Virus record (IMG/VR): IMGVR_UViG_3300017917_002441
Location: 64,001-128,000 of that record
Direction: 5' to 3' (one strand)
Source: a virus
DNA: 64,000 nucleotides
Positions within the stretch are counted from its first letter, which is position 1, and every line of letters begins with the position of its first letter. Both the position numbers and the translations under genes were made by a program. Of the stretch, positions 1-64,000 are shown piece after piece. Below the pieces are notes generated by a model. That model ran no database searches. It worked only from the letters and a program-made list of their open reading frames with translations, and was not told where the DNA came from.

Positions 1-2
1 CA

Positions 3-272
3 CTCAAGCTCAATTCAGGCGAAGAGCTAATTGCCAAAGTTGTAGCACGTACAGACCAATATCTAACTGTAGAAAGTCCTGTAAGCGTGGCCCCTGGGCC
101 GCAAGGCATGGGCTTGGTGCCAAGCTTGTTTACAGCTGATCCCCGTGAAAATGTCACAATAAATATTAACAGTGTAGCAGTTGTTGCCGTCACTGAAGAT
201 GCTGTCAAAATGAAATTCATTGAAGCAACCACTGGTATCAAGGTGCCAGATAAAAAGATCATTATGGGATAA
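3..272 (+). CDS. Sm-like domain phage protein (5' partial)
   Basis: Frame open from window edge: LKLNSGEELIAKV...ATTGIKVPDKKIIMG, typical of T4-like Sm-like proteins. Confidence 0.6.
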   Translation, partial: LKLNSGEELIAKVVARTDQYLTVESPVSVAPGPQGMGLVPSLFTADPRENVTININSVAVVAVTEDAVKMKFIEATTGIKVPDKKIIMG

Positions 273-273
273 T

Positions 274-561
274 ATGCCAGGAGTACAACGCAAGGGGGAT
301 CCAAATTCAGCAGGTGGTGTTGCCACAGGCGGAGTTTCATCAGTCAAAGTCAATGGTCGCCCCATAGTTGTCAATGGTATATCTGTGTCTCCGCACCCTT
401 GTTGCGGACAGCGTGGTTGTCCTCCCATACATTGCAGTGCAAAAACCACAGGTGGTGTCAGCAGTGTCAAGGCTGGCGGAATACCAATAATAGTAAACGG
501 TAACGCAGACACTTGCGGTCACCCAAGAACAGCCGGCAGCGGCGATGTGAGAGTAGGCTAA
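274..561 (+). CDS. PAAR-family baseplate spike tip protein (gp5.4-like)
   Basis: 95 aa; RKGD, VxVNG, H/C metal ligands, DTCGH...GSGDV. Confidence 0.85.
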   Translation: MPGVQRKGDPNSAGGVATGGVSSVKVNGRPIVVNGISVSPHPCCGQRGCPPIHCSAKTTGGVSSVKAGGIPIIVNGNADTCGHPRTAGSGDVRVG

Positions 562-562
562 C

Positions 563-1747
563 GTGGCAAACAATAACAACACCCCTATCAGTCCACTGAG
601 CTTAGAAGCTGGCGCTGGTTTATTAAACAATACCGGCGTCAAGCTTGGCGCCAATCTCACTGCCAACATCACTGCATATGAAACCACTAGCTTGGTTGCC
701 AAACTTTTGCAAATACAAACCTTGGCAGCCACAGCAAACATTTCATCTGGCACACGTACCAGTCTGCAAACCATGGGCGCCAGCAGTGTTCCGGCACTGG
801 GCGACTCAGTCCCAACTGCCAATCAAAACACACCGTATCCAGTGCCGCCACCTGGTGGTACTCCTTATTTGATTCCAGCCAGCAGTGCCAGTTTGTTCAG
901 CGGCATCATTAGAGGTATTGGTAACACGTATCTTGGCAATGGTGATCTTGGCAAATTTGCACAAGCATACTTTTCCAGTTCGGGATATATCAGTCTTATC
1001 AACCCTGTTATCTTATCAGCGGCCAATGCCAACAACTATCTTGGCCCTACGTTTACTGACATGGACAACTTAATCACAGGCGATCTTGCACAAGCAAACT
1101 TGGCGTTCCCTGCGTTTGGTGAAGACTTGTCCAATTTGGGGTTTGCATTGAATTTAAAAAATCTTGATGCCCTGGGGTCACCGGCAGCATTGTTGCAGGC
1201 CTTGAGCCAGGCTGGAAACATGCCCACAGGAACCACGCCAGCAGTCAAAGCCGCGCTGAACGCCGTGGGCGTAACTGATGCAGAAATAACTGACTTAGTT
1301 ACAAACAATGTGTACAGTTTGTTCAATCCTGACGGACTGACAGAACCCGAATTCAACGCACTGCAAAAACGTGCATATTCTGGCTTGTGTAATGTTACTG
1401 GTGCTGACCTGCAAGATGTGCTGAACATACTTGACTGTACCACTGCCAACATTACACAGATGTGCGAGTTGTTGAATCCAGTTAAACTATTCCCCAACAG
1501 CTTCTTGAGCATAACACTGCCCACACCCAATGGTTCAATACTGGTGTATGGACCTGATGGCAGTGTCAATAGCGACATTGAACCCATTGTAAATTCAGGC
1601 CAGTTGGCACCAGTGGGCTGTGACGAATTGGCCAAGATTGTACCGCCGGCCAATGCTGTGGGTAGCAAAGCATTGCAAATTGCGTTACAACAGGTCAAGA
1701 ACATTGGTAGCTTGACAGCACCTCAACTAGCGGCGGTATTGATATGA
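563..1747 (+). CDS. probable virion structural protein
   Basis: 394 aa, A/N/S/T/L-rich, starts 1 nt after the PAAR stop. Confidence 0.55.
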   Translation: MANNNNTPISPLSLEAGAGLLNNTGVKLGANLTANITAYETTSLVAKLLQIQTLAATANISSGTRTSLQTMGASSVPALGDSVPTANQNTPYPVPPPGGTPYLIPASSASLFSGIIRGIGNTYLGNGDLGKFAQAYFSSSGYISLINPVILSAANANNYLGPTFTDMDNLITGDLAQANLAFPAFGEDLSNLGFALNLKNLDALGSPAALLQALSQAGNMPTGTTPAVKAALNAVGVTDAEITDLVTNNVYSLFNPDGLTEPEFNALQKRAYSGLCNVTGADLQDVLNILDCTTANITQMCELLNPVKLFPNSFLSITLPTPNGSILVYGPDGSVNSDIEPIVNSGQLAPVGCDELAKIVPPANAVGSKALQIALQQVKNIGSLTAPQLAAVLI

Positions 1748-2580
1748 TCGAAAGTTTAAAGAATCTTCCGCTGTTACAGGCACAAACTCAGCCCTTGAGC
1801 TCGGCGTCGCAGAGTTTCTATGCCAATACTTTTGCCAGTGGCACTGGACCACAAGGTACTTTTACCATCACAGACTTTTTAGGCACTGCAATTGGTGTCA
1901 CTGTGGGTCCAATTTTTAAATCCACTGCTGATTTAATCTCATCACTGACTACAGCTGGTAGTCTAGCTGACTTGATTGAAATTTATGATGTCATGATTGG
2001 TTGCTTTCAAGGGCTTTATCCTGACCCACTCAATCCCCCCGACGGTATTGACATACCAGCGCCACTGCCTGGCGCAGGAATCTATGCTGACCTGGACAGT
2101 GCCATTACAGCTCTAGTGGCTTTGGCCAATGCAGAAATTACCAGTTTGGGAACCAGTCTTGGTGCCAATGCAACCGCACTCAACAGTAATTGGAATTCTA
2201 TTGTGAATCGAGTTGTGTACGAAGCCACAAACCAAAGCAAGGCCAGCTTGCAAATGTATGCTTTGATTCCCGGAGACAAAATGAGTGTCATGGCCCTGGT
2301 CACAGGATTAAACGGCATAGGCAATGAAACTGATTTGAATGGCCCAGCACAGTTTTTTGAAGAAATTGCTGACACAGCTGGACTGCCAGGACAAGCCATC
2401 ATTGGCGCATTACGTGAAGGAAGAAATGACACAGCTCTCAACAGTCAAGGACTTGGGCATGACAATGCAGTGTTGCCTACCCCCAGTGTAATACCACCGC
2501 CTGCGCCATTGCTGAATTCAGAATACACTGTAGCAGAAGCACGAGCATTTAATAGATTTAGGATCTTTAATAGACCTTGA
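1744..2580 (+). CDS. probable virion structural protein
   Basis: 278 aa, ATGA overlap with previous gene, similar composition. Confidence 0.55.
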   Translation: MIESLKNLPLLQAQTQPLSSASQSFYANTFASGTGPQGTFTITDFLGTAIGVTVGPIFKSTADLISSLTTAGSLADLIEIYDVMIGCFQGLYPDPLNPPDGIDIPAPLPGAGIYADLDSAITALVALANAEITSLGTSLGANATALNSNWNSIVNRVVYEATNQSKASLQMYALIPGDKMSVMALVTGLNGIGNETDLNGPAQFFEEIADTAGLPGQAIIGALREGRNDTALNSQGLGHDNAVLPTPSVIPPPAPLLNSEYTVAEARAFNRFRIFNRP

Positions 2581-2602
2581 TTTGTTGCATTTTTACAACA
2601 CC

Positions 2603-2633
2603 AAAAACCCTACTTTTTGTAGGGTTTTTCTTT
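2603..2633. terminator. intrinsic (possibly bidirectional) terminator
   Basis: AAAAACCCTAC-TTTTT-GTAGGGTTTTT perfect 11-bp stem with A/T tracts. Confidence 0.8.
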
Positions 2634-2635
2634 GG

Positions 2636-2692
2636 TTGACCAATATTTCCCAATTTGCTATAATAATGACATAGCGTAACAAAACAGGAGTT
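2636..2692 (+). promoter_or_regulatory. sigma70-type early promoter + RBS cassette (variant B)
   Basis: TTGACC-N17-TATAAT with TG extended -10, then TGACATAGCGTAAC..AACAGGAG, as at 51190. Confidence 0.85.
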
Positions 2693-2696
2693 CAAA

Positions 2697-2891
2697 ATGG
2701 CATTTGAAAAAACCATGCTTGCAGTGGCAGAAGATTGCGGACTGGAAGGCGCCTACTTTGCATACGGTACTATGTTTGTTCCAGTAGAAGGTGTAACAGA
2801 CGAAACTTTGGCCCGCTTCAAAGGCGAACTGGCTTACAACAAGATCCAAGTCTGCACAGCTGGCGACGAAGTAGCAATTGACTTCGTTTGA
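2697..2891 (+). CDS. hypothetical early protein
   Basis: 64 aa, AGGAG RBS, own promoter. Confidence 0.7.
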   Translation: MAFEKTMLAVAEDCGLEGAYFAYGTMFVPVEGVTDETLARFKGELAYNKIQVCTAGDEVAIDFV

Positions 2892-2940
2892 CCAATTAAT
2901 CCCATTTTGCTATAATATAGGTATAGTGAACAACAAGGAG
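2888..2940 (+). promoter_or_regulatory. sigma70-type early promoter + RBS cassette (variant A)
   Basis: TTGACC-N17-TATAAT-ATAGGTATAGTG..AAGGAG. Confidence 0.85.
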
Positions 2941-2945
2941 CCGCA

Positions 2946-3227
2946 ATGACTTACGCAACTATTCAAGAAATCAACAGCTCAATCATGTTTGGCGAGCTTA
3001 CTAATGATCAACTGGATTCTGTAATCTCAGCAGTGAAGTACGCTCGTGCTCAAATCACTAAACAAAACGCCCGCACCTTGCGCATTGGTGCCAATGTAAA
3101 ATTTACTAGCCACCGGACTGGTCAGACCATTACCGGCACAGTAGAATCAATCAAAATTAAAAACGTTATTGTCAGCACTTCCCTGGGCCGCTATCGTGTG
3201 CCAGCTAACATGCTGGAGGCAATATGA
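2946..3227 (+). CDS. hypothetical early protein (SH3/KOW-like C-terminus)
   Basis: 93 aa, strong RBS. Confidence 0.7.
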   Translation: MTYATIQEINSSIMFGELTNDQLDSVISAVKYARAQITKQNARTLRIGANVKFTSHRTGQTITGTVESIKIKNVIVSTSLGRYRVPANMLEAI

Positions 3228-3388
3228 AGACTTTTCGTGCATGGGTGCATGAGTTGTGGTTGCAAAACTGCGACGAACTGTTTGAGTTTCATCAAATGCC
3301 CTATGATCAAAAAGAATATTTCAACAAATACAAGTATTGGCTAAAACGAGAGTATCGTTTTCAAAGGAGTAAACAACATGGGTCTTGA
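3224..3388 (+). CDS. small hypothetical protein (not in ORF track)
   Basis: 54 aa MKTFRAWVHELW..., GGAGG RBS, ATGA overlap. Confidence 0.6.
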   Translation: MKTFRAWVHELWLQNCDELFEFHQMPYDQKEYFNKYKYWLKREYRFQRSKQHGS

Positions 3389-3794
3389 TATGTACGCATA
3401 CGTGGCACACCGTGCCGGTCAGCGAAACGATTTCTATGAGGGCGGAGATTTTGATCCCGATACTCACGATTTTAAAAACCCTGCTGTACCAAAGCCACGT
3501 GAAATTGCTTATTGGCGCAAGCATCCTAATCTGCATGGTTGGATGCGTCAACTGTGGGAAAGCAAAGGCAACGAAGGCGAGTTCAACGGTGACGAGCTGG
3601 AACTTACCCGCGAAGACATTGACCAGCTGGAGCAAGATATTCTTGATGGCACCGTGGCTGGCATCAGCGAAATAGGTTTTTTCTTTGGTAACCCTTCAGA
3701 CGACTACTACCGTGAACAAGATCTTGAGTTTGTCAAGAATGCACGAGCTGAGTTGTTCATGGGCTTCAAAGTGTTTTACAATAGCTCTTGGTAA
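3378..3794 (+). CDS. conserved phage hypothetical (MGLDMY...YWRK...HGW type)
   Basis: 138 aa, recognisable phage motifs, RBS AAGGAG. Confidence 0.7.
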   Translation: MGLDMYAYVAHRAGQRNDFYEGGDFDPDTHDFKNPAVPKPREIAYWRKHPNLHGWMRQLWESKGNEGEFNGDELELTREDIDQLEQDILDGTVAGISEIGFFFGNPSDDYYREQDLEFVKNARAELFMGFKVFYNSSW

Positions 3795-3803
3795 GGAACA
3801 GCA

Positions 3804-4025
3804 ATGCCTACAGTAGAAACTTATGTTGAAGTTGACGTTGAACTCGACGACTTTGACGATGATGACCTTATTGAAGAACTGGAACGGCGAGGACTTGGGC
3901 TTGAAATTGCAAACCAAAGCGGTACTGAATTGATTACCGCAATATTTGAAAAGCGCCGCATGGGTCGTGACTATCAGCGCGAGCTTGATGAACTAATTTA
4001 CATGGGCATTGGGAGATTTGTTTGA
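3804..4025 (+). CDS. acidic hypothetical protein
   Basis: 73 aa, RBS AAGGA. Confidence 0.65.
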   Translation: MPTVETYVEVDVELDDFDDDDLIEELERRGLGLEIANQSGTELITAIFEKRRMGRDYQRELDELIYMGIGRFV

Positions 4026-4480
4026 AAGAAATATTCTACAAAAAGGTAGGCCGCAGGTACGTTCCTGTTAGCGAGTATGACAGTGACTTGATGAGTGCGT
4101 TTCCCAAAGGCGCACACTTGGTGATGACATACCCTGGCGGCCGTAGCACACGATACAATGTTGACATTGCTTATGCTCCCATGCTTGCGGCTGCACGTTC
4201 GGCAGAAGATCGCATTGCCAATGCCATTGTCAAGGCATCTGAAATGCGTCCAAGTAAAACGCCAGTGACTGAATCTCAAGCACGTGCCTGGCGCAAGCTA
4301 CAAAAAGAATTTGGCGACGAACGTTATGCAGTACAGATTCCTGCCGCACGTGACATTGCCGAAGCTGGCGTGCAGGCCATGATGGAAGAAGCACATGAGC
4401 TTATGGCAAATCCTGTAGTACGCAAGGCCTACGATGAGTTTATGTTAGTATGTAAATTGGCCTCAACGGAGAGTAAATAA
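4022..4480 (+). CDS. hypothetical protein
   Basis: 152 aa, coupled to neighbours. Confidence 0.65.
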   Translation: MKEIFYKKVGRRYVPVSEYDSDLMSAFPKGAHLVMTYPGGRSTRYNVDIAYAPMLAAARSAEDRIANAIVKASEMRPSKTPVTESQARAWRKLQKEFGDERYAVQIPAARDIAEAGVQAMMEEAHELMANPVVRKAYDEFMLVCKLASTESK

Positions 4481-5853
4481 TGATAGATGTACAAGACGCA
4501 CGTTTTGAGGGACTGAAGTTGGCCGCAGACTGGATCCGAGATCTCGAAAGCTCTGATAGCCGTATTCACAAAGAGAAAGTCATTGAAAAAGCTTTGATGG
4601 CTGCAAAATTGGGCAGTGCCAATGCCCAATGTTTTTTGTTCAACTGCTACCAGGCATACAATCCTTTCTACACGTTCAACATTCGGCAAGTGCCAGATAC
4701 TGAAGGTCTAGAAGGGCGTGCCAATCCGTGGCCACGTTTCTGGGCACTGCTGGAAAGTCTGCGCACTCGTTCAGTGACTGGCAACAATGCTCGCCAAGCC
4801 ATTGATGACCTTAGCCAAGACTTTGATAGCGAAGAGTGGAATCTAATCTGCGCACGTGTTATTCGCAAAGATCTTCGATGTGGCATCAGTGAAAAGACTT
4901 TGAACAAAATCCTTGGCAAGACTGAGTGGAAGATTCCTGTGTTCAGTTGCCAACTGGCGCAAGACAGCACAGATCAGCCTAAGAAAATGCGTGGCACCAA
5001 ACGACTAGAAGTCAAGCTGGACGGTGTGCGTGTGCTGGCCGTGGTGCAAGGCATGAGTGTAAGCTTGTTCAGTCGCAACGGCAAAGAGTTTGCTAACTTC
5101 CCACAAATTGCCAAGGCAATTCAAGTGCATCGTTCAGCGTTTCAAAGTCACTTGGGTTCAGGTGGTCGCTTTGTGTTGGACGGTGAGATTGTGGGCGAAA
5201 GCTTTCAAAAGCTCATGAAGCAAGCACATCGCAAAAGCGATGCCGAAACAGATGGCATGGTGTATCACATCTTTGACATTCTGCCCTTGGATGACTTTCA
5301 ACGTGGCTTCTGGAATGCGCAACAGCAAAAACGATTGGACATTCTAGATCGTGCTCGTGGCAAATTGGAAGAAGATTCTGACTGTTTGCGCATCATGCCT
5401 GGCCTAGACGTAAACTTGGACACCAGCGAAGGGCATGACATCATGCGCCGCTTTGCAGAAGATGCAGTGGACCAAGGCTTTGAAGGTATCATGATCAAAG
5501 ACATTGGCGCACCGTATGAGTGTAAGCGTAGTAGTTTTTGGATGAAGTGGAAGCCCACAATCAGCGTTGATTTGGAAATCGTGGGATTTGAAGAAGGCAC
5601 TGGGCGCAATGCTGGTCGCTTGGGTGCAATTATTTGCGAAGGAGTTGACAATGGACGTAACATTCGTGTTAATGTTGGTAGCGGTTTGTCTGATAGCGAT
5701 CGTGATGAGTATTGGGACGCCCGCGATAACTTACTTGGTCACTTGGTTGAAGTCCAAGCTGATGCGGTAACACAAAACCAAGACGGCAGCTACAGTCTGC
5801 GGTTCCCAAGGTTCCTGCGGTTCCGTGATATTGAAGCAGGAGACAAAATCTAA
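4480..5853 (+). CDS. lig: ATP-dependent DNA ligase
   Basis: KLDGVR adenylation motif, LDGE, FD, EGIMIK, KWK, SLRFPRF. Confidence 0.95.
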   Translation: MIDVQDARFEGLKLAADWIRDLESSDSRIHKEKVIEKALMAAKLGSANAQCFLFNCYQAYNPFYTFNIRQVPDTEGLEGRANPWPRFWALLESLRTRSVTGNNARQAIDDLSQDFDSEEWNLICARVIRKDLRCGISEKTLNKILGKTEWKIPVFSCQLAQDSTDQPKKMRGTKRLEVKLDGVRVLAVVQGMSVSLFSRNGKEFANFPQIAKAIQVHRSAFQSHLGSGGRFVLDGEIVGESFQKLMKQAHRKSDAETDGMVYHIFDILPLDDFQRGFWNAQQQKRLDILDRARGKLEEDSDCLRIMPGLDVNLDTSEGHDIMRRFAEDAVDQGFEGIMIKDIGAPYECKRSSFWMKWKPTISVDLEIVGFEEGTGRNAGRLGAIICEGVDNGRNIRVNVGSGLSDSDRDEYWDARDNLLGHLVEVQADAVTQNQDGSYSLRFPRFLRFRDIEAGDKI

Positions 5854-6092
5854 TGGGCAATTTAGCTGACTATTTTTTCAACAATCGCTACAAGCCCCGT
5901 TGGCACATTGGCGATCGGGTGCAAGGCAAATGGAACAAAATTCCGTTTAGAGGTACAGTGGGTAATGACACCTTGATTAACGAAACTCAAGGCCCCAGAG
6001 TCACTGTGCATTTGGATTTGCCTATTTTGCTCAAAAGCGAATTGCACAGAATCATATTTGTCAAGCCGGACGAACTGAAAGAATTTAAATGA
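5853..6092 (+). CDS. hypothetical protein
   Basis: 79 aa, TAATG coupling. Confidence 0.6.
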   Translation: MGNLADYFFNNRYKPRWHIGDRVQGKWNKIPFRGTVGNDTLINETQGPRVTVHLDLPILLKSELHRIIFVKPDELKEFK

Positions 6093-6385
6093 TTCAAGCA
6101 ACACTGCAAGTTGGTACACCTTGGCATCTAGAGTTTTTTAAAAACCTAGGATGCCTACACGGTAGTATCACCAAACACAAATACTGGGAATTGGAACACA
6201 CTTACTACAGCGATGTTTTGCTGGACGTCAATGTGCAATTTAACAATCGCACAGACCATAGTGGATTATCAATCACAGTTGGTGTACTGGGGTATGGCAT
6301 TAGTTTTAAAATCTATGACCATCGTCACTGGGACTATGAAAACAACTGCTGGGAAGATCATGAGCAACACCCCCGAGCATCGTGA
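6089..6385 (+). CDS. hypothetical protein
   Basis: 98 aa, ATGA overlap. Confidence 0.6.
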   Translation: MIQATLQVGTPWHLEFFKNLGCLHGSITKHKYWELEHTYYSDVLLDVNVQFNNRTDHSGLSITVGVLGYGISFKIYDHRHWDYENNCWEDHEQHPRAS

Positions 6386-6602
6386 CATTTTGGGACAGCC
6401 CTTGGCCATAGGCGACTGTGTGGTATATCCGTCTAGCAATGCCATGTACGTGGGCACTATTGTTAAATTGAATCCAAAAATGATCAAGGTTCGCCGTGTG
6501 GGCACCAGATCAAACTGGGAACAAAATAAATATCCCGATGACCTTGCCAAGGTCAGTGGTGCCGAAGTCACTATGTATTTGTTGAAAAACAACGCTGGTT
6601 GA
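6360..6602 (+). CDS. hypothetical SH3-like protein
   Basis: Start reassigned to MSNTPEHRDILGQPLAIGD. Confidence 0.6.
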   Translation: MSNTPEHRDILGQPLAIGDCVVYPSSNAMYVGTIVKLNPKMIKVRRVGTRSNWEQNKYPDDLAKVSGAEVTMYLLKNNAG

Positions 6603-6627
6603 CACAGTTATTCGATATTGTTATAAT
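6599..6627 (+). promoter_or_regulatory. sigma70 promoter
   Basis: TTGACA-N17-TATAAT. Confidence 0.8.
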
Positions 6628-6633
6628 ATTGAC

Positions 6634-6858
6634 ATGGCATACAATACTCCCCAAACTCCTGACGACACTGAGTACTCGTTTATTCAACCCCCTAGCAGTA
6701 TTTCTTGCATGGCCGGCAGTGAAGAAATGTTCAGGGTTGGGCCTGATGGGTTTTGGGTACGTGGGACAAAGGTGCCGCAAGATGAGCACGAAGCTCAAGC
6801 CGTGTACCAGGCATTCAAAGAGTTTTTGACTTGGGCACAGCTAACTAGACCGTATTAA
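6634..6858 (+). CDS. hypothetical protein (possibly leaderless)
   Basis: 74 aa, ATG 6 nt after -10 box. Confidence 0.6.
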   Translation: MAYNTPQTPDDTEYSFIQPPSSISCMAGSEEMFRVGPDGFWVRGTKVPQDEHEAQAVYQAFKEFLTWAQLTRPY

Positions 6859-6875
6859 TTAAACAAGGAGCAATT

Positions 6876-7550
6876 ATGTACGCAACTTCAACATATCGTT
6901 CTGCTGGGCAGATCAACTCAGCAATGAGCCGTGTGTATGGACACATGGGACTGGCAGTGATTACATCAATGATTGTGAGTTTCTTAGTGGGCAACAGTGC
7001 CGCACTAATGGCATTCTTTTTCACTGGTGTAATGAAATGGATTGTAATTTTCGCACCTCTCATTGCCATTCTTGGCGTTACCTTTGCCGCAGACAAGATG
7101 AGCAAAAGTGCGTTGACTATTTTCTTACATGGCTTTGCCGCATTAATGGGCCTGAGCTTTGCAACAATTTTTGTGGTGTATAACCTAGGATCAATTGTGT
7201 CAGCGTTCATGGCCGCGGCTGTGTTGTTTGGTACCATGAGTTTTTACGGATACTTTACTAAAAAGAACTTGGACTCCATTGGACAGTTCTTGTTTGTGGG
7301 ATTGATTGCAATCATCATTGCCAGCATCATTAATATCTTTATTGGATCAACAGTGATGCAAATGGTTATCTCAGCTATTGCTGTGATTGTGTTCCTGGGC
7401 CTAACTGCTTACGACACACAAAAAATCCGCAAACTTGTGAGCGTGGACAACGACGGCAAAGCTGAAATCTTTGGCGCACTTACACTGTATCTAGACTTTA
7501 TCAACTTGTTCTTGAGCTTGTTGCAACTGTTTGGTGGTCGCAAGGATTAA
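6876..7550 (+). CDS. Bax inhibitor-1/YccA family membrane protein
   Basis: About 7 TM segments, AYDTQ and LYLDFINLFL signatures. Confidence 0.92.
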   Translation: MYATSTYRSAGQINSAMSRVYGHMGLAVITSMIVSFLVGNSAALMAFFFTGVMKWIVIFAPLIAILGVTFAADKMSKSALTIFLHGFAALMGLSFATIFVVYNLGSIVSAFMAAAVLFGTMSFYGYFTKKNLDSIGQFLFVGLIAIIIASIINIFIGSTVMQMVISAIAVIVFLGLTAYDTQKIRKLVSVDNDGKAEIFGALTLYLDFINLFLSLLQLFGGRKD

Positions 7551-7553
7551 CAC

Positions 7554-7946
7554 ATGGGTGCCGAACATACAGAACTAATTGAACATCTCAAGGGTGTCCG
7601 GCACATTGTAATCAACGCATGCCATGGCGGGTTTGGGCTCAGTCCCGACGCCATGCGCATGTATCTAACCAAGGCTGGACTTGAATACACCGAAGAAGAC
7701 CGTGGAGATCGATTCAGTACCACAACGTTTGGCCCACTCTTTTTTGTCAACGGGGAGTTTTTTAGCGATCGAGAAATTGCTAGAGACGATCCTATATTGA
7801 TTTCTGTTGTACGTGAACTAGGAGAAGAAGCTCCTGGTCGACACGCCGAACTCAAAATTCTAACAATACCTGCTGACGTGGATTGGCAAATCGACGAATA
7901 TGATGGTTGGGAATGGATAGCCGAAAAGCACCGCACTTGGTCATAA
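7554..7946 (+). CDS. conserved phage hypothetical
   Basis: VINxCHGGFGLS...RDDP...EYDGxE motifs. Confidence 0.7.
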   Translation: MGAEHTELIEHLKGVRHIVINACHGGFGLSPDAMRMYLTKAGLEYTEEDRGDRFSTTTFGPLFFVNGEFFSDREIARDDPILISVVRELGEEAPGRHAELKILTIPADVDWQIDEYDGWEWIAEKHRTWS

Positions 7947-7949
7947 TAG

Positions 7950-7978
7950 TTGACACCTCCAACAGTTTATCATATAAT
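7950..7978 (+). promoter_or_regulatory. sigma70 promoter of the structured RNA
   Basis: TTGACA-N17-TATAAT. Confidence 0.85.
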
Positions 7979-7983
7979 ATTAA

Positions 7984-8140
7984 GGCATGCTCAAGGAGAT
8001 TGTGCTTTCTAATGGGCCAGAGGGAGAAGCTAGCTTTGACCGGACCCAATGGTTGCCGTGACATGTAGATGTAAGTCACATAGGCTGAGACACTGTCCTT
8101 GAGAAATCAAAACCTGGGCTGGTACCCCGGGGGTATGTCC
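7984..8140 (+). ncRNA. candidate structured ncRNA or cis-regulatory leader
   Basis: Starts 5 nt after -10; closing helix GGCATGC/GTATGTC, TCAAGGA/TCCTTGA, GTGAC/GTCAC, CCTGGG/CCCGGG. Confidence 0.55.
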
Positions 8141-8169
8141 ATAAGGAAATAACAGTGAAAGGATGTAGT

Positions 8170-8478
8170 ATGTCTGTTGATATCGAGGCCCCTGCGCAGA
8201 GCATGCCGAAGTCACTCGACTCTCTTAAAATAACGCCCGAGAGCATGCACCGAATTTACTTTGAGTTGAGTAACGAAAAATCTTGGTACTCGCTCATGGC
8301 TGAAGCCCGAACTTGGTTTGGCAAAAACTGGCGCACTCAACCCCGCGTCAAACGCAAATTCCAAAAATATGCCATAGTTCCATCAGTTAAAATATGGTTT
8401 GACGTTCCAGACCCCAAGTTTGGGACATGGGTAGCCGTTAAACTAGCCGTAAGACAGGTGGAAGGCCCCAATAAATAA
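8170..8478 (+). CDS. hypothetical protein
   Basis: Start MSVDIEAP after AAGGA. Confidence 0.6.
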   Translation: MSVDIEAPAQSMPKSLDSLKITPESMHRIYFELSNEKSWYSLMAEARTWFGKNWRTQPRVKRKFQKYAIVPSVKIWFDVPDPKFGTWVAVKLAVRQVEGPNK

Positions 8479-8482
8479 ATCT

Positions 8483-9847
8483 ATGATCTTGAGTTATTGG
8501 ACCCTTGCTGTAGCACTGTCCTTGAGCCTGGTGGCTGCTTGGTATAGTATCGCTGGCCTTGCGGCCATTTTTGCCGCGGCAGTAATGCCCATTGTAATCA
8601 TGGGCGGTATCATGGAAGTGGCCAAGATCACTGTTACAATATGGTTGCACGAATACTGGCAATACGCCAAACGTGCCATGAAGATACAGCTCACTATTTC
8701 AGTGGTGTTGTTGATGTTTATTACCAGCATGGGCATTTTTGGTTTCCTAAGCAAGGCACACACAGATCAAAGTTTAATAAGTGGCGATGTACAAAGTAAG
8801 ATTGCAATATATGATGAAAAAATCAAAACTGCTCGAGAGAATATTGAAGCCAACCGCAGACAACTCAAACAAATGGATGAGGCTGTGGACCAAGTCATGG
8901 CACGAAGCACAACAGAAGAAGGTGCGTCAAAAGCGAATGCTATACGCAAATCTCAGCAAAGGGATCGTACTAGTCTTGCCAAAGACATTGAAGCCAACCA
9001 GAAGCTCATTGCTACTCTTAATGACGAAGCCGCACCTATTCGAGCAGAAGTACGTAAAGTAGAAGCCGAGGTTGGGCCAATCAAATACATTGCCGCCTTG
9101 GTTTATGGTGATAATCCCGACGCAAACTTACTAGAAAAAGCTGTACGCTGGGTAATAATTTTATTGGTTATAGTGTTTGATCCTTTGGCCATTGCCATGG
9201 TGTTGGCAGCCACGGAGAGTTTGAAATGGGAACGACAGCGAGTATTTGACGCCCTAAACGTTGTGCCTGAAGAAGCCAAAGATGACCCAACACCTGAACC
9301 TGCCCCAGTTGATGACCCGCCGACCGACAGTTGGCAAGAACGCACTGATGAATTACTGGAAATATTCAAAGACCAACCAACTCATTTGGATCCAGAACCA
9401 ACAACTGAGATCGACGATGAGCAAGAAACTCCAGAAATAAAAGAAGCCATGCGCCGTTGGAAAGAAGCTAACCCTGGGGACACACTCAAGCATCAACGTG
9501 CATTGTTAGAACAAGGCAAGATCAAAGAGTTGCCTTGGATGCAGTTGATTGCTGACAATGCTTTACCAAGAGAACCCAAGTCTAGATTTGGTACACGTTT
9601 CCCGGATGATCCCATCAAAGGCGATAGCTTTGTTAGAGTTGACCAGCTTCCCACTGTGTTGTATAAATTCAACGGAAAAGACTGGATTCAAGTTGACAAA
9701 AGTTTAACAGACAACTATACTTACGATACAGCCTACATTGATCACTTGATAGAAAAAATCAGCTCAGGTGAGCTTGATATTGAACTATTGAGCGACAGTG
9801 AACGTGAGCAAATTACTCAACAACTTCAAACTCGTACAAATCAATGA
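8483..9847 (+). CDS. membrane protein with coiled coil and acidic/Pro linker
   Basis: 3 N-terminal TMs, GIFGFLSKAH, EVGPIKY, VFDPLAI; ATAAATA late-type promoter upstream. Confidence 0.75.
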   Translation: MILSYWTLAVALSLSLVAAWYSIAGLAAIFAAAVMPIVIMGGIMEVAKITVTIWLHEYWQYAKRAMKIQLTISVVLLMFITSMGIFGFLSKAHTDQSLISGDVQSKIAIYDEKIKTARENIEANRRQLKQMDEAVDQVMARSTTEEGASKANAIRKSQQRDRTSLAKDIEANQKLIATLNDEAAPIRAEVRKVEAEVGPIKYIAALVYGDNPDANLLEKAVRWVIILLVIVFDPLAIAMVLAATESLKWERQRVFDALNVVPEEAKDDPTPEPAPVDDPPTDSWQERTDELLEIFKDQPTHLDPEPTTEIDDEQETPEIKEAMRRWKEANPGDTLKHQRALLEQGKIKELPWMQLIADNALPREPKSRFGTRFPDDPIKGDSFVRVDQLPTVLYKFNGKDWIQVDKSLTDNYTYDTAYIDHLIEKISSGELDIELLSDSEREQITQQLQTRTNQ

Positions 9848-11049
9848 CAAACCGAACAGATTTAGATTCATGCAGTTTTTGTGGCAAACACAAAGATGCA
9901 GTGGCCAAACTCATTGTTGGCGATAATGTCAGCATTTGTAATGAATGTGTAGACCTTTGCGAAAACCTTCTGAAAGAAGACCTTGGGCACGCCAAGAAGG
10001 CCGATCGTGCAGTCAGTATAGATCCAGTTGCTATCAAAGAGCACTTGGATCAGTACGTTATTGGGCAGGATGGTGCCAAGATTGTGCTCAGTGTGGCCAT
10101 TGCCAATCACTACAAACGCATCAATAACCCAGACAAAAACACCGAGATTGAAAAGGTCAATATTTTAATGTTTGGGCCCACAGGGTCTGGCAAAACACTG
10201 TTGGCACGTAGCGTAGCACGTTATCTTGATGTGCCGTTTGTTATCGCAGATGCCACAAGTTTAACCGAAGCTGGTTATGTAGGCGACGACGTAGAAAGCC
10301 TGATCAGCAGACTGTATGCGGCCGCAGACTATGACGTCAAACGTTGCGAACGCGGAATTGTGTTCTTGGACGAAGTTGACAAAATTAGTCGTCGTAGCGA
10401 GAGTGCCAGCATCACACGTGATGTGTCAGGAGAAGGCGTACAACAAGCTTTGCTCAAGCTAGTAGAAGGCACCAAGTGCCGTGTGACACCACAAGGCGGA
10501 CGCAAACACCCCACAGGCGAAATTGTGGAAATTGATACCACAAATATCTTGTTTATTGCTGGTGGTGCATTTGTCGGCATGGATAACATTGTCAAAAGTC
10601 GCATTCAGGGCACCAGCATTGGATTTGGTGCAGAAGTCAAGCGCGAAACTGTTAACTTGGGTCAAGCCACACCAGATGACATTGTGAAGTTTGGTATGAT
10701 TCCCGAATTTGTAGGACGTTTTCCAACTTGGGTTGCATTGCAACAACTCAGCAAAGAAGACCTAGTGCGTATCTTGATTGATATCAAGCACAGCTATATC
10801 AGTCAATACAAGTGGCTGTTTGGGCAAGATGAGATTGAGCTTGAGTTTACCCCTGAGGCCCTGGAGCAGATTGCTGGCAATACTATTTCCAACAAAACTG
10901 GTGCCCGTGGCTTGCACAGCGAACTTGAACGTGTGTTGTTGCCACACATGTATCGACTGCCTGAATACCGCAGACAAAACATTAACCGCGTAGTAATTGA
11001 CGAAACCATGGTAAATACACCAAGGGAGTTAAAACAAGCGAATGAGTAA
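9844..11049 (+). CDS. clpX: ATP-dependent Clp protease ATPase ClpX
   Basis: C4 zinc finger, GPTGSGKT, GYVG, DEVDK, RKH, IGF loop, GARGL. Confidence 0.97.
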   Translation: MTNRTDLDSCSFCGKHKDAVAKLIVGDNVSICNECVDLCENLLKEDLGHAKKADRAVSIDPVAIKEHLDQYVIGQDGAKIVLSVAIANHYKRINNPDKNTEIEKVNILMFGPTGSGKTLLARSVARYLDVPFVIADATSLTEAGYVGDDVESLISRLYAAADYDVKRCERGIVFLDEVDKISRRSESASITRDVSGEGVQQALLKLVEGTKCRVTPQGGRKHPTGEIVEIDTTNILFIAGGAFVGMDNIVKSRIQGTSIGFGAEVKRETVNLGQATPDDIVKFGMIPEFVGRFPTWVALQQLSKEDLVRILIDIKHSYISQYKWLFGQDEIELEFTPEALEQIAGNTISNKTGARGLHSELERVLLPHMYRLPEYRRQNINRVVIDETMVNTPRELKQANE

Positions 11050-11266
11050 TTTAAAAGGACGTAGCGTAACAGTAGTTGATGGCAATGTAGAAAAGGCATT
11101 GCGTAAATTCAAGAAAAAAGTTCAAGCCGCAGGTGTGCTGAACGATGTGAGAGATCGCGAACATTACGTCAAGCCTACTACAGAACGAAAACTCAAACGC
11201 AACGCCGCTCGCAAACGTTGGGAAAAACAATTAGTCAGTCAGCAATTGCCCAAAAAAATGTATTAA
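11042..11266 (+). CDS. rpsU: ribosomal protein bS21
   Basis: VEKALRKFKKKV...REHYVKPTTERK. Confidence 0.93.
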   Translation: MSNLKGRSVTVVDGNVEKALRKFKKKVQAAGVLNDVRDREHYVKPTTERKLKRNAARKRWEKQLVSQQLPKKMY

Positions 11267-11268
11267 AT

Positions 11269-11299
11269 TTGACATAGTCAAATCATTGTTGTATAAATA
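11269..11299 (+). promoter_or_regulatory. overlapping sigma70 and T4-late-type promoter
   Basis: TTGACA-N17-TATAAA; TATAAATA at 11292-11299. Confidence 0.7.
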
Positions 11300-11303
11300 T
11301 TAT

Positions 11304-11360
11304 TGTAGTGCCGATGGTCGGGCTACAAACATAAATCTTGCTTAACAAAAGGAGAATGAT
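11304..11360 (+). promoter_or_regulatory. ROSE-like RNA thermometer leader of dnaK
   Basis: Hairpin with UG/G internal loop, then TCTTGCTT pairing with AAGGAGA with a bulged G. Confidence 0.65.
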
Positions 11361-13241
11361 ATGAGCAAAGTCATTGGTATTGACTTAGGTACCACTAATT
11401 CATGTGTAGCCGTTATTGAAAACGGAACCCCCCGAGTAATTGAAAACAGCGAAGGCGCACGTACAACGCCCAGTATCGTTGCCTATGCCGAAGACGAAAT
11501 CCTAGTGGGTGCGTCGGCCAAACGCCAAGCAGTTACCAATCCCAAAAATACAGTGTATGCGGCCAAGCGACTGATTGGTCGTAAGTTTGAAGAACAAGCT
11601 GTACAAAAAGACATTGACTTGATGCCGTATGAAATCATCCGAGCAACCAATGGCGATGCATGGGTACGTGCTCGAGACAAAGACCTAGCACCTCCGCAAA
11701 TCTCTGCAGAAGTTCTTCGCAAAATGAAGAGAACTGCCGAAGACTATCTTGGTCACGAAGTAACTCAAGCAGTTATCACAGTTCCAGCTTACTTTAACGA
11801 TAGCCAACGTCAGGCCACCAAGGACGCAGGTAAAATTGCTGGCTTGGAAGTATTACGTATCATTAACGAACCCACAGCGGCTGCTCTAGCATACGGAGTA
11901 GACAAGAACGACAAAGCCGATCGCAAAGTAGCTGTGTATGACTTGGGTGGTGGTACATTTGACGTAAGCATCATTGAAATCGCCAACGTAGACGGTGACA
12001 AACAAGTTGAGGTACTCAGCACCAACGGCGACACCTTCCTGGGCGGTGAAGACTTTGACCAGCGCATTATGGACTTCCTGTGCGACGAGTTCAAGAAAGA
12101 AAATGGTATTGATCTCAAGAAAGACATGCTGGCATTGCAACGTCTCAAAGACGCCGCAGAAAAGGCCAAGATTGAACTTTCAAACAGCGCACAAACAGAC
12201 ATCAATTTGCCGTATGTCACAGCAGATGCTACTGGTCCCAAACACTTAAACGTCAAACTCACACGTGCTAAGTTGGAAAGCCTAGTAGAAGATCTTATCA
12301 AGCGCAGTCTTGAACCATGCCGTGTTGCTATGAAGGATGCCGGGGTAAGTGCCAGCGACATTGACGAAGTTATCCTTGTTGGTGGACAAACACGTATGCC
12401 CAAGGTACAAGAAGCAGTTGAGCAACTGTTTGGCAAGGCACCGCGTCGAGACGTAAACCCTGACGAAGCTGTGGCAGTGGGTGCGGCGATTCAAGGTGCA
12501 GTGTTGTCAGGGGATCGCAAAGACGTATTGTTGTTGGACGTTACTCCACTAAGCCTTGGCATTGAAACCATGGGCGGCGTAATGGCCAAGTTGATTCAGA
12601 AGAACACAACTATTCCTACAAAGCAAAGCCAAGTATTCTCTACAGCAGAAGATAACCAGCCTGCTGTGACAATCAAAGTGTACCAAGGTGAGCGAGAATT
12701 TTGCCAACACAACAAGCTCTTGGGCGAGTTTAACTTGGAAGGTATCCCGCCAGCACGTCGTGGCACACCGCAGATTGAAGTTACATTGGATATTGACGCC
12801 AATGGTATTATGCACGTCAGCGCCAAGGACAAAGCCACTGGCAAGGAAAACAAGATCACTATCAAGGCCAACTCAGGCCTAACAGAAGCAGAAATCCAAG
12901 ACATGATCAAAGACGCAGAACTCAATGCCGAAGAAGATCGTCGTCAACGTGATCTTGTGCAAGCTCGTAACAATGCCGAAAGCACTGTACACAATATCCG
13001 CAAGGACATTGAAGAACTACGCACTGAACTCACTGCTGAACAAATTGACAAGATTGAAGCAGTGTGCAAGGAACTCGAAGAAGCTGCCAAGGGCACTGAT
13101 CGTGAAGCAATTACTAGCAAGATCAGTGAAGTCATGGTAGCTAGCGAACCCATCTTTAAGGCAAAAGCCAACAAAGACAGCAGTGAAGCCAAAACTGACG
13201 ACACTGTGGTTGATGCTGACTTTACCGAGAAGAAAGACTGA
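11361..13241 (+). CDS. dnaK: Hsp70 chaperone DnaK
   Basis: [31 protein letters not shown] linker. Confidence 0.98.
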
Positions 13242-13253
13242 GGGAACTCAGTA

Positions 13254-13311
13254 GGCGGTGCCCAATAAAGGGGCCGCCATAGTCAACTTGCTTAATTAAA
13301 GGAGAAACAAC
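13254..13311 (+). promoter_or_regulatory. ROSE-like RNA thermometer leader of hsp20
   Basis: GGCGG-TG-CCC/GGG-G-CCGCC hairpin, then CTTGCTT/AAGGAG. Confidence 0.7.
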
Positions 13312-13752
13312 ATGACTAAATTTACAGCTTTTGATCTAACCCCCATTTATCGCACCAGCATTGGTGTTGATCGATTGTTTGATCGTATCATGAACCAAGT
13401 GGAGCATGCGGCCACCAATAATTACCCACCCTATAACATTGTCAAAACTGGAGAGCATACATTTGAGCTACAGTTGGCAGTGGCTGGATTTACACAAGGT
13501 GAGCTAGAAATCACTGTCAAAGAAGGTACTTGCACTGTTGTTGGTGAAAAAATCAACAACGAATTGCCCGAAGGACACGAGTACTTCTACCATGGCATCA
13601 GCGCACGAAAATTTGTTCGTAGCTGGCCCTTGGGCGAGTATGTCGAAGTGCGTGATGCTGTTGTAAAAGATGGTATTTTGACAGTGCGTTTAGAGCAAGT
13701 GGTGCCCGAAAGCGCCAAGCCAAAGAGCATTGCAATCACTTACGCAAGTTAA
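13312..13752 (+). CDS. ibpA: small heat shock protein (IbpA/Hsp20)
   Basis: YPPYNI, AVAGF, HGISARKF, DGIL, KSIAI. Confidence 0.95.
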   Translation: MTKFTAFDLTPIYRTSIGVDRLFDRIMNQVEHAATNNYPPYNIVKTGEHTFELQLAVAGFTQGELEITVKEGTCTVVGEKINNELPEGHEYFYHGISARKFVRSWPLGEYVEVRDAVVKDGILTVRLEQVVPESAKPKSIAITYAS

Positions 13753-13760
13753 TATAATAG

Positions 13761-13791
13761 TAAATACAGTAGCGGGATAATCCCGCTACTG
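13761..13791 (+). promoter_or_regulatory. late-type TAAATA box followed by an 11-bp leader hairpin
   Basis: TAAATA then CAGTAGCGGGA-TAA-TCCCGCTACTG, no U-tract. Confidence 0.5.
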
Positions 13792-13806
13792 ATCAAGGAA
13801 CAGAAC

Positions 13807-14118
13807 ATGGCACAAGCAGAACCAAGAACAAAAATCAAACCCGTAGAAAAAGTCAAAGAGCCACCTATGTTTCGTGTGATTTATCTAAATGATAATCAAA
13901 CCAGCATGGAGTTTGTAATTGATAGCCTCATGGAGTACTTTGATTACACCGAAGAAAGTGCTGAAAAACTCACCATTGACATCCACGAAACCGGCAGTGC
14001 TGTTGTTGCAGTGCTACCGTATGAAATTGCGGAACAAAAAGGTATTGAAGTTACAATCAGTGCCAGAAGTCAAAGCTACCCGCTACAGGTCAAGCTTGAG
14101 CCCGAAGACGTAGTTTAA
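13807..14118 (+). CDS. clpS: Clp protease adaptor ClpS
   Basis: PPMFRVIYLND..T.MEFV...IHETG.AV...EIAEQK...YPL. Confidence 0.93.
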   Translation: MAQAEPRTKIKPVEKVKEPPMFRVIYLNDNQTSMEFVIDSLMEYFDYTEESAEKLTIDIHETGSAVVAVLPYEIAEQKGIEVTISARSQSYPLQVKLEPEDVV

Positions 14119-14918
14119 ACATTAATCTCAATGCGCATGGGATGATACACATGACGGCACCAATCGGTGCCGTGTCTACCACGGCAGTTGTTTAAAAATC
14201 TTATGTCATGGCGAGTTTGATCCACACTGCCATGATAGTGTCCAAAGCACCAAGTATGTAATTTGTTGCCGTGGTCTGCGCCCAGGGCTTGCATCATGTT
14301 GTTGTTGCCCAAGGTGTTGAAGCGCATGGTACCGTCAAGACTGATGTCGTGTTTGACTAATTCCCAATAAGGCACAGTGTGTGTAACCGCTACAATATGC
14401 TGTACGTCAAGGTGAGTTTGTAGTTTGTCTACACTGCTGATCATGTAAGTGGCATCAGTGTTGCTCATTCTAGCGATGCTTTTGGTTGTGCGTGAGTTAA
14501 TTGGGGCATGTGGTTGCATTTTTTCTTCCCACCACAAGGCACATTGTTCAGGGTTGATGCTAATGTCAAAATCCCAGCCCCACCACCCGTTGGTGCCTAA
14601 TATAGCCACACCATCGATCACAACTAGATTATTTTGCAAGTAAACAACATTGGGAATTTTAGCAATGCGTTTTTCTAAGTCACGATAACTGTTGGGGAGA
14701 TCGTCATAGTAGTCCACATGTTCTTCGTTGCCGTCTATATAAAACACAGCTTGATAGCATTGACCAAGATGTCTAAGTGTATTAATTAACAAGTCACGAT
14801 CTCTAGCAACATCTCCAGCTACTATACAAAAGGAACTGGTGGCACGACCCTCCCAGTCAAACGGTTTAGGCCACGTGTCTACGTGTAAATCAGAAATTAA
14901 ATCAAAAGCAAATTGCAT
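14115..14918 (-). CDS. calcineurin-like metallophosphoesterase
   Basis: SDLH, AGD, GNEE, TH, GHYH motifs. Confidence 0.85.
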   Translation of the reverse strand: MQFAFDLISDLHVDTWPKPFDWEGRATSSFCIVAGDVARDRDLLINTLRHLGQCYQAVFYIDGNEEHVDYYDDLPNSYRDLEKRIAKIPNVVYLQNNLVVIDGVAILGTNGWWGWDFDISINPEQCALWWEEKMQPHAPINSRTTKSIARMSNTDATYMISSVDKLQTHLDVQHIVAVTHTVPYWELVKHDISLDGTMRFNTLGNNNMMQALGADHGNKLHTWCFGHYHGSVDQTRHDIRFLNNCRGRHGTDWCRHVYHPMRIEINV

Positions 14919-14942
14919 GATACATATTTAAAAGGAATTGAC

Positions 14943-15299
14943 ATGAACATAATATTTGGCGAAGACATTAAACATTTACCTGACAACTACACCATCCTAG
15001 AATTAGATAGTTTTAGATTCACTAGATCGGGAGAAATTGCCAAGGCATACTGTGTGGTTGAGAAAATACCCTTGGGTGAATTCCCCACACTAGACGAATA
15101 CAGAAATGCACACAATGAACTGTTGGTGCAGTATCGTGCTAAGAATTGGGAGTATTGCCAGGAAGCTATCAAAGCACTAACGGGCCGCTGGGGTGGAGAG
15201 CTTGACACATTTTATCAAAGCCTGCTGGAACGTGTGCAAGCTTACGAACAAACACCACCTGGTGATGACTGGGACGGTGTGATACTTAAAATAGCTTGA
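14943..15299 (+). CDS. stand-alone paralogue of the adenylate cyclase C-terminal domain
   Basis: Aligns by eye with the last ~120 aa of 20858-22909 (LELD, H..L..YR, GRxxGE.D..Y, ER, TP...WDGV). Confidence 0.75.
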   Translation: MNIIFGEDIKHLPDNYTILELDSFRFTRSGEIAKAYCVVEKIPLGEFPTLDEYRNAHNELLVQYRAKNWEYCQEAIKALTGRWGGELDTFYQSLLERVQAYEQTPPGDDWDGVILKIA

Positions 15300-16414
15300 T
15301 CAAAGTTAGTTAAGAACTCATTGATGATTTGTTGTTGAAACGCATGCGAAAAGAAGTGCTTTTGATTTCTTTTCGCAATAGCTCTTAACTGTTGCAAAGT
15401 GTGTTCATTGGCCAAGGTCAATTGATCCATGGCATACACAATGGCACGTAATCGTTGCACTGGATCTTTTATTGTGTCATATGTTTCGTCAATAAGCCCG
15501 CTGAATGTTTCAAATCCGTAACTGCGCAAATATTCAAGTGCGCCAGGGGTAGATGCAAGAATAAACGGCTGTGCGCATGCGATTGGTCGTAAAGCTTTTT
15601 CTGTTAAGTGTAGACGTTCATCGTCAAACAATGTTTCTAACACAACTTCAACATGAGTTTCTTGATAGTCTGTTGAACAATAATCTGCACTGGCTGACGC
15701 TGGGGTTTGATTCAAAGTAAAATGTTGTTCAAGATCAGTGGCAACAATTTTAAATGCAGGATTGGCGAACTCATGAGCTCTATAGTGCTGTTCGTTATCA
15801 ATGGGGTTGAATCCCATTTTACACAGTGTAGCAACACTGCTCTTTGATACTAATTCGGCAAATTTTAGTCGATATTCTCTAGACCCGCCCCAGGCTCGAT
15901 TGTAAATTAAAAATAGCTTTTGAATATTTTTCTTGTGTAGCAATGGATCATGCTCGGCATATCTGTACCAGTCACGTGCAATTAGTCCATGGCTCCAAAA
16001 GTACACTGGCCAGTGATTTTTACTTGCAAGGTTGCTAACTTGTTTACTGTTGAGTTCGCTGTGCGTAAACAACACTGGTTTATCTGAGTCCCCGGTTGCT
16101 AGTATTTTTAATTCAAATTTTCTAAACAATTCAACCGCTTGTTCGTCAGAGATGTGCCGTGATGTTGGATCAATCTGAACCATGTAATTCTTCCATTGAA
16201 TAATGTCTTGATTAGAATATTGGGAGAAGTTAATTGGCTCTTGGTCATGAGACAACATAACTAGCGATGTTTCTAATTGTTGATTGGTATAGTTTTTCAA
16301 CGGAACCATGTGTTCAAGTTTTTTTGAGCCATGCGGGAACCAGCGATAAATTATGATATCGGTCTTGACAACGTCTTCTAAAAAATTGTATAATCTATCT
16401 AAAGGAACACTCAT
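15242..16414 (-). CDS. putative glycosyltransferase-like protein (GT10-like C-terminus)
   Basis: VVLET...LTEK..RPI...PFIL...G..YLR.YGF.TF...DETYD; start MSVPLDRLY. Confidence 0.55.
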   Translation of the reverse strand: MSVPLDRLYNFLEDVVKTDIIIYRWFPHGSKKLEHMVPLKNYTNQQLETSLVMLSHDQEPINFSQYSNQDIIQWKNYMVQIDPTSRHISDEQAVELFRKFELKILATGDSDKPVLFTHSELNSKQVSNLASKNHWPVYFWSHGLIARDWYRYAEHDPLLHKKNIQKLFLIYNRAWGGSREYRLKFAELVSKSSVATLCKMGFNPIDNEQHYRAHEFANPAFKIVATDLEQHFTLNQTPASASADYCSTDYQETHVEVVLETLFDDERLHLTEKALRPIACAQPFILASTPGALEYLRSYGFETFSGLIDETYDTIKDPVQRLRAIVYAMDQLTLANEHTLQQLRAIAKRNQKHFFSHAFQQQIINEFLTNFDQAILSITPSQSSPGGVCS

Positions 16415-16415
16415 T

Positions 16416-17669
16416 ATGAAAAATATTGGTTTTATTGGTCTGGGCAAACTTGGCCTTGACTGTGCTGAAGTATTTGCTGAAAAGCACACAGTTCGCGGGT
16501 TTGATATTTACCAACGTACCAGCAACAGTGTAAAAGTTTGCGGCATTGAAGAATGTGTCAACGAAAGCGAGTGGATCTTTATTGCTGTGCCTACACCGCA
16601 TGCTGATGGATATGATGGCTCAGTGCCCAGCAGCCACATGTGTCCCATGGACTTTGGGCATGACGCTGTAATCGAAGCAATTGACAATGTCAATAAACAC
16701 GCTCGTGAATCAAAGAAAATTGTGTTGATTTCAACAGTGTTGCCTGGAACAACACGCCGTAAGTTTATCACACGCCTTGACAAAAAGCACCAGTTCTTGT
16801 ACAACCCTTATCTCATTGCCATGGGCAGTGTGAAGTGGGACATGGTCAATCCTGAAATGGTCATGATTGGCACAGAAGATGGCAACCCCAATGCACTAGC
16901 CGGCGAGCTAATTGACATTTACAAAACTATTATGCAAAACAACCCACGTTACGAAATTGGTACATGGGACGAATGCGAAGCCATCAAGATCTTCTATAAC
17001 ACATTTATTTCAGCCAAAGTTGGACTTGCAAACATGATTCAAGACTTTGCAATGAAAATTGGCAACATCAATGTTGATGTAGTTACAAACGCATTGGCAC
17101 GTAGTACCATGCGTATCATGGGGCCTAAATACATGACAGCAGGCATGGGCGATGCCGGTGCTTGCCATCCACGTGACAACATTGCCTTGCGCTGGCTAGC
17201 ACAAGAATACGACATTGGTTACGACTTGTTTGACACAATTATGCATGCTCGTGAAGTGCAAGCAAAAAACTTAGCAGAATTCTTAGTTAAAGAATCAGGT
17301 AATTACATTGTTGGTCAATACATGCCAATTGCTATTCATGGCAAAGCCTACAAGCCCGATGTTCCCTACTGCATTGGTAGTTACAGTACACTAGTGGGAC
17401 ACTATATCAAAGCCTTGGGCCGCGATGTTGTTTATCTTGATCCCTTGGCCGATGACCCCACAGATGTAGTAGCAAACCTTGGTGATACACCACATGTTGT
17501 GTTGTGGGCACACAACCGTAAAATCACATATGAGTACACTGGCGATCAAGCTGATACTCAACCCTATTGTGAAATTCCACAAGGATCTGTTATTGTTGAT
17601 CCGTGGCGTAAATTAGAACTCACAGGAAAGCATACTATTATCCATTATGGCAACACACGAAATAATTAA
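16416..17669 (+). CDS. UDP-glucose/GDP-mannose dehydrogenase family
   Basis: GLGKLG Rossmann, IAVPTP, STVLPG, K..YN, catalytic Cys in GACHPRD, AYKPD. Confidence 0.9.
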   Translation: MKNIGFIGLGKLGLDCAEVFAEKHTVRGFDIYQRTSNSVKVCGIEECVNESEWIFIAVPTPHADGYDGSVPSSHMCPMDFGHDAVIEAIDNVNKHARESKKIVLISTVLPGTTRRKFITRLDKKHQFLYNPYLIAMGSVKWDMVNPEMVMIGTEDGNPNALAGELIDIYKTIMQNNPRYEIGTWDECEAIKIFYNTFISAKVGLANMIQDFAMKIGNINVDVVTNALARSTMRIMGPKYMTAGMGDAGACHPRDNIALRWLAQEYDIGYDLFDTIMHAREVQAKNLAEFLVKESGNYIVGQYMPIAIHGKAYKPDVPYCIGSYSTLVGHYIKALGRDVVYLDPLADDPTDVVANLGDTPHVVLWAHNRKITYEYTGDQADTQPYCEIPQGSVIVDPWRKLELTGKHTIIHYGNTRNN

Positions 17670-18168
17670 GTACAATCTTGAAGTGTTTTGGGACGACGAG
17701 TATCAGCGTCTTGAGTATGTCAATGAACCCTTCAACGATGCACCCAACATGTTGCGTTGGGTAGAGTTAGGGTTTGCATTTAACAAGTGCACAGGTGACA
17801 TGTGTGATATGCGAGCCCAACAGCCTACTTGGAACAGCAAGTTTATCAAGCACTTTCAATCTCAAGGCTGGAAAGATATTGGTACTAGCTATTACAGAAT
17901 GATGCCCGGTACTATATTACCAACACACGGCGACCTTTACGTAAAATACGTTAATTTGTTTAACCTGCATGGCCAAGAGCATCGCATTAGACGTGCAATT
18001 GTGTTTCTTGAGGACTGGCAAAGCGGACATTACTTTGAGGGCATGGGTCGGCCACTTACTGAGTGGAAGGCCGGCACTGTTGTAGAGTGGCCATTTGACA
18101 CTCCCCACATGGCCGCCAACATGGGATTCACCCCAAGATATACTTTACAAATAACAGGACACGTATGA
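17647..18168 (+). CDS. 2OG-Fe(II) oxygenase (Asp/Asn hydroxylase-like)
   Basis: HGD...PH...N.G..PR.TLQITG. Confidence 0.75.
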   Translation: MATHEIIKYNLEVFWDDEYQRLEYVNEPFNDAPNMLRWVELGFAFNKCTGDMCDMRAQQPTWNSKFIKHFQSQGWKDIGTSYYRMMPGTILPTHGDLYVKYVNLFNLHGQEHRIRRAIVFLEDWQSGHYFEGMGRPLTEWKAGTVVEWPFDTPHMAANMGFTPRYTLQITGHV

Positions 18169-19076
18169 TAAGCTCCTACAACGAGTGGAGCCCGCTTAAA
18201 AAAATCATTGTGGGCGATGCTACTAATGCCAACTGGCCTTTGTATGATCCCGTTTTTAAGCTAGAAAGCGAAAAAACAACTTGGAAAGAAACACCAGTAC
18301 CATCAGGCCCTGTGCCACAATGGATTATCGACGAAGCCAATGAAGACCTTGAAATCCTTGCCACAACATTGACCAAGTTGGGTGTAGAAGTATTGCGTCC
18401 AGACCCGCTGAATTTTCAAGTTCACGATGGCATGTACAATTACTGTCCTAGAGATAGACTGCTGGTGTACGGCGACACAATAATTGATCCTGCCATGATG
18501 TATCCTTGTAGAGACATGGAATTACAGTGCTATCATGACATAGTTGATTCTGCATCAAATTACAAATTCATGCCACGCAATGAGGGTATGGTATTGGATG
18601 CGGCAAATGTGTGCAGACTCAATGACAAAATGTTATTCTTGGAATCAGCATCGGGTAATCGCAAGGCCTATGAGTGGCTGTGTGAACAATTTCCCAATGT
18701 TGAAATTGAACTTTGCAATTTTTATGCTGGTGTACACATTGATTCAACTATTGTGCCTTTGCGTGAAGGATTGGTTATGTTAAATGGCAGTAGAGTATCA
18801 TTTGACGATGTACCCCGTGTGTTTGATGGCTGGCAAAAAATTTGGGTTCGCGACGTAGTACCTCAAGGATTTCATGAATATCCATATGCATCAAAATGGA
18901 TTGCTATGAACATGTTGGTAGTAGATCCGCACACTGTGATATGCGATGCTGATCAACCCAACTTAATTAAAACTCTAGAAAGTTACAAGTTTACAGTGAT
19001 TCCCTTACGGTTAAGACAAAGCCGCACTCTAGGAGGCGGCTTTCATTGCGTCACACTTGATTTGGTTAGAGCTTAG
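18165..19076 (+). CDS. amidinotransferase (glycine/inosamine-phosphate type)
   Basis: NEWSPL, CPRD, HIDST, GGGFHC catalytic Cys. Confidence 0.92.
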   Translation: MISSYNEWSPLKKIIVGDATNANWPLYDPVFKLESEKTTWKETPVPSGPVPQWIIDEANEDLEILATTLTKLGVEVLRPDPLNFQVHDGMYNYCPRDRLLVYGDTIIDPAMMYPCRDMELQCYHDIVDSASNYKFMPRNEGMVLDAANVCRLNDKMLFLESASGNRKAYEWLCEQFPNVEIELCNFYAGVHIDSTIVPLREGLVMLNGSRVSFDDVPRVFDGWQKIWVRDVVPQGFHEYPYASKWIAMNMLVVDPHTVICDADQPNLIKTLESYKFTVIPLRLRQSRTLGGGFHCVTLDLVRA

Positions 19077-19431
19077 TCACGATCATATAAGGGTTAGTAA
19101 ATGTTAAAAAAAAGTTAACAGCCCGTTCAAAAATGTCATCAAACTCAACTTCAACTACATAACCATTGTCGGTCCATTCAACAGTTTTTTCAATTTGATT
19201 AGTCAGCACCAGCATCATATCTTCAAGGGTGTTTATGGATACATTGGTACTAGACATGATCAAATCACCAAGATCGTTTTCGGCATCAAGCGAAACTAAA
19301 ATAGTGTCTCCCGATGTCAATTCTATAGGTTCAGCTTTGAATTTAGCATAGTCAAAATTGGGGTCTTGATCAGCAAGCGATTTTGGGTAAAAAAAGTCTT
19401 TGCTGAACTCAAATTTAGTTCGTATAGTCAT
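19066..19431 (-). CDS. acidic hypothetical protein
   Basis: 121 aa; TATAAATA on minus strand at 19453-19460. Confidence 0.6.
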   Translation of the reverse strand: MTIRTKFEFSKDFFYPKSLADQDPNFDYAKFKAEPIELTSGDTILVSLDAENDLGDLIMSSTNVSINTLEDMMLVLTNQIEKTVEWTDNGYVVEVEFDDIFERAVNFFLTFTNPYMIVTKL

Positions 19432-19470
19432 TTGGGAAGTCTCCAGTTAGAGTATTTATAACAACACTGC

Positions 19471-19499
19471 TTGACTTTTATTTTGTTTCGCTATATAAT
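19471..19499 (+). promoter_or_regulatory. sigma70 promoter
   Basis: TTGACT-N17-TATAAT, ATG 6 nt downstream. Confidence 0.75.
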
Positions 19500-19505
19500 A
19501 AGCCT

Positions 19506-20534
19506 ATGACTAACAAATTTGGTTTCTGTTGCAAGTGGATCGATGACCCCAGCGAATGCGCTGGTCGTAAACCCACTACCGAAAGCCGTGATCTCAACGG
19601 CCGTTCAACTACTATGCGCTGGCTTCGCGAACACCCAAACGAAGCCGAACAGCGTCAGTGGGACATCATGAATCACAATGCTCGTGCGGCTCTGCTTATG
19701 GTTGAACGGGTTGCCGCATTACCACCCGAGCGTAGAATGGTGCGGCTGGGCAGTGAAATGCTACAAGGCTACACACACGAAGACTGGATTCCATTTTGGC
19801 AACAAGCAGATGTGCAAGCTCATTGTGCGCGGATCTTTGCGCCAGTTGGTGCTCGTGCTAGAGAACTAGGCGTGCGCTTGGGTTTTCATCCCGGTCAGTT
19901 TTGTGTACTGGCAAGTGAAAGCGACGAAATTGTAGAACGCAGTATTCTTGAATTTGAATACCACGCCGACATGGCTCGCTGGATGGGCTATGGTAGCACA
20001 TGGCATGATCATGGTTTTATGATCAATGTCCACTTGTCGGGCAAAGGTGGCCCAGACAAATTTTTGCGGACTCTTGGTAAACTTAGCCCCGAGGCTCGCA
20101 ACCTCATAACTATAGAAAACGACGAGGTATCAAATGGTTTGGACGTTACTCTCTCTGTGGCTGATCATGTGGCTCTTGTGCTGGACATTCATCACCACTG
20201 GGTCAAGACCGGTGAGTACATCGACGCAGGAGATGCTCGTGTACAGCGTGTGGCTGAGTCTTGGCGTGACGCTCGCCCTGGCATGCATTATAGTGTTAGC
20301 CGCGAAGATCTTCTTGTTGGTCATGATACCGGAAATCGCCCAGATCTTGCTGGACTTCTTGATCGAGGTTTTAAAAAGCAACAACTCAGGGCACACAGCG
20401 ATTTCATGTGGAATTCGGCTGTGAACAAGTGGGCACTGACCTTTTGTGATCAATTTGACATTGAAGTCGAAGCCAAAGGTAAAAATTTAGCAACCGATGG
20501 GTTGCATCAACAATGGCTGGCAACACGTGCTTGA
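19506..20534 (+). CDS. uvsE: UV damage endonuclease UvdE/UvsE
   Basis: HPGQFCVL, IEND, LDIHHH, AHSD, EAK.K. Confidence 0.92.
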   Translation: MTNKFGFCCKWIDDPSECAGRKPTTESRDLNGRSTTMRWLREHPNEAEQRQWDIMNHNARAALLMVERVAALPPERRMVRLGSEMLQGYTHEDWIPFWQQADVQAHCARIFAPVGARARELGVRLGFHPGQFCVLASESDEIVERSILEFEYHADMARWMGYGSTWHDHGFMINVHLSGKGGPDKFLRTLGKLSPEARNLITIENDEVSNGLDVTLSVADHVALVLDIHHHWVKTGEYIDAGDARVQRVAESWRDARPGMHYSVSREDLLVGHDTGNRPDLAGLLDRGFKKQQLRAHSDFMWNSAVNKWALTFCDQFDIEVEAKGKNLATDGLHQQWLATRA

Positions 20535-20811
20535 TATTTTTGAAAACACATTTGAATGGATAAAAGATGACTGGAACTCTCATCCTTTCCGCTTTGTTAT
20601 CGAATTGCTTGCTTGGGCTATTAGTATTGGGTGCTCAATCACAATGGCTCTTACGGTCCCAAATCCACCTTTGCTTGTTCTTTATCCTATTTGGATTGCA
20701 GGTTGTGCTATGTACGCTTGGTCTGCTTATACTAGGAAATCATTTGGCATGCTGGCTAACTACATCTTGTTAACTACTATAGACACAGTTGGACTGATAC
20801 GCATGTTATAA
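20527..20811 (+). CDS. small 3-TM membrane protein
   Basis: Hydrophobic ORF, GTG start overlapping the uvsE end. Confidence 0.6.
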   Translation: MLDIFENTFEWIKDDWNSHPFRFVIELLAWAISIGCSITMALTVPNPPLLVLYPIWIAGCAMYAWSAYTRKSFGMLANYILLTTIDTVGLIRML

Positions 20812-20818
20812 AATAAAC

Positions 20819-20840
20819 GGCCCCGTAAGGGGCTTTTTAT
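20819..20840 (+). terminator. intrinsic terminator
   Basis: GGCCCC-GTAA-GGGGCT followed by T tract. Confidence 0.8.
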
Positions 20841-20857
20841 TTGGCGTAAATAAAGTC

Positions 20858-22909
20858 ATGCTAAAAAAATTACTGCTTTCACCATGGACAGCAACGGTAA
20901 CTCTTGTATTAATCTTGGCAGTTAGAACCGCAGATCCTGTTTTTGTTGAAAGTATTAGATTACGTTATTTTGACACACTGATCACTGCCAAAGAATCTAC
21001 AGTCAACAACATTGTTACTGTAAATATTGACGAAGCCAGTTTGGATCGTTATGGTCAATGGCCGTTGCCGAGAGCTGAATATGCCAAAATTGTTCGAGAT
21101 CTATACCAGAAGGGAGCAGGCCTTGTGGTACTTAATGTACTCATGCCAGAGCCAGACCGCACAGGTGGCGACAGTGCGTTGGGTCAAACTCTAAAGGAAT
21201 TCCCAGTAGTGCTGGGCAGTGCGCCTGCAAACAACACCAAAAACACTCCACGAGTACCTGGCTCAGCAGTGCTGAATCCCGAGTACCTAGATCAAATCAT
21301 ACAATATCCGGGGTTAATAGCCAACGTTCCGCAATTGGAACGCAATGCCGCTGGTGTTGGCGTCACAGGCACACTGCCCGAAGTCGACGGTGTTAATCGT
21401 CGCATGCCTTTGATTGTTGCAGTAGATGGCAAACTATATCCAGCTCTAAGCTTAGAAACTTTGCGTGTGGCAGCCAACGATTCAACCTTTCAAGTCAAGC
21501 TGTTTGAAGGCGGTGTTGAAAAAATGCGCATTCCACAGTTTGGTGTCATTGCAACGGATAGCCTAGGGCGTGTGTGGATTGACTGGAGTCAACAAAGTCA
21601 AAGCTACAGTCTAACCAATATACCAAACAATTTAAACGGAGCTATTGTAATAGTAGGCCCTACGGCCGCTGGAATAGGTAACCCGTTGCCAACTGCTCGT
21701 GGTGCTGTGTGGCCGCACGAAGTGCAAGCCGCAGTGATAGGCACCATGGTCAACGGCGTTGTTATACAACGTCCTGACTACGCAGACGGTGTAGAAATCA
21801 TAGCCCTGGCAGTGGCTAGTATATTACTGCTGTTTTTAACAAGGTGGACTTATGCGGGATTGGCTAGTGTTATTGTGTTGGTTTGTGGCTCCGTGGCTGG
21901 TAGTTGGTGGGCTTTTACTAATCATTTATGGTTATATGACGCTACTGCCTTTGCAGTTGGCACAGTCCTGGTCGCTTTGCATGCCTACGGAGTCAAATTT
22001 GTTTCAGAGTTCTTACAGAAACAACAAATAAAGAAACAGTTTGGCACATATCTCTCGCCCGCCATGGTTGAGAAGTTGCAGAAGAATCCTGAGCTATTAA
22101 CTTTGGGTGGCGAGTCAAGAGAGTTAAGTATCATGTTCACTGATGTGCGCGGGTTTACTTCGATATCTGAACACTATGGTCGAGACGTACAAGGTCTTAC
22201 TAAAATTATGAACCGGTACATGACTGCAATGACTGCCAAGATCATAGAAAACAACGGAACGTTAGACAAATACATTGGCGATGCACAAATGGCATTTTGG
22301 AACGCACCGCTAGACGATGCAGATCACGCAAAAAACGCAGTTCGAACAGCATTAGAAATGATGAGGAGCCTTGATGACTTTAATGCAGAAATTACTCAAG
22401 AAGGTGTGCCAGCCTTTGGTATGGGTCTTGGAATCAACACCGACACTGTTGTGGTGGGTAATATGGGATCTAGTCAGCGTTTTGACTATACTTGCCTTGG
22501 TGATGGCGTCAATTTGGCTAGCCGATTGGAGGGCCAGAGTAAGCCGTACGGTGTCCGAATTGTACTTGGTCCAAGGACTGCAGAATTGGTGCAGGAAGAA
22601 TACTACGTACTAGAACTAGACTGTATTGCTGTTAAAGGCAAAACACAAGGTGTACACATCTATACAGTGCTAGGGCACAACAATGATGTTGTTGCCGAAT
22701 CCAATGATAGACAGATGCACGAAGCAATGTTGGCATTGTATCGTCAGAAAAAGTTTGATACAGCTATAAAATTCTGTCAGGACTTGCGCGGAAGATTCAA
22801 CGGTGAAATGGATTACTACTACACTGCTTGGATTGAACGTTGTGAAGAAATGAAAAACACCCCTTTGCCCACAGACTGGGACGGGGTGTATCGTGCTACC
22901 AGCAAATAA
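20858..22909 (+). CDS. CHASE2-domain membrane class III adenylate cyclase
   Basis: N-terminal TM, CHASE2 (IDE.SL..YGQWP.PR, DGV.RR.PL), 3 TMs, FTDVRGFT, DKYIGDA, DYT..GD.VNLASRLEG with ATP-specifying K/D. Confidence 0.93.
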   Translation: MLKKLLLSPWTATVTLVLILAVRTADPVFVESIRLRYFDTLITAKESTVNNIVTVNIDEASLDRYGQWPLPRAEYAKIVRDLYQKGAGLVVLNVLMPEPDRTGGDSALGQTLKEFPVVLGSAPANNTKNTPRVPGSAVLNPEYLDQIIQYPGLIANVPQLERNAAGVGVTGTLPEVDGVNRRMPLIVAVDGKLYPALSLETLRVAANDSTFQVKLFEGGVEKMRIPQFGVIATDSLGRVWIDWSQQSQSYSLTNIPNNLNGAIVIVGPTAAGIGNPLPTARGAVWPHEVQAAVIGTMVNGVVIQRPDYADGVEIIALAVASILLLFLTRWTYAGLASVIVLVCGSVAGSWWAFTNHLWLYDATAFAVGTVLVALHAYGVKFVSEFLQKQQIKKQFGTYLSPAMVEKLQKNPELLTLGGESRELSIMFTDVRGFTSISEHYGRDVQGLTKIMNRYMTAMTAKIIENNGTLDKYIGDAQMAFWNAPLDDADHAKNAVRTALEMMRSLDDFNAEITQEGVPAFGMGLGINTDTVVVGNMGSSQRFDYTCLGDGVNLASRLEGQSKPYGVRIVLGPRTAELVQEEYYVLELDCIAVKGKTQGVHIYTVLGHNNDVVAESNDRQMHEAMLALYRQKKFDTAIKFCQDLRGRFNGEMDYYYTAWIERCEEMKNTPLPTDWDGVYRATSK

Positions 22910-22911
22910 AT

Positions 22912-23205
22912 TTACTGAGCCTTGTCAACAGATTTGTTGATTTTCTTGTCAGCTTCCATGCGTTCGCGTTCAATTTTATCGCCACGCAAATGCAAAGTCA
23001 CAGTGACCTTTTGATTGAGTCTGATCAAATCGTTATCCAACATACGAATACGATCGATCAAGGCAATTAATGTGGTGTTGGCTTCGCTCAACACTGGCTT
23101 GATTTCTGTTGTTGCCCACTTCCATACATAAAATATCAAGTAGCCCATGCCCCCGGCAGCTACTATAGGAAATCCATATTTGTTAACTAATTCTACAATG
23201 TCCAT
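22912..23205 (-). CDS. small membrane + coiled-coil protein, paralogue of 23694-23972
   Basis: LV..GFPI.AA...GY TM followed by heptads. Confidence 0.75.
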   Translation of the reverse strand: MDIVELVNKYGFPIVAAGGMGYLIFYVWKWATTEIKPVLSEANTTLIALIDRIRMLDNDLIRLNQKVTVTLHLRGDKIERERMEADKKINKSVDKAQ

Positions 23206-23208
23206 ACT

Positions 23209-23358
23209 TTACCCCAATAAAATTCCAACAACAACACCGATTGCAAACGCAACACTGGCAACATAAAACAAATCTCGGTCATGCCATAGAGGTTGATTTT
23301 TTAAATATATTTTGGTATGTTCAGGTAGACTGTTGTACCATTGGCTCCATTTGTCCAT
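23209..23358 (-). CDS. small C-terminally anchored membrane protein (not in ORF track)
   Basis: 49 aa MDKWSQWYNSLPEHTK...VAFAIGVVVGILLG. Confidence 0.6.
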   Translation of the reverse strand: MDKWSQWYNSLPEHTKIYLKNQPLWHDRDLFYVASVAFAIGVVVGILLG

Positions 23359-23503
23359 GTTGTAATCCTTGTTGTACTAATGCATTTAATTGGTCGGCGC
23401 ATCGTCTAATATCTTGCGACAGTTCTCCGTTACCAATGTCCTTTTCAACATCTCTTGCTACGTCATGCAGTTTAATTACGTCATCTACTAGTCTAAGAAT
23501 CAT
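23321..23503 (-). CDS. small helical hypothetical protein
   Basis: MILRLVDDVIKLHDVAR..., GAGG RBS. Confidence 0.55.
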   Translation of the reverse strand: MILRLVDDVIKLHDVARDVEKDIGNGELSQDIRRCADQLNALVQQGLQHGQMEPMVQQST

Positions 23504-23513
23504 GTGATGCCTC

Positions 23514-23693
23514 TCAATCAATTTTGTTAACAAACTTTTCAAACGCATCTAGCCGACGCAGCCAACGCTGGCCGTCAATCTCAACCAGCTGAAAAACGTC
23601 ACCGGGATTCCAAGTTAGTTTTGCAACATTGATCTCTTCGTCAAGTTTGATACCGTTGGGATACAAGTCCCAGTCATAATCAACGTACTTCAT
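23514..23693 (-). CDS. small hypothetical protein, AbrB-like (not in ORF track)
   Basis: 59 aa MKYVDYDWDL...W.PGDVF. Confidence 0.6.
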   Translation of the reverse strand: MKYVDYDWDLYPNGIKLDEEINVAKLTWNPGDVFQLVEIDGQRWLRRLDAFEKFVNKID

Positions 23694-23972
23694 TTAGTCC
23701 CTTCTAGCATCACTTTGTTCTGCTCGAGCAATACGATCTAAGTCAGGTTCTAGCCCTAGAGCATGCGATACTTTGGTGTCAATACGTACAACGTCGTGAT
23801 TCATGGCAGCCACACGTTTGTCTAATGCGCCAATAATACCGGCCATGCCTTTAACGCTGGAGGTAACTCCAGCAAGAATAAATTTCAGTGTTAGAAATAC
23901 AAAATAGCCGGCTGCAATAGCGGCTGCGATTGGAAAACCTAGTTCTGCAACTAGCTTGAAAAACTCACCCAT
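23694..23972 (-). CDS. small membrane + coiled-coil protein, paralogue of 22912-23205
   Basis: LVAELGFPIAAAIAAGYF TM; AGGAG RBS. Confidence 0.75.
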   Translation of the reverse strand: MGEFFKLVAELGFPIAAAIAAGYFVFLTLKFILAGVTSSVKGMAGIIGALDKRVAAMNHDVVRIDTKVSHALGLEPDLDRIARAEQSDARRD

Positions 23973-24017
23973 GTTGGCTCCTTGAAGGATATAATTTTAT
24001 TATGCAATTATTTATTA

Positions 24018-25109
24018 TTACCGCTGTATAATAGTGATCACTGTGGTTCCGCCGCGATTAATCTGCTGTGTTAATGGTGTACCGTCTTGCACAATGTTTA
24101 GCATAACATCAGCTTCAAGATCCACAGTTACTTGTGCAGTGTGTGTGGTTTGTTTGCGTAGCACTAGTTTGGTGTCGTCTTCGTTTTTTCCGTAAGTTAG
24201 CCCACTGGCAGCTGAGTACCCTGGCAACATTGTTTGTTCAGCTAATATAGCTTCTTGACTAGCAGACAACGTTTGGTTGGCCACGTCCAGCATGTTTGTT
24301 AAAAAATTAACGTCCAAGTAGTTGATATCTAGTTCAACAAATTTTCGAAGTTGGTCTTGGTCCAGTTCGTCATATTTTAAAAAATCTTGATTTAAAAAAT
24401 TTACATCTAATACAGTGCGTTGATCTGTGTTGTTGTCTTTTTCCGTGCTTTGCTTAATCTCAGGTGGCGGGCTAACAATCAATAAGTTGTTGATGTTAGC
24501 AGGGTCTACAGTTACTACCACAGGAGCGGTTGGCGGAGTTGACAAGCTGGCAACCAAAGTAGCTTGAAAAGGTTGGTCTAGTAATACAACCCCGGCATCA
24601 TTGCTGACCATAATAGCCCCAGTGACACAGGCTCGTGAATCACAGCTGGGCAATAGCATAACCAGGCTACGGCCCAGTTCGTCTACAGTCATTGAAAAAT
24701 CTGTACCACGCACTGCCACTGTAGCAGTGGGGGTCTGTACGTTGACATTTTGCGGTGAGTTTTTTGCTATCTGCCCTGATGCGTATCTAGCAGTGCCTTG
24801 TACCATTTTCATGGCCAATTTGCCAGATCCTTTTTTTGGATCATACACAAAGTCGTCTATCACCAACTTTGATTGTTCGGTAATTTTAACAGTGGTATTG
24901 TCGTCAAATGTGAGTTGAGCTTTTGCTCGAGCAGTTACCACAGTGTCGTTCATCTCCACGGCGGAATTTACATTACTCGATACAGACTTTTTGTTGCGTA
25001 TGATTTCAGTAGGGCCAGTTTGTTCTGTTACCCGGCCCACTGCCGCCCAATTAGTCTGACTGAATAATGCTAATATTATTGAGATTGCCAGTGCTGTTGA
25101 CCGTGACAC
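24018..25109 (-). CDS. secreted FecR-domain protein
   Basis: Signal peptide, F.D.T...ITE.S.L.ID.FVYDP, TPTAT..VRGT.F. Confidence 0.88.
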   Translation of the reverse strand: MSRSTALAISIILALFSQTNWAAVGRVTEQTGPTEIIRNKKSVSSNVNSAVEMNDTVVTARAKAQLTFDDNTTVKITEQSKLVIDDFVYDPKKGSGKLAMKMVQGTARYASGQIAKNSPQNVNVQTPTATVAVRGTDFSMTVDELGRSLVMLLPSCDSRACVTGAIMVSNDAGVVLLDQPFQATLVASLSTPPTAPVVVTVDPANINNLLIVSPPPEIKQSTEKDNNTDQRTVLDVNFLNQDFLKYDELDQDQLRKFVELDINYLDVNFLTNMLDVANQTLSASQEAILAEQTMLPGYSAASGLTYGKNEDDTKLVLRKQTTHTAQVTVDLEADVMLNIVQDGTPLTQQINRGGTTVITIIQR

Positions 25110-25674
25110 TCTTGTTTAACATTCCACTTTGTGTTACTGCTACAGTGTTGGTATTGCCAGTCACTGTGATATCTGCTGAAGTTGTGCCAGTAGCAGTGCT
25201 GGTATGAGTCACAGTGTTAGTGTCCCCCGCAACAGTGATGTTACTGGTGTGATTTGCGCCAGCACCTAGAGTCTGTGTTATGGTGTTGTTGTCACCGTTC
25301 ACAGTTTGTGTGATAGTACTACCGCCGCAGGTTGATGACACTGTGCTACCACATGTGATTTCCTGAGTGTTGGTACTGCCAATGGTTGCAACAGCCACAG
25401 TTGTAGCCGCACCGTTTACCACCATGTTCAACACATTGTTGCTACCAATTTGATCTATAGTAACAGTGTTTGCACCTGACCCAATGTATGCTGGATTCAA
25501 ACTTGATCCAACTCGATTATCACTACCGTCTTGGGTAATGGTAATAGTACTGCCGCTGCCAATTTGTTCAACATAAACTTCGTTGGCATGCCCCGGCATT
25601 ATCATCGCAGACAATGCTAGAATTGCAAGTATTTTTTTCGACAACTTGCCAGCGCCTGTTCTTCCTTTTTTCAT
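25051..25674 (-). CDS. curlin-like (CsgA/B-type) repeat protein
   Basis: Signal peptide; repeats of N-x-I/V-x-I/V-x-Q-x-G-x-x-N; G/T/N/S-rich. Confidence 0.7.
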   Translation of the reverse strand: MKKGRTGAGKLSKKILAILALSAMIMPGHANEVYVEQIGSGSTITITQDGSDNRVGSSLNPAYIGSGANTVTIDQIGSNNVLNMVVNGAATTVAVATIGSTNTQEITCGSTVSSTCGGSTITQTVNGDNNTITQTLGAGANHTSNITVAGDTNTVTHTSTATGTTSADITVTGNTNTVAVTQSGMLNKSVTVNSTGNLNNISIIQSD

Positions 25675-25676
25675 TT

Positions 25677-26456
25677 TTATTGTTTTCCTCGGAATCTCCA
25701 GAGCCCTCTTTTCTCACCCTCAACAATCATTTCGTAAACACCTTGTTCAATGGCTACACGAACTGCATAGTTTGTGGGTTCATTCAATGCGGCACCGCTT
25801 TCTAACTCAACACTGTTGGTGCTTTGATCAACAAAGCGCAACACGCCGACATTGTGTGCAGTGCTATAGATAGTCTTGGAAACAGCGTTGGTCAGTAAAA
25901 CTTCGCCCGAGTTAACGCTGATTAATCTTAAACTGATTACAACTTCATCAACTCGATACTGTTGGCTCCCACCGATTCCCAAAAATCTAGCACCATTACC
26001 ACCGGATCGTATATTGCTATCGTATCCAATAATGCCTCCTTCTATCATGATACCAGCCACTGTGAGTGGCTTCAAGGGCTTGGCATCTTTGCCCTCGTAA
26101 ACTTCACGCTGGTTGCGTATAAGTTGACGTTCTTTGACCAAGTTGTCTAATCCCACACGTTCAACAACTCGAAACCAATTTTTACTATCTTGTAAACTCT
26201 TTATTAGATACACTTCGGCGCCCTGAGTAACTGCTTTACTAAACAGTGCCAGTTTATCATTGGGTTTCATTTGTCCGGTTTTGTCTGCAAACCCATACAC
26301 AGCTATGGTCATGGGAGGACCGTCTAGTGCAGGCAAATTGTTCAGCAAGTTCTCACGTGGTTGCAAGGCCACCGGTTCTTCTCGAGCCAATTCCATGTGT
26401 ATATTGGCACAGCCACTCAGCGTTAACAAAACAATAATAGCGATTAGGTACTTCAT
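25677..26456 (-). CDS. csgG: curli secretion channel CsgG lipoprotein
   Basis: Lipobox LSGC, AVY.F.D.TGQ, S.AVTQG, WF.VVER.GL.NL..ERQ.IR, EGGIIGYD. Confidence 0.93.
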   Translation of the reverse strand: MKYLIAIIVLLTLSGCANIHMELAREEPVALQPRENLLNNLPALDGPPMTIAVYGFADKTGQMKPNDKLALFSKAVTQGAEVYLIKSLQDSKNWFRVVERVGLDNLVKERQLIRNQREVYEGKDAKPLKPLTVAGIMIEGGIIGYDSNIRSGGNGARFLGIGGSQQYRVDEVVISLRLISVNSGEVLLTNAVSKTIYSTAHNVGVLRFVDQSTNSVELESGAALNEPTNYAVRVAIEQGVYEMIVEGEKRGLWRFRGKQ

Positions 26457-26902
26457 TAGAATGCAAAGCTCGCTATTGGAACAGTAATGTCAGTTCTATT
26501 ACCGTTGGACTCTATTATGGTTAGAGTAACATCTGCGCCAGTCTTGACCCAACTTATATTTGTTCCTTGAAAGTCTAAGTTGCCAGATGTGGCACCGCCA
26601 TCGGCAAACATTGCGTCTGCCAGTTGTTTGGATAATTGTGCGTAGATACGTGATTCAACGTTGACTAAGAACTTGGCCAAGTTAGTATTCTTGGCATCAC
26701 GTTCGGCCTTGTCGGCCAAGGCCTTGGCTTCGTCTCGGAGTTTTTGTTTGCGTTGGTTTTCCAACTGCTCGATTGTCAGGACGTGGCTACTATACCCTTG
26801 TCCTGAGAAGGCTGGCGAGTTGAACTGATGCACCAGTTCGGTGGCGTGGCTCCGGCCGATAATTACTACTGCCAGGGCGCCTGCGATTATAATTTTATTC
26901 AT
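26456..26902 (-). CDS. csgF: curli assembly factor CsgF
   Basis: Signal peptide, mature N-terminus TELVHQFNSPAFSG, LESRI-like VESRIYAQLS. Confidence 0.8.
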   Translation of the reverse strand: MNKIIIAGALAVVIIGRSHATELVHQFNSPAFSGQGYSSHVLTIEQLENQRKQKLRDEAKALADKAERDAKNTNLAKFLVNVESRIYAQLSKQLADAMFADGGATSGNLDFQGTNISWVKTGADVTLTIIESNGNRTDITVPIASFAF

Positions 26903-26983
26903 GACAATCCCCGTGCTTAGTATTTACACGGGGATGGTCAATTTAAATGTAGCTAGATTTTCTTGTTCTAGAACAAAAAGTTT

Positions 26984-27238
26984 TTACTTTTTTGGTTTTG
27001 TGGTCTTGTTAGCTCCAGAGCTAACAGTCTTTTTTGGTTGTGGCTTTCGTGTTGGCTTGTTGCCTGTGGCCACAGGATCAACTGGCTTCTTGGCTGGTTG
27101 CTTGCGACTGTTCACAACAGGCTTTACAGGATTGACCACTGGCGTTTCTGCCACCGGCGGCACTGGTGCTTCGATCTTGTAAGGCGCCGCTGGTTCGGCC
27201 TGTTTGATACCAAAAAGGTTTGTGATGAATTTTAACAT
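26984..27238 (-). CDS. Pro/Lys-rich small protein
   Basis: 84 aa, AGGAG RBS. Confidence 0.65.
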   Translation of the reverse strand: MLKFITNLFGIKQAEPAAPYKIEAPVPPVAETPVVNPVKPVVNSRKQPAKKPVDPVATGNKPTRKPQPKKTVSSGANKTTKPKK

Positions 27239-27295
27239 GAGTTATCTCCTTAGGAAATTATTTAACCATAATTTTGGTTTTGGCAGAATTTGTTT

Positions 27296-27325
27296 ATGTG
27301 CGGCCGCAACATTTTTAGCTAAATA
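27296..27325 (+). promoter_or_regulatory. PhaR-like box + late-type promoter
   Basis: ATGTGCGGCCGCAACAT, then TAAATA starting 8 nt after the box end. Confidence 0.45.
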
Positions 27326-27383
27326 TATCAGTAGAAACCATGAGTCGCTACACACATTATAAATTACTCACAAGGAAATCATC

Positions 27384-27512
27384 ATGAAATTTATCAATAA
27401 CATAACCTCAGCATTTGCATCTATGTTAGAAAGCTTACATACAGCTAGACAAGCAACAGCGTTGACCAGACTAGGCAAGTGGCAACAAGCCCAAGCACTG
27501 TACAAAAACTAA
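27384..27512 (+). CDS. 42-aa helical protein (not in ORF track)
   Basis: MKFINNITSAFASMLESLHTARQA..., AAGGA RBS. Confidence 0.6.
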   Translation: MKFINNITSAFASMLESLHTARQATALTRLGKWQQAQALYKN

Positions 27513-27515
27513 AAA

Positions 27516-28061
27516 ATGATAGCAACGACATTTCTCCACCAAGATGACTACCACTTGTACGGCTCGTGGTTAAAACAGCAAGATATAGAAACATTGCAAC
27601 TATATTTTGGAGTCACAGTTACCACAGGATACATTGATCGGTTAATGGAACGTATTACTCGAGATCCTGAAAAACACCGATTTTTAGTGGCATTTAATCA
27701 CGATAGATGGCTTGGAGTGGTACATATAGCTGATACACCTGATTTAGGGGCAGAGTTTGGATTCATTGTAAGCAAGAGCTTTCGTGGCCAAGGGATTGGG
27801 GATCGTCTAATGGACGAAGCTACTACTTGGTGCAGAAATCGCAGATATCAACGATTGTATTTGCACTGTTTGAGTTGGAATGAACCCATTAAAAAATTGT
27901 GTCGCAAGCACGGTTTAGAAATACATCGTAACAATGGAGATTCAGAAGTTGAAGTTGATTTACCGCCCCCTAGTTTTTTTAGTATTGGCAAAGAAATTTC
28001 TTCAGTTCAACGCAACTTGTTTACTATGATGTTAGATCGCACATTGAACCCAACGCAATAA
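27516..28061 (+). CDS. GNAT acetyltransferase
   Basis: V...FRGQGIG acetyl-CoA motif, N..I..L..KHG. Confidence 0.88.
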   Translation: MIATTFLHQDDYHLYGSWLKQQDIETLQLYFGVTVTTGYIDRLMERITRDPEKHRFLVAFNHDRWLGVVHIADTPDLGAEFGFIVSKSFRGQGIGDRLMDEATTWCRNRRYQRLYLHCLSWNEPIKKLCRKHGLEIHRNNGDSEVEVDLPPPSFFSIGKEISSVQRNLFTMMLDRTLNPTQ

Positions 28062-28062
28062 A

Positions 28063-28647
28063 ATGATAGTTTACATACACGGCGCCAGTGCTACTGCTGA
28101 AAGCTTTACGCATATCAGGCAATATGTCAGGGATACGTTTGAAGAACCTGACATCATGCTTGAATACAAAAGCGACGACGGCTTTGCCCATAATCTTGCT
28201 GAAATGAAAGGCAAGCTTGATGGCGAAGAAAGATTGTTTTTTATCAGTCACAGTCTAGGTGGTATCTATGCTTTGTATTTGGCCAATCATTATCAAGAAA
28301 CAACACACGGGGGAGTTAGTTTAAGTACTCCATACGGTGGAAGCAAGGAAGCAGATTTTGCTCGTTATTTCCTGCCGTTCAATAGACTCATGAAAGACAT
28401 TGGTTCAACGAGTCATCCAATGCGAGTAGCACGTGAATTACCTGCACCTCCAAATTGGACACAAATTATTTCAACTGTGGGACAAAGTCCTTGGATACGT
28501 GATGACAATGACGGTGTGGTTACACTGGACAGCATGCGATTCCGCAAAGACTTTGAGCAGATAGAAGTTCCTTTAAATCATTATGAAGTTGTTATTAGTG
28601 ATCGAGTGGTTGAGATAATCTTAGATAGGATTAAAAGATCATTATGA
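28063..28647 (+). CDS. alpha/beta hydrolase (lipase/esterase-like)
   Basis: HG, SHSLGG nucleophile elbow, TPYGGS, NDGVV, NH. Confidence 0.85.
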   Translation: MIVYIHGASATAESFTHIRQYVRDTFEEPDIMLEYKSDDGFAHNLAEMKGKLDGEERLFFISHSLGGIYALYLANHYQETTHGGVSLSTPYGGSKEADFARYFLPFNRLMKDIGSTSHPMRVARELPAPPNWTQIISTVGQSPWIRDDNDGVVTLDSMRFRKDFEQIEVPLNHYEVVISDRVVEIILDRIKRSL

Positions 28648-29354
28648 TAGAACTAATATACACCTTGGTTATGGTACAAATTACCATTGCCTGCGTTACA
28701 CTGTATTTGCATCGCAGTCAGGCACATCGCGCTGTGCAGTTTCACCCGGCAGTAGCACACTTTATGCGAGCTTGGCTGTGGATGACCACAGGCATGGTTA
28801 CTCGACAGTGGGTCGCTATACATCGTCAGCATCATCAAGCGTCAGATACGCCACTGGACCCGCACAGTCCACAAGTTTATGGCATTTGGCGTGTGCTATT
28901 TGGCGGAGCATTTTTGTATCATCAAGCCAGTAAAAATAAAGCCATGATTGATCGTTTGGGCATGGGCACGCCGGATGACTGGGTAGAGCGCAATGTTTAC
29001 TCAACACACAGTAGACTGGGCATTGTGCTGATGTTGTTGATCAATGTGTTGTTGTTTGGCTGGTGGGGATTTGTAATTTGGGGCATACAAATGATCTGGA
29101 TTCCGTTTTGGGCCGCTGGTGTAGTCAATGGACTGTGTCACTGGTGGGGGTATAGAAATAACGAAACTCAAGACACCAGCAGAAATCTGTGGCCTTGGGC
29201 CGTATGGATCGGCGGCGAAGAATTGCACAATGGGCATCACGCCGATGGTGCCAATCCCAAATTTAGCCAAAAATGGTGGGAATTTGATATTGGGTGGGCG
29301 TACATACAAATACTACGCAGTTTGGGATTGGCAAAATTGAGAACCCCGCAATAA
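28644..29354 (+). CDS. membrane fatty-acid (delta-9 type) desaturase
   Basis: His boxes HRSQAH, HRQHH, HNGHH; DPHSP; WEFD. Confidence 0.93.
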   Translation: MIELIYTLVMVQITIACVTLYLHRSQAHRAVQFHPAVAHFMRAWLWMTTGMVTRQWVAIHRQHHQASDTPLDPHSPQVYGIWRVLFGGAFLYHQASKNKAMIDRLGMGTPDDWVERNVYSTHSRLGIVLMLLINVLLFGWWGFVIWGIQMIWIPFWAAGVVNGLCHWWGYRNNETQDTSRNLWPWAVWIGGEELHNGHHADGANPKFSQKWWEFDIGWAYIQILRSLGLAKLRTPQ

Positions 29355-29371
29355 TCAAACTGGCTAGGAAA

Positions 29372-29401
29372 ATGTTGCAGAGCAACATATAATCATAAAT
29401 A
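29372..29401 (+). promoter_or_regulatory. PhaR-like palindrome + late-type promoter
   Basis: ATGTTGC-AGA-GCAACAT perfect palindrome; TAAATA starting 8 nt after the box end. Confidence 0.55.
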
Positions 29402-29413
29402 AGTTGGAGATGA

Positions 29414-29472
29414 GAAGTTGCTGGGTGGTCCGGGGCTTCAAATAACGCTCGCTTTATACAAGGAGAAACAAA
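29414..29472 (+). promoter_or_regulatory. ROSE-like leader of the phasin-like gene
   Basis: GAAGT-TG-CTGG/CCGG-G-GCTTC hairpin, then CTCGCTT/AAGGAG. Confidence 0.6.
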
Positions 29473-29739
29473 ATGGAATTTACAAAATTTGATCTAAACA
29501 AGATGTTTGACATCACTACAGCTATTGACAGCCTAGAAAAAGGTGCCGCTAGCGTGGTTGGCTACTTGCCCGAACAAGTTCGTGGCACAGTGGAAACAGT
29601 GAACAAAGCCAACTTTGATTTGGCACGTAACAGCGCCAAGGCAGTGACCAAGTACATTGAAGTTGTGCAAAAGGTTACCAAAGAATCCACTGAAGGATTC
29701 ACCAAAGCTGTAGAAAAAACAGTTAAGGCCGCTGCCTAA
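29473..29739 (+). CDS. phasin-like amphipathic helical protein
   Basis: 88 aa, A/K/T/V-rich helices, PhaR-like box upstream; family assignment is inference. Confidence 0.5.
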   Translation: MEFTKFDLNKMFDITTAIDSLEKGAASVVGYLPEQVRGTVETVNKANFDLARNSAKAVTKYIEVVQKVTKESTEGFTKAVEKTVKAAA

Positions 29740-29762
29740 TCTGTTGTTTTTTTACAACACTC

Positions 29763-29792
29763 AAAGCCTCCCCTAGCGGGAGGTTTTCTTTT
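29763..29792 (+). terminator. intrinsic terminator
   Basis: AAAGCCTCCC-CTAGC-GGGAGGTTTT followed by T tract. Confidence 0.8.
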
Positions 29793-29794
29793 GG

Positions 29795-29824
29795 TTGACT
29801 AATTATTGACTTTTCTGCTATACT
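29795..29824 (+). promoter_or_regulatory. sigma70 promoter
   Basis: TTGACT-N18-TATACT with TG extension. Confidence 0.65.
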
Positions 29825-29855
29825 AGCTATACGATTGTAACCTAGAGGAAAGTCA

Positions 29856-30548
29856 ATGAAACACACTGTTATGAGTATTGCTGTAGTAGCCGCCCTAGGC
29901 TTGTCAGCATGTAGTTCAACTAAAACTGCTGATGTCGGCGCCGGCGCCTTGGTGTCACCTGGGGCACAACAAGCCATCAGCGAGCAACGTCTTGAAAACA
30001 GTTTCAAGAGACAAGGTATCAAAGTCGTTTACTCAATGTCGGGCAAGCTTGAGGCAATTGAAACCACAGGCTATGCGCCAGTCTGGGGCAGTAGCCAAAA
30101 TGCCGCACGTGAAGCATTTCGTGTTGCAGAGCTAGAAGCCAAGAAGTCGCTTAATGACTTTATTAATCAAGAAACTATTCGTACTTCAACTTCTGTACGC
30201 ATGATTTCCAAGAACTTGGAAAAAGCCACAGACAACAAAACCAACAACTTTGCCACAAATCGCGGACGCGATTCAGTAGCAGCCATGACCGAGGATGGTG
30301 ACTTGACTGGCGAAACTCAAGCTGGCGATGTCAACCGCGAAGAGAATACCGCACTACGCAAGGATGCGCTGGCCATTGCTAGTCGTGTAAACACCACAAT
30401 TGTTACACAAAACCGTGGTATCCTTGGTGGCTTGTACCTTGTGGAGGGCAACGTCATCAATGATGGCAAAACTGTGCGTGTGGTATATCGTTGGGACGAA
30501 AAGCACACCGAAGTTCGCAAAATGGTTCGCAACGCAATGGCGCAATAA
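29856..30548 (+). CDS. lipoprotein (LPP20-like)
   Basis: Lipobox LSAC; A...AELEAKK.L..FI helix. Confidence 0.75.
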   Translation: MKHTVMSIAVVAALGLSACSSTKTADVGAGALVSPGAQQAISEQRLENSFKRQGIKVVYSMSGKLEAIETTGYAPVWGSSQNAAREAFRVAELEAKKSLNDFINQETIRTSTSVRMISKNLEKATDNKTNNFATNRGRDSVAAMTEDGDLTGETQAGDVNREENTALRKDALAIASRVNTTIVTQNRGILGGLYLVEGNVINDGKTVRVVYRWDEKHTEVRKMVRNAMAQ

Positions 30549-30550
30549 TC

Positions 30551-31627
30551 ATGCGTTGGCTAGCAACTGTTCTGGCTGTGGTGTTGCTGTCACAGCCAGT
30601 TCAAGCACAAACTGTTGGGGCGGCATTGCTGATACCCAGCCCTGTTAGTGTTGCACTCACACTTGGCCACTGGGTCATGACACGTGACAACCGCAAGGTG
30701 TTTTACGTAGAGGTACAAAGCCAGGCCGAAACTTTCACCGCGGCTCGCAGTGAAGGTTATAGGTTAGCAGTGGAACATGCTGTGGGCAGTTTGATCTTGA
30801 GCGAAACAGAAGTGCGTAACAGTCGCATGACACGTGAAGAAATCACTACCTATGCATCGGGTTACGTAGATCGGTTTGAAGTTGTTAGCGAGAAAAAAGT
30901 ACCCGGCGGTGTGCAACTGCACATGAAGGTATGGGTTGCGCACTCAGCGTTGGCAAACCGCTTGCTAAACCAAAGTGCCACAGCTGGCCGAGTAGAGGGC
31001 GAACGTATAAATGCGCAGATTGAAACATTTCGCACTGAACGCCAAGCTGGAGACCGTGTGTTGAATGCAGTGCTACGTGACTTTCCGCATAGAGCATTTG
31101 ATTTCCGTATGGAACCTACTCAAGTCATAGTTGACAATCAACGCAGGCCGCATTTGAGAATTGTATTTTCTATGAGTTGGAACACTGCATATCTCACAGC
31201 ACTGGGCGAAGCAGTGACCAAGGTAAATCAACGTCAAAACTGTAACAGTTGGCTCAAGCACTGCCAAACCACAAACACCGTGCAAGTGGTAATGAACAAC
31301 TACAGCTCAAACCCACAGGGTTGGTTTGACGACAATGTAGCCTGGAACATTTTTCATGAACACTTGATCCTAAGCAAGCCTCAAATACTAGTAACCATTC
31401 GTGATGCCGGTGGAACCAAACGATTTGAACAGTGCTGGAGCGCAGCCGAGCTGGATCACAGCAGTTATGCGCCCTGGCATTATGCCGAAGTTGGGCCCGG
31501 AGCGGTCACGGTACACGGACTCAAACAACGCAAATTTGATGGATTTTTGGATATATCCAATCAGCGTGTAGAAACGTTTGATCGGGTAGAATTGCGAGCT
31601 GTAAGGGCAACTCAGTGTCCGGCTTAG
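30551..31627 (+). CDS. secreted hypothetical protein (FlgT/LPP20 N-terminal-like)
   Basis: Signal peptide VQA; AR....AVE.AVG..I.SET pattern. Confidence 0.65.
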   Translation: MRWLATVLAVVLLSQPVQAQTVGAALLIPSPVSVALTLGHWVMTRDNRKVFYVEVQSQAETFTAARSEGYRLAVEHAVGSLILSETEVRNSRMTREEITTYASGYVDRFEVVSEKKVPGGVQLHMKVWVAHSALANRLLNQSATAGRVEGERINAQIETFRTERQAGDRVLNAVLRDFPHRAFDFRMEPTQVIVDNQRRPHLRIVFSMSWNTAYLTALGEAVTKVNQRQNCNSWLKHCQTTNTVQVVMNNYSSNPQGWFDDNVAWNIFHEHLILSKPQILVTIRDAGGTKRFEQCWSAAELDHSSYAPWHYAEVGPGAVTVHGLKQRKFDGFLDISNQRVETFDRVELRAVRATQCPA

Positions 31628-31696
31628 GTTGGATAAGTACTAGCGATGTCCAAGATCTGTGTTACACTTAATATACATAGATAAAGGTCTAATAGA

Positions 31697-32281
31697 ATGT
31701 CTGATAAAATGTCCCAAGATATTGATCTAGAAAAATCACCCGGTCAGCTGTTGCAAGACAATGGCATGTACGTTTTCATGGATGACGTTGACAACGACAC
31801 CATTAGGCCCATTGTTGAGTGGATCTTGGTAGAAAACCATGTTACTAAACGCAAGAAAAAAGAATTGCTGTTGATGATTTGCAGTTCTGGCGGGGAAATG
31901 GAGCCAGCATTTGCACTGATTGATGTTATGAAGAGCAGTTCTATTCCCATTAAAACAGTGGGCTTGGGACAAATATCCAGCTGTGGACTGCTGATCTTTT
32001 TAGCAGGCGCACGTGGACGCAGGATCCTTACACCTAACACATCAATTTTAAGTCACCAATACAGCTGGGGCAGTGAAGGTAAACATCACGAACTATGGGC
32101 AATGACCAAGGAGTTTGGTCTGGCGCAAGAACGTATGTTGCGCCATTACAAAGAATGCACTGGCTTGAGTCATGAAGAAATCAAAGACAAACTGTTGCCA
32201 CCGCATGATGTGTGGCTCAGCTCAAAAGAAGCCCTGGACCTGGGCATTTGCGATTACGTCAGCGACTTAACCAAGAAATAA
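31697..32281 (+). CDS. divergent ClpP-family protease
   Basis: ICSSGG, Ser in ISSCG, His in SHQ, Asp in HDVWL, EA.DLG.CD. Confidence 0.85.
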   Translation: MSDKMSQDIDLEKSPGQLLQDNGMYVFMDDVDNDTIRPIVEWILVENHVTKRKKKELLLMICSSGGEMEPAFALIDVMKSSSIPIKTVGLGQISSCGLLIFLAGARGRRILTPNTSILSHQYSWGSEGKHHELWAMTKEFGLAQERMLRHYKECTGLSHEEIKDKLLPPHDVWLSSKEALDLGICDYVSDLTKK

Positions 32282-33868
32282 TTAACGACGTCGTTCACGA
32301 CCCAGTGTTGTAGCACTGTAGTCGGGCTCACGTGTCTTGGCGGCTTTTACGCCAGGGCCAGTCAATCTTGATCCTGATGTGACCTGATCTAACTTTTCTG
32401 TTTCGGCTTCGGCGTCTACTGGTGCCGCATCCACTGGCACATCTGTATCTTTGTTGCCGCCACCGTTGTAGCTGAAACTGATACGCCCAATAATGCCTGT
32501 TGCTGAATACACCTTTGTGGCATCTAGGCCCACAGTACCACGGAAGTCAGGCGGATACTTTGAAGTAAACCCTGTGACAGTGTAGTTACCACTTTTTTCA
32601 TTGCCATTGAGGTGTAGCTGAATAATAGGACTTACATTCAAGAACTTCAAGCAGGCTTCGCCAAACTTGGGGTCTTGGTTAACGTTTACAGCAACACGGC
32701 GAGCCAGTGCTGCCAAGGCATGATATCCGCGATTGTATCTAGGATTGTCTGTTTTGGCTTTGATGTCGCCCATGAGCTCTACTATGGCTGGATTGGTACT
32801 TTCAGCATTGGTCTTGATCATTTGCTTGATTTCTGTGCCAGTGGCCTCATCAATCAAACCTTGTTTGATACCGTACACTATGGGGAAGTCTACAGCACTG
32901 AGTTTACCGATTTCCTCAATGATTGCAACTTGTGGTTGGTAGGAATTCAGCAACGTTTCCATTTTCTTTTTACGTGCTGTTTCAACACCGTCAGAAATGT
33001 TTTTAACAGATGCGCTGGCACCTTTTTCGCCCTTGCTTGAAATGCCAATTTCCACACCACTGGGGTGAAATAGGTAACTGTCCACAAGTCCGTTGTTTTT
33101 GTCAGCTGGGAAGTTGATTTGACTGCCTTCAAAACTGCCCCTGGGGCCTAGGATATCTTTACGTGCGGCTTCTGCCCCGGCACCCATGTTCATGCCTTGT
33201 ATCAGTGCAATAGGACCAATGGTTTCGCCCAAGTCATCTCGCACAGCAGTGGCCATTTCGCCAACGTTGTCAAATGTGGGCAGTTTGCCTGTTAGCAATA
33301 CATCCATACCTGGGCGTATTTTGTCTATATGTGCCAGTTGATCTGGCGTAGTACCTGGGCGTGTGCCCATGGCAGCCACAGTGTCAGCTGGGGTAGCAAA
33401 AGTTGAGTTTGCTGGGAAGAGATCTGCTGGCTTGAGTTTGTAATATGCGCCTTTGAGACTCACTGCTTTGTTTAATTGCCAACCGCCGGGAAGGTCGTTG
33501 TTTTTCCAGAATCCAGCCATGTCTGGTTTGATTTCGTTGAAGAATCTACCAAAGTATGTTTTTTCCCCCGGCGCTGGCCCATCAAAGGTAAGTATGGCAA
33601 ATGCTTTGGTAGCCGGGCCAGGCTTGTTGCTCCAAGTTATAGCTGGGTATTGTTTGAACAACTCTACCCCTACAACAGCCATTTCATCGTAGTTGGCATA
33701 CGCACCGGGCATGCTGGGATAATATTCGGCTTTGTCAAACACAATTTCCGCAGTGGGGTTGTCTTTTGTGCCTTGGAAAAAGCTGTCGCCTTTTTCTCGG
33801 TACAATAAGCCGCGTGATTTTTCCATTAACAGTGAATCTAACCGATCTAGTATGTCTCTCATTTGCAT
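32282..33868 (-). CDS. large hypothetical, possible PD-(D/E)xK nuclease fold, probable late/virion protein
   Basis: LVDSY...IGISSK motif; leader MRDILDRLDSLLME; TAAGTA box upstream. Confidence 0.5.
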   Translation of the reverse strand: MQMRDILDRLDSLLMEKSRGLLYREKGDSFFQGTKDNPTAEIVFDKAEYYPSMPGAYANYDEMAVVGVELFKQYPAITWSNKPGPATKAFAILTFDGPAPGEKTYFGRFFNEIKPDMAGFWKNNDLPGGWQLNKAVSLKGAYYKLKPADLFPANSTFATPADTVAAMGTRPGTTPDQLAHIDKIRPGMDVLLTGKLPTFDNVGEMATAVRDDLGETIGPIALIQGMNMGAGAEAARKDILGPRGSFEGSQINFPADKNNGLVDSYLFHPSGVEIGISSKGEKGASASVKNISDGVETARKKKMETLLNSYQPQVAIIEEIGKLSAVDFPIVYGIKQGLIDEATGTEIKQMIKTNAESTNPAIVELMGDIKAKTDNPRYNRGYHALAALARRVAVNVNQDPKFGEACLKFLNVSPIIQLHLNGNEKSGNYTVTGFTSKYPPDFRGTVGLDATKVYSATGIIGRISFSYNGGGNKDTDVPVDAAPVDAEAETEKLDQVTSGSRLTGPGVKAAKTREPDYSATTLGRERRR

Positions 33869-33915
33869 AGTTCCAAAGAATATGTTATACTTATCTAACA
33901 CAACAAGGAGAAAAG

Positions 33916-34110
33916 ATGTTTACACCGCACTATTTCATTGACAACGTACAACAACTCAAACGCAATACTGTAGCCAGTTTAGTAAGTAATCCTGTGCTCA
34001 AGGATGAAATGCTTACTTTGATTGATGCACAAACACAATTTTACAAATCCACAGTCAATAGTTCGCTGGCAATTCTTGCCGCAACAGTCAAGACCGTTGA
34101 ACCCAAATAA
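33916..34110 (+). CDS. small helical protein, possible second phasin-like paralogue
   Basis: MF.....ID pattern shared with 29473-29739; AAGGAG RBS. Confidence 0.5.
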   Translation: MFTPHYFIDNVQQLKRNTVASLVSNPVLKDEMLTLIDAQTQFYKSTVNSSLAILAATVKTVEPK

Positions 34111-34122
34111 CAAGGAAACCCT

Positions 34123-34713
34123 GTGCCTAATCTAGTACCCATTGTTCTTGAACAAACCTCCAAAGGTGAACGCAGTTACGACATCTATAGCCGTTTGCTG
34201 AAAGACCGCATTATCATGCTGGACAACGAAGTCAGTGAGCACAGCGCCAGCTTGATTGTAGCTCAATTGTTGTTTCTTGAAAGCGAAGATCCCGACAAAG
34301 ACATTAGCTTTTACATCAACTCTCCTGGCGGCGTAGTCACAGCAGGTATGGCAATTTACGATACCATGCAGTTTATCAAGCCCGATGTACAGACCATTGT
34401 CATGGGACAGGCCTGCTCCATGGGTTCGTTGTTGGCGCAAGCCGGAGCCCCGGGCAAACGCATGATACTGCCCAATGCCAGACACATGATTCATCAGCCC
34501 AGCGGTGGTGCTCGTGGACAAGCCACAGACATACAGATTCAAGCTCAAGAAATACTCAAAATGAAAAAGAACTTGACAGAAGTTTATGTCAAACATAACT
34601 CAGCTGACAAAACATTTGAACAGCTCAGTGCTGACATGGAACGCGATTTCTTTATGAGTGCAGAAGAAGCAGTGGCCTATGGGTTAGCAGACAAGATTAT
34701 TGACAAACGCTGA
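34123..34713 (+). CDS. clpP: ATP-dependent Clp protease proteolytic subunit ClpP
   Basis: DIYSRLL, YINSPGG, ACSMG, MIHQP, ERD. Confidence 0.97.
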
Positions 34714-35852
34714 TGTTTTTCCATATAGACAAACAATCACAAGAGAATTACCCCTGTCACTGGCAGCTGGGTAATTTTTCTATCAGTACTGACACCGGAT
34801 GGCAGCTTGCTCAAGCCGGAGACCGTGTAGTTTTATACAAAGGTTATGTTGACAATGGCCCTATAGAATCTTTTCTAGAACAAATAGTACAGCAGGTCAC
34901 TCCCCAGTTAACTGGTAATTTTTGTTTGCTCACGCTAGATCAAGGCAAAGTTTGCATCAAAACGGATCTATATCGAAGTTTTCCCATTTACATTGGCAAC
35001 CACAATGTCAATAACTTGATCCCGCAGGATCGCATTGCATGGTGTGATAGCCTGGTCACTGTAGACAATGATTTTTGTGTCACTGAAAACAAGTTTGATG
35101 TGATTGGTAATACAGAAATCAAAATCAGTGCCATTGATGACATTGATGCTCGGCTGACCAAAAAAGTGCAACAATTTGGTCAACAAGTCAGCCAACCCAT
35201 AAAGATTTTTTTAAGTGGTGGAGTGGACACGCTGTTGGTGTATAGTTACGTAAAAAAATTACAAATACCACATGAACTGGTTTGGAATCAGCACTGTGAT
35301 TTAGACTGGTTCACGTTGCAAAATCACAGCGAAATGCAAAAACACTGGGGCTATACTCAGATACACTATTGGAAAGATTCAACTGTGCTGGCATCGGGCG
35401 CACCTGGCGATGAATTTACGTTGCGTAGTCCAACCACAGCCAACTGGTATTTGTTGCACCATGGTACCAATATTTTAGATTTGTTGTTGGACTATCCCTC
35501 CTGTTTGCATCGTGAATATTTTACCAGGTACACAGATGCACTTCGGCAACAAATACAAAGTTACAAACCCGCTGACAGTGATGCTGATTTAGTCTGGAAA
35601 TTGTGTAACAATGTATCAAATGACTGGCAACATTGGCACATTGGTAAAACTTTGACCTGGACGCCTTTGCGTGATTTGGAGTTGTTCAAAATGTTTTTGT
35701 CATTGCCTCGGGAACTAGCCACACAACAGATTATGGACAGTGCGGTCAGCAAAACCTTGATTGAGCGCAATAGTCCCGGTCTGACCGCTGTGCTCAGTGA
35801 TCAAAAAAATCATGGAAACTTCATGAAAAACTTGACAAAAATACTACAATAA
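34713..35852 (+). CDS. asparagine-synthetase-like PP-loop protein
   Basis: LSGGVDT PP-loop, SG..GDE, TPLRD; no N-terminal Cys. Confidence 0.65.
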   Translation: MFFHIDKQSQENYPCHWQLGNFSISTDTGWQLAQAGDRVVLYKGYVDNGPIESFLEQIVQQVTPQLTGNFCLLTLDQGKVCIKTDLYRSFPIYIGNHNVNNLIPQDRIAWCDSLVTVDNDFCVTENKFDVIGNTEIKISAIDDIDARLTKKVQQFGQQVSQPIKIFLSGGVDTLLVYSYVKKLQIPHELVWNQHCDLDWFTLQNHSEMQKHWGYTQIHYWKDSTVLASGAPGDEFTLRSPTTANWYLLHHGTNILDLLLDYPSCLHREYFTRYTDALRQQIQSYKPADSDADLVWKLCNNVSNDWQHWHIGKTLTWTPLRDLELFKMFLSLPRELATQQIMDSAVSKTLIERNSPGLTAVLSDQKNHGNFMKNLTKILQ

Positions 35853-35912
35853 AATCAATGACTTAGCAACGTATTTTTGTTGGTTGACCAAAAAACCCCA
35901 TTTTGCTACAAT
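35853..35912 (+). promoter_or_regulatory. IHF-like site + sigma70 promoter
   Basis: AATCAATGACTTA (WATCAANNNNTTR); TTGACC-N17-TACAAT at 35884-35912. Confidence 0.75.
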
Positions 35913-35941
35913 AGAGTTACTGTGTTAAACAAGGAGCCAAA

Positions 35942-36283
35942 ATGGAATACACTGTAGAGCAAGTCAAAGCAATCGTGGCCGAAGCCCGCGAAGAAGCAAA
36001 AAAGGCCGCTGATGAGTTTTTCCAAAAAAAATTGGGAGGCCAAGATCAGTATGCTTGTGGGTTTGCCTGGGTCAATATCTACGGCGTCAAAGGCAACACC
36101 AAGCTGGGCAAAACTCTCAAAGCCGCTGGTCTCAAACAAGACTATACCAAGGCGTTTAGCATCTGGAATCCCAGCGAACACAATTGCCAAAATATCGATA
36201 CCAAAGAAGCTGGCGCCAATGCCGCGGCCAAGGTGTTTGAGAAATATGGTTTTCGTGCCTATGCTGGTTCACGTTTGGATTAA
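35942..36283 (+). CDS. conserved phage hypothetical
   Basis: CGFAWV...Q....KE.GA.A....SRLD pattern. Confidence 0.75.
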   Translation: MEYTVEQVKAIVAEAREEAKKAADEFFQKKLGGQDQYACGFAWVNIYGVKGNTKLGKTLKAAGLKQDYTKAFSIWNPSEHNCQNIDTKEAGANAAAKVFEKYGFRAYAGSRLD

Positions 36284-36292
36284 GGGGAGATC

Positions 36293-36457
36293 ATGACTGT
36301 AAATGACCTGCGCGAACAAATCTCAGTCCTAGATGACACTGAGCTTTGGAATCAACTTGAGCTTTACCAAGGCCTGCAAAGTCGTGGTGTACGCGATGAA
36401 ATCATGCTCACACTGTTGGAAGACGAGACCTACAGCCGGACAGAATTAGACATTTAG
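36293..36457 (+). CDS. small acidic protein (not in ORF track)
   Basis: 54 aa MTVNDLREQ..., GGGGAG RBS. Confidence 0.55.
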   Translation: MTVNDLREQISVLDDTELWNQLELYQGLQSRGVRDEIMLTLLEDETYSRTELDI

Positions 36458-36530
36458 TCTCCGCCCTGGTCCAATCTGGGCAGATGCTAGGCATCCTAAG
36501 TCCTAAATCCAGGATAAAGATTGGTAACGT

Positions 36531-36584
36531 GCTAAGTCATTGATTTCTAAAGGAAAATTTTTCTAATAGAATCAATGACTTAGC
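36531..36584. repeat. 15-bp perfect inverted repeat of IHF-like sites
   Basis: GCTAAGTCATTGATT-N24-AATCAATGACTTAGC. Confidence 0.85.
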
Positions 36585-36598
36585 TACGTATAAAACAG

Positions 36599-36651
36599 TT
36601 GACCAAAAATGCCCAATTTGCTATAATATAGGTATAGTGAACGAAAAGGAG
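36599..36651 (+). promoter_or_regulatory. promoter-RBS cassette (variant A)
   Basis: TTGACC-N17-TATAAT-ATAGGTATAGTG..AAGGAG. Confidence 0.85.
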
Positions 36652-36657
36652 CAAGCA

Positions 36658-37035
36658 ATGAGTGAGCAATTCAAGAGCTGGGAAGAACTGAGTCGCAAAG
36701 AGCAGTTGGCCGCTACTCACTATGATTTTTACAAAGACGTTCATGGCATCCGCCCACGTTGGATGAACTATGACGACATGACCGAAGCCGAGCTCGAAGC
36801 CGAACTTGAGCAGTTGGGTCGTGAAAGCGAAATCCAAGCTCGCGAAGAGCAGTGCCAACAAGAAGCCGCGGCTCATGATTTTGAAACTCGTGTGCAGATG
36901 TTGTTGGGCGCAGGTGCCAAGACACGTGAGCAAGCTATTAAATGGATACACGAAGCCGAAGGTTCGGATGGTGACGATGAGTACTTGTGCTTCTTGCTAG
37001 GTTTACGATATGGTTATTTTAGGAAGGCGGCCTAA
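36658..37035 (+). CDS. conserved phage hypothetical
   Basis: DFYKDVHGIRPR motif. Confidence 0.75.
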   Translation: MSEQFKSWEELSRKEQLAATHYDFYKDVHGIRPRWMNYDDMTEAELEAELEQLGRESEIQAREEQCQQEAAAHDFETRVQMLLGAGAKTREQAIKWIHEAEGSDGDDEYLCFLLGLRYGYFRKAA

Positions 37036-37220
37036 TGGACAAGAAGAAATTGTATAGCATACGTTATACCTTGAGCCCAGATCAGATCATGACCTTTGTG
37101 GGCGGCTTACACGGCATGCAGGCCGATATGATCGAAGAGGTTGTGGCTCGTAAGGAAAAAGAGGGATTCCCCGAAGCCACCGCAGTTATTGAACACATCA
37201 AGTCACTGGATAAGAAATGA
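37035..37220 (+). CDS. hypothetical protein
   Basis: 61 aa, coupled. Confidence 0.6.
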   Translation: MDKKKLYSIRYTLSPDQIMTFVGGLHGMQADMIEEVVARKEKEGFPEATAVIEHIKSLDKK

Positions 37221-37573
37221 AAATTTTTCAAGAAGTTACTAGCTGGGCCGACGTTGCAGTGCCTCCCAACCATGTGTATCTCATGGACGGTGACAAGGCC
37301 TATGCATACGTGCCCTGGGGCAAAGGTAAGCCGCAGTACTTCAAGAATTTCATTAGGCTTGATCGACGCGGCCGCAAGTTTGTAGAAGTTAAACAAGACA
37401 CTTGGGGATTCAAGTTTGATGCAGAGCCACAAGGCCGTAGTTGGACAGTAAAAGGTAGCAAAGGCGACGAGTATCATGTCACAGAAAACAGTGGAGATTT
37501 CCAGTGTACGTGTACCGGCTTTAGGTTCCGCGGAGCCTGTAAGCACATCGAAAGTATTCGTCAAGCGGTTTGA
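37217..37573 (+). CDS. SWIM zinc-finger protein
   Basis: GSKG..Y.V...CTC.GF...CKH. Confidence 0.8.
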   Translation: MKIFQEVTSWADVAVPPNHVYLMDGDKAYAYVPWGKGKPQYFKNFIRLDRRGRKFVEVKQDTWGFKFDAEPQGRSWTVKGSKGDEYHVTENSGDFQCTCTGFRFRGACKHIESIRQAV

Positions 37574-37583
37574 CAGCGTTTCA

Positions 37584-37730
37584 ATGGAACAGTGGGGCGA
37601 GATGCGTGATTGGTGCTACAACAATCTCTACCACGGTGGTTACTATGAGCCCAACTGGCATCATCAATACCCCAGTTTCTATTTCACAGACGAAAAGGAA
37701 TATACTCTGTTCTTGTTGAGGTGGGCATGA
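37584..37730 (+). CDS. small protein of the F.LRW-ending family
   Basis: W....WC...F....FLLRW; paralogous end to 37727 and 44909 genes. Confidence 0.55.
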   Translation: MEQWGEMRDWCYNNLYHGGYYEPNWHHQYPSFYFTDEKEYTLFLLRWA

Positions 37731-37930
37731 TAAAGAAACAATATCACAGAATGACTCCAGGTTATTTCTACAACTTTGTCAACAGTCAAAAAGATATGGA
37801 TTCCTATATTGAAGATGGGTTGCGTCCATATAAGGCCACTTTGGGAAAGAGTAAGAATCGTAACTACAAGTTAAATGTAAAATGGCATGATCTAAAGATG
37901 TATGCAATATTTGTGTTGAGGTGGTCATGA
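37727..37930 (+). CDS. small protein of the F.LRW-ending family
   Basis: Ends AIFVLRWS. Confidence 0.55.
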   Translation: MIKKQYHRMTPGYFYNFVNSQKDMDSYIEDGLRPYKATLGKSKNRNYKLNVKWHDLKMYAIFVLRWS

Positions 37931-38217
37931 ACATTCAATATCGCTTTATAGGGTGGTGCAGGGACGAGCTTAAAAACGCCGACAAGGTCTGGGGTGCCAT
38001 TGCCATCAGCAACAACAAATGCATTACCTTCTGGGGGCGTCGCGGCAAAGCTCTTCAAACCAAGGTGGTCAATGATGACTGGGACCTTGACCGGCTGATC
38101 AACAAAAAACGCGACAAAGGATACCGCAGTGTTGACCAACAGCACTTGGAACGTGTGTATCCCGAATTCCAAAGTGACTTGGAACGTACCGCAGTTTGGG
38201 GGATGTTGCGGGCATAA
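37927..38217 (+). CDS. WGR-domain-like protein
   Basis: DKVW...FWGRRG...KKRDKGY. Confidence 0.65.
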   Translation: MNIQYRFIGWCRDELKNADKVWGAIAISNNKCITFWGRRGKALQTKVVNDDWDLDRLINKKRDKGYRSVDQQHLERVYPEFQSDLERTAVWGMLRA

Positions 38218-38418
38218 AAAAATCTGGGGAGTTACCCCCAGATTTCTCGGTACTTCTGTAAAGCCAATTGTCTGGCCATGTACAATCTTAACTTGACATA
38301 ATCTGAAAGTTCTTCCTCGTCCACCAAGTCAGGTCGCCGGTAACTGCGATGTACTGCATCAGCAAACTCAATTTCAACTTCACAATCTTCAAATTCGAGT
38401 ATTATGGCCTGAGTTGGA

Positions 38419-38601
38419 TTACTTCTTAGCAGGCTCGGCTTTTTTAGCGTCGCTTTTGGCAGCTGGGGCCTGTGCTGTGGCTGGTGCTGGGGCACTAGCG
38501 GCAGGCTTGGCTTCCACCTTTTTTTCTTCTTTCTTGACAGGTGCTTGAGCAAAAGCAGACATTGCAAACACGGATGCTACGATAGCGATAAATGATTTCA
38601 T
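38419..38601 (-). CDS. secreted Ala/Lys/Pro-rich peptide
   Basis: Signal peptide MKSFIAIVASVFAMSAFA; AAGGA RBS. Confidence 0.75.
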   Translation of the reverse strand: MKSFIAIVASVFAMSAFAQAPVKKEEKKVEAKPAASAPAPATAQAPAAKSDAKKAEPAKK

Positions 38602-38782
38602 TTCAATTTCCTTTTTAAAAGCACAGAACAAATACGCCCTGTGTAATAATATAACGCCTGGCCAGCCAAAAGAGTTGACACAATTTGGTAATTTTGCCAA
38701 ATGTATTGCATGTGCTTCAACATTGTTATACAATAATGACATGCTGTGAGAACAGCTACTTTTATGAAAGGTAATTTTTAAC

Positions 38783-39052
38783 ATGATGCGATTTAACGAA
38801 GATACAAAGACTTACAAGCTTTTTACAGCTCTCCACAGTGGCGAGACTGTTACTGCTAGTCAAGCTGCCAAGCGATTTGGCATTAAAAACATTTCGGCCG
38901 AAGTTAGCCGTATTCGCCAAGCTGGTTTTGCAGTTTATGCCAACAGCCGTACAGCCGGCAATGGTGTCAAGGTAACCGAGTACACAATCGGTAAGCCAAG
39001 CCGCAAGATCGTTGCCGCTGGCTACAGAGCTCTTGCAATGGGCTTGGTTTAA
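38783..39052 (+). CDS. winged-helix DNA-binding protein
   Basis: T...AAKRFGI.N..A.VS.IRQ.G. Confidence 0.7.
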   Translation: MMRFNEDTKTYKLFTALHSGETVTASQAAKRFGIKNISAEVSRIRQAGFAVYANSRTAGNGVKVTEYTIGKPSRKIVAAGYRALAMGLV

Positions 39053-39092
39053 TAACTGTCGCTGTCCAAATCCCACTGGACACCGGTTACTC

Positions 39093-39118
39093 AAAGGCCG
39101 CATTGACGGCCTTTTTAT
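39093..39118 (+). terminator. intrinsic terminator
   Basis: AAAGGCCG-CATTGA-CGGCCTTT followed by T tract. Confidence 0.8.
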
Positions 39119-39147
39119 TTGACCATTTATTCTAGAACCTGTATAAT
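39119..39147 (+). promoter_or_regulatory. sigma70 promoter
   Basis: TTGACC-N17-TATAAT, ATG 6 nt downstream. Confidence 0.75.
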
Positions 39148-39153
39148 TGATAC

Positions 39154-39609
39154 ATGCTTAAAAAATTAATGCAACGATTGGGACGGCATCGTGTTATCAA
39201 GGACCGTCAAGACAATGAACCTTACTTGGAAAGGTATTACCTTTTTCTCAAAGATCGCAAGCGGTTCCCGTTTAATGTATTCTTACACAAGTTCCTCAAA
39301 GGAGATCCAGACGATGTACATGATCACCCATGGCCCTATTGTACTCTCATTCTTGCGGGCGGCTATTATGAGTGGGTTCCGCAGTTTAACGCAGACGGTA
39401 CTAAAAATTGCGAGGTTCGGTATTGGCGCGGGCCCGGACACTTTCGTCATTGCAGTGCCAACAGTTATCACCGTATTGAACTCAAACCCGGTGTAACAGC
39501 ATGGACATTATTCATGCCCGGCCCACAGCGTCGAGATTGGGGTTTCTGGGTAAACGATGAATGGGTACAACACGAGCAGTATTTTGACATGAGAAAGGCA
39601 GAGAAATGA
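39154..39609 (+). CDS. cupin-fold phage protein
   Basis: LH...D...HDHPW...GGY.E...HR...WTLF..G....WGF. Confidence 0.75.
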   Translation: MLKKLMQRLGRHRVIKDRQDNEPYLERYYLFLKDRKRFPFNVFLHKFLKGDPDDVHDHPWPYCTLILAGGYYEWVPQFNADGTKNCEVRYWRGPGHFRHCSANSYHRIELKPGVTAWTLFMPGPQRRDWGFWVNDEWVQHEQYFDMRKAEK

Positions 39610-39926
39610 AGTGGTTTGATCGTTGGTTTTATCGCAAAGCCAAGTGGGCTTGGGAAAATAGGGATGAAATAGAAGCTGATGTGCCAAGCTCTATTACCAG
39701 AGCCAGTAGAGGAAATCGTCTCGTCGCTGTGGAAGAAGATGTCAGCTGGGGCGATGGGTTGCGTATTCAAGTTCATCGTGTGCATGGTGGGCATGTTGTT
39801 ACGTTTAGGCATTATGATCGCAAAACTGATCGAAACAATGATCAACACTACATTATCAATGCTGATTCAGACTTTAACCAAGAGCTTGGCAAGTTGATCA
39901 CTATGGAATCTATGCGGCATAACTAA
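39606..39926 (+). CDS. hypothetical protein
   Basis: 106 aa, ATGA overlap. Confidence 0.65.
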   Translation: MKWFDRWFYRKAKWAWENRDEIEADVPSSITRASRGNRLVAVEEDVSWGDGLRIQVHRVHGGHVVTFRHYDRKTDRNNDQHYIINADSDFNQELGKLITMESMRHN

Positions 39927-39935
39927 GGAACTGAC

Positions 39936-40292
39936 ATGGATATTTTGGCTGGTATTGCAATTGGTATTGCACTGTGCGTGATTTGGTTTGTTTGGACAGC
40001 CAACCGTGTGATTGCAAAATTGGAACGTGAAGTGACAGCTGAGCTGGTGGAAAAAGCCAGCGACAAAATGGTGGGTCTTGTGGTTGAACGTGTCAGCAAT
40101 ACCATTTATTGCTACAGTGAGAAAGACAACGAGTTTGTGTGTCAAGGCACTACGCTGGAAGAACTTCGTACTGCATTCAAACAGAGATTTCCTGATCGTA
40201 CAGGATACATTGCCGGTGGTGACCCCGACACTGTAGAAAATTTAAAGAAACAATTGGAGTTGGTAAAAAATGAAAATAGCACTGGCATCTGA
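39936..40292 (+). CDS. single-TM hypothetical protein
   Basis: N-terminal TM, FVCQG. Confidence 0.65.
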   Translation: MDILAGIAIGIALCVIWFVWTANRVIAKLEREVTAELVEKASDKMVGLVVERVSNTIYCYSEKDNEFVCQGTTLEELRTAFKQRFPDRTGYIAGGDPDTVENLKKQLELVKNENSTGI

Positions 40293-41094
40293 CATACATC
40301 TTGAGTTTGGCGACTTAATGCTCAAAAATGAGCAAGACGCTGACCTCTTGATCCTGGCCGGCGACATCTGTGTGGCCAAAGATGCGCTGAAAGAAGGCGA
40401 CATGGGCGACCGTGTGCGCAACTTCTTTCAGCGAGTGAGTTTTCAGTTTCCGCAAACACTGTACGTCATGGGCAATCACGAGCACTACTCGGGAGACTTT
40501 GCCAAGAGCCAAAATATCTTGCAAACCATGTTGGATCAGTTGTGTATCACCAATATCAAAATCATGGAAAAAAGCATCCATGAAATTGGCAATGTCACAT
40601 TCATTGGTGGCACAATGTGGACTGATTTCAACAACGGTGACAGCATTACACTGTTCCATGCGGCTCAGGCCATGAACGACTATCGCGGTGTGCGTAACAG
40701 CAACTCGGGTCATGCCTCAGGTGTATGGAAGTTTTTGCCCAAGCACAGTTACGAAGATCATGTCAGAATGAAACAATACATTCGTATGATTCTTGGCAAC
40801 TTGCGTGATCAAGGTCGCACAGATCAGCGTGTGGTAGTAATATCACATCATGCACCAACACATCTCAGCATTGACGAGTACTACAAAAACGATGCTGTGA
40901 TGAACGGTAACTTTGCCAGCCGGCTTGATGACTTGATCCTAGATCATCCTGAAATTGCTGTGTGGGTACATGGTCACATGCACAACCCCAGTGACTACCA
41001 AGTTGGTGATACACGTGTGTTATGCAACCCACGTGGTTATATTGGGTACGAAAGTCGTGCCAATACTTTTGAACTGTTACATTTTGAGGTGTAA
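40270..41094 (+). CDS. calcineurin-like metallophosphoesterase
   Basis: SDIH, AGD, GNHE, HH.P, HGHMH, NPRGY. Confidence 0.92.
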   Translation: MKIALASDIHLEFGDLMLKNEQDADLLILAGDICVAKDALKEGDMGDRVRNFFQRVSFQFPQTLYVMGNHEHYSGDFAKSQNILQTMLDQLCITNIKIMEKSIHEIGNVTFIGGTMWTDFNNGDSITLFHAAQAMNDYRGVRNSNSGHASGVWKFLPKHSYEDHVRMKQYIRMILGNLRDQGRTDQRVVVISHHAPTHLSIDEYYKNDAVMNGNFASRLDDLILDHPEIAVWVHGHMHNPSDYQVGDTRVLCNPRGYIGYESRANTFELLHFEV

Positions 41095-41097
41095 AAA

Positions 41098-41544
41098 ATG
41101 AAAATCGGTCTTAGCTACAGTCGATGCATCCGCGACATTGTTGATGGCACAGTGGACATTGGTGATGTTCTAGTCATAATTTCACGCACAGATTTTGATC
41201 CACACGATGACAAACAGTGGCAGGGCATCTGGCTAGGATACGGTGGCGGCACCAGCAATACTGGCCTGCATGGTTTGTTTGGTGGTAGTCTGCCCGAGTG
41301 GGGCTCTTATGGCGATGAGGACGAAGACCGTTTTCGCTCAGTGAGCATTGAGTTGTGGGAAAGTGGCAAGTTTCACCAACCCAGAAAGTTTGGTGCTCGC
41401 CCACATCGACTGCCCTATTACTGGTTGGAAACTATGTTGCCCAACAGTGAGTTGGACGCCAATCCCGCAGTAAAGGCAGCCTGGGATCAGTTCCAAGTCA
41501 TTGCTGGACTGACTGGACATCACGGTGTGGAACACACGGCATGA
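41098..41544 (+). CDS. conserved phage hypothetical
   Basis: 148 aa, GKFHQPR. Confidence 0.65.
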   Translation: MKIGLSYSRCIRDIVDGTVDIGDVLVIISRTDFDPHDDKQWQGIWLGYGGGTSNTGLHGLFGGSLPEWGSYGDEDEDRFRSVSIELWESGKFHQPRKFGARPHRLPYYWLETMLPNSELDANPAVKAAWDQFQVIAGLTGHHGVEHTA

Positions 41545-41720
41545 AATGGTTGCGATACTCGGGCATCAGTGTTATAATAACACTAAATCCACTGTGGTGG
41601 AAGGTGTTGCCCTGGTTCCGTAAAGAAACCAATGAGTGGGCTGGCCCAAAAGAGCATACTTGGGCCTTGACGTTTTTGTTTTTGACCATACGTGTATGGA
41701 TTGACGATGGGAGTTGGTAA
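41541..41720 (+). CDS. small Trp-rich protein (not in ORF track)
   Basis: 59 aa MKWLRYSG...IDDGSW, coupled at both ends. Confidence 0.6.
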   Translation: MKWLRYSGISVIITLNPLWWKVLPWFRKETNEWAGPKEHTWALTFLFLTIRVWIDDGSW

Positions 41721-41905
41721 TGAATGACAAGTTAAGAGAGTTAGCGTTGCAAGTGGGCGGCAGTCACTACCCCGAAGTCAGCCAACAGTTTTTAGAAACC
41801 ACTGTGCGCCTGGTAATCAAGCAGTGTGCTGAAGCTTATCATCAAACACGACTGGCTGAAACACCTATTGAACAACACTTTTTGAAGAAATTTGATTTAG
41901 AATGA
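41720..41905 (+). CDS. hypothetical protein
   Basis: TAATG coupling. Confidence 0.6.
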   Translation: MNDKLRELALQVGGSHYPEVSQQFLETTVRLVIKQCAEAYHQTRLAETPIEQHFLKKFDLE

Positions 41906-42639
41906 AAGTATATCTCAGCAAACCTCGAGATCATTGGATCTCACCATACACCATGTTGGACCGTGCGTTCTTCTGGACTGAGTGGTCAAAGTGTAGTCGT
42001 TGGACCCTGGAGCAAACTCTCGAAGACAATGCTCGAGTCACTCGCGGTGAAAAAAGCCAGTACGTGGAACATCCTGAGTGGGTAGAAAAAGCCTCAGATT
42101 ATCTAGTACCCATTAGCCGAGCTATTGCATGGGTCCTGGATCGTGTGCATCCGCCCATCAGATATGTCAAAATTGATCGCTGGGATACCTGGAGCATGGA
42201 TCATACCTTGGCTGACATTGTGTTGCCCATGTTGAAACAGCTCCGAGCTACCAAACATGGTGCTCCGTTTGTGGACGATGAAGATGTGCCCGAGCATCTG
42301 CGTAGCACAGCCGCGCCTGCTAAAGAGAATGAATGGGATACCGACGACAATCACTTCAAGCGTTGGGACTGGGCCATGGATGAAATGATCTTTGCATTTG
42401 AGTGCAAGGTTGACGATAGTTGGCAAGATGCATTCCGCTCAGGTGAGCATGACATCAAGTGGATTCCCGTGGATGCCGATGGCAACGAAGTACCCAAAGG
42501 CGAACACAAGTATTACCAAATGGGGCACGGCCCCAATGACACTTACCAATGCGATTATGATGGCATGAAGAAAGTGGAAGAACGGATTCAAAACGGGTTT
42601 AGATTGTTTGGCAAATATTATCAAGGACTGTGGGACTGA
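41902..42639 (+). CDS. conserved T4-like phage hypothetical
   Basis: DTWSMD.TLA...GF.LFGKYY..LWD. Confidence 0.75.
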   Translation: MKVYLSKPRDHWISPYTMLDRAFFWTEWSKCSRWTLEQTLEDNARVTRGEKSQYVEHPEWVEKASDYLVPISRAIAWVLDRVHPPIRYVKIDRWDTWSMDHTLADIVLPMLKQLRATKHGAPFVDDEDVPEHLRSTAAPAKENEWDTDDNHFKRWDWAMDEMIFAFECKVDDSWQDAFRSGEHDIKWIPVDADGNEVPKGEHKYYQMGHGPNDTYQCDYDGMKKVEERIQNGFRLFGKYYQGLWD

Positions 42640-42641
42640 CT

Positions 42642-43349
42642 ATGAATGCTGTGGTTGATTTGAAAGAAACATTTGACGCCTGGTTAAAAGATTTTCCCAC
42701 TAATGGGTCGCCCATTATTGATTTAAAGTCCCCTGAAGTCAAATTTAGCGACGATCCATTGGCATTGAGCTGTGCCAGCTATCGCATTTTCAAAAACACC
42801 AGTGTGCCGTTTACCGATATTGACAGCGTAACTGCCACAGCCGAGGACCGCGAAACTGCCGCATTGATCCGAAGTTACTATGGGCAAAAGCTGGTGTGGC
42901 AAGCTCTGCAAGGACGTAGTCTAAGTGAGTTTAGAACCAAAATGGGTCAGTTCCTTAACGGTGAACACCAACTGACGTCAGACGAGCTGGGCATGCTGTA
43001 CAGGATTCCTTACTTCTATGATGAGGACTGTGCGCTGGATAAAGTGATTGCAAATACTAAACCAGCCCAAGTCGTTGAACCTCACCTGGTGCATCGGCGC
43101 CGACTCAACTACATCACTTGCATTAATCAATATCGTCGTGCAAACACTTCACGTCACTACTGGTTTGCTGATGAGAATCAATATGCCTATGTAATCAAAG
43201 TGTTGGCCAACAATTCGTTGGTACCACTGTTAGAAAGTGTTATTGCTCGCGGGACGTTGGATGTTAATGCTAGGTTGTATCCTAGGTCACATCGTGGTGC
43301 CGACAGCGACAAAACATACTATGATCTAGTAAAGTTTGAATTGGCATGA
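42642..43349 (+). CDS. hypothetical protein
   Basis: 235 aa; PYFY.ED motif. Confidence 0.65.
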   Translation: MNAVVDLKETFDAWLKDFPTNGSPIIDLKSPEVKFSDDPLALSCASYRIFKNTSVPFTDIDSVTATAEDRETAALIRSYYGQKLVWQALQGRSLSEFRTKMGQFLNGEHQLTSDELGMLYRIPYFYDEDCALDKVIANTKPAQVVEPHLVHRRRLNYITCINQYRRANTSRHYWFADENQYAYVIKVLANNSLVPLLESVIARGTLDVNARLYPRSHRGADSDKTYYDLVKFELA

Positions 43350-43585
43350 TGCCTTTTCCCAGCGCCTTTTCTGAATACATGCCCGAGCATGTTCACTTGT
43401 CAAGATCCACAGTAGACCACTGTTGGTCACTTTGGCCTCGTCGATGCAGTGTGTCTAATAGACTGCTATGGTTTACTAAAGCCTACCGTGCTCGCCGCAT
43501 AATTACTGGACCTGGGGAGCCTGTGATAGTAGATCGCTGGTACGGGCCACTAGAATTTTTAATTTTACAACTGAAGGAAATTTAA
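43346..43585 (+). CDS. hypothetical protein
   Basis: 79 aa, coupled. Confidence 0.55.
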   Translation: MMPFPSAFSEYMPEHVHLSRSTVDHCWSLWPRRCSVSNRLLWFTKAYRARRIITGPGEPVIVDRWYGPLEFLILQLKEI

Positions 43586-44685
43586 TGAGTTATTTGTTTA
43601 CAAGCGAGAGCGTGAGTGAAGGACATCCAGACAAAGTAGCAGACGCCATTAGCGATGCTATCCTTGACTTGGTCATGTCCAAGCAAGACCCCACATTGCG
43701 TTGCGCATGTGAAACACTGGTCACAACAAACATGGTCACTGTGGCAGGCGAATACAAAGGTATTTTGCACAAAGAAGAAGTAGACTCTACCATTCGCAAA
43801 ACTATCAAAAACATTGGTTACGAGCAGCCTGGCTTTGACTGGCGTACAGTAAAAATCTACAACGAGTTGCACGGACAATCAGCAGACATTGCACTGGGCA
43901 CTGACAACTTTGGCGCTGGAGACCAAGGCTTGATGTTTGGTTATGCTTGCAATGAAACCGACAGTTACATGCCCAGCGCAATTTACTGGAGTCATCGCAT
44001 TGTGGAAGGCTTGGCACAAGCACGTAAAAATGGTGTTGTGACTTGGCTTGGCCCCGACGCAAAAAGTCAAGTAACTTTTGAATACGATGAAACAAACAAA
44101 CCTATTCGTATTTCCAAGGTAGTTTGTAGTACACAACATGCCGAGTCAGTTGACATTGAAACTGTGCGCAGTGTTGTCAAAACTTTGATCACAAACATAC
44201 TTCCAGTGCAATATGTTGATACAAATACTGATTTTTATATTAATCCTACTGGGCGCTTTGTTATTGGCGGCCCTGATGGCGACACTGGACTTACCGGTCG
44301 CAAAATTATCGTTGATACATATGGTGGTTATAGCCCTCACGGTGGCGGAGCTTTCTCTGGTAAAGACCCTACTAAAGTTGACCGTTCAGCCGCTTACATG
44401 ATGCGCTACATTGCCAAGAACATTGTGGCCAGTGGACGTGCGGACTGGGCCACATGCCAAATCAGTTATGCTATTGGTATGGCGCAACCCATGAGTTTCT
44501 ACGTGGAATGCGAAGACCGAGCCCTGGCAAGAGATCTAACAATGCTGATTCCACGTGTGGTGGATTTGACACCAAAGGGCATTATTGATCGTTTTGATTT
44601 GTTTAGGCCTATTTACAGTTCTACAACAAATTATGGACACTTTGGTAAAGCAGATCTTCCTTGGGAACGGGTTGACTTGTTTTAA
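43585..44685 (+). CDS. metK: S-adenosylmethionine synthetase
   Basis: FTSESVSEGHPDK, GAGDQG, GGGAFSGKD. Confidence 0.98.
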   Translation: MSYLFTSESVSEGHPDKVADAISDAILDLVMSKQDPTLRCACETLVTTNMVTVAGEYKGILHKEEVDSTIRKTIKNIGYEQPGFDWRTVKIYNELHGQSADIALGTDNFGAGDQGLMFGYACNETDSYMPSAIYWSHRIVEGLAQARKNGVVTWLGPDAKSQVTFEYDETNKPIRISKVVCSTQHAESVDIETVRSVVKTLITNILPVQYVDTNTDFYINPTGRFVIGGPDGDTGLTGRKIIVDTYGGYSPHGGGAFSGKDPTKVDRSAAYMMRYIAKNIVASGRADWATCQISYAIGMAQPMSFYVECEDRALARDLTMLIPRVVDLTPKGIIDRFDLFRPIYSSTTNYGHFGKADLPWERVDLF

Positions 44686-44691
44686 ATAAGT

Positions 44692-44940
44692 ATGAGTCAA
44701 GGACATCAAGTTTTCAAATTCATAGAGGAGCAAATGTCCTTGGTCAGCAGAAGCCTTGACGTGAAAATTACTAGAGACGAGTACAATCTTTGGCAGAAAG
44801 ATTATACGTGGGAAGCACTCCACGGTATTCGTTACGGCCAAAGCTTCTGTAATCATTTCAACATCAACGACAACAAGCTTTACTATACACGGGATTCAGT
44901 TTGGGCTGATGACTACATACAAGAAACCTACATTAGGTGA
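44692..44940 (+). CDS. hypothetical protein
   Basis: RYGQSFCN motif. Confidence 0.6.
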   Translation: MSQGHQVFKFIEEQMSLVSRSLDVKITRDEYNLWQKDYTWEALHGIRYGQSFCNHFNINDNKLYYTRDSVWADDYIQETYIR

Positions 44941-45181
44941 ACATCTCAAAGGCATGAAACTCCCGTTTGAAATACGAGAGCAATCTAGTTTTCTCTATGC
45001 CAAGGAGATAGTCAAACCTTTTGGTGTGGTTGATCAGGTCATTGAGTGGTGCAAGCACGAAATGATTGCTGAGTGGCGCTGGCAACTGGTTGAAGTCAGT
45101 TCAGATGTGCGTCCGGGGCGTTACGTATTCTATTTTGACAGCGAGCGAGACGCTGTGGCCTTTACGCTACGCTGGATCTAG
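44909..45181 (+). CDS. F.LRW-ending family protein
   Basis: WC...W.W...F.F....DA..FTLRW; true start may be 44954. Confidence 0.6.
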   Translation: MTTYKKPTLGEHLKGMKLPFEIREQSSFLYAKEIVKPFGVVDQVIEWCKHEMIAEWRWQLVEVSSDVRPGRYVFYFDSERDAVAFTLRWI

Positions 45182-45186
45182 CCTGG

Positions 45187-45215
45187 TTGACCATTTATTC
45201 CTGTTTTGCTATAAT
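45187..45215 (+). promoter_or_regulatory. sigma70 promoter
   Basis: TTGACC-N17-TATAAT. Confidence 0.8.
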
Positions 45216-45240
45216 ATGTGTATAGTACAAGGAGTATATC

Positions 45241-45465
45241 ATGAATGCACACGATCGTGGTAATCTAGAGTTTTTGCTGTCAGCAGACAAAGCCACAATG
45301 GATCAGTGGTACCAAACTGCCACAGCCGATGACCTTGCCTACGCTCAAGAACTGCTACAGATGGCTCGCAGTGAACTAGAACTACGTGCTCTGGAAGTAA
45401 TTGATGCAGAAGCTGACGAAGATGTGTCTGACGCTCAGGCAGTGCTGGCTCGTTTTGCACTATGA
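45241..45465 (+). CDS. acidic hypothetical protein
   Basis: 74 aa, AAGGAG RBS. Confidence 0.7.
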   Translation: MNAHDRGNLEFLLSADKATMDQWYQTATADDLAYAQELLQMARSELELRALEVIDAEADEDVSDAQAVLARFAL

Positions 45466-45797
45466 ATCACCAGTTTTTGATCATGTGGGACTGTCAAGGT
45501 CTTGAATGTGTTGTGGACATCACCGAAGATGAACAGCGCCGTATGTGGCAAAAACTCAAGGGTGAGCTACCGAATGAAACGGCTGTGCCCAATATCAATC
45601 ATCTTGTATTACGAGCCAGGTACAATAGCCAGCGCCACTACGAGATCTATTTCATAGAAGCACAAGAAGGCATCACACAAGACGATATTCGTGAAATGTT
45701 TGAAAGTGCTCCACAACATGCAGCCGACACTATCCGGCGAATAGGACAATGTCTTTACAGTGATAGGGTTGACAGTAACCGGGTAAAAATTGTATAA
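45462..45797 (+). CDS. conserved phage hypothetical
   Basis: WDC.GLE...LRAR.N.QRHYEIY. Confidence 0.7.
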   Translation: MNHQFLIMWDCQGLECVVDITEDEQRRMWQKLKGELPNETAVPNINHLVLRARYNSQRHYEIYFIEAQEGITQDDIREMFESAPQHAADTIRRIGQCLYSDRVDSNRVKIV

Positions 45798-45804
45798 TTA
45801 TATC

Positions 45805-46539
45805 ATGGACCTATATAGAATATTAGACAGAATTGAAGAGTGGTGGAGATACCCACAACCTAGTCAGCGTCAACGCCAGTTACTGGGCTTGCATACTGAT
45901 GTCATTGACACAGAGTTTACAGCCACAAGACTGGCAAGTGAGGAATCAGCGCAATATGCGCTGACTTACATGCGAGCAGTGCCCAACTTTGACACTGATT
46001 ATGACTTGCATCGGTGGGTGGCCACAACACAGACTGATCCCACGCTGGAGTCAGGCTTGGTGCTGGAGTTCGGTGTTGCCACTGGACGTACATTGAATCA
46101 ATTTGCTCGTTGGTTCCCCGGCGACACTGTGTATGGATTTGATGGATTTCAAGGACTGCCCGAAGACTGGACCAGCCGCATGCGCCGTGGGTTCTTTGCT
46201 AGAAAGAACTTGCCCCGTGTGAGAAGCAACTGCGAACTTGTGGTGGGATGGTTTGATCGAACACTGCCAAACTTTGTTAGAAAAATTGGGCATAGACCAA
46301 TCAAGTTACTGCACGTGGATTGCGACTTGTATTCCAGCACTGTGACCATTTTGGAAAACTTGCGTCACAACATTGTGCCCGGCACTGTGATTGTGTTTGA
46401 CGAGTACATGAACTACCCAGGCTGGCAACTAGATGAATATCGCGCCTGGCAAGAGTTCGTTACACAATACAAAATTGACTATGAATACATTGGCCGTGTG
46501 AGCCGGCACCAAAAAGTAGCTGTAAGAGTACTAAAGTAA
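45805..46539 (+). CDS. TylF/MycF-like class I SAM methyltransferase
   Basis: LEFGV..G, FD.F.GLPE, GWF..TL, HVDCDLY, FDE. Confidence 0.88.
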   Translation: MDLYRILDRIEEWWRYPQPSQRQRQLLGLHTDVIDTEFTATRLASEESAQYALTYMRAVPNFDTDYDLHRWVATTQTDPTLESGLVLEFGVATGRTLNQFARWFPGDTVYGFDGFQGLPEDWTSRMRRGFFARKNLPRVRSNCELVVGWFDRTLPNFVRKIGHRPIKLLHVDCDLYSSTVTILENLRHNIVPGTVIVFDEYMNYPGWQLDEYRAWQEFVTQYKIDYEYIGRVSRHQKVAVRVLK

Positions 46540-46590
46540 TACTCAAGTACTACTTTTGCGTTTGGCCAAAATTCGCTCTTTTGCTATAAT
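46536..46590 (+). promoter_or_regulatory. palindromic operator-like box + sigma70 promoter
   Basis: GTAATACTCAAGTACTAC, then TTGGCC-N17-TATAAT. Confidence 0.7.
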
Positions 46591-46613
46591 AGAAACATAG
46601 CAAGGAGCAAGTG

Positions 46614-46808
46614 ATGATTGAAAACGGTACCAACGTTTACATTGTACAGATCAACATGGCAGAGCCCAATCAAAATCCTGATTGGGACAATGTTGGCGTA
46701 TATCAAGACCGTCAGCAGGCAGTGACCCAAATTGACTGGATGAAAGCCGAGTACGGCGACACCATCGAGTTCCGCATTGACACTGTGCAATTCTACATTG
46801 CAGCCTAA
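46614..46808 (+). CDS. hypothetical protein
   Basis: AAGGAG RBS. Confidence 0.65.
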   Translation: MIENGTNVYIVQINMAEPNQNPDWDNVGVYQDRQQAVTQIDWMKAEYGDTIEFRIDTVQFYIAA

Positions 46809-46818
46809 GGACATGCAA

Positions 46819-46998
46819 ATGAAATCCTACAAGGTCACGATTCTGTTTACCAATTTGGATAACAGTTTGTACACAGATTTTCAGGCCAGAGTAAAGTATG
46901 ACATTGAGTCAGACGACTACAGCCACGCATTCTTGATGGCCCAACGACTGGCCAAGTCCCTAGACGCTGACCAATTTGACATTGAGGAAGTACAGTGA
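46819..46998 (+). CDS. hypothetical protein
   Basis: AAGGA RBS. Confidence 0.6.
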   Translation: MKSYKVTILFTNLDNSLYTDFQARVKYDIESDDYSHAFLMAQRLAKSLDADQFDIEEVQ

Positions 46999-47113
46999 GC
47001 CAGGAGTTTATCCGTAGCCAAGTTGAATACTACAGGCGACATCTAAACTGTGGTCATCCGCGTGACTGGAACCAAATCCTTGGCCTGTATCAATATTACA
47101 AAGGATTGCTGAA

Positions 47114-47419
47114 ATGAACATCCACACCGTAGCACAAAATCTCCGCAACACAATCGCCGGCAAGGAACACTTACTGAATCAATACAACCGAGCACTCGAA
47201 GGTGATAAGATGTTGTATGAACAGAAGATTGCAGTAAATGCCGCAAGTGAGTTTGTTAAAATCAACATTGACGAACTACGACGCATCTTGCAGGATGTAG
47301 AACAGTGTTGCGAAAAAGCCACAGCAGATTCATGGGCACTGAGTCCCGACCGTAGCGGTGGGCAATTCACTCAAGACGAAATCAACAATGCAGATCGTTC
47401 GGGCTGGATTGCACCCTGA
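47114..47419 (+). CDS. hypothetical protein
   Basis: SW..SPDRSGGQFT..EI tail. Confidence 0.65.
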   Translation: MNIHTVAQNLRNTIAGKEHLLNQYNRALEGDKMLYEQKIAVNAASEFVKINIDELRRILQDVEQCCEKATADSWALSPDRSGGQFTQDEINNADRSGWIAP

Positions 47420-47425
47420 CAAAGG

Positions 47426-47530
47426 TTGACAAATAAACAGAATTTTGCTATAATTATTTTACGGTGAAAGATTATCACCGGCTAACCTAGAAGTAACGAC
47501 TTGACATGGGGTCAACCAGTTACAAGGTTA
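47426..47530 (+). promoter_or_regulatory. sigma70 promoter + two-hairpin structured leader
   Basis: TTGACA-N17-TATAAT; CGGTGA/TCACCG; nested TAACCT/AGGTTA, GTAAC/GTTAC, TTGAC/GTCAA. Confidence 0.65.
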
Positions 47531-47550
47531 CGAACGAAAGGAATCGCTTT

Positions 47551-48747
47551 ATGGCAACCGCCAACGCAACTTATGCGGCACAACGTAACGCCCGCTTCTC
47601 TAACACTAGCTCTAACCTTGTAGACCTGGTTCAACGATACAATGACACCGTGGCTGCTTTGCCTGTACAGGCTCGTCGCAACCACCAAGCCGCACTGGCC
47701 AAAGCACTGAAACAGTTTCGCGCCAACCACCCTGGGCTCACTGTGCTCAGCGATCGTGGTCGCTTCCGTATGTGCAAGAGTCTCATGGGCCGACTCAAGG
47801 ACATTGAGATTGATACCACAATGCAACGTGAGCCCAATTTGAAGTGGATCATCACGATCATCGCCAACTTCCGTGCATATCAAGCACAACCCATTCAGGT
47901 GTACGAACTGCCCGACGGCAACTACGGTGCCTGGGACGGTCAACACACCAGCCTTGCACTGTACCTTATTGGTACACAGGCCCTGGGCATGGCGTTTGAA
48001 GACATTGAAGTTCCCATCAACATTTACGACATCAAGAGCCGCGGCGAGATCCGTAGCAACTTCATCAACAACAACACCACAGTGGGCAAAAACGCTGGCA
48101 AAAAACCTCTAGACATCATTGACATTTTCATGCAGATGATTTACGGTGTAGAAGTTGACGGCGTCTCAGAACAAGAGTGGGTAGATGCGCACGCCAAGTG
48201 GCGACACATTGCCAACGCTGGTATGTTCTTGACTGCTGACAAGTTTAACGATACAGATCAAGTGGGTGCAATTAGTCGTCTCAATGAAGTAGCAGACGAA
48301 GGCACTAGTGTAGAAACTGTGCGTCAGTTCTCTGTGTATGGAAAATACATTGTTGCCAGCCAGCAACGTGCTATCAACACAAAGGAAATTCCCATCATCA
48401 TTGAGCTGTTGAACCTTTGTGCCCAACAAGATATTCAGTGGAGCGATGCTGATATCGAGGACCTTGCGCAACACTGTATTGACTTGTTTGACGCCAACTT
48501 TGACGCCAAGGGTCCATACTGGGATCAAGTGCATCAAGCCAACCTCAATGCTTATAACAAAGCCAACAAGGGCATTCCCAAGCACCTGTGGCCTGAAGCA
48601 CCGCGTAACAGCAAGAACGTGCCACAAGGTATTGCATTTTTCTGGCATCAACTCATGACATCTTGGGTTCCCACCAAAGCCAAAAGTTTCCGTTTCCCCA
48701 AACAACCATTCAGTGCCTACACGCCTGACACCAAGGACTTGTTTTAA
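47551..48747 (+). CDS. ParB/Srx-fold (DGQH motif) protein
   Basis: ID..MQR and WDGQH motifs, F...N. Confidence 0.65.
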   Translation: MATANATYAAQRNARFSNTSSNLVDLVQRYNDTVAALPVQARRNHQAALAKALKQFRANHPGLTVLSDRGRFRMCKSLMGRLKDIEIDTTMQREPNLKWIITIIANFRAYQAQPIQVYELPDGNYGAWDGQHTSLALYLIGTQALGMAFEDIEVPINIYDIKSRGEIRSNFINNNTTVGKNAGKKPLDIIDIFMQMIYGVEVDGVSEQEWVDAHAKWRHIANAGMFLTADKFNDTDQVGAISRLNEVADEGTSVETVRQFSVYGKYIVASQQRAINTKEIPIIIELLNLCAQQDIQWSDADIEDLAQHCIDLFDANFDAKGPYWDQVHQANLNAYNKANKGIPKHLWPEAPRNSKNVPQGIAFFWHQLMTSWVPTKAKSFRFPKQPFSAYTPDTKDLF

Positions 48748-48847
48748 TGAACAGCGATAAAATATTTTATGGCACCATCCTGGCCTTGATGACATTGTTG
48801 TTTGGGCATCCAGGGTGGGCATTTTGTATCTTTTTAATTGCAGTGCT

Positions 48848-49117
48848 ATGACATTGACTTACTACAAAATTCGTAACAAACACAATCCCGAATTATTCCG
48901 TAAGGCCGACGGTACTTGGAATCAATCAGGCAAAGTGTATGACACCTTGGGCAAGCTTCGTGCAATTATCACCCAGCATATGAACAGCACCAGTGATTAC
49001 TATCGTGCTAAGATTCAAGACTGGGAATTTGTTGAATACGAAGTTCGAGAAAAAGAAGTCCGGCAACTGATTGACATTGTGGACAAGAAGAAAATTTTTG
49101 AACTGTTGAAAAAATGA
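48848..49117 (+). CDS. hypothetical protein
   Basis: YKIR...W...GK pattern. Confidence 0.6.
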   Translation: MTLTYYKIRNKHNPELFRKADGTWNQSGKVYDTLGKLRAIITQHMNSTSDYYRAKIQDWEFVEYEVREKEVRQLIDIVDKKKIFELLKK

Positions 49118-49320
49118 TCTATATACTGTTGATTTGGACTGTGGTTGGCTACGGCGGAACTAAGTCTGGTCTCCACACCAAACACGATTGGCGACCCTTG
49201 GGTGAGTTTCATATGGAAGAGGGTCGTATGGGCAAAAAGACTGCACAAGAAATGTGTGAAGATGCGGCCCGAGAGCTTGCACTTAAAAAAGATCGTTATC
49301 GCTGTGTGAGGTCAAAATGA
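49114..49320 (+). CDS. small exported protein with a Cys pair
   Basis: Hydrophobic N-terminus, GEF...C..A...C. Confidence 0.55.
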   Translation: MIYILLIWTVVGYGGTKSGLHTKHDWRPLGEFHMEEGRMGKKTAQEMCEDAARELALKKDRYRCVRSK

Positions 49321-49466
49321 ATTATATTGCGGGTGCCTTGGCCATCGTTGTACTGTTTATTCCGTTGATGGTTGTTCTTTACACGTTTCATAAACGTAAC
49401 AAAGAGATTGATCGTAGATACGAAGAAGCAATGAAACAAATTAAAAAGCGGTATGGAGTTGAATAA
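49317..49466 (+). CDS. single-TM small protein (not in ORF track)
   Basis: 49 aa, coupled at both ends. Confidence 0.55.
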   Translation: MNYIAGALAIVVLFIPLMVVLYTFHKRNKEIDRRYEEAMKQIKKRYGVE

Positions 49467-49828
49467 TGAACGAAACATTGATCCTTGTCACACTGTTGTT
49501 CGCCAAGCACTTTGTCATAGATTTTCCGCTACAAACAAAGTTTCAATGGAGCAATAAAGGCACTTACTTGCACCCAGGCGGACTGTTGCATGCCGCACTG
49601 CATGGCATTGGAACTTGGCTATGCTTTTATTGGTACGCACCTTATGCGACGCTGTACCTGGCTTGGATCGACGCAGTGATTCACTATCACGTTGACTGGG
49701 CAAAAATGAACCTCAATGCCCGACTTGGCTATGGACCAACAACGCATGAACAGTTTTGGTGGTTGCTGGGTTTGGATCAGTTTTTGCATGCACTAACTTA
49801 CATTGGCCTTGTGGCCTTGGTGGTTTAA
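49466..49828 (+). CDS. DUF3307-like membrane protein
   Basis: HF..DF.LQ, H...H, H...D..K, DQ..H. Confidence 0.8.
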   Translation: MNETLILVTLLFAKHFVIDFPLQTKFQWSNKGTYLHPGGLLHAALHGIGTWLCFYWYAPYATLYLAWIDAVIHYHVDWAKMNLNARLGYGPTTHEQFWWLLGLDQFLHALTYIGLVALVV

Positions 49829-50065
49829 ATGGCATATTATGTTGATGGCGTAAGGTACGAAAAACTGCATTTGCCTTGTGGCGGCACTGCTCGCTTTGAC
49901 GAAGCCAGCGGCATCAGTTACAGATGCGAAGATTGTATGGCAGTGGTGGGCAGTATTGGTCAACCAGAGCACTGCAAAAATGTAGCACAAAAGTATGAAA
50001 TTCTTGCCCGACTTGGCAGTAAAATCAAATGGGATTATAATAATGGCTGTGAGGTGATAGAATGA
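49829..50065 (+). CDS. small zinc-binding protein
   Basis: PCG...C..C...C. Confidence 0.6.
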   Translation: MAYYVDGVRYEKLHLPCGGTARFDEASGISYRCEDCMAVVGSIGQPEHCKNVAQKYEILARLGSKIKWDYNNGCEVIE

Positions 50066-50616
50066 AAACATTAATGGAACGTGTGAGCGGGTTTGCTCAA
50101 ATCAAGCCCACCCCGGTGAAACGTGGTGGTGCCAGTTACGACTCTACTTATCGATTCTGTCAGCGAGGGCTCAAGCTGTGCATTTGGATGTACCGCCGCC
50201 TAAAGGTAGAAGATCAAACGGCACGATTGATCCGCGACGTCATGGACTTCTTGTTGCGTAGATACCATGGCTATGCCATCAAAGAAAACATCGGCGCACA
50301 CTACTACGAAAAAGGCTTGCCCCGCGGCGCCAAGACCGAGTTTGAGCACGTGATCCCTGCGGCTGTGGCTCGTGACTTGTTGCTGTATAATCGTATCACC
50401 ATTGACGAAGCCTTGAATATTCCCACATGCCGCTTGAGTGCCAAGCTTCACAAAAAGCTCAACAGCACCAAACTGGGATCTACTACTCCGGACATTTATT
50501 GGTTTTGGCAACGTTATCAAAGCTTGGGAATTCAAGTTGAAACACACGACGGTGTTGACGTTGACACTGTGACTTGGAATCTTGACAAGCATTATCAACA
50601 TTTTGGTATTGTTTGA
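50062..50616 (+). CDS. hypothetical, possible His-Me/HNH-like nuclease
   Basis: EFEHVIP ... H..LN. Confidence 0.5.
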   Translation: MKTLMERVSGFAQIKPTPVKRGGASYDSTYRFCQRGLKLCIWMYRRLKVEDQTARLIRDVMDFLLRRYHGYAIKENIGAHYYEKGLPRGAKTEFEHVIPAAVARDLLLYNRITIDEALNIPTCRLSAKLHKKLNSTKLGSTTPDIYWFWQRYQSLGIQVETHDGVDVDTVTWNLDKHYQHFGIV

Positions 50617-50628
50617 AAGGACTAACAC

Positions 50629-50874
50629 ATGGGCATCATTAACTTATACAGTAGGCCGCTGATTAGGTTTGATGTAAAAAATAAACAACACCGGCAATAT
50701 TATTCTCAGTATCTCATGGACCGGTGCTGGAAACAGTGCCCGGTTCAATTCTACATTGAGCCTGGGTATGGCGATCTTGTGAGCATGATCGAAAGCAAGC
50801 TTGCCTGGTATTATTTGAGCCGAGAAACCAAAAAACCTCTGCCCACACGTGAAGATTCTTGGCTAGGTCGTTGA
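50629..50874 (+). CDS. conserved phage hypothetical
   Basis: RP...FD..N..HR...W..CP..F. Confidence 0.65.
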   Translation: MGIINLYSRPLIRFDVKNKQHRQYYSQYLMDRCWKQCPVQFYIEPGYGDLVSMIESKLAWYYLSRETKKPLPTREDSWLGR

Positions 50875-50906
50875 AAATACTGTTGTTTTTCTGCAACAAA
50901 ATTCGG

Positions 50907-50959
50907 TTGGCCAAAATATCCCAATTTGCTATAATATAGGTATAGTGAATGATAAGGAG
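50907..50959 (+). promoter_or_regulatory. promoter-RBS cassette (variant A)
   Basis: TTGGCC-N17-TATAAT-ATAGGTATAGTG..AAGGAG. Confidence 0.85.
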
Positions 50960-50965
50960 CCTGAG

Positions 50966-51193
50966 ATGACTGAATTTGAAAAGAACTGCTATGGAATGAC
51001 CGAGCAAGCAATTCGTGAAGAGTACATGGAAAGTATTACCGCAAGGTTTTCCGGACTTGAAATGGTTGTGATGGGTATTTTGTCTGATGCCCAGGAGTGC
51101 TCGGCAATGGGTTCCAAAGAAGAAGTTCGCAAGCAACTGAACATTGCCAAGTTCATTCTGTCCGAAATAATGGAAGCCAAGCAAGCGGCTTGA
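50966..51193 (+). CDS. hypothetical early protein
   Basis: LSDAQE...R..LNIAK. Confidence 0.7.
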   Translation: MTEFEKNCYGMTEQAIREEYMESITARFSGLEMVVMGILSDAQECSAMGSKEEVRKQLNIAKFILSEIMEAKQAA

Positions 51194-51246
51194 CCAAAAT
51201 TTCCCAATTTGCTATAATATTGACATAGCGTAACTAAACAGGAGTT
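51190..51246 (+). promoter_or_regulatory. promoter-RBS cassette (variant B)
   Basis: TTGACC-N17-TATAAT..TGACATAGCGTAAC..AACAGGAG; -35 overlaps the upstream TGA stop. Confidence 0.85.
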
Positions 51247-51250
51247 AGAA

Positions 51251-51712
51251 ATGGGTACACGTAGTCGGATTGCTGTGATGCATGGTGAAGTTTGCAAGAG
51301 CGTTTACTGTCACTGGGACGGTTACCTTGAGCACAATGGCTTCCTCCTGATGAATCACTATGACAGCACCAAGGCCAACTTCCTTGTAGCACTGGGCGAC
51401 ATCAGTTCCCTAGGAGAAGAAATTGGTGAAGAGCACCCGTTTGATCAGTACGGTTTGACCCCGGAAGAAAAGGCCCGTTACAAAAACTGGACTACATTTT
51501 ACGGTCGTGATCGTGGTGAAGAAAACGTGGGCTACCGTGTGGACCACAGTTTTGAAGACTTCTTGCGCCGTGTTGACAACTGTGGCGGCGAGTGGTACTA
51601 TGTCATGAAGGACGGTGAGTGGTACTGTGGCAACACTTACGAGGGCCACAAGCTGTACAATCGCTTGACTCCCTTGGCTACTGCAATTTACGAACTCAGC
51701 GAGCAAGAATAA
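51251..51712 (+). CDS. conserved phage hypothetical (YCHWDGY type)
   Basis: MGTRS.I...YCHWDGY...GDIS.L...Y.RDRGE. Confidence 0.75.
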   Translation: MGTRSRIAVMHGEVCKSVYCHWDGYLEHNGFLLMNHYDSTKANFLVALGDISSLGEEIGEEHPFDQYGLTPEEKARYKNWTTFYGRDRGEENVGYRVDHSFEDFLRRVDNCGGEWYYVMKDGEWYCGNTYEGHKLYNRLTPLATAIYELSEQE

Positions 51713-51936
51713 TGCGTGACTTGAACTGGTATCTCAAGTGGTTGGCACTAGCGGCAACTCTCAGTGGCGCACTGTGTACCAGTTTGAGGATTGACCCTTT
51801 GAATGTGTACCTACTGAATTTGGGTGCATTGCTGTACCTGATTTGGAGTGTGCGCATTCGAGAGCTGAATTTGGTAGCCGTCAACGCTGGTTTATTGACC
51901 ATTTACGTTGTAGGGTTATTTTTTGGTAGATCTTGA
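51712..51936 (+). CDS. small 3-TM membrane protein
   Basis: Hydrophobic, TAATG coupling. Confidence 0.65.
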   Translation: MRDLNWYLKWLALAATLSGALCTSLRIDPLNVYLLNLGALLYLIWSVRIRELNLVAVNAGLLTIYVVGLFFGRS

Positions 51937-51985
51937 CCAAAATTTCCCAATTTGCTATAATATAGGTATAGTGAGTAACAAGGAG
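51933..51985 (+). promoter_or_regulatory. promoter-RBS cassette (variant A)
   Basis: TTGACC-N17-TATAAT-ATAGGTATAGTG..AAGGAG; -35 overlaps the upstream TGA stop. Confidence 0.85.
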
Positions 51986-51991
51986 TTTGAA

Positions 51992-52222
51992 ATGACCAGT
52001 CCAGATTATGCAATGTACACCAGCTTTGGCAACGATGCAGTTCACGCAATTGTGCGCCGTGCGCAGATTCTCAAAATGTCTTGGTCGCAAGTGTACGCAG
52101 AACTGGCAGACCTGGCCGAACGCTTTCCTGAAGATTTTGGCGAGGCAACTGACACCGCAGTGCGAGAAGTGGTGTACAGTAAGCTGGGATTTGATCGCAC
52201 CAACCAGTCGTTTTATGTGTAA
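51992..52222 (+). CDS. hypothetical early protein
   Basis: GN.AV..IV...EATDTAVRE. Confidence 0.7.
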   Translation: MTSPDYAMYTSFGNDAVHAIVRRAQILKMSWSQVYAELADLAERFPEDFGEATDTAVREVVYSKLGFDRTNQSFYV

Positions 52223-52300
52223 TACTCAAGTATTACCATTAAAAAGGTTGACCAAAATTGCCCAATTTGCTATAATATAGGTATAGTAAGAAACAAGGAG
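52219..52300 (+). promoter_or_regulatory. palindromic box + promoter-RBS cassette (variant A)
   Basis: GTAATACT-CA-AGTATTAC; TTGACC-N17-TATAAT at 52248-52276. Confidence 0.85.
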
Positions 52301-52306
52301 TTGAAC

Positions 52307-53083
52307 ATGGCTGGTTTTGTTGATGTTAGTAACATGAGTGCATTGGAGATCAAGCGTCTGGGCCAAATGGACGACGATGTAGAGGACCAGCCCCGTCAAC
52401 GCCGTTATGGCAAGTATCCGTCGACTCCCATTGTGGAGTACTCTGTAGACAATGTGTGGGCCGCGGCAGTGGCTGCTCAGCGAGTGAACGGCGCCTACTA
52501 CAAAGAAAATGTTTACAACTGGGACGACGCCACCCAACAACAGATTTTGGTCAAGCGCCGTAATCGCGACGTCATGATGAGTTACTTGCAAGACCCCAGC
52601 CAGCTCACTGCTGAAGACATCCAGCAAGGTCAGAATGTGCGCAACTTTATTCAAAGCGACATTACCTTCCGTGGGCTCAAAGGCAAGCTCACTGACTTTG
52701 ACTCTTCGGCTAGCCGTGTAGCGGCTGTGACTGGGGTGTTCAACACCGCCAAGCACAAGCTTGAACTGGCCACTGTGGCATGTTTGCCAGCCAGTGCCGA
52801 GCGCAGTCGTGCTCGCCAAGAATCCAGCAATCGCATCAGCATGGCCCAGGGTGGCTACATTGGCAAGCCCGATGATCGTGTGGTAGCCAATATTGAAGTG
52901 CTGGAATCATCTTACAGTCAAAAGTGGAATCTGTACTGGATCAAGGGCATTACTGACCAAGACCAACCAGTGTTCTTTAGCTTCAAACGAGGCATTGACT
53001 CTGGTACACGCATGTCAATACAGGGCAACGTCAAGGCCCATCGTGACAACTTGACTCAACTCAACCGTGTCAAAATTGTTTAA
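52307..53083 (+). CDS. hypothetical protein with C-terminal OB-like fold
   Basis: G.VKAH....TQLNRVK ending. Confidence 0.65.
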   Translation: MAGFVDVSNMSALEIKRLGQMDDDVEDQPRQRRYGKYPSTPIVEYSVDNVWAAAVAAQRVNGAYYKENVYNWDDATQQQILVKRRNRDVMMSYLQDPSQLTAEDIQQGQNVRNFIQSDITFRGLKGKLTDFDSSASRVAAVTGVFNTAKHKLELATVACLPASAERSRARQESSNRISMAQGGYIGKPDDRVVANIEVLESSYSQKWNLYWIKGITDQDQPVFFSFKRGIDSGTRMSIQGNVKAHRDNLTQLNRVKIV

Positions 53084-53092
53084 GGAGACAAC

Positions 53093-53221
53093 ATGAAATC
53101 ATTTATCGCAGGCACTATTTTTGGACTGGTGATTGCAACTGTGGGTTTCTCGGGCGTGGCCCGTATGCTGGACAACGGCGTGGCCAAGGTGCAAGAGGTC
53201 AGCAAGGAAGCGGCAAAATGA
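53093..53221 (+). CDS. small membrane peptide (not in ORF track)
   Basis: 42 aa MKSFIAGTIFGLVIATVGFSG..., AAGGAG RBS. Confidence 0.65.
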   Translation: MKSFIAGTIFGLVIATVGFSGVARMLDNGVAKVQEVSKEAAK

Positions 53222-53340
53222 AATACGTAATTCTATCGATTTCCGTAGCAATGCTCACAGCATGCGGTACTGTAGGCGGTGCTGTGTCTGGCGCTGGTCA
53301 GGATCTGACCCGAGCTGGTGAGTGGATTAGAAATCGGTAA
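53218..53340 (+). CDS. entericidin EcnA/B-like lipoprotein (not in ORF track)
   Basis: 40 aa; lipobox LTAC then GTV....GAGQDL..AG.WI. Confidence 0.65.
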   Translation: MKYVILSISVAMLTACGTVGGAVSGAGQDLTRAGEWIRNR

Positions 53341-53359
53341 ACCAGAATTCAAAAAGTGG

Positions 53360-53388
53360 TTGACATCAATTCCGATTTCAGCTATAAT
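53360..53388 (+). promoter_or_regulatory. sigma70 promoter
   Basis: TTGACA-N17-TATAAT. Confidence 0.8.
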
Positions 53389-53459
53389 TTGAATATGTTG
53401 AAAATTGTTCAACATTGTTTTTAAACTTTGATAGGCAACTTTAGAAAGGCAACTTCAAA

Positions 53460-53822
53460 ATGGCAACAGAAAAAATGTTCACTGTGGCAGGTACTGCAAC
53501 TCACAAGGGTGTTACCAAGGTTCGTTTTGCTAACGATCTCGTGGCACGTATCAAGATCCTCAACAAGGCTGGCGCAACTAACGTCAATTTGATTGAACTC
53601 CCCCATGCAATGACCAAGCTTGATGCACTCAAGTATTTGGCAGAGCAAGGCATTACCGAAGGCGATGCTGGTTATGCTGTGTCCAACAAGCTGGCCGAAA
53701 AGTCCAAGGTAGCCAAGAAAGGCGAAGTCAAGGTGGCTGGCAAAGGTCTCAAAGCCAAGACCAAGACCACTGCTGTCAAGGCTGAAGTGCCTAGCGACGC
53801 GGTGGAAAGCACCAACGCTTAA
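53460..53822 (+). CDS. basic Lys/Ala-rich hypothetical protein
   Basis: VAG...KVRFAND...ELP..MTK; K-rich tail. Confidence 0.7.
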   Translation: MATEKMFTVAGTATHKGVTKVRFANDLVARIKILNKAGATNVNLIELPHAMTKLDALKYLAEQGITEGDAGYAVSNKLAEKSKVAKKGEVKVAGKGLKAKTKTTAVKAEVPSDAVESTNA

Positions 53823-53850
53823 TATGGCCAGTAGCTGGGGCTACGGCCCC

Positions 53851-54005
53851 TGCTATAGATAAGTGCTAATAAAGGTATCGTTACAGGACGCTGTAACTAT
53901 TCGGGCCTAACTGGCGAGGAACAGGTCCTGATACAACTGGTTAGTCGCTGTGGAACGGAAGCACCGGACTCCTAAATAGACCACTCTTAGCACTTATCTA
54001 TAGCA
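53851..54005 (+). ncRNA. candidate structured ncRNA closed by a perfect 19-bp helix
   Basis: TGCTATAGATAAGTGCTAA / TTAGCACTTATCTATAGCA enclosing several internal helices; strand inferred from context. Confidence 0.6.
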
Positions 54006-54087
54006 TCAATCAGTGACGAAAAATAGTATTTCGTATAGGGCTGGTATAAGTATTTTTATATCATTGCCCGCAAAGGAAAAATCCCAA

Positions 54088-55170
54088 ATGAAAATATCCC
54101 GCATTCCTAATTTAGGTAGCTTCGGTGTCTACATCGATGACTTTGACATGGACCGTGCCTCCCCCGAGGAGTGGTTAGAAGTTGGTAAAATTTTTGTCAA
54201 AGAACTAGTGGTAGTTTTACGAAACATCAACATCAGCAAAGAACAATACTACGATCAAATTCCAAAGTTTGGCCCAATATACAACATTGCAGGTTCTTAT
54301 TTTTACAAGAAATATGGACACAATAATTTTAATAGAAACCCAGCAACTTGGGAACCCTTGGACGACCTTGACAAGAAGTTCATGGAGACTCGTTACATTC
54401 GCCAAGAAGATATTGGCAATAACAAATACCTTTCTAGAATTTATGGCGGCCGCGATGAGAATGGCCAGAGCCTAGGCTATTTTGATTCTGGTGACTTGTT
54501 TTGGCACAGCAACGAGGCTTCATCCCTGACTTTTGCTCCGTGTGTGTCATTATTGGGCTGGGAATCCATGGGTGGCAGCTCAACTGGATTCACCCAAACA
54601 GTTGATGTTTATGAAAACTTGCCCGAAAGCCTGCGCAAAGAACTTGATGAAATGGTGTTGGTACATGACTATGTTCCAGGTGTAGTCAACCCTGGCGAAA
54701 TCACAGACCCAGTTATGGCCAAGCACACACTGATGAACTTTGGTCCTTTCCCGGGCATGGAAACACCTTTGGTGTGTACTGCCCCCAACGGGCGCAAAGG
54801 ACTGCATTATGCAATTCACTCACGCAATGGCATTCGTGGTATGTCAAAAGAAGAGTCTGACAAACTGTTTGCACGACTTGACAAACTGATCTTTGCCGAA
54901 AACAATGTGTACGATCACTGGTATGACGAGCAACGTCGAGATTTGTTGTTGTTTGATAACAGTGTTACACTGCATCGTAGAATTGGTCACCAAGAAGGCC
55001 GCCTGGCATATCGTGTTCAGTTTACGCCCAGCGAAGTAGTTGAAAAGCCTTGGCTGCCTTGGGCACACATGCCAGCATGTGATCAACAATACCGTATCGA
55101 AATGAAAACATTGGTTGACTTGACTGGTGGCGACTTGCAGGCTCGATACAAAGTACCCGAGTTAGTTTAA
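54088..55170 (+). CDS. TauD/TfdA-family 2OG-Fe(II) dioxygenase
   Basis: WHS.., T.F......YE.L, PLV......G.KGL, H.Y...D...FDN...LHRR. Confidence 0.82.
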   Translation: MKISRIPNLGSFGVYIDDFDMDRASPEEWLEVGKIFVKELVVVLRNINISKEQYYDQIPKFGPIYNIAGSYFYKKYGHNNFNRNPATWEPLDDLDKKFMETRYIRQEDIGNNKYLSRIYGGRDENGQSLGYFDSGDLFWHSNEASSLTFAPCVSLLGWESMGGSSTGFTQTVDVYENLPESLRKELDEMVLVHDYVPGVVNPGEITDPVMAKHTLMNFGPFPGMETPLVCTAPNGRKGLHYAIHSRNGIRGMSKEESDKLFARLDKLIFAENNVYDHWYDEQRRDLLLFDNSVTLHRRIGHQEGRLAYRVQFTPSEVVEKPWLPWAHMPACDQQYRIEMKTLVDLTGGDLQARYKVPELV

Positions 55171-55244
55171 CCAAATTGGCATAATTAATGTTATGCCAAT
55201 TATCTATATAAGTCGGCCACAAACTTGGCCGACACAAAACCCCA

Positions 55245-55487
55245 ATGTCTGTTTTAAATTTTAAATCAGCAGATCCACTTTATATTGTGATCATGCGAGA
55301 AGGTCAGGCCGAAGCACTATTTCGTTCCTGGATCAAAACCAATCGAATAGAGCATGCTATTGTCAACGGCAATCGTATGATGTTGCATCATCAAAATGCA
55401 TTTGACAGACTGTTGGTTAGTTGGAGTCATAGCTGGGACAATATCACTATCTGGGACACGTGGCATAGGCGTCACATTTACATTTGA
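55245..55487 (+). CDS. hypothetical protein
   Basis: 80 aa. Confidence 0.55.
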   Translation: MSVLNFKSADPLYIVIMREGQAEALFRSWIKTNRIEHAIVNGNRMMLHHQNAFDRLLVSWSHSWDNITIWDTWHRRHIYI

Positions 55488-55515
55488 TCAAGAGTGCCAA
55501 AATCCTTGGAATTTA

Positions 55516-55544
55516 TTGACACCTCCTTGTGCGGCTCGTATAAT
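55516..55544 (+). promoter_or_regulatory. sigma70 promoter
   Basis: TTGACA-N17-TATAAT. Confidence 0.8.
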
Positions 55545-55568
55545 TAATGCTGTTACAAGGAGAACTAC

Positions 55569-55757
55569 ATGTCACAACAACACGACACTATTAAACAAGC
55601 ATTCGAAACTTATCTAGCCGAGAACGAAAAGTTTACAGCCAAGGGCGTCAAGGCATCTGCCGCACGTGCCCGCAAAGCTTTGCAAGAACTTAGCAAAGCC
55701 ATCAAAGAACGTCGCAAAGAAATCACAGCAGAAAAAGAAGCTCTGGCCGCCAAGTAA
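55569..55757 (+). CDS. histone H1-like Hc1 family protein
   Basis: EKF..KG.KA.A.RARK.L.EL.K..KE.RKE. Confidence 0.8.
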   Translation: MSQQHDTIKQAFETYLAENEKFTAKGVKASAARARKALQELSKAIKERRKEITAEKEALAAK

Positions 55758-55924
55758 TGAGTCAGTGTTTCACCAGAAGTGTGATCCAAGATCCTGACAA
55801 CCCCGAAGACCTGTTGCTGGACCTTGGCACAGAACTCTGTGAACTAGCCGGGTGGAAGCCCGGCGATGTCATTGAGTGGATAGATAACAAGGACGGAACA
55901 TGGACTCTACGGAAACAAAGTTAA
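55757..55924 (+). CDS. AbrB/MazE-like small protein (not in ORF track)
   Basis: 55 aa, L.L...L....GW..GD.IEW...DG...LRK. Confidence 0.7.
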   Translation: MSQCFTRSVIQDPDNPEDLLLDLGTELCELAGWKPGDVIEWIDNKDGTWTLRKQS

Positions 55925-56406
55925 ATGAAATCCAGATCAATCTGGATTCTATGATAACTGATTACAGTAGTGATTACAGTACTATCAGGATGTCTGATTA
56001 CAATATAAACATTTCAGACACCATTACACTGAGCAACACCGGTGCTATCAGCGGAGCAATGGGCTCCACATACCAATACCCCAATGTTACAATTGCCAAC
56101 GGTGCTTATACCACCAGCGCATTTGGAAACGTGTGGGGAGGAAATCCACTAACAGTTGGCGGATCAGGACAAGTTGATCTCATAGGTGAAAATGCTGATA
56201 TCAAAATCAACGGCAAAAGTTTGTGCAAAGCAATTGAAGCCATTGAACAACGACTCAACATACTCACCCCCAACACCAAACTAGAAGCCGAGTGGGATGA
56301 ACTACGCAAGCTAGGTGAACGCTATCGTGAGCTAGAAAAGCAGTGCTTGGAAAAAGCCGAGATGTGGAAAAAGCTCAAATCAATGCCCCCACCCGAAATA
56401 GTATGA
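55900..56406 (+). CDS. hypothetical protein (S/T/G-rich N-terminus, coiled-coil C-terminus)
   Basis: IEQRLNIL.PN..LE..W..L. Confidence 0.65.
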   Translation: MDSTETKLNEIQINLDSMITDYSSDYSTIRMSDYNINISDTITLSNTGAISGAMGSTYQYPNVTIANGAYTTSAFGNVWGGNPLTVGGSGQVDLIGENADIKINGKSLCKAIEAIEQRLNILTPNTKLEAEWDELRKLGERYRELEKQCLEKAEMWKKLKSMPPPEIV

Positions 56407-57200
56407 CACCAAAACAAAGAATCAAGCACATAGTTTCGTGGATACGGAATTATGCCAAACAAAACAAAATCCAAACCTTGGTTGTTGGAGTAAGTGGTGG
56501 TATTGATTCTGCTGTGGTGTCTGCGCTGTGTGCCAAAACTGGTATGAGAACTGTGGCACTGAGCATGCCTATTCGTCAAAGCGAACACACGCACAATCTA
56601 AGTCAACAACATTGTATGTGGTTGGTCAATCGCTACGAAAACGCAGAATTCCATAACATTGATCTTACGTCTACATTCGAGCAATTTGAATCTGTTACAG
56701 TGCAGTTTGGTAATCAGCTGGCCTATGCAAACACTCGCAGTAGATTGCGAATGACAACACTGTATCAAGTAGCACAGGCCATGGACGGTATTGTAGTGGG
56801 CACCGGCAACCGAGTAGAAGACTTTGGAGTAGGATTCTTTACCAAGTACGGCGATGGCGGCGTGGACATCAGCCCCATTGCTGACTGTTTGAAGACTGAA
56901 GTGTGGGACATGGGCCGCGAGCTAGGTGTGTTATCAAGCATTATTGATGCCGCACCCACTGATGGATTATGGGACGATCAGCGCACTGACGAAGATCAAA
57001 TTGGCATGACATATCCTGATCTAGAGCGTATGATGGCACTAGACTTCTTGAAACGTGCGCACATTGTAGATTCCAGTATGCCCGGGAGTGCCAAACTCAA
57101 CGCAGATGACCGTAAAAAACTAAAACGCTACCAAGAACTACGTGCAAGAAACATGCACAAAATGATCCCAATACCTATTTGTAAAATACCCAAGGAATAA
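56403..57200 (+). CDS. nadE: NH3-dependent NAD+ synthetase
   Basis: [35 protein letters not shown]. Confidence 0.95.
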
Positions 57201-57202
57201 AG

Positions 57203-57529
57203 ATGACTTATGTTGTAACCGAAAGCTGTGTCAAATGCAAGTACACCGACTGTGTAGATGTTTGCCCAGTTGACTGTTTCAAAGCTGGACCAAACTTTCT
57301 TGTAATTGATCCCGACGAGTGCATTGATTGTGCTGTATGCGTAACCGAATGTCCGGTGAATGCTATCTACGCTGATCGAGATTTGCCCGAAAGCCAACGA
57401 GAATTTTTGGATATCAATGCTCGTCTAGCTAAAAACTGGCCTACAATTAGCAAAAAGATTGAGCCACTGCCTGATGCAGAAGAGTGGGCTGGTGTAACTG
57501 AAAAACGACATTTAATCGATCAAGGTTGA
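57203..57529 (+). CDS. fdxA: 7Fe ferredoxin (FdxA type)
   Basis: C..CKYTDCV.VCPVDCF...CIDCA.C..ECP. Confidence 0.95.
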
Positions 57530-57554
57530 CAACTAACTCAAAAACTCATATAAT
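57526..57554 (+). promoter_or_regulatory. sigma70 promoter
   Basis: TTGACA-N17-TATAAT. Confidence 0.75.
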
Positions 57555-57649
57555 AGTGTTTTATTAGTTAAAACCCTATATTATGGAAAAAATTGAGTGT
57601 TTTGGCAGTTTTTTAACTGATGTAGACAGTCAGAAACTAAGTAAAACTG

Positions 57650-57990
57650 AACGCGGAAAACAGATACCGGCGCTTTTTAAGCCATTGAAAGGGTCCGCGA
57701 ACACTTGCAGTCCGTTGCAAGATAATAATAATAAAAATACGGACACACGTTGCAGTCTTGGAATTTCGTCCAAAATACCAAGGCTGTTCGAAAGAGGGCT
57801 TCGGAAATCCTCTTCGTTGACAAATGGTATTGATTCCGCCAAACACTGTAGCGATATGGACGCTGGTGGAATCCAAGAGAGTATGCCAAAGAAGGCCCGA
57901 GGTCTCGCACATAACTCTGATGTAAATATCACGTCAACGTCGTTCATCTTGAACAACTCCGGTGAACAGCTCACTATTAGCTGAAAGGAG
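57650..57990 (+). ncRNA. candidate large multi-domain structured RNA / 5' leader of the cell wall hydrolase
   Basis: At least 8 helices and 2 potential pseudoknots in the longest non-coding gap. Confidence 0.6.
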
Positions 57991-57996
57991 AAAACG

Positions 57997-58563
57997 TTGA
58001 AACTAACTTCAATTAATCGTTTAGGCAGTACAGCCTTAAAGGTTCTAGGTTTCGTAGCTGTGATTTTTGTAGTGGCTTCTGCCACCAATGCCAAGCTTGA
58101 TTCCCTGAAAGGAACCAATGAAGTAGCCCGCCAAGGATTTGTCAGTGTGGCGGATCGTACCAAGCAACTTGAGTGCTTGACACGTAACATTTATTGGGAA
58201 GCTGGCACAGAACCTTTTGAAGGCAAAGTAGCAGTGGCCCAAGTCACCTTGAACCGTGTGGAATCCGGTCGCTTTGCTCGTGACATTTGCGGTGTGGTAT
58301 ATCAAAAGAATGTGATCTATGACAAAGTAGTATGTCAGTTCTCATGGTTCTGTGATGGGTCCAGCAAGGTCCGACCCATTTATCCAGCACACTGGAAAGA
58401 AGCCGAAGAAGTAGCCAAAAAGGTTCTACTAGAAGGCTTTAGACTACCCAGTCTCAAAGATGCTCTTTATTTCCATGCTGATTATGTAAACCCGCAATGG
58501 AAGAAAGAAAAAGTAGCAAAGTTTGGTCGACATATCTTTTACGCAGAACGGAATAACATATGA
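57997..58563 (+). CDS. cell wall hydrolase (SleB/Hydrolase_2)
   Basis: CL..NIY.EA..E...G..AVA.V..NR, CQFSW, FHADYV.P.W, GRHIFY; TTG start after AGGAG. Confidence 0.93.
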   Translation: MKLTSINRLGSTALKVLGFVAVIFVVASATNAKLDSLKGTNEVARQGFVSVADRTKQLECLTRNIYWEAGTEPFEGKVAVAQVTLNRVESGRFARDICGVVYQKNVIYDKVVCQFSWFCDGSSKVRPIYPAHWKEAEEVAKKVLLEGFRLPSLKDALYFHADYVNPQWKKEKVAKFGRHIFYAERNNI

Positions 58564-58877
58564 TCATGCAACGACTGGAAGAATTTAGAAAAAACTTCAA
58601 CGTCTGGACCAACCAGCACTTCAGCAAAATTTCAGCTGATACCTTGGGCTGGTTGGCAGTGATATTGATTCATTGCTCAACTATTCCCACCTTGTTGGCA
58701 TTGCTGACAGGACTCAGCGACACTGTACCCAATTTGGACATTGTGATGTTTATGTGGGCTGGCTTGGTGTTGTTGTTTGCACGTGCTGTGGTGCTCAAAG
58801 ATACTTTGAATATCATCACAGTGGGTGTGGGCTTTATTGCCCAAGCAGTGATCATGGCAATGATCTTGTTCAAATAA
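58560..58877 (+). CDS. 3-TM membrane protein
   Basis: Hydrophobic, coupled to the hydrolase. Confidence 0.7.
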   Translation: MIMQRLEEFRKNFNVWTNQHFSKISADTLGWLAVILIHCSTIPTLLALLTGLSDTVPNLDIVMFMWAGLVLLFARAVVLKDTLNIITVGVGFIAQAVIMAMILFK

Positions 58878-58880
58878 TGC

Positions 58881-58909
58881 TTGACCAAAAATCCCCATTT
58901 TGCTATAAT
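58881..58909 (+). promoter_or_regulatory. sigma70 promoter (cassette core)
   Basis: TTGACC-AAAAATCCCCATTTTGC-TATAAT. Confidence 0.85.
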
Positions 58910-58938
58910 ATTGTTATTGTGAGTAATGGGGATTTTTT

Positions 58939-59343
58939 ATGACCATGCATCTTGAAGGCCCTTGGCTGAGTACTACTGGCAAGCTAAAAAGCAAACGCAG
59001 AAAATATGCATCAGCAGATGCCGCCCGCAAGGCTCGAGAACTGCAAGCTGAGTGGGAACGCCGGCAACAAGAGTGGGACAAGCTGGCTCCAAAGTTCAGC
59101 AACAACAAAATGGCCAAAGCCCGGCCCAAATCCAATTTCCCTACATATCAACCTCCTCCCGGACGTGAAACTGTTCGTATTCCCAGCCTCAACAACGGTG
59201 TTGATACCGGGGTTGCTACACGTGCTCCTGACAAAGTGTACACTGGTACCAAGATCAAAGGCATTGGTACCATGCACAAATCCAATGCAGTGCCAATCTT
59301 TTCAGATGAGCAAGCTGTGGAAATAAGTAAGATGCGACGTTAA
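58939..59343 (+). CDS. conserved T4-like hypothetical
   Basis: YTG....[11 protein letters not shown]...MRR. Confidence 0.75.
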
Positions 59344-59363
59344 CAAAAGGAAAGCAAACTCAA

Positions 59364-59582
59364 TTGGCCAAAGAAGAAGGTTTTAAAATGGAAGGGCAAG
59401 TGGTAGAGGTACTACCCAACGCCATGTTCCGTGTCAAATTAGATGTAAATGCAACACCGGTGACCGGTATCATTTCAGGAAAAATGCGACAGCACAATAT
59501 CAAAATTCTCTTGGGAGACCGAGTAGAAATTGAATTCAGCCCATATGATCTAACTCGTGGGCGCATTACCCGTAGAAAATAA
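59364..59582 (+). CDS. infA: translation initiation factor IF-1
   Basis: [12 protein letters not shown]...ISGKMR...I.IL.GD.V.....[10 protein letters not shown]. Confidence 0.95.
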
Positions 59583-59590
59583 ATATCAGT

Positions 59591-60133
59591 ATGCGTGAAC
59601 ATATTGATCTCATTGAAGCTAGCACTCGCCCAGCCAAACTAGAAACCACTCCGCTTCCTTACGGGGAACGAGATCTAGAACCTGTGATGAGCCGTGCTAC
59701 AATCAACTACCATTACGAACATTTAGCCAAAGGCTATGCAAAGCGTTACAACGCAGGAGAGGGCAATGCCAATTTTAATCGTGCTGGCAGTTATTTGCAC
59801 AATAAATTTTTCCCTCAACTTCGTGCTCCTAAACCCAGCAACCGCCCCAAGGGTGCTGTACTTGCGTTGATCGAAGAGCACTTTAAGACTTGGGAAGATT
59901 TCAAAGAATCTTTCAAAGAAGAAGCAATGAAGATACAAGGGTCGGGTTGGATTTATTTGAGCACATCGGGTGACATCAAAACCATTGCCAACCATGCTGT
60001 GCGCACTGATATCTGCATGCTGGTGGATTGGTGGGAACATGCTTGGGCTCTGGACTACCAAAGCGACAAAGAAGCATATCTAAACAATATCTGGAAAATT
60101 ATTGACTGGGACGTTTGCAACGAACGACTATGA
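59591..60133 (+). CDS. sod: Fe/Mn superoxide dismutase (shortened)
   Basis: LPY...LEP, His ligands, GSGW, DWWEHA. Confidence 0.9.
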
Positions 60134-60453
60134 TTACAATTACTGATTCTGCTGTTGAAAAAATTCGAGACATTCTTGCTGAAGAAAACAACCCCAATCT
60201 GCGATTGCGTGTGTTTGTGCAAGGTGGCGGCTGTTCGGGATTTCAGTACGGCTTTACACTAGATGAAGACCACAACGATGACGACTTTAATATCGAAGCT
60301 GGTGGTGTTGAAGTTTTAGTGGATGCAATGAGCAGTCAATACCTTCAAGGTGCCACAGTAGACTACAAAGAAGATGTGTACGGTGCCAACTTTACCATCA
60401 ACAATCCGCAAGCTGTTTCCACTTGCGGATGCGGTTCAAGTTTTTCTATTTAA
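60130..60453 (+). CDS. erpA: A-type Fe-S carrier ErpA/IscA (HesB)
   Basis: [20 protein letters not shown]. Confidence 0.92.
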
Positions 60454-62333
60454 ACGTCAATAAAGAACGGGGTAACCCAGTTCTCGCTGCCAAATAATCC
60501 ACCACCGCCCATGTTTACTTGTGTCACAGCTATACCGGCTGCGGCACACTTGGCCAAGAACAAGTTGTAAGACGAACGCACAGTGTCTGTGGTCATGCTA
60601 CCTGAATTGTCCACTGCTAGTATTACTTTACTACCGGCAGATGCATTGTCAAGACCGCAGATAACAAACCAGTCAGAAACTGCACTGCTACCGTTGTCGC
60701 GATTTACAGCAATAGGGCCTCGAGATCCCCGATAATTATAATAGTTGTCAGGAACTTTCAAACTGCCTTGACTAGGGCCACCGGGTTGTAACAAGTTAAA
60801 TGCACGTAGCGGATAAGTGGCTGTGAATTGATCCCAGTTAGATTGTATAGTACCAGCGTTGACGCTACACTCGTCAATGACAGCAACACAGGATACAAAC
60901 GGAGTGCCTACAGAACTGCTTCGACTGACGTATCCAAACTGACCTGACGCAACAACAAAGTTTGGTGCGTAAGTGCCTGATACTGGTTCCCAAATTCCGT
61001 TTACATTTACAAAGTCACCTTTGACTGGATACCAATCACCGTTGTCTTTGACCCAGGTTTGTTTGACTGGTTGCCAACCGTCGTTGACCTTGACAAAGGT
61101 GCCATTGATATCAAAATCTAGTACAGCGTAGCCTGGGTTACCAGCTTGGCCAGTTGTGCCACCGTAGCCCACACCCCCGCCAGGGTAATACCCTTGTCCA
61201 GTTCCGCCAGGTGCTCGGCCACTGGGGTTAGCACTGACATCACCACGATTTCCGCCATAGAAACCAGGATATCCCCAAGTGTCATACGGTGCTTGATTGC
61301 CACCTTGTCCTGCACCCCAACCGCCACCTCCGGCTCCACCGCCACCGCCATCGCCCTCACGATCAACGCCGTCGCCACCAATGCTGATGCCAATTGCGGC
61401 TTGCCCGGCGGAACCAGGTGCATTGCCCGGTTGACCTCCACCGCCATTGATACCGGCACCTGCGCCACCACCGCCACCACCGGCTACAGCAACAACGACT
61501 CCGTTCTTTCTTAGCACTGTGGCTCCACCACCGCCGCCACCGCCACCAGACGACCCAATCCAACCTGCGCGGCCGCCAGATCCACCGCAGAAAGAATTAC
61601 CACCGTTGATAGACAATGCAAAACTGCCCGGACCACCAGTGTTTACGCCATACAATCTAACAGTGTGATTGCCTGCTGTTACGTATACACGAGCAATATA
61701 AGTGGTTCCGTACCCTGAAATATTCAGTATATTTGCCCCGTCAAGATAGATGTAACCGTAGTTGTCAACAGATCCTTCAAATGTGTACACACCGGTGCTA
61801 GGGAAGTTTACTGTGTAAGATCGATCAAATATTGCACTGCCACCACCGGCTTCATTCCAAACTCCATAGTTGTTTAGGAATGTGCAGTAAGCACTGTTTT
61901 GTACTCTAGGCAATCCAAGGTCGACTGTGTTAAAGAGGCCGCCACCTAGTAACAAACTAGGTCCGGCTGCGCCACCACTGGCACCGCCATAATATCCCCA
62001 CCAACCCCACCAGCCGTAGCCGTAGTAGTCATACCATGCCCACGAGCGCCACCACCACCAACGCCAGTAATACCACCCGCCGTTGTTGCCGGCACCACCA
62101 GGACCGCCCACACTGACTTCTAGTACATCTCCGGGATTCACAGTGAGCGTGACTCGAGTAAAGCCACCGCCACCACCTTCGCCACCTGGATTTCCAGCAT
62201 CATTGCCACCACCGCCACCGCCGGCTCCCCACAAGTATGCAGTTACCGTTCCGTTGTAGGCCTGAGTTGAAGGCCAAGTCAAAGTTTGACGATAGCCTGT
62301 GTATCCTAATGCTCTAATAATTGATTGTGCCAT
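60450..62333 (-). CDS. Gly-rich tail/adhesion protein with PA14-like and VWA-like domains
   Basis: GGGGG repeats, DN.G..Y.DG PA14-like segment, D.SGS MIDAS-like C-terminus. Confidence 0.7.
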
Positions 62334-62342
62334 GCTGTGCCG

Positions 62343-63998
62343 TTAAATCTGGTACCAAATATCGCCGTTGTTGCCACCACTGGGGTTGGCTGTGGAAACG
62401 TATCTTATCCCAAAACCATTGCTGTTTGTTGCAATACTCAATATGCGGTTAGTACTTAGATCGCCGCCGCCAGTGAGTCCAGCGCCAGCAATGATTTGTA
62501 GTGTAGTAGATGGGACACCTAAATTGGTTCTGGCTTGTGCCGCAGTAGAAGCACCGGTACCACCATCTGCTATGGCAAGATCTGTGATGCCTGTAATAGA
62601 GCCACCAATGATAGCAACTGCGCCTGCGTTTTGTGTTGCCATTGTGCCTACATCAGTTACAGCACCGCTTCTAAGACCAAGATTGGTACGTGCTCCGCTT
62701 GCGTCGTTTGCCCCGGTACCACCGTTGTTCAGGCCCAGTGGTGCAGACAATACGTTGATATAGCCGCCATTGATGCTGACATCATTGGCATTTTGTGTGG
62801 CCATGCTACCTAGTCCAAGATTGGTTCTTGCTTGAACTGCTGTATTAGCACCAGTACCGCCAGACGCAACTGGTATTGGGTTGATACCGCTGATGTTACC
62901 GCCAGTGATGTTGACGTTGGCACTACCTTGAGTGGCCATTGTGCCAAGTCCTAGGTTAATTCTGGCAGTTACTACGTCGGTTGCACTGGTACCGCCAGAT
63001 GTAATAGACAGTGGACTTAACAATGATTGTACAGTGACACCTTGAATAGTACCGCCAGTAATGCTAACAGCGTCACTGCTTTGAGTAGCAATAGATCCTA
63101 GGCCTAGATTATCTCTAGCAGTGGCAGCATTATTGGCATTGGTACCACCGTCTGCAATTGCCAACGGAGCGATGCCTGCAATAGTACCGCCTGTGATATT
63201 GACAGCATTGCGGTTTTGTGTAGCTATACTGCCCAATCCCAGATTGCTTCTTGCACCGGCAGCATCAGACGCACCAGTACCACCATCGGCTATAGCAAGA
63301 TCAACAATGCCTGTGATCTCTCCGCCTGAAATATTAATAGCGTTGGCGTCTTGAGTTGAAACACTGCCTAGTCCTAAGTTTGTTCTTGCATCTCCGGGAG
63401 TGGCCGCACCTGTGCCGCCAAACGCCACAGCAATTGGTGCAACACCGCTGATAGAGCCACCAGTGATAGTCACACTATTGGCATTTTGTTGACTCATTGT
63501 ACCCAATGTACCAGTGATGTTTTTTACAAATGCTGTGGTAGCCAACTGATCAGTGTTGGAGTTATTGGGTGCAGTGGGCGCAGTTGGGATGCCAGTAAAT
63601 GCTGGTGAATCTTTTTCACCTTGTACAAATGCTGTTGTGGCAATTTGTGTGGAATTTGTGTTGTAAGCCGCAGTTGGTGCAGTGGGTGTTCCGCTAAACG
63701 CTGGGCTAACTTTGTTGTTTTGTACAAATGCTGTGGTGGCAACAATATTGCTGTTGTCTGTAACAGGCACAGTGGGTGCTGTGGGAGAGCCTGAAAATTC
63801 AGGACCTGACGTTACAAAAGCCGTTGTAGCAATTTGCGTGGTATTTGTGCCAGCATTGGCTGTGGGCGCAGTGGGCACACCGCTTAATTGCACACTGTTT
63901 GTGACAAAAGCTGTTGTGGCAATCTGTGTGGTAGCTGTGCCTGGAGCCGCTGTGGGCGCACGTGGCGTGCCCAAAAACTGTGGGCTAGATGTAACAAA
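62343..63998 (-). CDS. tail fibre protein (5' partial)
   Basis: About 5 G.PTAPTA...N.TQIATTAFV repeats, then about 7 GGT.A....AR.NLG repeats; C-terminal GDIWYQI. Confidence 0.88.
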   Translation of the reverse strand, partial: FVTSSPQFLGTPRAPTAAPGTATTQIATTAFVTNSVQLSGVPTAPTANAGTNTTQIATTAFVTSGPEFSGSPTAPTVPVTDNSNIVATTAFVQNNKVSPAFSGTPTAPTAAYNTNSTQIATTAFVQGEKDSPAFTGIPTAPTAPNNSNTDQLATTAFVKNITGTLGTMSQQNANSVTITGGSISGVAPIAVAFGGTGAATPGDARTNLGLGSVSTQDANAINISGGEITGIVDLAIADGGTGASDAAGARSNLGLGSIATQNRNAVNITGGTIAGIAPLAIADGGTNANNAATARDNLGLGSIATQSSDAVSITGGTIQGVTVQSLLSPLSITSGGTSATDVVTARINLGLGTMATQGSANVNITGGNISGINPIPVASGGTGANTAVQARTNLGLGSMATQNANDVSINGGYINVLSAPLGLNNGGTGANDASGARTNLGLRSGAVTDVGTMATQNAGAVAIIGGSITGITDLAIADGGTGASTAAQARTNLGVPSTTLQIIAGAGLTGGGDLSTNRILSIATNSNGFGIRYVSTANPSGGNNGDIWYQI

Positions 63999-64000
63999 TT

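Follow-up and report, generated by a model that had tools for sequence, protein, structure and literature searches.

A phage-borne curli-type secretion module with a candidate FecR/CHASE2 envelope sensor

Genes of a curli-type secretion channel, a FecR-domain protein and a membrane adenylate cyclase lie side by side in an uncultured phage, and the locus raises the question of whether these genes form a single unit and, if so, whether the cyclase could report on the state of the secretion channel. The window analysed here is a stretch of 64 kb from a 149-kb IMG/VR record, and the absence searches also covered complete relatives. The phage belongs to an uncultured lineage of ~340 kb, with 45% GC and without a close isolate. 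The module itself, with FecR and cyclase, is not new, since a viral type VIII secretion cluster containing both was published in 2022 for pelagiphages (PMC9599517). What is new here is the carrier lineage, the recognition of the cyclase as a CHASE2 receptor, the covariation of FecR, the distribution of the FecR tail and the bacterial barrel/FecR/CHASE2 triad.

Gene content and organization

In the 64-kb window, csgF, csgG, a curlin-repeat gene, a FecR-domain gene and five small ORFs, all encoded on the minus strand, face a plus-strand CHASE2 cyclase gene (Table 1). ORF calls and Pfam matches confirmed this gene set and the positions given for it in the preliminary description, as well as the 2-bp convergence reported there: the cyclase and s97 genes are convergent and their stop codons are 2 bases apart.

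Table 1. Features of the secretion module and of the facing cyclase gene (positions in the window)
Feature	Positions	Strand	Basis
CHASE2 receptor adenylate cyclase, 683 aa	20858..22909	+	Pfam CHASE2 7e-40, Guanylate_cyc 5e-19
s97, small membrane protein, 97 aa	22912..23205	-	phrog_18771 2.7e-33
s49, 49 aa, C-terminal TM 28-49	23209..23358	-	ORF call
s75, small soluble helical protein, variable filler	23321..23548	-	ORF call
s59, small soluble protein, variable filler	23514..23693	-	ORF call
s92, small membrane protein, 92 aa	23694..23972	-	phrog_18771 7.5e-35
Secreted FecR-domain protein, 363 aa	24018..25109	-	PF04773 9e-13; phrog_37870 1.8e-99
Curlin-repeat fibre subunit, predicted, 207 aa	25051..25674	-	Pfam Curlin_rpt (PF07012) 5.9e-7
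CsgG outer-membrane lipoprotein channel	25677..26456	-	Pfam CsgG 4.5e-52; lipobox LSGC
CsgF, 148 aa, with signal peptide	26456..26902	-	Pfam CsgF 1.4e-15; phrog_35372 5e-52
Leader hairpin directly upstream of csgF	26909..26933	-	-22.5 kcal/mol, z -7.0

Three proteins of curli-type secretion are encoded. Indeed, (i) residues 3-258 of CsgG match E. coli CsgG (3x2r, 2e-50), which identifies the protein as a type VIII channel, (ii) CsgF carries an F-x-N-P-x-F-x-G peptide (HQFNSPAFSG) after its signal peptide, and this barrel-binding N-terminal motif is kept in 98 of 144 relatives, and (iii) the curlin-repeat protein matches a curlin-repeat protein of the PDB (8c50, 1.4e-4) and, weakly, the NCBIfam models of CsgA and CsgB, and has a signal peptide by inspection, as predicted for a secreted subunit. 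The N-terminal peptide of CsgF plugs into the CsgG barrel. The lipoprotein channel, the CsgF peptide and a curlin-repeat subunit with signal peptide are all shared with the curli system of E. coli (CsgBAC-CsgDEFG), whereas the phage module differs from it by changes in the CsgG constriction loop (Y51 to N and N55 to L, with F56 kept), by the lack of CsgE, and by the addition of FecR, the CHASE2 cyclase and two small membrane proteins. An HMM search with PF10627, run on the 149-kb record and on three complete relatives (337-344 kb), detected no CsgE, which bears out the earlier remark that none was visible. The curlin-repeat gene overlaps the FecR gene by 59 nt at the FecR start.

The two small membrane proteins, s92 and s97, had been described as paralogous coiled-coil proteins, and they are indeed related (29% identity, E 5e-12; both phrog_18771). 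s92 consists of a transmembrane segment (~12-36), a coiled coil and a near-invariant C-terminal DAR[RK]D, and s97 of an N-terminal YGFPI hydrophobic helix followed by a coiled-coil tail. s97 is present in 132 of 161 loci, always beside the module; s92 is confined, in the phage collection, to six module-bearing records, and its family comprises 837 clusters, every one small and stand-alone. The genes between the two are variable fillers: s49, with homologues in 24 loci and no family match in domain and PHROG profile searches; s75, with homologues in only 6 loci and a true start that is likely the ATG near 23503; and s59, with homologues in 41 loci, again placed between s92 and s97. One or two 'histidine kinases' were listed as the genes preceding csgF in the viral type VIII cluster (PMC9599517); judging solely by gene position, these are probably s92/s97-type small proteins. 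A histidine kinase identity was rejected for s92 and s97, which are 92 and 97 aa long, show no HisKA or HATPase match even at E 10 and have no His conserved between their two subfamilies.

The hairpin upstream of csgF holds TAAATA in its loop and the ribosome-binding site in its 3' arm, and relatives carry similar hairpins that differ in the sequence of the stem. TAAATA is found upstream of csgF (75/107 loci), of s92 (69/94), where in the window it is accompanied by an AAGGAG ribosome-binding site, and of the cyclase gene (40/107), and almost never upstream of the internal genes of the module. The recurring motif and the burying of the csgF ribosome-binding site suggest that the module may be expressed late in infection, the late-promoter reading resting on the motif.

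Linkage and co-inheritance of the module genes

Conservation of the gene neighbourhood had been set as a check in the preliminary description. For the cyclase-seeded counts, only IMG/VR loci flanked by 8 kb or more on both sides were used. In 41/41 of these viral contigs, csgG and FecR are at most 10 kb away from the cyclase, all six partners being present in 40 of these 41 loci, and the cyclase and FecR are both present in 33/33 csgG-seeded loci. This association of the cyclase with csgG and FecR is far beyond chance. Furthermore, the secretion-linked cyclases all fall in one clade (SH-aLRT support 100%). Because of this linkage, seen from both seeds, and of the single cyclase clade, the genes are regarded as one inherited module in which the cyclase is no accidental neighbour. 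In phages, the gene set moves as a single unit.

The same cassette is annotated, with its genes in the same order, in the isolates HTVC008M (a Pelagibacter phage) and Melnitz (a Methylophilales phage). The core order of the pelagiphage type VIII clusters (HTVC008M, pelagimyophage MAGs, HTVC023P-type podophages and Melnitz; PMC7029224, PMC9004378, PMC9599517), namely two small proteins, CsgF, CsgG, curlin, FecR and adenylate cyclase, is also that of the window, whose CsgG is 49% and cyclase 37-41% identical to those of isolate phages, the cyclases forming one clade. However, the window differs from these clusters in its inverted cyclase gene, in having no lectin-curlin gene between FecR and cyclase, in the three extra small genes between the two paralogues and in its uncultured ~340-kb carrier of 45% GC. 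A second curlin-repeat gene is inserted between FecR and cyclase in 53 of 135 loci, and some of those examined encode PA14 or discoidin heads. A chromosomal copy of the module, without the two small membrane proteins and surrounded by housekeeping genes, is present in two genomes of Caulobacteraceae. Within the module, the divergence of FecR follows that of CsgG and CsgF (r 0.87-0.92) more tightly than that of the cyclase; recombination has swapped cyclase genes with greater freedom than FecR genes (pooled r 0.39; 0.44-0.79 in the seed subsets).

FecR-domain protein, cyclase and their bacterial parallels

The FecR-domain protein is composed of a signal peptide, a FecR fold (residues 22-200), an acidic, Leu-rich linker (200-295) of low confidence in the model and a C-terminal beta domain (300-363). 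Its AF2 model (pLDDT 82) matches the PupR domain (6ovk, Z 15.3) as well as 4m0n (Z 14.3) and 5ix9 (Z 10.8 over residues 21-115), which, together with the PF04773 match, identifies a periplasmic FecR fold. The periplasmic domain of PupR binds the signalling domain of an outer-membrane transducer. Although it shares this fold with the FecA-FecR-FecI and PupB-PupR systems, the phage protein has neither an N-terminal cytoplasmic anti-sigma domain nor a membrane anchor; its N-terminus is a cleavable signal peptide (…TNWA/AVG), the fold beginning at residue 22; no TonB-dependent transducer was found, the Plug domain PF07715 being absent from the phage record and from three complete relatives, and the output is a cyclase instead of a sigma factor. 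The C-terminal domain, which ends in ITIIQR, is modelled by AF2 as a compact monomer of six strands (best Z 4.1, no solenoid match), and its alignment with the curlin profile by hhalign gives a weak match to the last curlin repeat (P 0.0012, probability 20%). This domain is seen only in secretion-linked FecR copies.

The cyclase comprises a transmembrane segment (4-30), a periplasmic CHASE2 domain, further transmembrane segments (~307-382) and a class III catalytic domain (421-602), beyond which the C-terminus extends for another ~80 aa. The CHASE2 match spans residues 14-323 and, with the hydrophobic segments 4-30 and 307-382, reveals the architecture of a CHASE2 receptor. The best PDB matches are 6fht, 2w01 and CyaB (3r5g). 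Alignment with CyaB 3r5g and 6fht located all the catalytic and ATP-specificity residues that had been described as intact, namely the metal-binding D429 and D475, the ATP-specificity pair K471 and T545 and the transition-state pair N552 and R556. Across 130 relatives, the two D, the K and the R do not vary; T or D occupies position 545, and N or S position 552. On these residues, the enzyme is a class III adenylate cyclase of the K/T subtype, as in CyaB, with a predicted ATP-type active site. A search of the record of the window, of five complete relatives and of five SAR11 genomes found no cNMP-binding protein and no cAMP receptor.

The closest experimental parallel comes from the NsrA - CyaD1/CyaD2/CyaK - Clr system of Sinorhizobium meliloti, in which CHASE2 cyclases are known to receive their signal via the outer-membrane barrel NsrA (PMC13001267, PMC7529298), CyaD1 becomes constitutive once CHASE2 is deleted (PMC5498481) and, as in the phage, a FecR-domain gene adjoins the cyclase gene cyaD1 (PMC13001267, PMC7529298, PMC5498481). 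This system differs from the phage module in that its outer-membrane protein is other than CsgG, that an adjacent gene encodes the Crp-type receptor Clr, no such receptor having been found in the phage genomes searched, and that its FecR protein acts downstream: SMc02177, the sole genetically tested FecR neighbour of a CHASE2 cyclase, is dispensable for signal perception (PMC5498481). The FecR-CHASE2 adjacency that had been claimed for bacteria is a recurrent pairing. Indeed, among 71 bacterial FecR-seeded loci, FecR is adjoined by a Slam-like outer-membrane barrel in 17 and by a CHASE2 protein in 13, and all three occur together in 7. This triad and the BiofilmReg operon of Burkholderia (PMC5192318) resemble the phage module in having a soluble FecR beside a CHASE2 sensor, often with an outer-membrane barrel, and have an adenylate cyclase, a PP2C phosphatase or a histidine kinase as varying outputs. 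In contrast to the phage module, the triad has a TPR-plus-Slam barrel instead of CsgG, a FecR without the C-terminal ITIxQ domain and no curlin genes.

Candidate functions of the module

The reading put forward here, to which we give slightly less than an even chance, is that the phage carries a type VIII (curli-type) secretion module into which an envelope sensor, with a FecR/CHASE2 relay, is built. CsgG and CsgF would form an outer-membrane channel exporting the curlin subunit and, in many relatives, lectin-headed curlin fusions as well. The soluble FecR-like protein would act at the periplasmic face of this channel, where it may also replace the missing CsgE, and would signal to the periplasmic CHASE2 domain which state the channel or fibre is in, and so set cAMP synthesis in the cytoplasm; if FecR senses channel or fibre and sets the CHASE2 output, information would flow from the envelope to the cytoplasm. 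Such a trans-envelope relay had been proposed in the preliminary description; the curlin plug in the CsgG pore and the docking of the FecR tail on curlin strands, also suggested there, are conjectural. As a design, it is supported by the inheritance of the genes as one module, by the barrel/FecR/CHASE2 neighbours in bacteria and by NsrA of S. meliloti. The fold that FecR shares with PupR, its divergence in step with CsgG and CsgF and the restriction of its tail to secretion-linked copies also speak for the reading, which is weakened by the covariation of FecR with CsgG and CsgF instead of the cyclase, by the dispensability of SMc02177 and by the search for a cAMP receptor, which found none. 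Podophage versions can do without the cyclase (PMC9599517), so that secretion may be the only task of FecR; FecR could also be a secreted cargo, since the lectin-curlin fusions share its head-plus-tail layout. That the module would act on lysis timing or exclusion is pure speculation.

Alternatively, the fibre itself could be the purpose: the module would give the infected cell an adhesive amyloid coat, leading to aggregation of neighbouring hosts ('sibling capture') or to a superinfection shield, with FecR as an adaptor replacing CsgE or as fibre-attached cargo and the cyclase as an independent envelope sensor tuning the host. This explanation, possible but rather unlikely in our estimation, draws on the core set of CsgG, CsgF and curlin without CsgE, on the second curlin-repeat genes with their occasional PA14 or discoidin heads, on the covariation of FecR and on the optional cyclase of podophages (PMC9599517), and aggregation was already considered in PMC7029224 and PMC9599517. 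However, Melnitz infections showed no clumping (PMC9004378), and neither the FecR/CHASE2 adjacency in bacteria without curli genes nor the presence of the cyclase in 33/33 and 41/41 loci of this phage group is explained. On another, improbable reading, CsgG would stay open without CsgE and serve solute uptake or sensing, FecR binding an incoming ligand (iron chelate, cofactor) and reporting to the cyclase. FecR proteins of E. coli sense ferric citrate signalling, which counts for such a function, as do the altered CsgG constriction and the lack of CsgE in the record and three complete relatives. The idea was raised in PMC9599517, but it assigns no task to the curlin subunits, to CsgF or to the tail of FecR; the phage genomes searched yielded no TonB-dependent transducer, and no ligand site was identified.

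A lysis-timing device, in which a gated CsgG/CsgF pore triggers or times lysis and the small membrane proteins are holin-like, was proposed for Melnitz (PMC9004378) and agrees with the late-type promoter motifs and with a weak match of the s97 N-terminus to a holin PHROG (E 0.0018). It appears very improbable, as this match spans only 20 residues of s97, CsgG lies in the outer and not the inner membrane, genuine secretion substrates are encoded, and the chromosomal copy of Caulobacteraceae stands among housekeeping genes without the small proteins. Finally, PADLOC PycC models match the catalytic domain of the cyclase (4e-24), as for a pyrimidine cyclase of the Pycsar type, or for some other enzyme of defence or counter-defence with no relation to the secretion genes. 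We give this assignment hardly any credence: the match reflects the common class III fold, there is no adjacent cNMP-binding effector, K471 and T545 are as in the bona fide adenylate cyclase CyaB, and csgG and FecR are linked to the cyclase in every locus examined.

Gene content of the module and its setting in the phage genome

The module is real and conserved. The genes claimed in the preliminary description were all recovered at window 20858-26902. A CHASE2 and class III cyclase is encoded on the plus strand; the minus strand carries csgF, csgG, genes for a curlin-repeat and a FecR-domain protein, then five small genes. The stop codons of the cyclase and of the last small gene lie two bases apart, as described. 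CsgG matches E. coli CsgG (2e-50), has a lipobox and differs from the E. coli protein at two of three constriction positions; the barrel-inserting peptide of CsgF is retained. No match to CsgE, already noted as missing, was obtained in the 149-kb source record or in three complete relatives, and only one curlin gene is present in this record. Pfam and atlas searches gave no family for the two small paralogous membrane proteins s92 and s97 (92 and 97 aa), with a YvrJ lead at 0.89 only; a profile search recovered 837 clusters, all of small stand-alone proteins. A low-complexity protein of 84 aa, encoded next to csgF, had no family match either.

The source record is an IMG/VR virus, 44% complete according to CheckV, with relatives of up to 328-344 kb bearing terminal repeats. 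The genes around the module are phage-like (ligase, tail fibres, structural proteins, a DnaK homologue) and no tRNA was found in the window. DnaK homologues are also present in other huge phages, e.g. Lak phages. No close cultured phage was found by nucleotide search of a phage collection or by ligase comparison; the sole nucleotide match was of 108 bp, to the Pelagibacter phage HTVC008M, so that protein searches were required. These searches of the collection revealed the same gene set, with all genes co-directional, in HTVC008M and in the Methylophilales phage Melnitz.

Papers of 2020 and 2022 on a phage "curli operon" name neither the cyclase nor FecR (PMC7029224, PMC9004378). A viral cluster comprising one or two "histidine kinases", CsgF, CsgG, CsgA/B, FecR, a second CsgA/B and an adenylate cyclase has also been described in podo- and myo-pelagiphages alike, with FecR, cyclase and kinase said to be outside bacterial curli operons and with CHASE2 unmentioned (PMC9599517). 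The module of the window is a member, from a giant-phage lineage, of the kind published in 2022. By position, the published "kinases" would correspond to s92 and s97; neither protein gave a match to HisKA or HATPase, and no histidine is conserved between the two subfamilies. None of the papers searched brings curli, an adenylate cyclase and CHASE2 together in a phage, and the listed papers on jumbo phages are silent on CsgG. The cassette is widespread among phages of aquatic habitats: viral curli proteins account for about 0.1% of the viral proteins assembled from ocean viromes (PMC9599517), and relatives of the cyclase alone are encoded in over 580 IMG/VR stretches. Curli genes are absent from the known hosts of the cassette.

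Features located in the window, in its FecR protein and in compared loci
Feature	Location	Strand	Remarks
GC-rich hairpin GGCCCCGTAAGGGGC	window 20819-20834		terminator-like on both strands; between a 104-aa membrane-protein gene and the cyclase
csgF leader hairpin	window 26909-26933	-	TAAATA in loop, ribosome-binding site in 3' arm; -22.5 kcal/mol, z -7
Low-complexity protein, 84 aa	window 26984-27238	-	Pro/Lys/Val-rich; just upstream of csgF; kept only in closest relatives, e.g. L019/L159
DnaK (Hsp70) homologue	window 11361-13241	+	full length; 66-69% identity to bacterial-type DnaK in phage records
FecR fold	FecR residues 22-200		confident in AF2 model
FecR linker	between fold and C-terminal domain		acidic, leucine-rich; poorly predicted
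FecR C-terminal domain	FecR residues 300-363		six strands; confident in AF2 model
HTVC008M gp018	L002 6639-7964		PA14 head + curlin repeats
Discoidin (F5/8 type C) protein	L004 13038-16334		same position as gp018
Large-headed gene	L087 8693-10000		between FecR and cyclase
TerC-family membrane protein	L021 15105-15776	-	inserted between FecR and cyclase in one 344-kb relative
Caulobacteraceae copy	L165 7065-13085		csgF-csgG-curlin-curlin-FecR (with tail)-CHASE2 cyclase
Barrel-FecR-CHASE2 triads	L179 6542-11500; L190 8402-13401; L214 8174-13648; L209 5945-10753		sensor an adenylate cyclase, except PP2C in a SAR11 genome

Linkage, co-variation and putative expression signals

Conservation of the neighbourhood was assessed by mapping all window proteins onto 158 viral loci fetched with CsgG or the cyclase as seed. 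Among cyclase-seeded loci flanked by 8 kb or more on each side, csgG and FecR are present in 41/41 and all six partners in 40/41; conversely, cyclase and FecR are present in 33/33 csgG-seeded loci. The genes s92 and s97 (phrog_18771) are part of the module: they lie directly upstream of csgF or directly downstream of the cyclase, and s92 is confined, in the phage collection, to the six module-bearing records. The remaining three small genes are variable fillers. The convergent layout of the window is that of a minority (9/135 loci), the other 126 being co-directional.

In 53 of the 135 loci, FecR and the cyclase are separated by a further curlin-repeat gene, often of 430-810 aa, with a non-curlin head of 200-600 residues preceding the repeats. 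Examples of such large-headed genes are gp018 and the gene of L087; at the same position, L004 encodes a discoidin-domain protein in which no curlin repeat was detected. The head-plus-curlin fusions have the look of fibre subunits tipped with a lectin; no such gene is present in the window. In one relative, a TerC-family gene is inserted between FecR and the cyclase (Table).

Pairwise divergence was compared by mirror-tree across 56 loci in which all genes are complete. The divergence of FecR follows that of CsgG and CsgF (r 0.87-0.92), that of s92 follows s97 (r 0.71), and FecR against the cyclase gives r 0.39 for all loci pooled, the two seed sets taken separately giving 0.79 and 0.44. The pooled figure overstated the uncoupling of the cyclase, its loci having been seeded on two different genes; recomputation per seed gives the same ordering, less strongly. 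The cyclase thus tracks FecR much less than FecR tracks the channel genes, and the module consists of three recombining blocks: csgF-csgG-curlin-FecR, s92-s97, and the cyclase. Given this co-variation, and since the cyclase is optional in podophages (PMC9599517), FecR belongs first with the channel.

The motif TAAATA occurs within 60 nt upstream of csgF in 75/107 distinct upstream regions, of s92 in 69/94 and of the cyclase in 40/107, and almost never precedes csgG, s97 or fecR, which points to three transcription units. T4 late promoters have the sequence TATAAATA, and the T4 lysozyme gene e yields early transcripts that are untranslatable and late ones that start inside a hairpin. Judged by its motifs, the csgF leader hairpin of the window resembles this arrangement, and by analogy early read-through RNA of csgF would be silent and late RNA translatable. 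Hairpins of the same layout also precede csgF in L004, L019, L025, L031, L045, L100 and L130, where the stem sequence varies and the loop motif is kept. At the other end of the module, the GGCCCCGTAAGGGGC hairpin is followed by a TAAATA only 5 nt ahead of the cyclase ATG.

The FecR protein and its bacterial counterparts

FecR (363 aa) has a cleavable signal peptide, and is therefore soluble, with no anti-sigma domain and no membrane anchor. Its AF2 model (pLDDT 82) comprises three parts (Table). R134, G135, T136 and Q362 are among its invariant residues. PDB sequence searches with FecR and CsgF gave nothing; by structure comparison, the FecR fold is close to the periplasmic domain of PupR (Z 15.3), which binds an outer-membrane transducer, and its first half to 5ix9, the N-terminal anchoring domain of a Marinomonas ice-binding adhesin (Z 10.8). 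An assignment of this "cell surface anchoring domain" match to the C-terminal tail was rejected, the VIA-align alignment covering residues 21-115, at the N-terminal end of the FecR fold. Modelled alone, the C-terminal domain has no convincing structural relative, with Ig-like matches only (Z at most 4.1). The resemblance of this tail to a curlin repeat, initially proposed, holds only at the motif level, FecR ending in ...ITIxQ similarly to curlins; the profile alignment to the last curlin repeat is weak (P 0.0012, probability 20%). The tail is specific to secretion-linked FecR, the partners of bacterial CHASE2 cyclases having unrelated C-termini.

Bacterial genomes, one per species, were scanned with a FecR profile. 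The full module was found on MAG contigs from seven phyla or classes (L162, L164, L166-L170). Their scattered taxonomy, and the presence of s92/s97 homologues in L162, L164, L166, L167 and L170 (L168 and L169 being too short for a verdict), argue that these contigs are probably mis-binned phage DNA. In two related Caulobacteraceae MAGs (L165 and L163), the module is without s92 or s97 and is flanked by housekeeping genes (methylmalonyl-CoA mutase, acyl-CoA dehydrogenase, TetR). This copy is a bacterial one, contrary to the published statement on bacterial curli operons (PMC9599517). An ancestral donor role was rejected: the cyclase nests inside the viral clade, beside a phage-like contig, and only 2/201 genomes of the family have the copy, which was probably captured from a phage.

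Seventy-one other bacterial FecR loci were examined. A CHASE2 protein lies within 8 kb of FecR in 13 of them, mostly as full-length CHASE2 cyclases with 30-37% identity to that of the window; a Slam-like outer-membrane protein (TPR and beta-barrel) is encoded directly upstream of FecR in 17; and all three occur together in seven. One of these seven is a SAR11 single-cell genome whose CHASE2 protein ends in a PP2C phosphatase, and a further SAR11 genome encodes barrel and FecR but no CHASE2. These counts and the SAR11 cases define a recurring design, in which a soluble FecR accompanies an outer-membrane barrel, with a CHASE2 sensor in the membrane as an optional reader; the place of the barrel is taken by CsgG and CsgF in the phage module. 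To our knowledge, the triad of Slam-like barrel, soluble FecR and CHASE2 has not been described.

Interpretation and cyclase output

The trans-envelope relay proposed for this module is a reasonable, unproven reading, now better supported by neighbourhood evidence. The curlin plug, the strand docking and the role in lysis or exclusion put forward with it are so far unsupported. The CHASE2 cyclases of S. meliloti perceive a plant signal via the outer-membrane barrel NsrA (PMC13001267, PMC7529298), and CyaD1 becomes constitutive once CHASE2 is removed (PMC5498481). On the other side, the FecR-domain neighbour of cyaD1 is dispensable for perception (PMC5498481), which disfavours a simple transducer role for FecR. 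In a joint reading, which we regard as rather unlikely in its entirety, FecR would be a periplasmic substitute for CsgE, docking on CsgG/CsgF via its unique C-terminal domain and reporting pore occupancy or fibre load to the CHASE2 cyclase, so that surface events would alter the infection through cAMP. Phage-made fibres touching particles or nearby cells might be one such event, an attack by a second phage another. If so, a secretion system would serve as the base of an outside-in sensory organ encoded by the phage, and the module would be one case of a wider, undescribed class of trans-envelope relays in bacteria composed of an outer-membrane translocon, FecR and a CHASE2 sensor. The CHASE2 identity, the travelling of FecR with the channel and the repeated bacterial design make concrete the vague notion of "regulatory genes next to curli genes", and allow one to ask whether a second-messenger enzyme is controlled, via a soluble FecR, by an outer-membrane translocon and its state.

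Searches for a cNMP-binding domain gave nothing in the record of the window, five complete relatives and five SAR11 genomes, and the missing cAMP receptor matters for the whole family. The product of the cyclase is presumed to be cAMP. Its catalytic and ATP-specificity residues are intact, as first described (D429, D475, K471, T545, N552, R556), in the pattern of the adenylate cyclase CyaB. A Pycsar identity, suggested by PADLOC matches, is improbable, these matches reflecting a shared fold. Across 130 cyclase relatives, both aspartates, the lysine and the arginine do not vary; Thr or Asp occupies position 545, and Asn or Ser position 552. Two active-site subtypes were distinguished among 129 IMG/VR sequences and that of the window: T545/N552 (n=77, including the window) and D545/S552 (n=53). 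The replacement of the transition-state Asn by Ser is unusual and might alter activity.

Follow-up and report, generated by a model that had tools for sequence, protein, structure and literature searches.

In a giant phage genome, the 467 nt that separate a ferredoxin gene (57203-57529) from a SleB-type Hydrolase_2 gene (57997-58563) are occupied by a large, conserved, multi-pseudoknot RNA. We think it probable, if far from assured, that this RNA acts in cis as the 5′ leader of the sleB operon: a structured RNA of ~430 nt that gates initiation of sleB translation. The DNA analyzed (64 kb, hereafter "the window") is taken from an IMG/VR virus record of 149 kb (CheckV completeness 44%), of which it covers bases 64001-128000. 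Near-complete relatives span 317-337 kb, one of them with terminal repeats, and the leader RNA family belongs to uncultured phages of roughly 320-340 kb.

Lysis timing in giant phages is poorly known, and the phages that carry this RNA have not been cultured. An abundant family (more than 120 distinct sequences) that covaries strongly, has three tertiary pairings and adjoins the ribosome-binding site of a likely endolysin is an unusually well-supported new riboswitch or ribo-regulator candidate and a ready target for structure work.

Extent of the leader and its 5′ end

A sequence-only reading of this DNA had placed the RNA at 57650-57990, which proved too short: in the window it extends from about 57561 to about 57999, from a sigma-70 promoter onward, and its length is 290-430 nt across the family. 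The features of the 5′ end are as follows.

57526-57554, + strand: sigma-70 promoter, TTGACA, 17-nt spacer, TATAAT (12/12 consensus); expected transcription start ~57561
57577-57592, + strand: conserved 5′ block TATATTATGGAAAAAA (consensus UAAYGGYAAAAA), from the alignments; holds the ATG at 57583
57616-57634, + strand: hairpin H0, ACTGA/TCAGA, just 5′ of CTAAGTA; both-side changes at five of five pairs
57637-57643, + strand: CTAAGTA box, invariant in every homologue with upstream sequence

The leader is presumably transcribed from the promoter at 57526-57554, to judge from its sequence; 49 of 78 homologues have TTGAC-N16-18-TAnAAT in the corresponding position. The 5′ block is kept even in members that have ACG, AAG or ACA for the ATG, and H0 is paired in only 63% of the cells of the MAFFT alignment. 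Neither the block nor H0 was part of the sequence-only reading, which had taken TAAGTA for a late-type promoter box just upstream of the RNA. Since a hairpin and a conserved block lie 5′ of CTAAGTA, the RNA begins near the sigma-70 promoter and the box is internal to it. As a general late promoter CTAAGTA was rejected: it occurs twice in the 64-kb window (4.6 copies expected), the other copy, at 62453, lies within a coding region, and CTAAATA is likewise not enriched in the window. A promoter role for the box is thus unproven, because it sits inside transcribed, conserved RNA and is infrequent in the window. It also closes two of the three reading frames.

Homologues and distribution

Homologues were gathered starting from SleB-anchored loci of viral contigs, in which a syntenic gap of ~350 nt carries near-identical blocks. 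A 22-nt invariant motif, CGGAAANNCTCTTCNTTGACAA (P1 loop), then served as the query for further copies and matched 49 viral contigs and at least 120 metagenome contigs. Ten pattern matches turned up among 32 million prokaryote contigs, of which the 2.4-kb MAG contig L138 was the sole true member; a weak model match, L136, was discarded as a false positive that sits within a response-regulator gene. The collection holds 123 distinct cores, 93 of them less than 96% identical mutually, and 88 score 88-201 bits with our covariance model (R1).

The position of the RNA is constant. A SleB homologue (29-100% identity) follows directly 3′ in all 86 members with enough downstream sequence, and a single copy of the RNA is present in the source record and in each of three near-complete relatives; the covariance model found no second copy in the 64-kb window. 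Standing before one gene class, with its apparent expression platform at the SD and start codon, the RNA has the placement expected of a cis-acting leader. The model also found no leader RNA at 67 other SleB loci without the 22-nt motif (SleB 32-66% identical to the window's), so that not every phage sleB carries it. Among 50,697 isolate phage records there was no DNA match to the RNA, and the nearest isolate-phage SleB is at most 42% identical.

The sequence-only reading did not recognize the family and proposed a search of Rfam, where it is indeed uncatalogued. Nothing in Rfam 15 reached gathering score across the 64-kb window, only noise appeared at E ≤ 10 over 57400-58200, and 11 other members gave no consistent match at E ≤ 5; the models tried included ydaO (RF00379), c-di-GMP, preQ1, SAM-II, GOLLD, ROOL and glmS. 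We found no paper describing this leader RNA family.

Folding and covariation

The + strand folds to -99.4 kcal/mol, against -82.7 ± 5.2 kcal/mol for 100 dinucleotide shuffles (z -3.2; 0/100 as good); the - strand has a z of -0.45. In the alignment of the core (57788-57999, 88 sequences), 88.8% of cells are paired vs. 78.3% after shuffling, and 456 cells vs. 158 carry changes on both sides. The core covariation score is 0.316 vs. 0.149 for shuffles, none of 500 reaching the observed value, and it does not exceed 0.083 when partners are slid by 1-3 columns; these slid controls lie 3-6 times below the observed covariation. For the 5′ domain (65 type-A sequences) the score is 0.265 vs. 0.110 (0/500). 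Invariant G·U pairs fix the transcribed strand. RNAalifold, run on the MAFFT alignment, recovered only four short helices, and the structure was therefore built by hand with covariance-model realignment. Judged on these alignments, conserved sense-strand structure, pseudoknots included, is consistent with a cis-regulatory leader or riboswitch-like element.

The central claim of the sequence-only reading, a real, large, conserved structured RNA with two tertiary pairings, is borne out by covariation at the core helices, the pseudoknots and the kissing loop. Shuffled controls, which it had named beforehand as a test that could count against it, were beaten by the + strand in 100 of 100 cases, and the covariation that it had asked for in homologues is there in both core and 5′ domain, at levels that none of the 500 shuffles matched. 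The stems that it listed are present where it placed them, and nearly all are supported by homologues. One is not: the TGGTAT/ATGCCA helix is not kept in most homologues, which have UGGC on its 3′ side. On the other hand, it lacked the long-range helix P2, the hairpin P4 and stem S1 of the 3′ pseudoknot, all described below.

The 5′ domain and the kissing module

The 5′ domain is modular: it may be absent, of type A (most members) or of longer forms, including that of the window. CTAAGTA lies 36-55 nt before the 22-nt motif in members without the domain and 122-131 nt before it in type A. In the window the domain consists of three elements.

57652-57699, + strand: stem Pa, CGCGGA (57652-57)/TCCGCG (57694-99), enclosing a hairpin at 57673-92 predicted by minimum-free-energy folding
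57704-57744, + strand: 5′ H-type pseudoknot PK1, CTTGCA (57704-09)/TGCAAG (57716-21), whose loop GTCCGT (57710-15) pairs with ACGGAC (57739-44)
57753-57786, + strand: optional hairpin Pk, CAGTCTTGG (57753-61)/CCAAGGCTG (57778-86), whose loop CGTCCA (57767-72) kisses TGGACG (57857-62)

In type-A homologues the counterpart of Pa, GAGUAGA/UCUACUC, is 99.3% paired, and three of its pairs have both-side changes. PK1, with an A-rich linker before ACGGAC, has a topology common to all structural types; its loop-tail stem in type A is 99.6% paired, and three of the four pairs have changed on both sides and rank near the top by mutual information. The first pseudoknot that the sequence-only reading had drawn here therefore stands. 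Its second is better described as a kissing interaction, since the partner of the Pk loop, TGGACG, lies in the loop of P3: all 21 members with a GGAC insert in the P3 loop have a hairpin whose loop is GUCCAA, and none of the 63 others does. The pair flanking this contact varies (U-A, U·G or C-G), and members without the kissing module have a conserved GAAACAAA loop on P3 instead. A short-form member (L085:3584-3821) has a different upstream hairpin and P3-loop insert, which could kiss via ACUG/CAGU; this could be a module swap in which ACUG/CAGU replaces GUCC/GGAC.

The core junction and the 3′ pseudoknot

The core is a junction closed by P2 and flanked by the hairpins P1 and P5, with a second H-type pseudoknot at its 3′ end.

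57792-57814, + strand: hairpin P1, AGAGG/CCTCT; loop UCGGAAA invariant in 88 sequences; 99.8% paired, two pairs with both-side changes
57815-57939, + strand: core junction closed by P2, CGTTGAC (57815-21)/GTCAACG (57933-39)
57832-57841 and 57864-57873, + strand: P3, GATTCCGCCA/TGGTGGAATC; 10 of 11 pairs changed on both sides
57877-57888, + strand: junction GAGAGTATGCCA, inside the P2-closed core
57893-57897 and 57901-57905, + strand: P4, AGGCC/GGTCT, invariant
57942-57954, + strand: hairpin P5, GTTCA/TGAAC; 91.4% paired, three pairs with both-side changes
57957-57983, + strand: anti-SD CTCC (57957-60) followed by the 3′ H-type pseudoknot PK3, stems S1 and S2

P2 is 94.3% paired and shows a double change from A-U to G-C; the core that it closes also contains a variable pyrimidine-rich linker. 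In most relatives P5 reads GCCCA/UGGGC. PK3 is built from S1, GGTG (57961-64)/CACT (57972-75), and S2, CAGCT (57967-71)/AGCTG (57979-83). Although S1 was no part of the model, one of its pairs came first in an unbiased scan of the core for mutual information; S1 is 90% paired, and its variants are all complementary (GGUG/CACU, GCUG/CAGU, GCCG/CGGU, GCGG/CCGU and GCGU/ACGU). S2 is 86% paired, with five of five pairs changed on both sides. The SD begins 1-3 nt after PK3 across the family.

P4 and the helix between anti-SD and SD are beyond a covariation test because they are invariant. A pairing of CGGA in the P1 loop with UCCG was considered and set aside on the same ground, both sides being invariant. 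P4 seems to extend past its invariant 4 bp (columns 112-118 with 138-144; about 57890-57908 in the window), where the haplotypes GGCACUGAGGCC...GUCUUGAU and GCCAAAGGAGGCC...GUCUUUUCUU each keep the pairing. A type-C subfamily without the P5 hairpin has CUCGGG, which is complementary to the P4 loop CCCGAG; this match may reflect an alternative or tertiary pairing.

The target gene

The RNA leads into two overlapping genes.

57997-58563, + strand: sleB-type cell wall hydrolase (Hydrolase_2), TTG start; Pfam PF07486, 1.3e-25
58560-58877, + strand: gene of the same operon that encodes 105 aa and overlaps the stop of sleB (ATGA)

The hydrolase that the sequence-only reading had expected directly 3′ of the RNA is thus confirmed by Pfam. 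Its N-terminus is a signal or anchor sequence, and it matches PHROG endolysin families. When a complete 337-kb relative was searched for five muralytic families (Hydrolase_2, T4-type lysozyme, SLT, Amidase_2 and M23; PF07486, PF00959, PF01464, PF01510 and PF01551), PF07486 was the sole match. The family names and the absence of alternatives point to SleB as the likely endolysin.

The 105-aa protein has three hydrophobic segments, which by inspection are three TM helices. A homologue follows sleB in 55 of 88 members, 69 of the 88 having at least 900 nt downstream. It has no match in Pfam or PHROG, and the protein atlas gave viral hypothetical clusters and weak PQ-loop/MtN3 (SemiSWEET-like) leads only; a putative holin role is only a guess. 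After the sleB/membrane-protein unit lies a second near-consensus sigma-70 promoter (58881-58909: TTGACC, 17-nt spacer, TATAAT, TG extension), ahead of a 134-aa gene that matches phrog_27048 (function unknown).

The expression platform and how it might work

57986-58000, + strand: SD AGGAG (57986-90), TTG (57997-99) and start context CGTTGA (57995-58000), the context being complementary to the P2 3′ strand TCAACG

The sequence-only reading had placed CAGCT/AGCTG, the S2 of PK3, just before this SD and the weak TTG start, and all three are found at those coordinates. Nested thermodynamic ensembles leave the SD mostly paired, with a mean predicted unpaired probability of 0.29; the invariant CUCC (0.33) and UCCU in the P5 loop (0.16) are its predicted partners, and the P2 3′ strand (0.13) is that of the start codon. 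Of 46 UUG-start members, 37 have CAUUGA as their start context, a repeat of the P2 5′ strand. Relative to the family majority, the window carries a matched change at three sites: A>G in the 5′ strand of P2, U>C in its 3′ strand and A>G in the start context. Pairing of start context with P2 is good only in UUG-start members, and the window is the sole compensatory example. By simple geometry, the CUCC/GGAG helix and complete PK3 are probably mutually exclusive.

These pairings suggest a mechanism. The enzyme is muralytic, exported and potentially lethal, its gene stands behind a strong host-type promoter, and the fold would mask its weak start: the SD (GGAG) would pair with the invariant CUCC just 5′ of PK3, and the UUG context (CAUUGA; CGUUGA in the window) with the P2 3′ strand. 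Given both, the choice of helix would decide 30S loading on the weak start codon. A ligand or a phage protein might be the trigger, as might time or the state of translation. It counts against simple gating that the RNA is larger and more ornate than a mask for an SD would need to be.

An open reading frame across the leader

57583-57984, + strand: leader-spanning ORF of 133 codons; TGA stop 13 nt before the sleB TTG

The sequence-only reading had called the region non-coding. That holds insofar as there is no codon-like selection, neither periodicity nor a constant frame being found, and it fails insofar as a 133-codon ORF spans the region, as one does in ~60% of relatives. The three + frames over the leader hold 1, 7 and 15 stops, and an ORF this long arises in only 0.3% of dinucleotide shuffles. 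A spanning open frame is significant at p ≤ 0.05 in 50 of 80 members and at p ≤ 0.01 in 41, and is found in every structural type. On the - strand, all three frames are open for 77-186 codons across the RNA (57630-58190); the stops of the six frames are not significantly low (33 vs. 39 ± 4 in shuffles), so the minus-strand frames are taken as chance.

The presence of the ORF tracks two other features. Of 47 members with a spanning ORF, 45 have an in-frame ATG, vs. 8 of the 31 that lack such an ORF, and 40 of 49 promoter-bearing members have the ORF vs. 7 of 29 promoterless ones. In most promoter-bearing members the ATG follows the -10 box by ~11 nt, giving a nearly leaderless mRNA (28 nt in the window). 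Of 80 members, 48 have an ORF that ends at the sleB start or a short way before it, and 32 have none; stop and start overlap (NTGA) in 14, and in most others the stop lies 4-55 nt upstream. On the SleB tree the state of the ORF changes about 12 times (losses). Among independent pairs on that tree, ATG and ORF are never opposed, although with six well-supported pairs the sign test gives p 0.125-0.5. An association of the ORF with UUG starts (p 0.002 in the raw table) was dropped, as it vanishes on independent pairs and is phylogenetic.

As a gene, this ORF is unconvincing. Variability shows no three-base periodicity (0.77, 0.90 and 0.85 by codon position), invariant blocks are read in differing frames between members (in all three at the P4 block), and leader indels are not multiples of three. 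The predicted peptide, low-complexity and hydrophilic, has no Pfam or PHROG match and no tblastn relatives. Without periodicity or a conserved frame the ORF does not look like a protein gene. It is probably translated all the same, to no conserved protein, and could be a translated leader whose stop falls at or close to the start codon of sleB; its statistics suggest that selection acts on translation through the RNA.

As the ORF crosses the entire RNA to a stop at or just before the sleB start, the passage of ribosomes may contribute to the control. In the window and ~60% of relatives, ribosomes entering at the near-leaderless AUG would unfold the leader and switch sleB on by translational coupling, and the folded RNA would set the frequency of ribosome read-through and coupling. 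Coupling is not a universal mechanism, given that ~40% of members have no ORF, often with neither promoter nor ATG; these members keep the whole RNA, which must therefore also work alone, by ligand, protein or folding kinetics. A bolder version, a new class of large "translated riboregulator," would have the multi-pseudoknot RNA sense a signal (metabolite, second messenger or phage protein) and serve as a lysis clock of giant freshwater phages, by deciding whether ribosomes that enter at the AUG get through it and are handed over to the start codon of the endolysin; we consider it unlikely in this full form. An open reading frame of unconstrained sequence superimposed on a conserved tertiary RNA is an unusual arrangement; if real, it would connect the passage of ribosomes and the folding of the RNA with the timing of lysis in a manner not described for dsDNA phages.

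Alternative explanations

The RNA could be due either to a role in cis, as we propose, or to something narrower or quite different. A strict small-molecule riboswitch would have an invariant pocket of junctions and loops, and its ligand would stabilize P2 and PK3 and thereby free or hide the SD, the ORF being incidental. There is much here that such a switch would use: loops and junctions in which some 50 positions, for the most part unpaired, never vary (UCGGAAA, AAAUGG, GAGAGUAUGGC, the P4 stem-loop and UCCG), a closing helix with a second partner for its 3′ strand at the start codon, an H-type pseudoknot that adjoins the SD, peripheral tertiary contacts that are interchangeable (GAAACAAA loop or kissing loop), and ORF-less members that retain the full RNA. 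Bacterial cell-wall enzyme genes are, moreover, known targets, as with the c-di-AMP-related lysM and M23 motifs (PMC5737381). However, no similarity to any Rfam aptamer emerged even at E ≤ 10, a length of 290-430 nt is much above that of most aptamers, and incidental status sits poorly with the ORF statistics. We judge a strict riboswitch rather unlikely.

Size and modularity, together with several pseudoknots and a kissing loop, also recall stand-alone structured RNAs in the manner of GOLLD, ROOL or OLE, with a trans-acting or assembly function and merely co-transcribed with sleB; this RNA is phage-borne, as are many GOLLD and ROOL copies (10.1101/2024.12.08.627333), and many of its copies come from metagenome contigs. 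A trans-acting RNA is nevertheless hard to reconcile with a junction to the sleB SD that is always kept, at 1-3 nt spacing, down to 29% SleB identity. The RNA never occurs elsewhere (window, source record, three near-complete relatives and the 67 other sleB loci), no intrinsic terminator was found on the + strand over 57100-59400, and no GOLLD or ROOL model matches; this explanation seems to us very unlikely. An ordinary protein-coding gene (133 aa in the window), to which the RNA structure would be secondary, is hardly tenable as an explanation: a long ORF does recur far beyond shuffles and tracks an in-frame ATG and promoter, yet compensatory double changes at more than 40 base pairs are impossible from coding constraint, and the lack of periodicity, the shifting frames and indels, the repeated loss of the ORF on the SleB tree and a peptide without relatives all point the other way. 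A cis-acting leader of sleB is the explanation we prefer.

Comparison with known systems

In the preQ1-II and SAM-II riboswitches and the T4 gene 32 leader, an H-type pseudoknot abuts or includes the SD. The sleB leader resembles them in having a compact, covarying H-type pseudoknot directly 5′ of the ribosome-binding site of a single gene, in cis. It differs in that its SD lies outside the pseudoknot, 1-3 nt downstream, and in that PK3 is the 3′ tip of a 290-430 nt RNA with a second pseudoknot and a kissing loop; the preQ1-II and SAM-II classes gave no covariance-model match to it. In T4 gene e (lysozyme), an inhibitory hairpin of the early transcript masks the ribosome-binding site, and a late promoter inside the hairpin gives escape. 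The parallels are a lysis enzyme gene of a large phage, a possible early host-type promoter and a ribosome-binding site that mRNA structure, here by prediction, would mask; unlike that simple hairpin, the structure here is large and conserved in three dimensions. Among recognizable boxes, which would leave out phage-specific promoters, we found no truncating internal promoter of the gene e type in the leader, and the conserved promoter-like boxes (sigma-70, 57526-54; CTAAGTA, 57637-43) are both upstream of the structured core.

Translational coupling by RNA unfolding at a phage lysis gene has a precedent in MS2 coat-lysis (PMC12548453), and for MS2, fr and GA either RNA unfolding or reinitiation has been described (PMC12548453, PMC9955659). 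As in those phages, the start of a probable lysis gene would lie in inhibitory structure and be reached via ribosomes that end a nearby upstream frame, with NUGA-type stop/start overlaps. In contrast to them, the upstream frame here encodes no conserved protein and sits wholly in conserved, tertiary-structured RNA, sleB has a good SD of its own, and ~40% of members have no upstream frame. Leaders before cell-wall enzyme genes are known from the c-di-AMP riboswitch (ydaO-yuaA, RF00379) and the orphan lysM and M23 motifs (PMC5737381). Those too are large structured 5′ leaders before peptidoglycan-hydrolase genes, but the phage RNA has no match to them at any threshold tried, has another architecture, and is phage-borne rather than bacterial. 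GOLLD and ROOL RNAs, 580-800 nt long, stand alone and assemble into multimeric cages (10.1101/2024.12.08.627333; PMC5737381); the sleB leader is likewise large, modular, pseudoknot-rich, phage-carried and abundant in environmental sequence, as they often are, and unlike them it is joined to a ribosome-binding site.

Neighboring genes

Host-like auxiliary genes cluster around the lysis unit (window 56343-60453). Upstream are an NAD synthase, NadE (56343-57200), and the 2x[4Fe-4S] ferredoxin (57203-57529), both checked against Pfam; downstream are an IF-1-like gene (59364-59582), an Fe/Mn-SOD-like gene (59591-60133) and an IscA/ErpA-like gene (60115-60453), each named by eye from its translation. 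Over ~170 nt the ferredoxin gene has 77% DNA identity to Ralstonia phage YO103_6.
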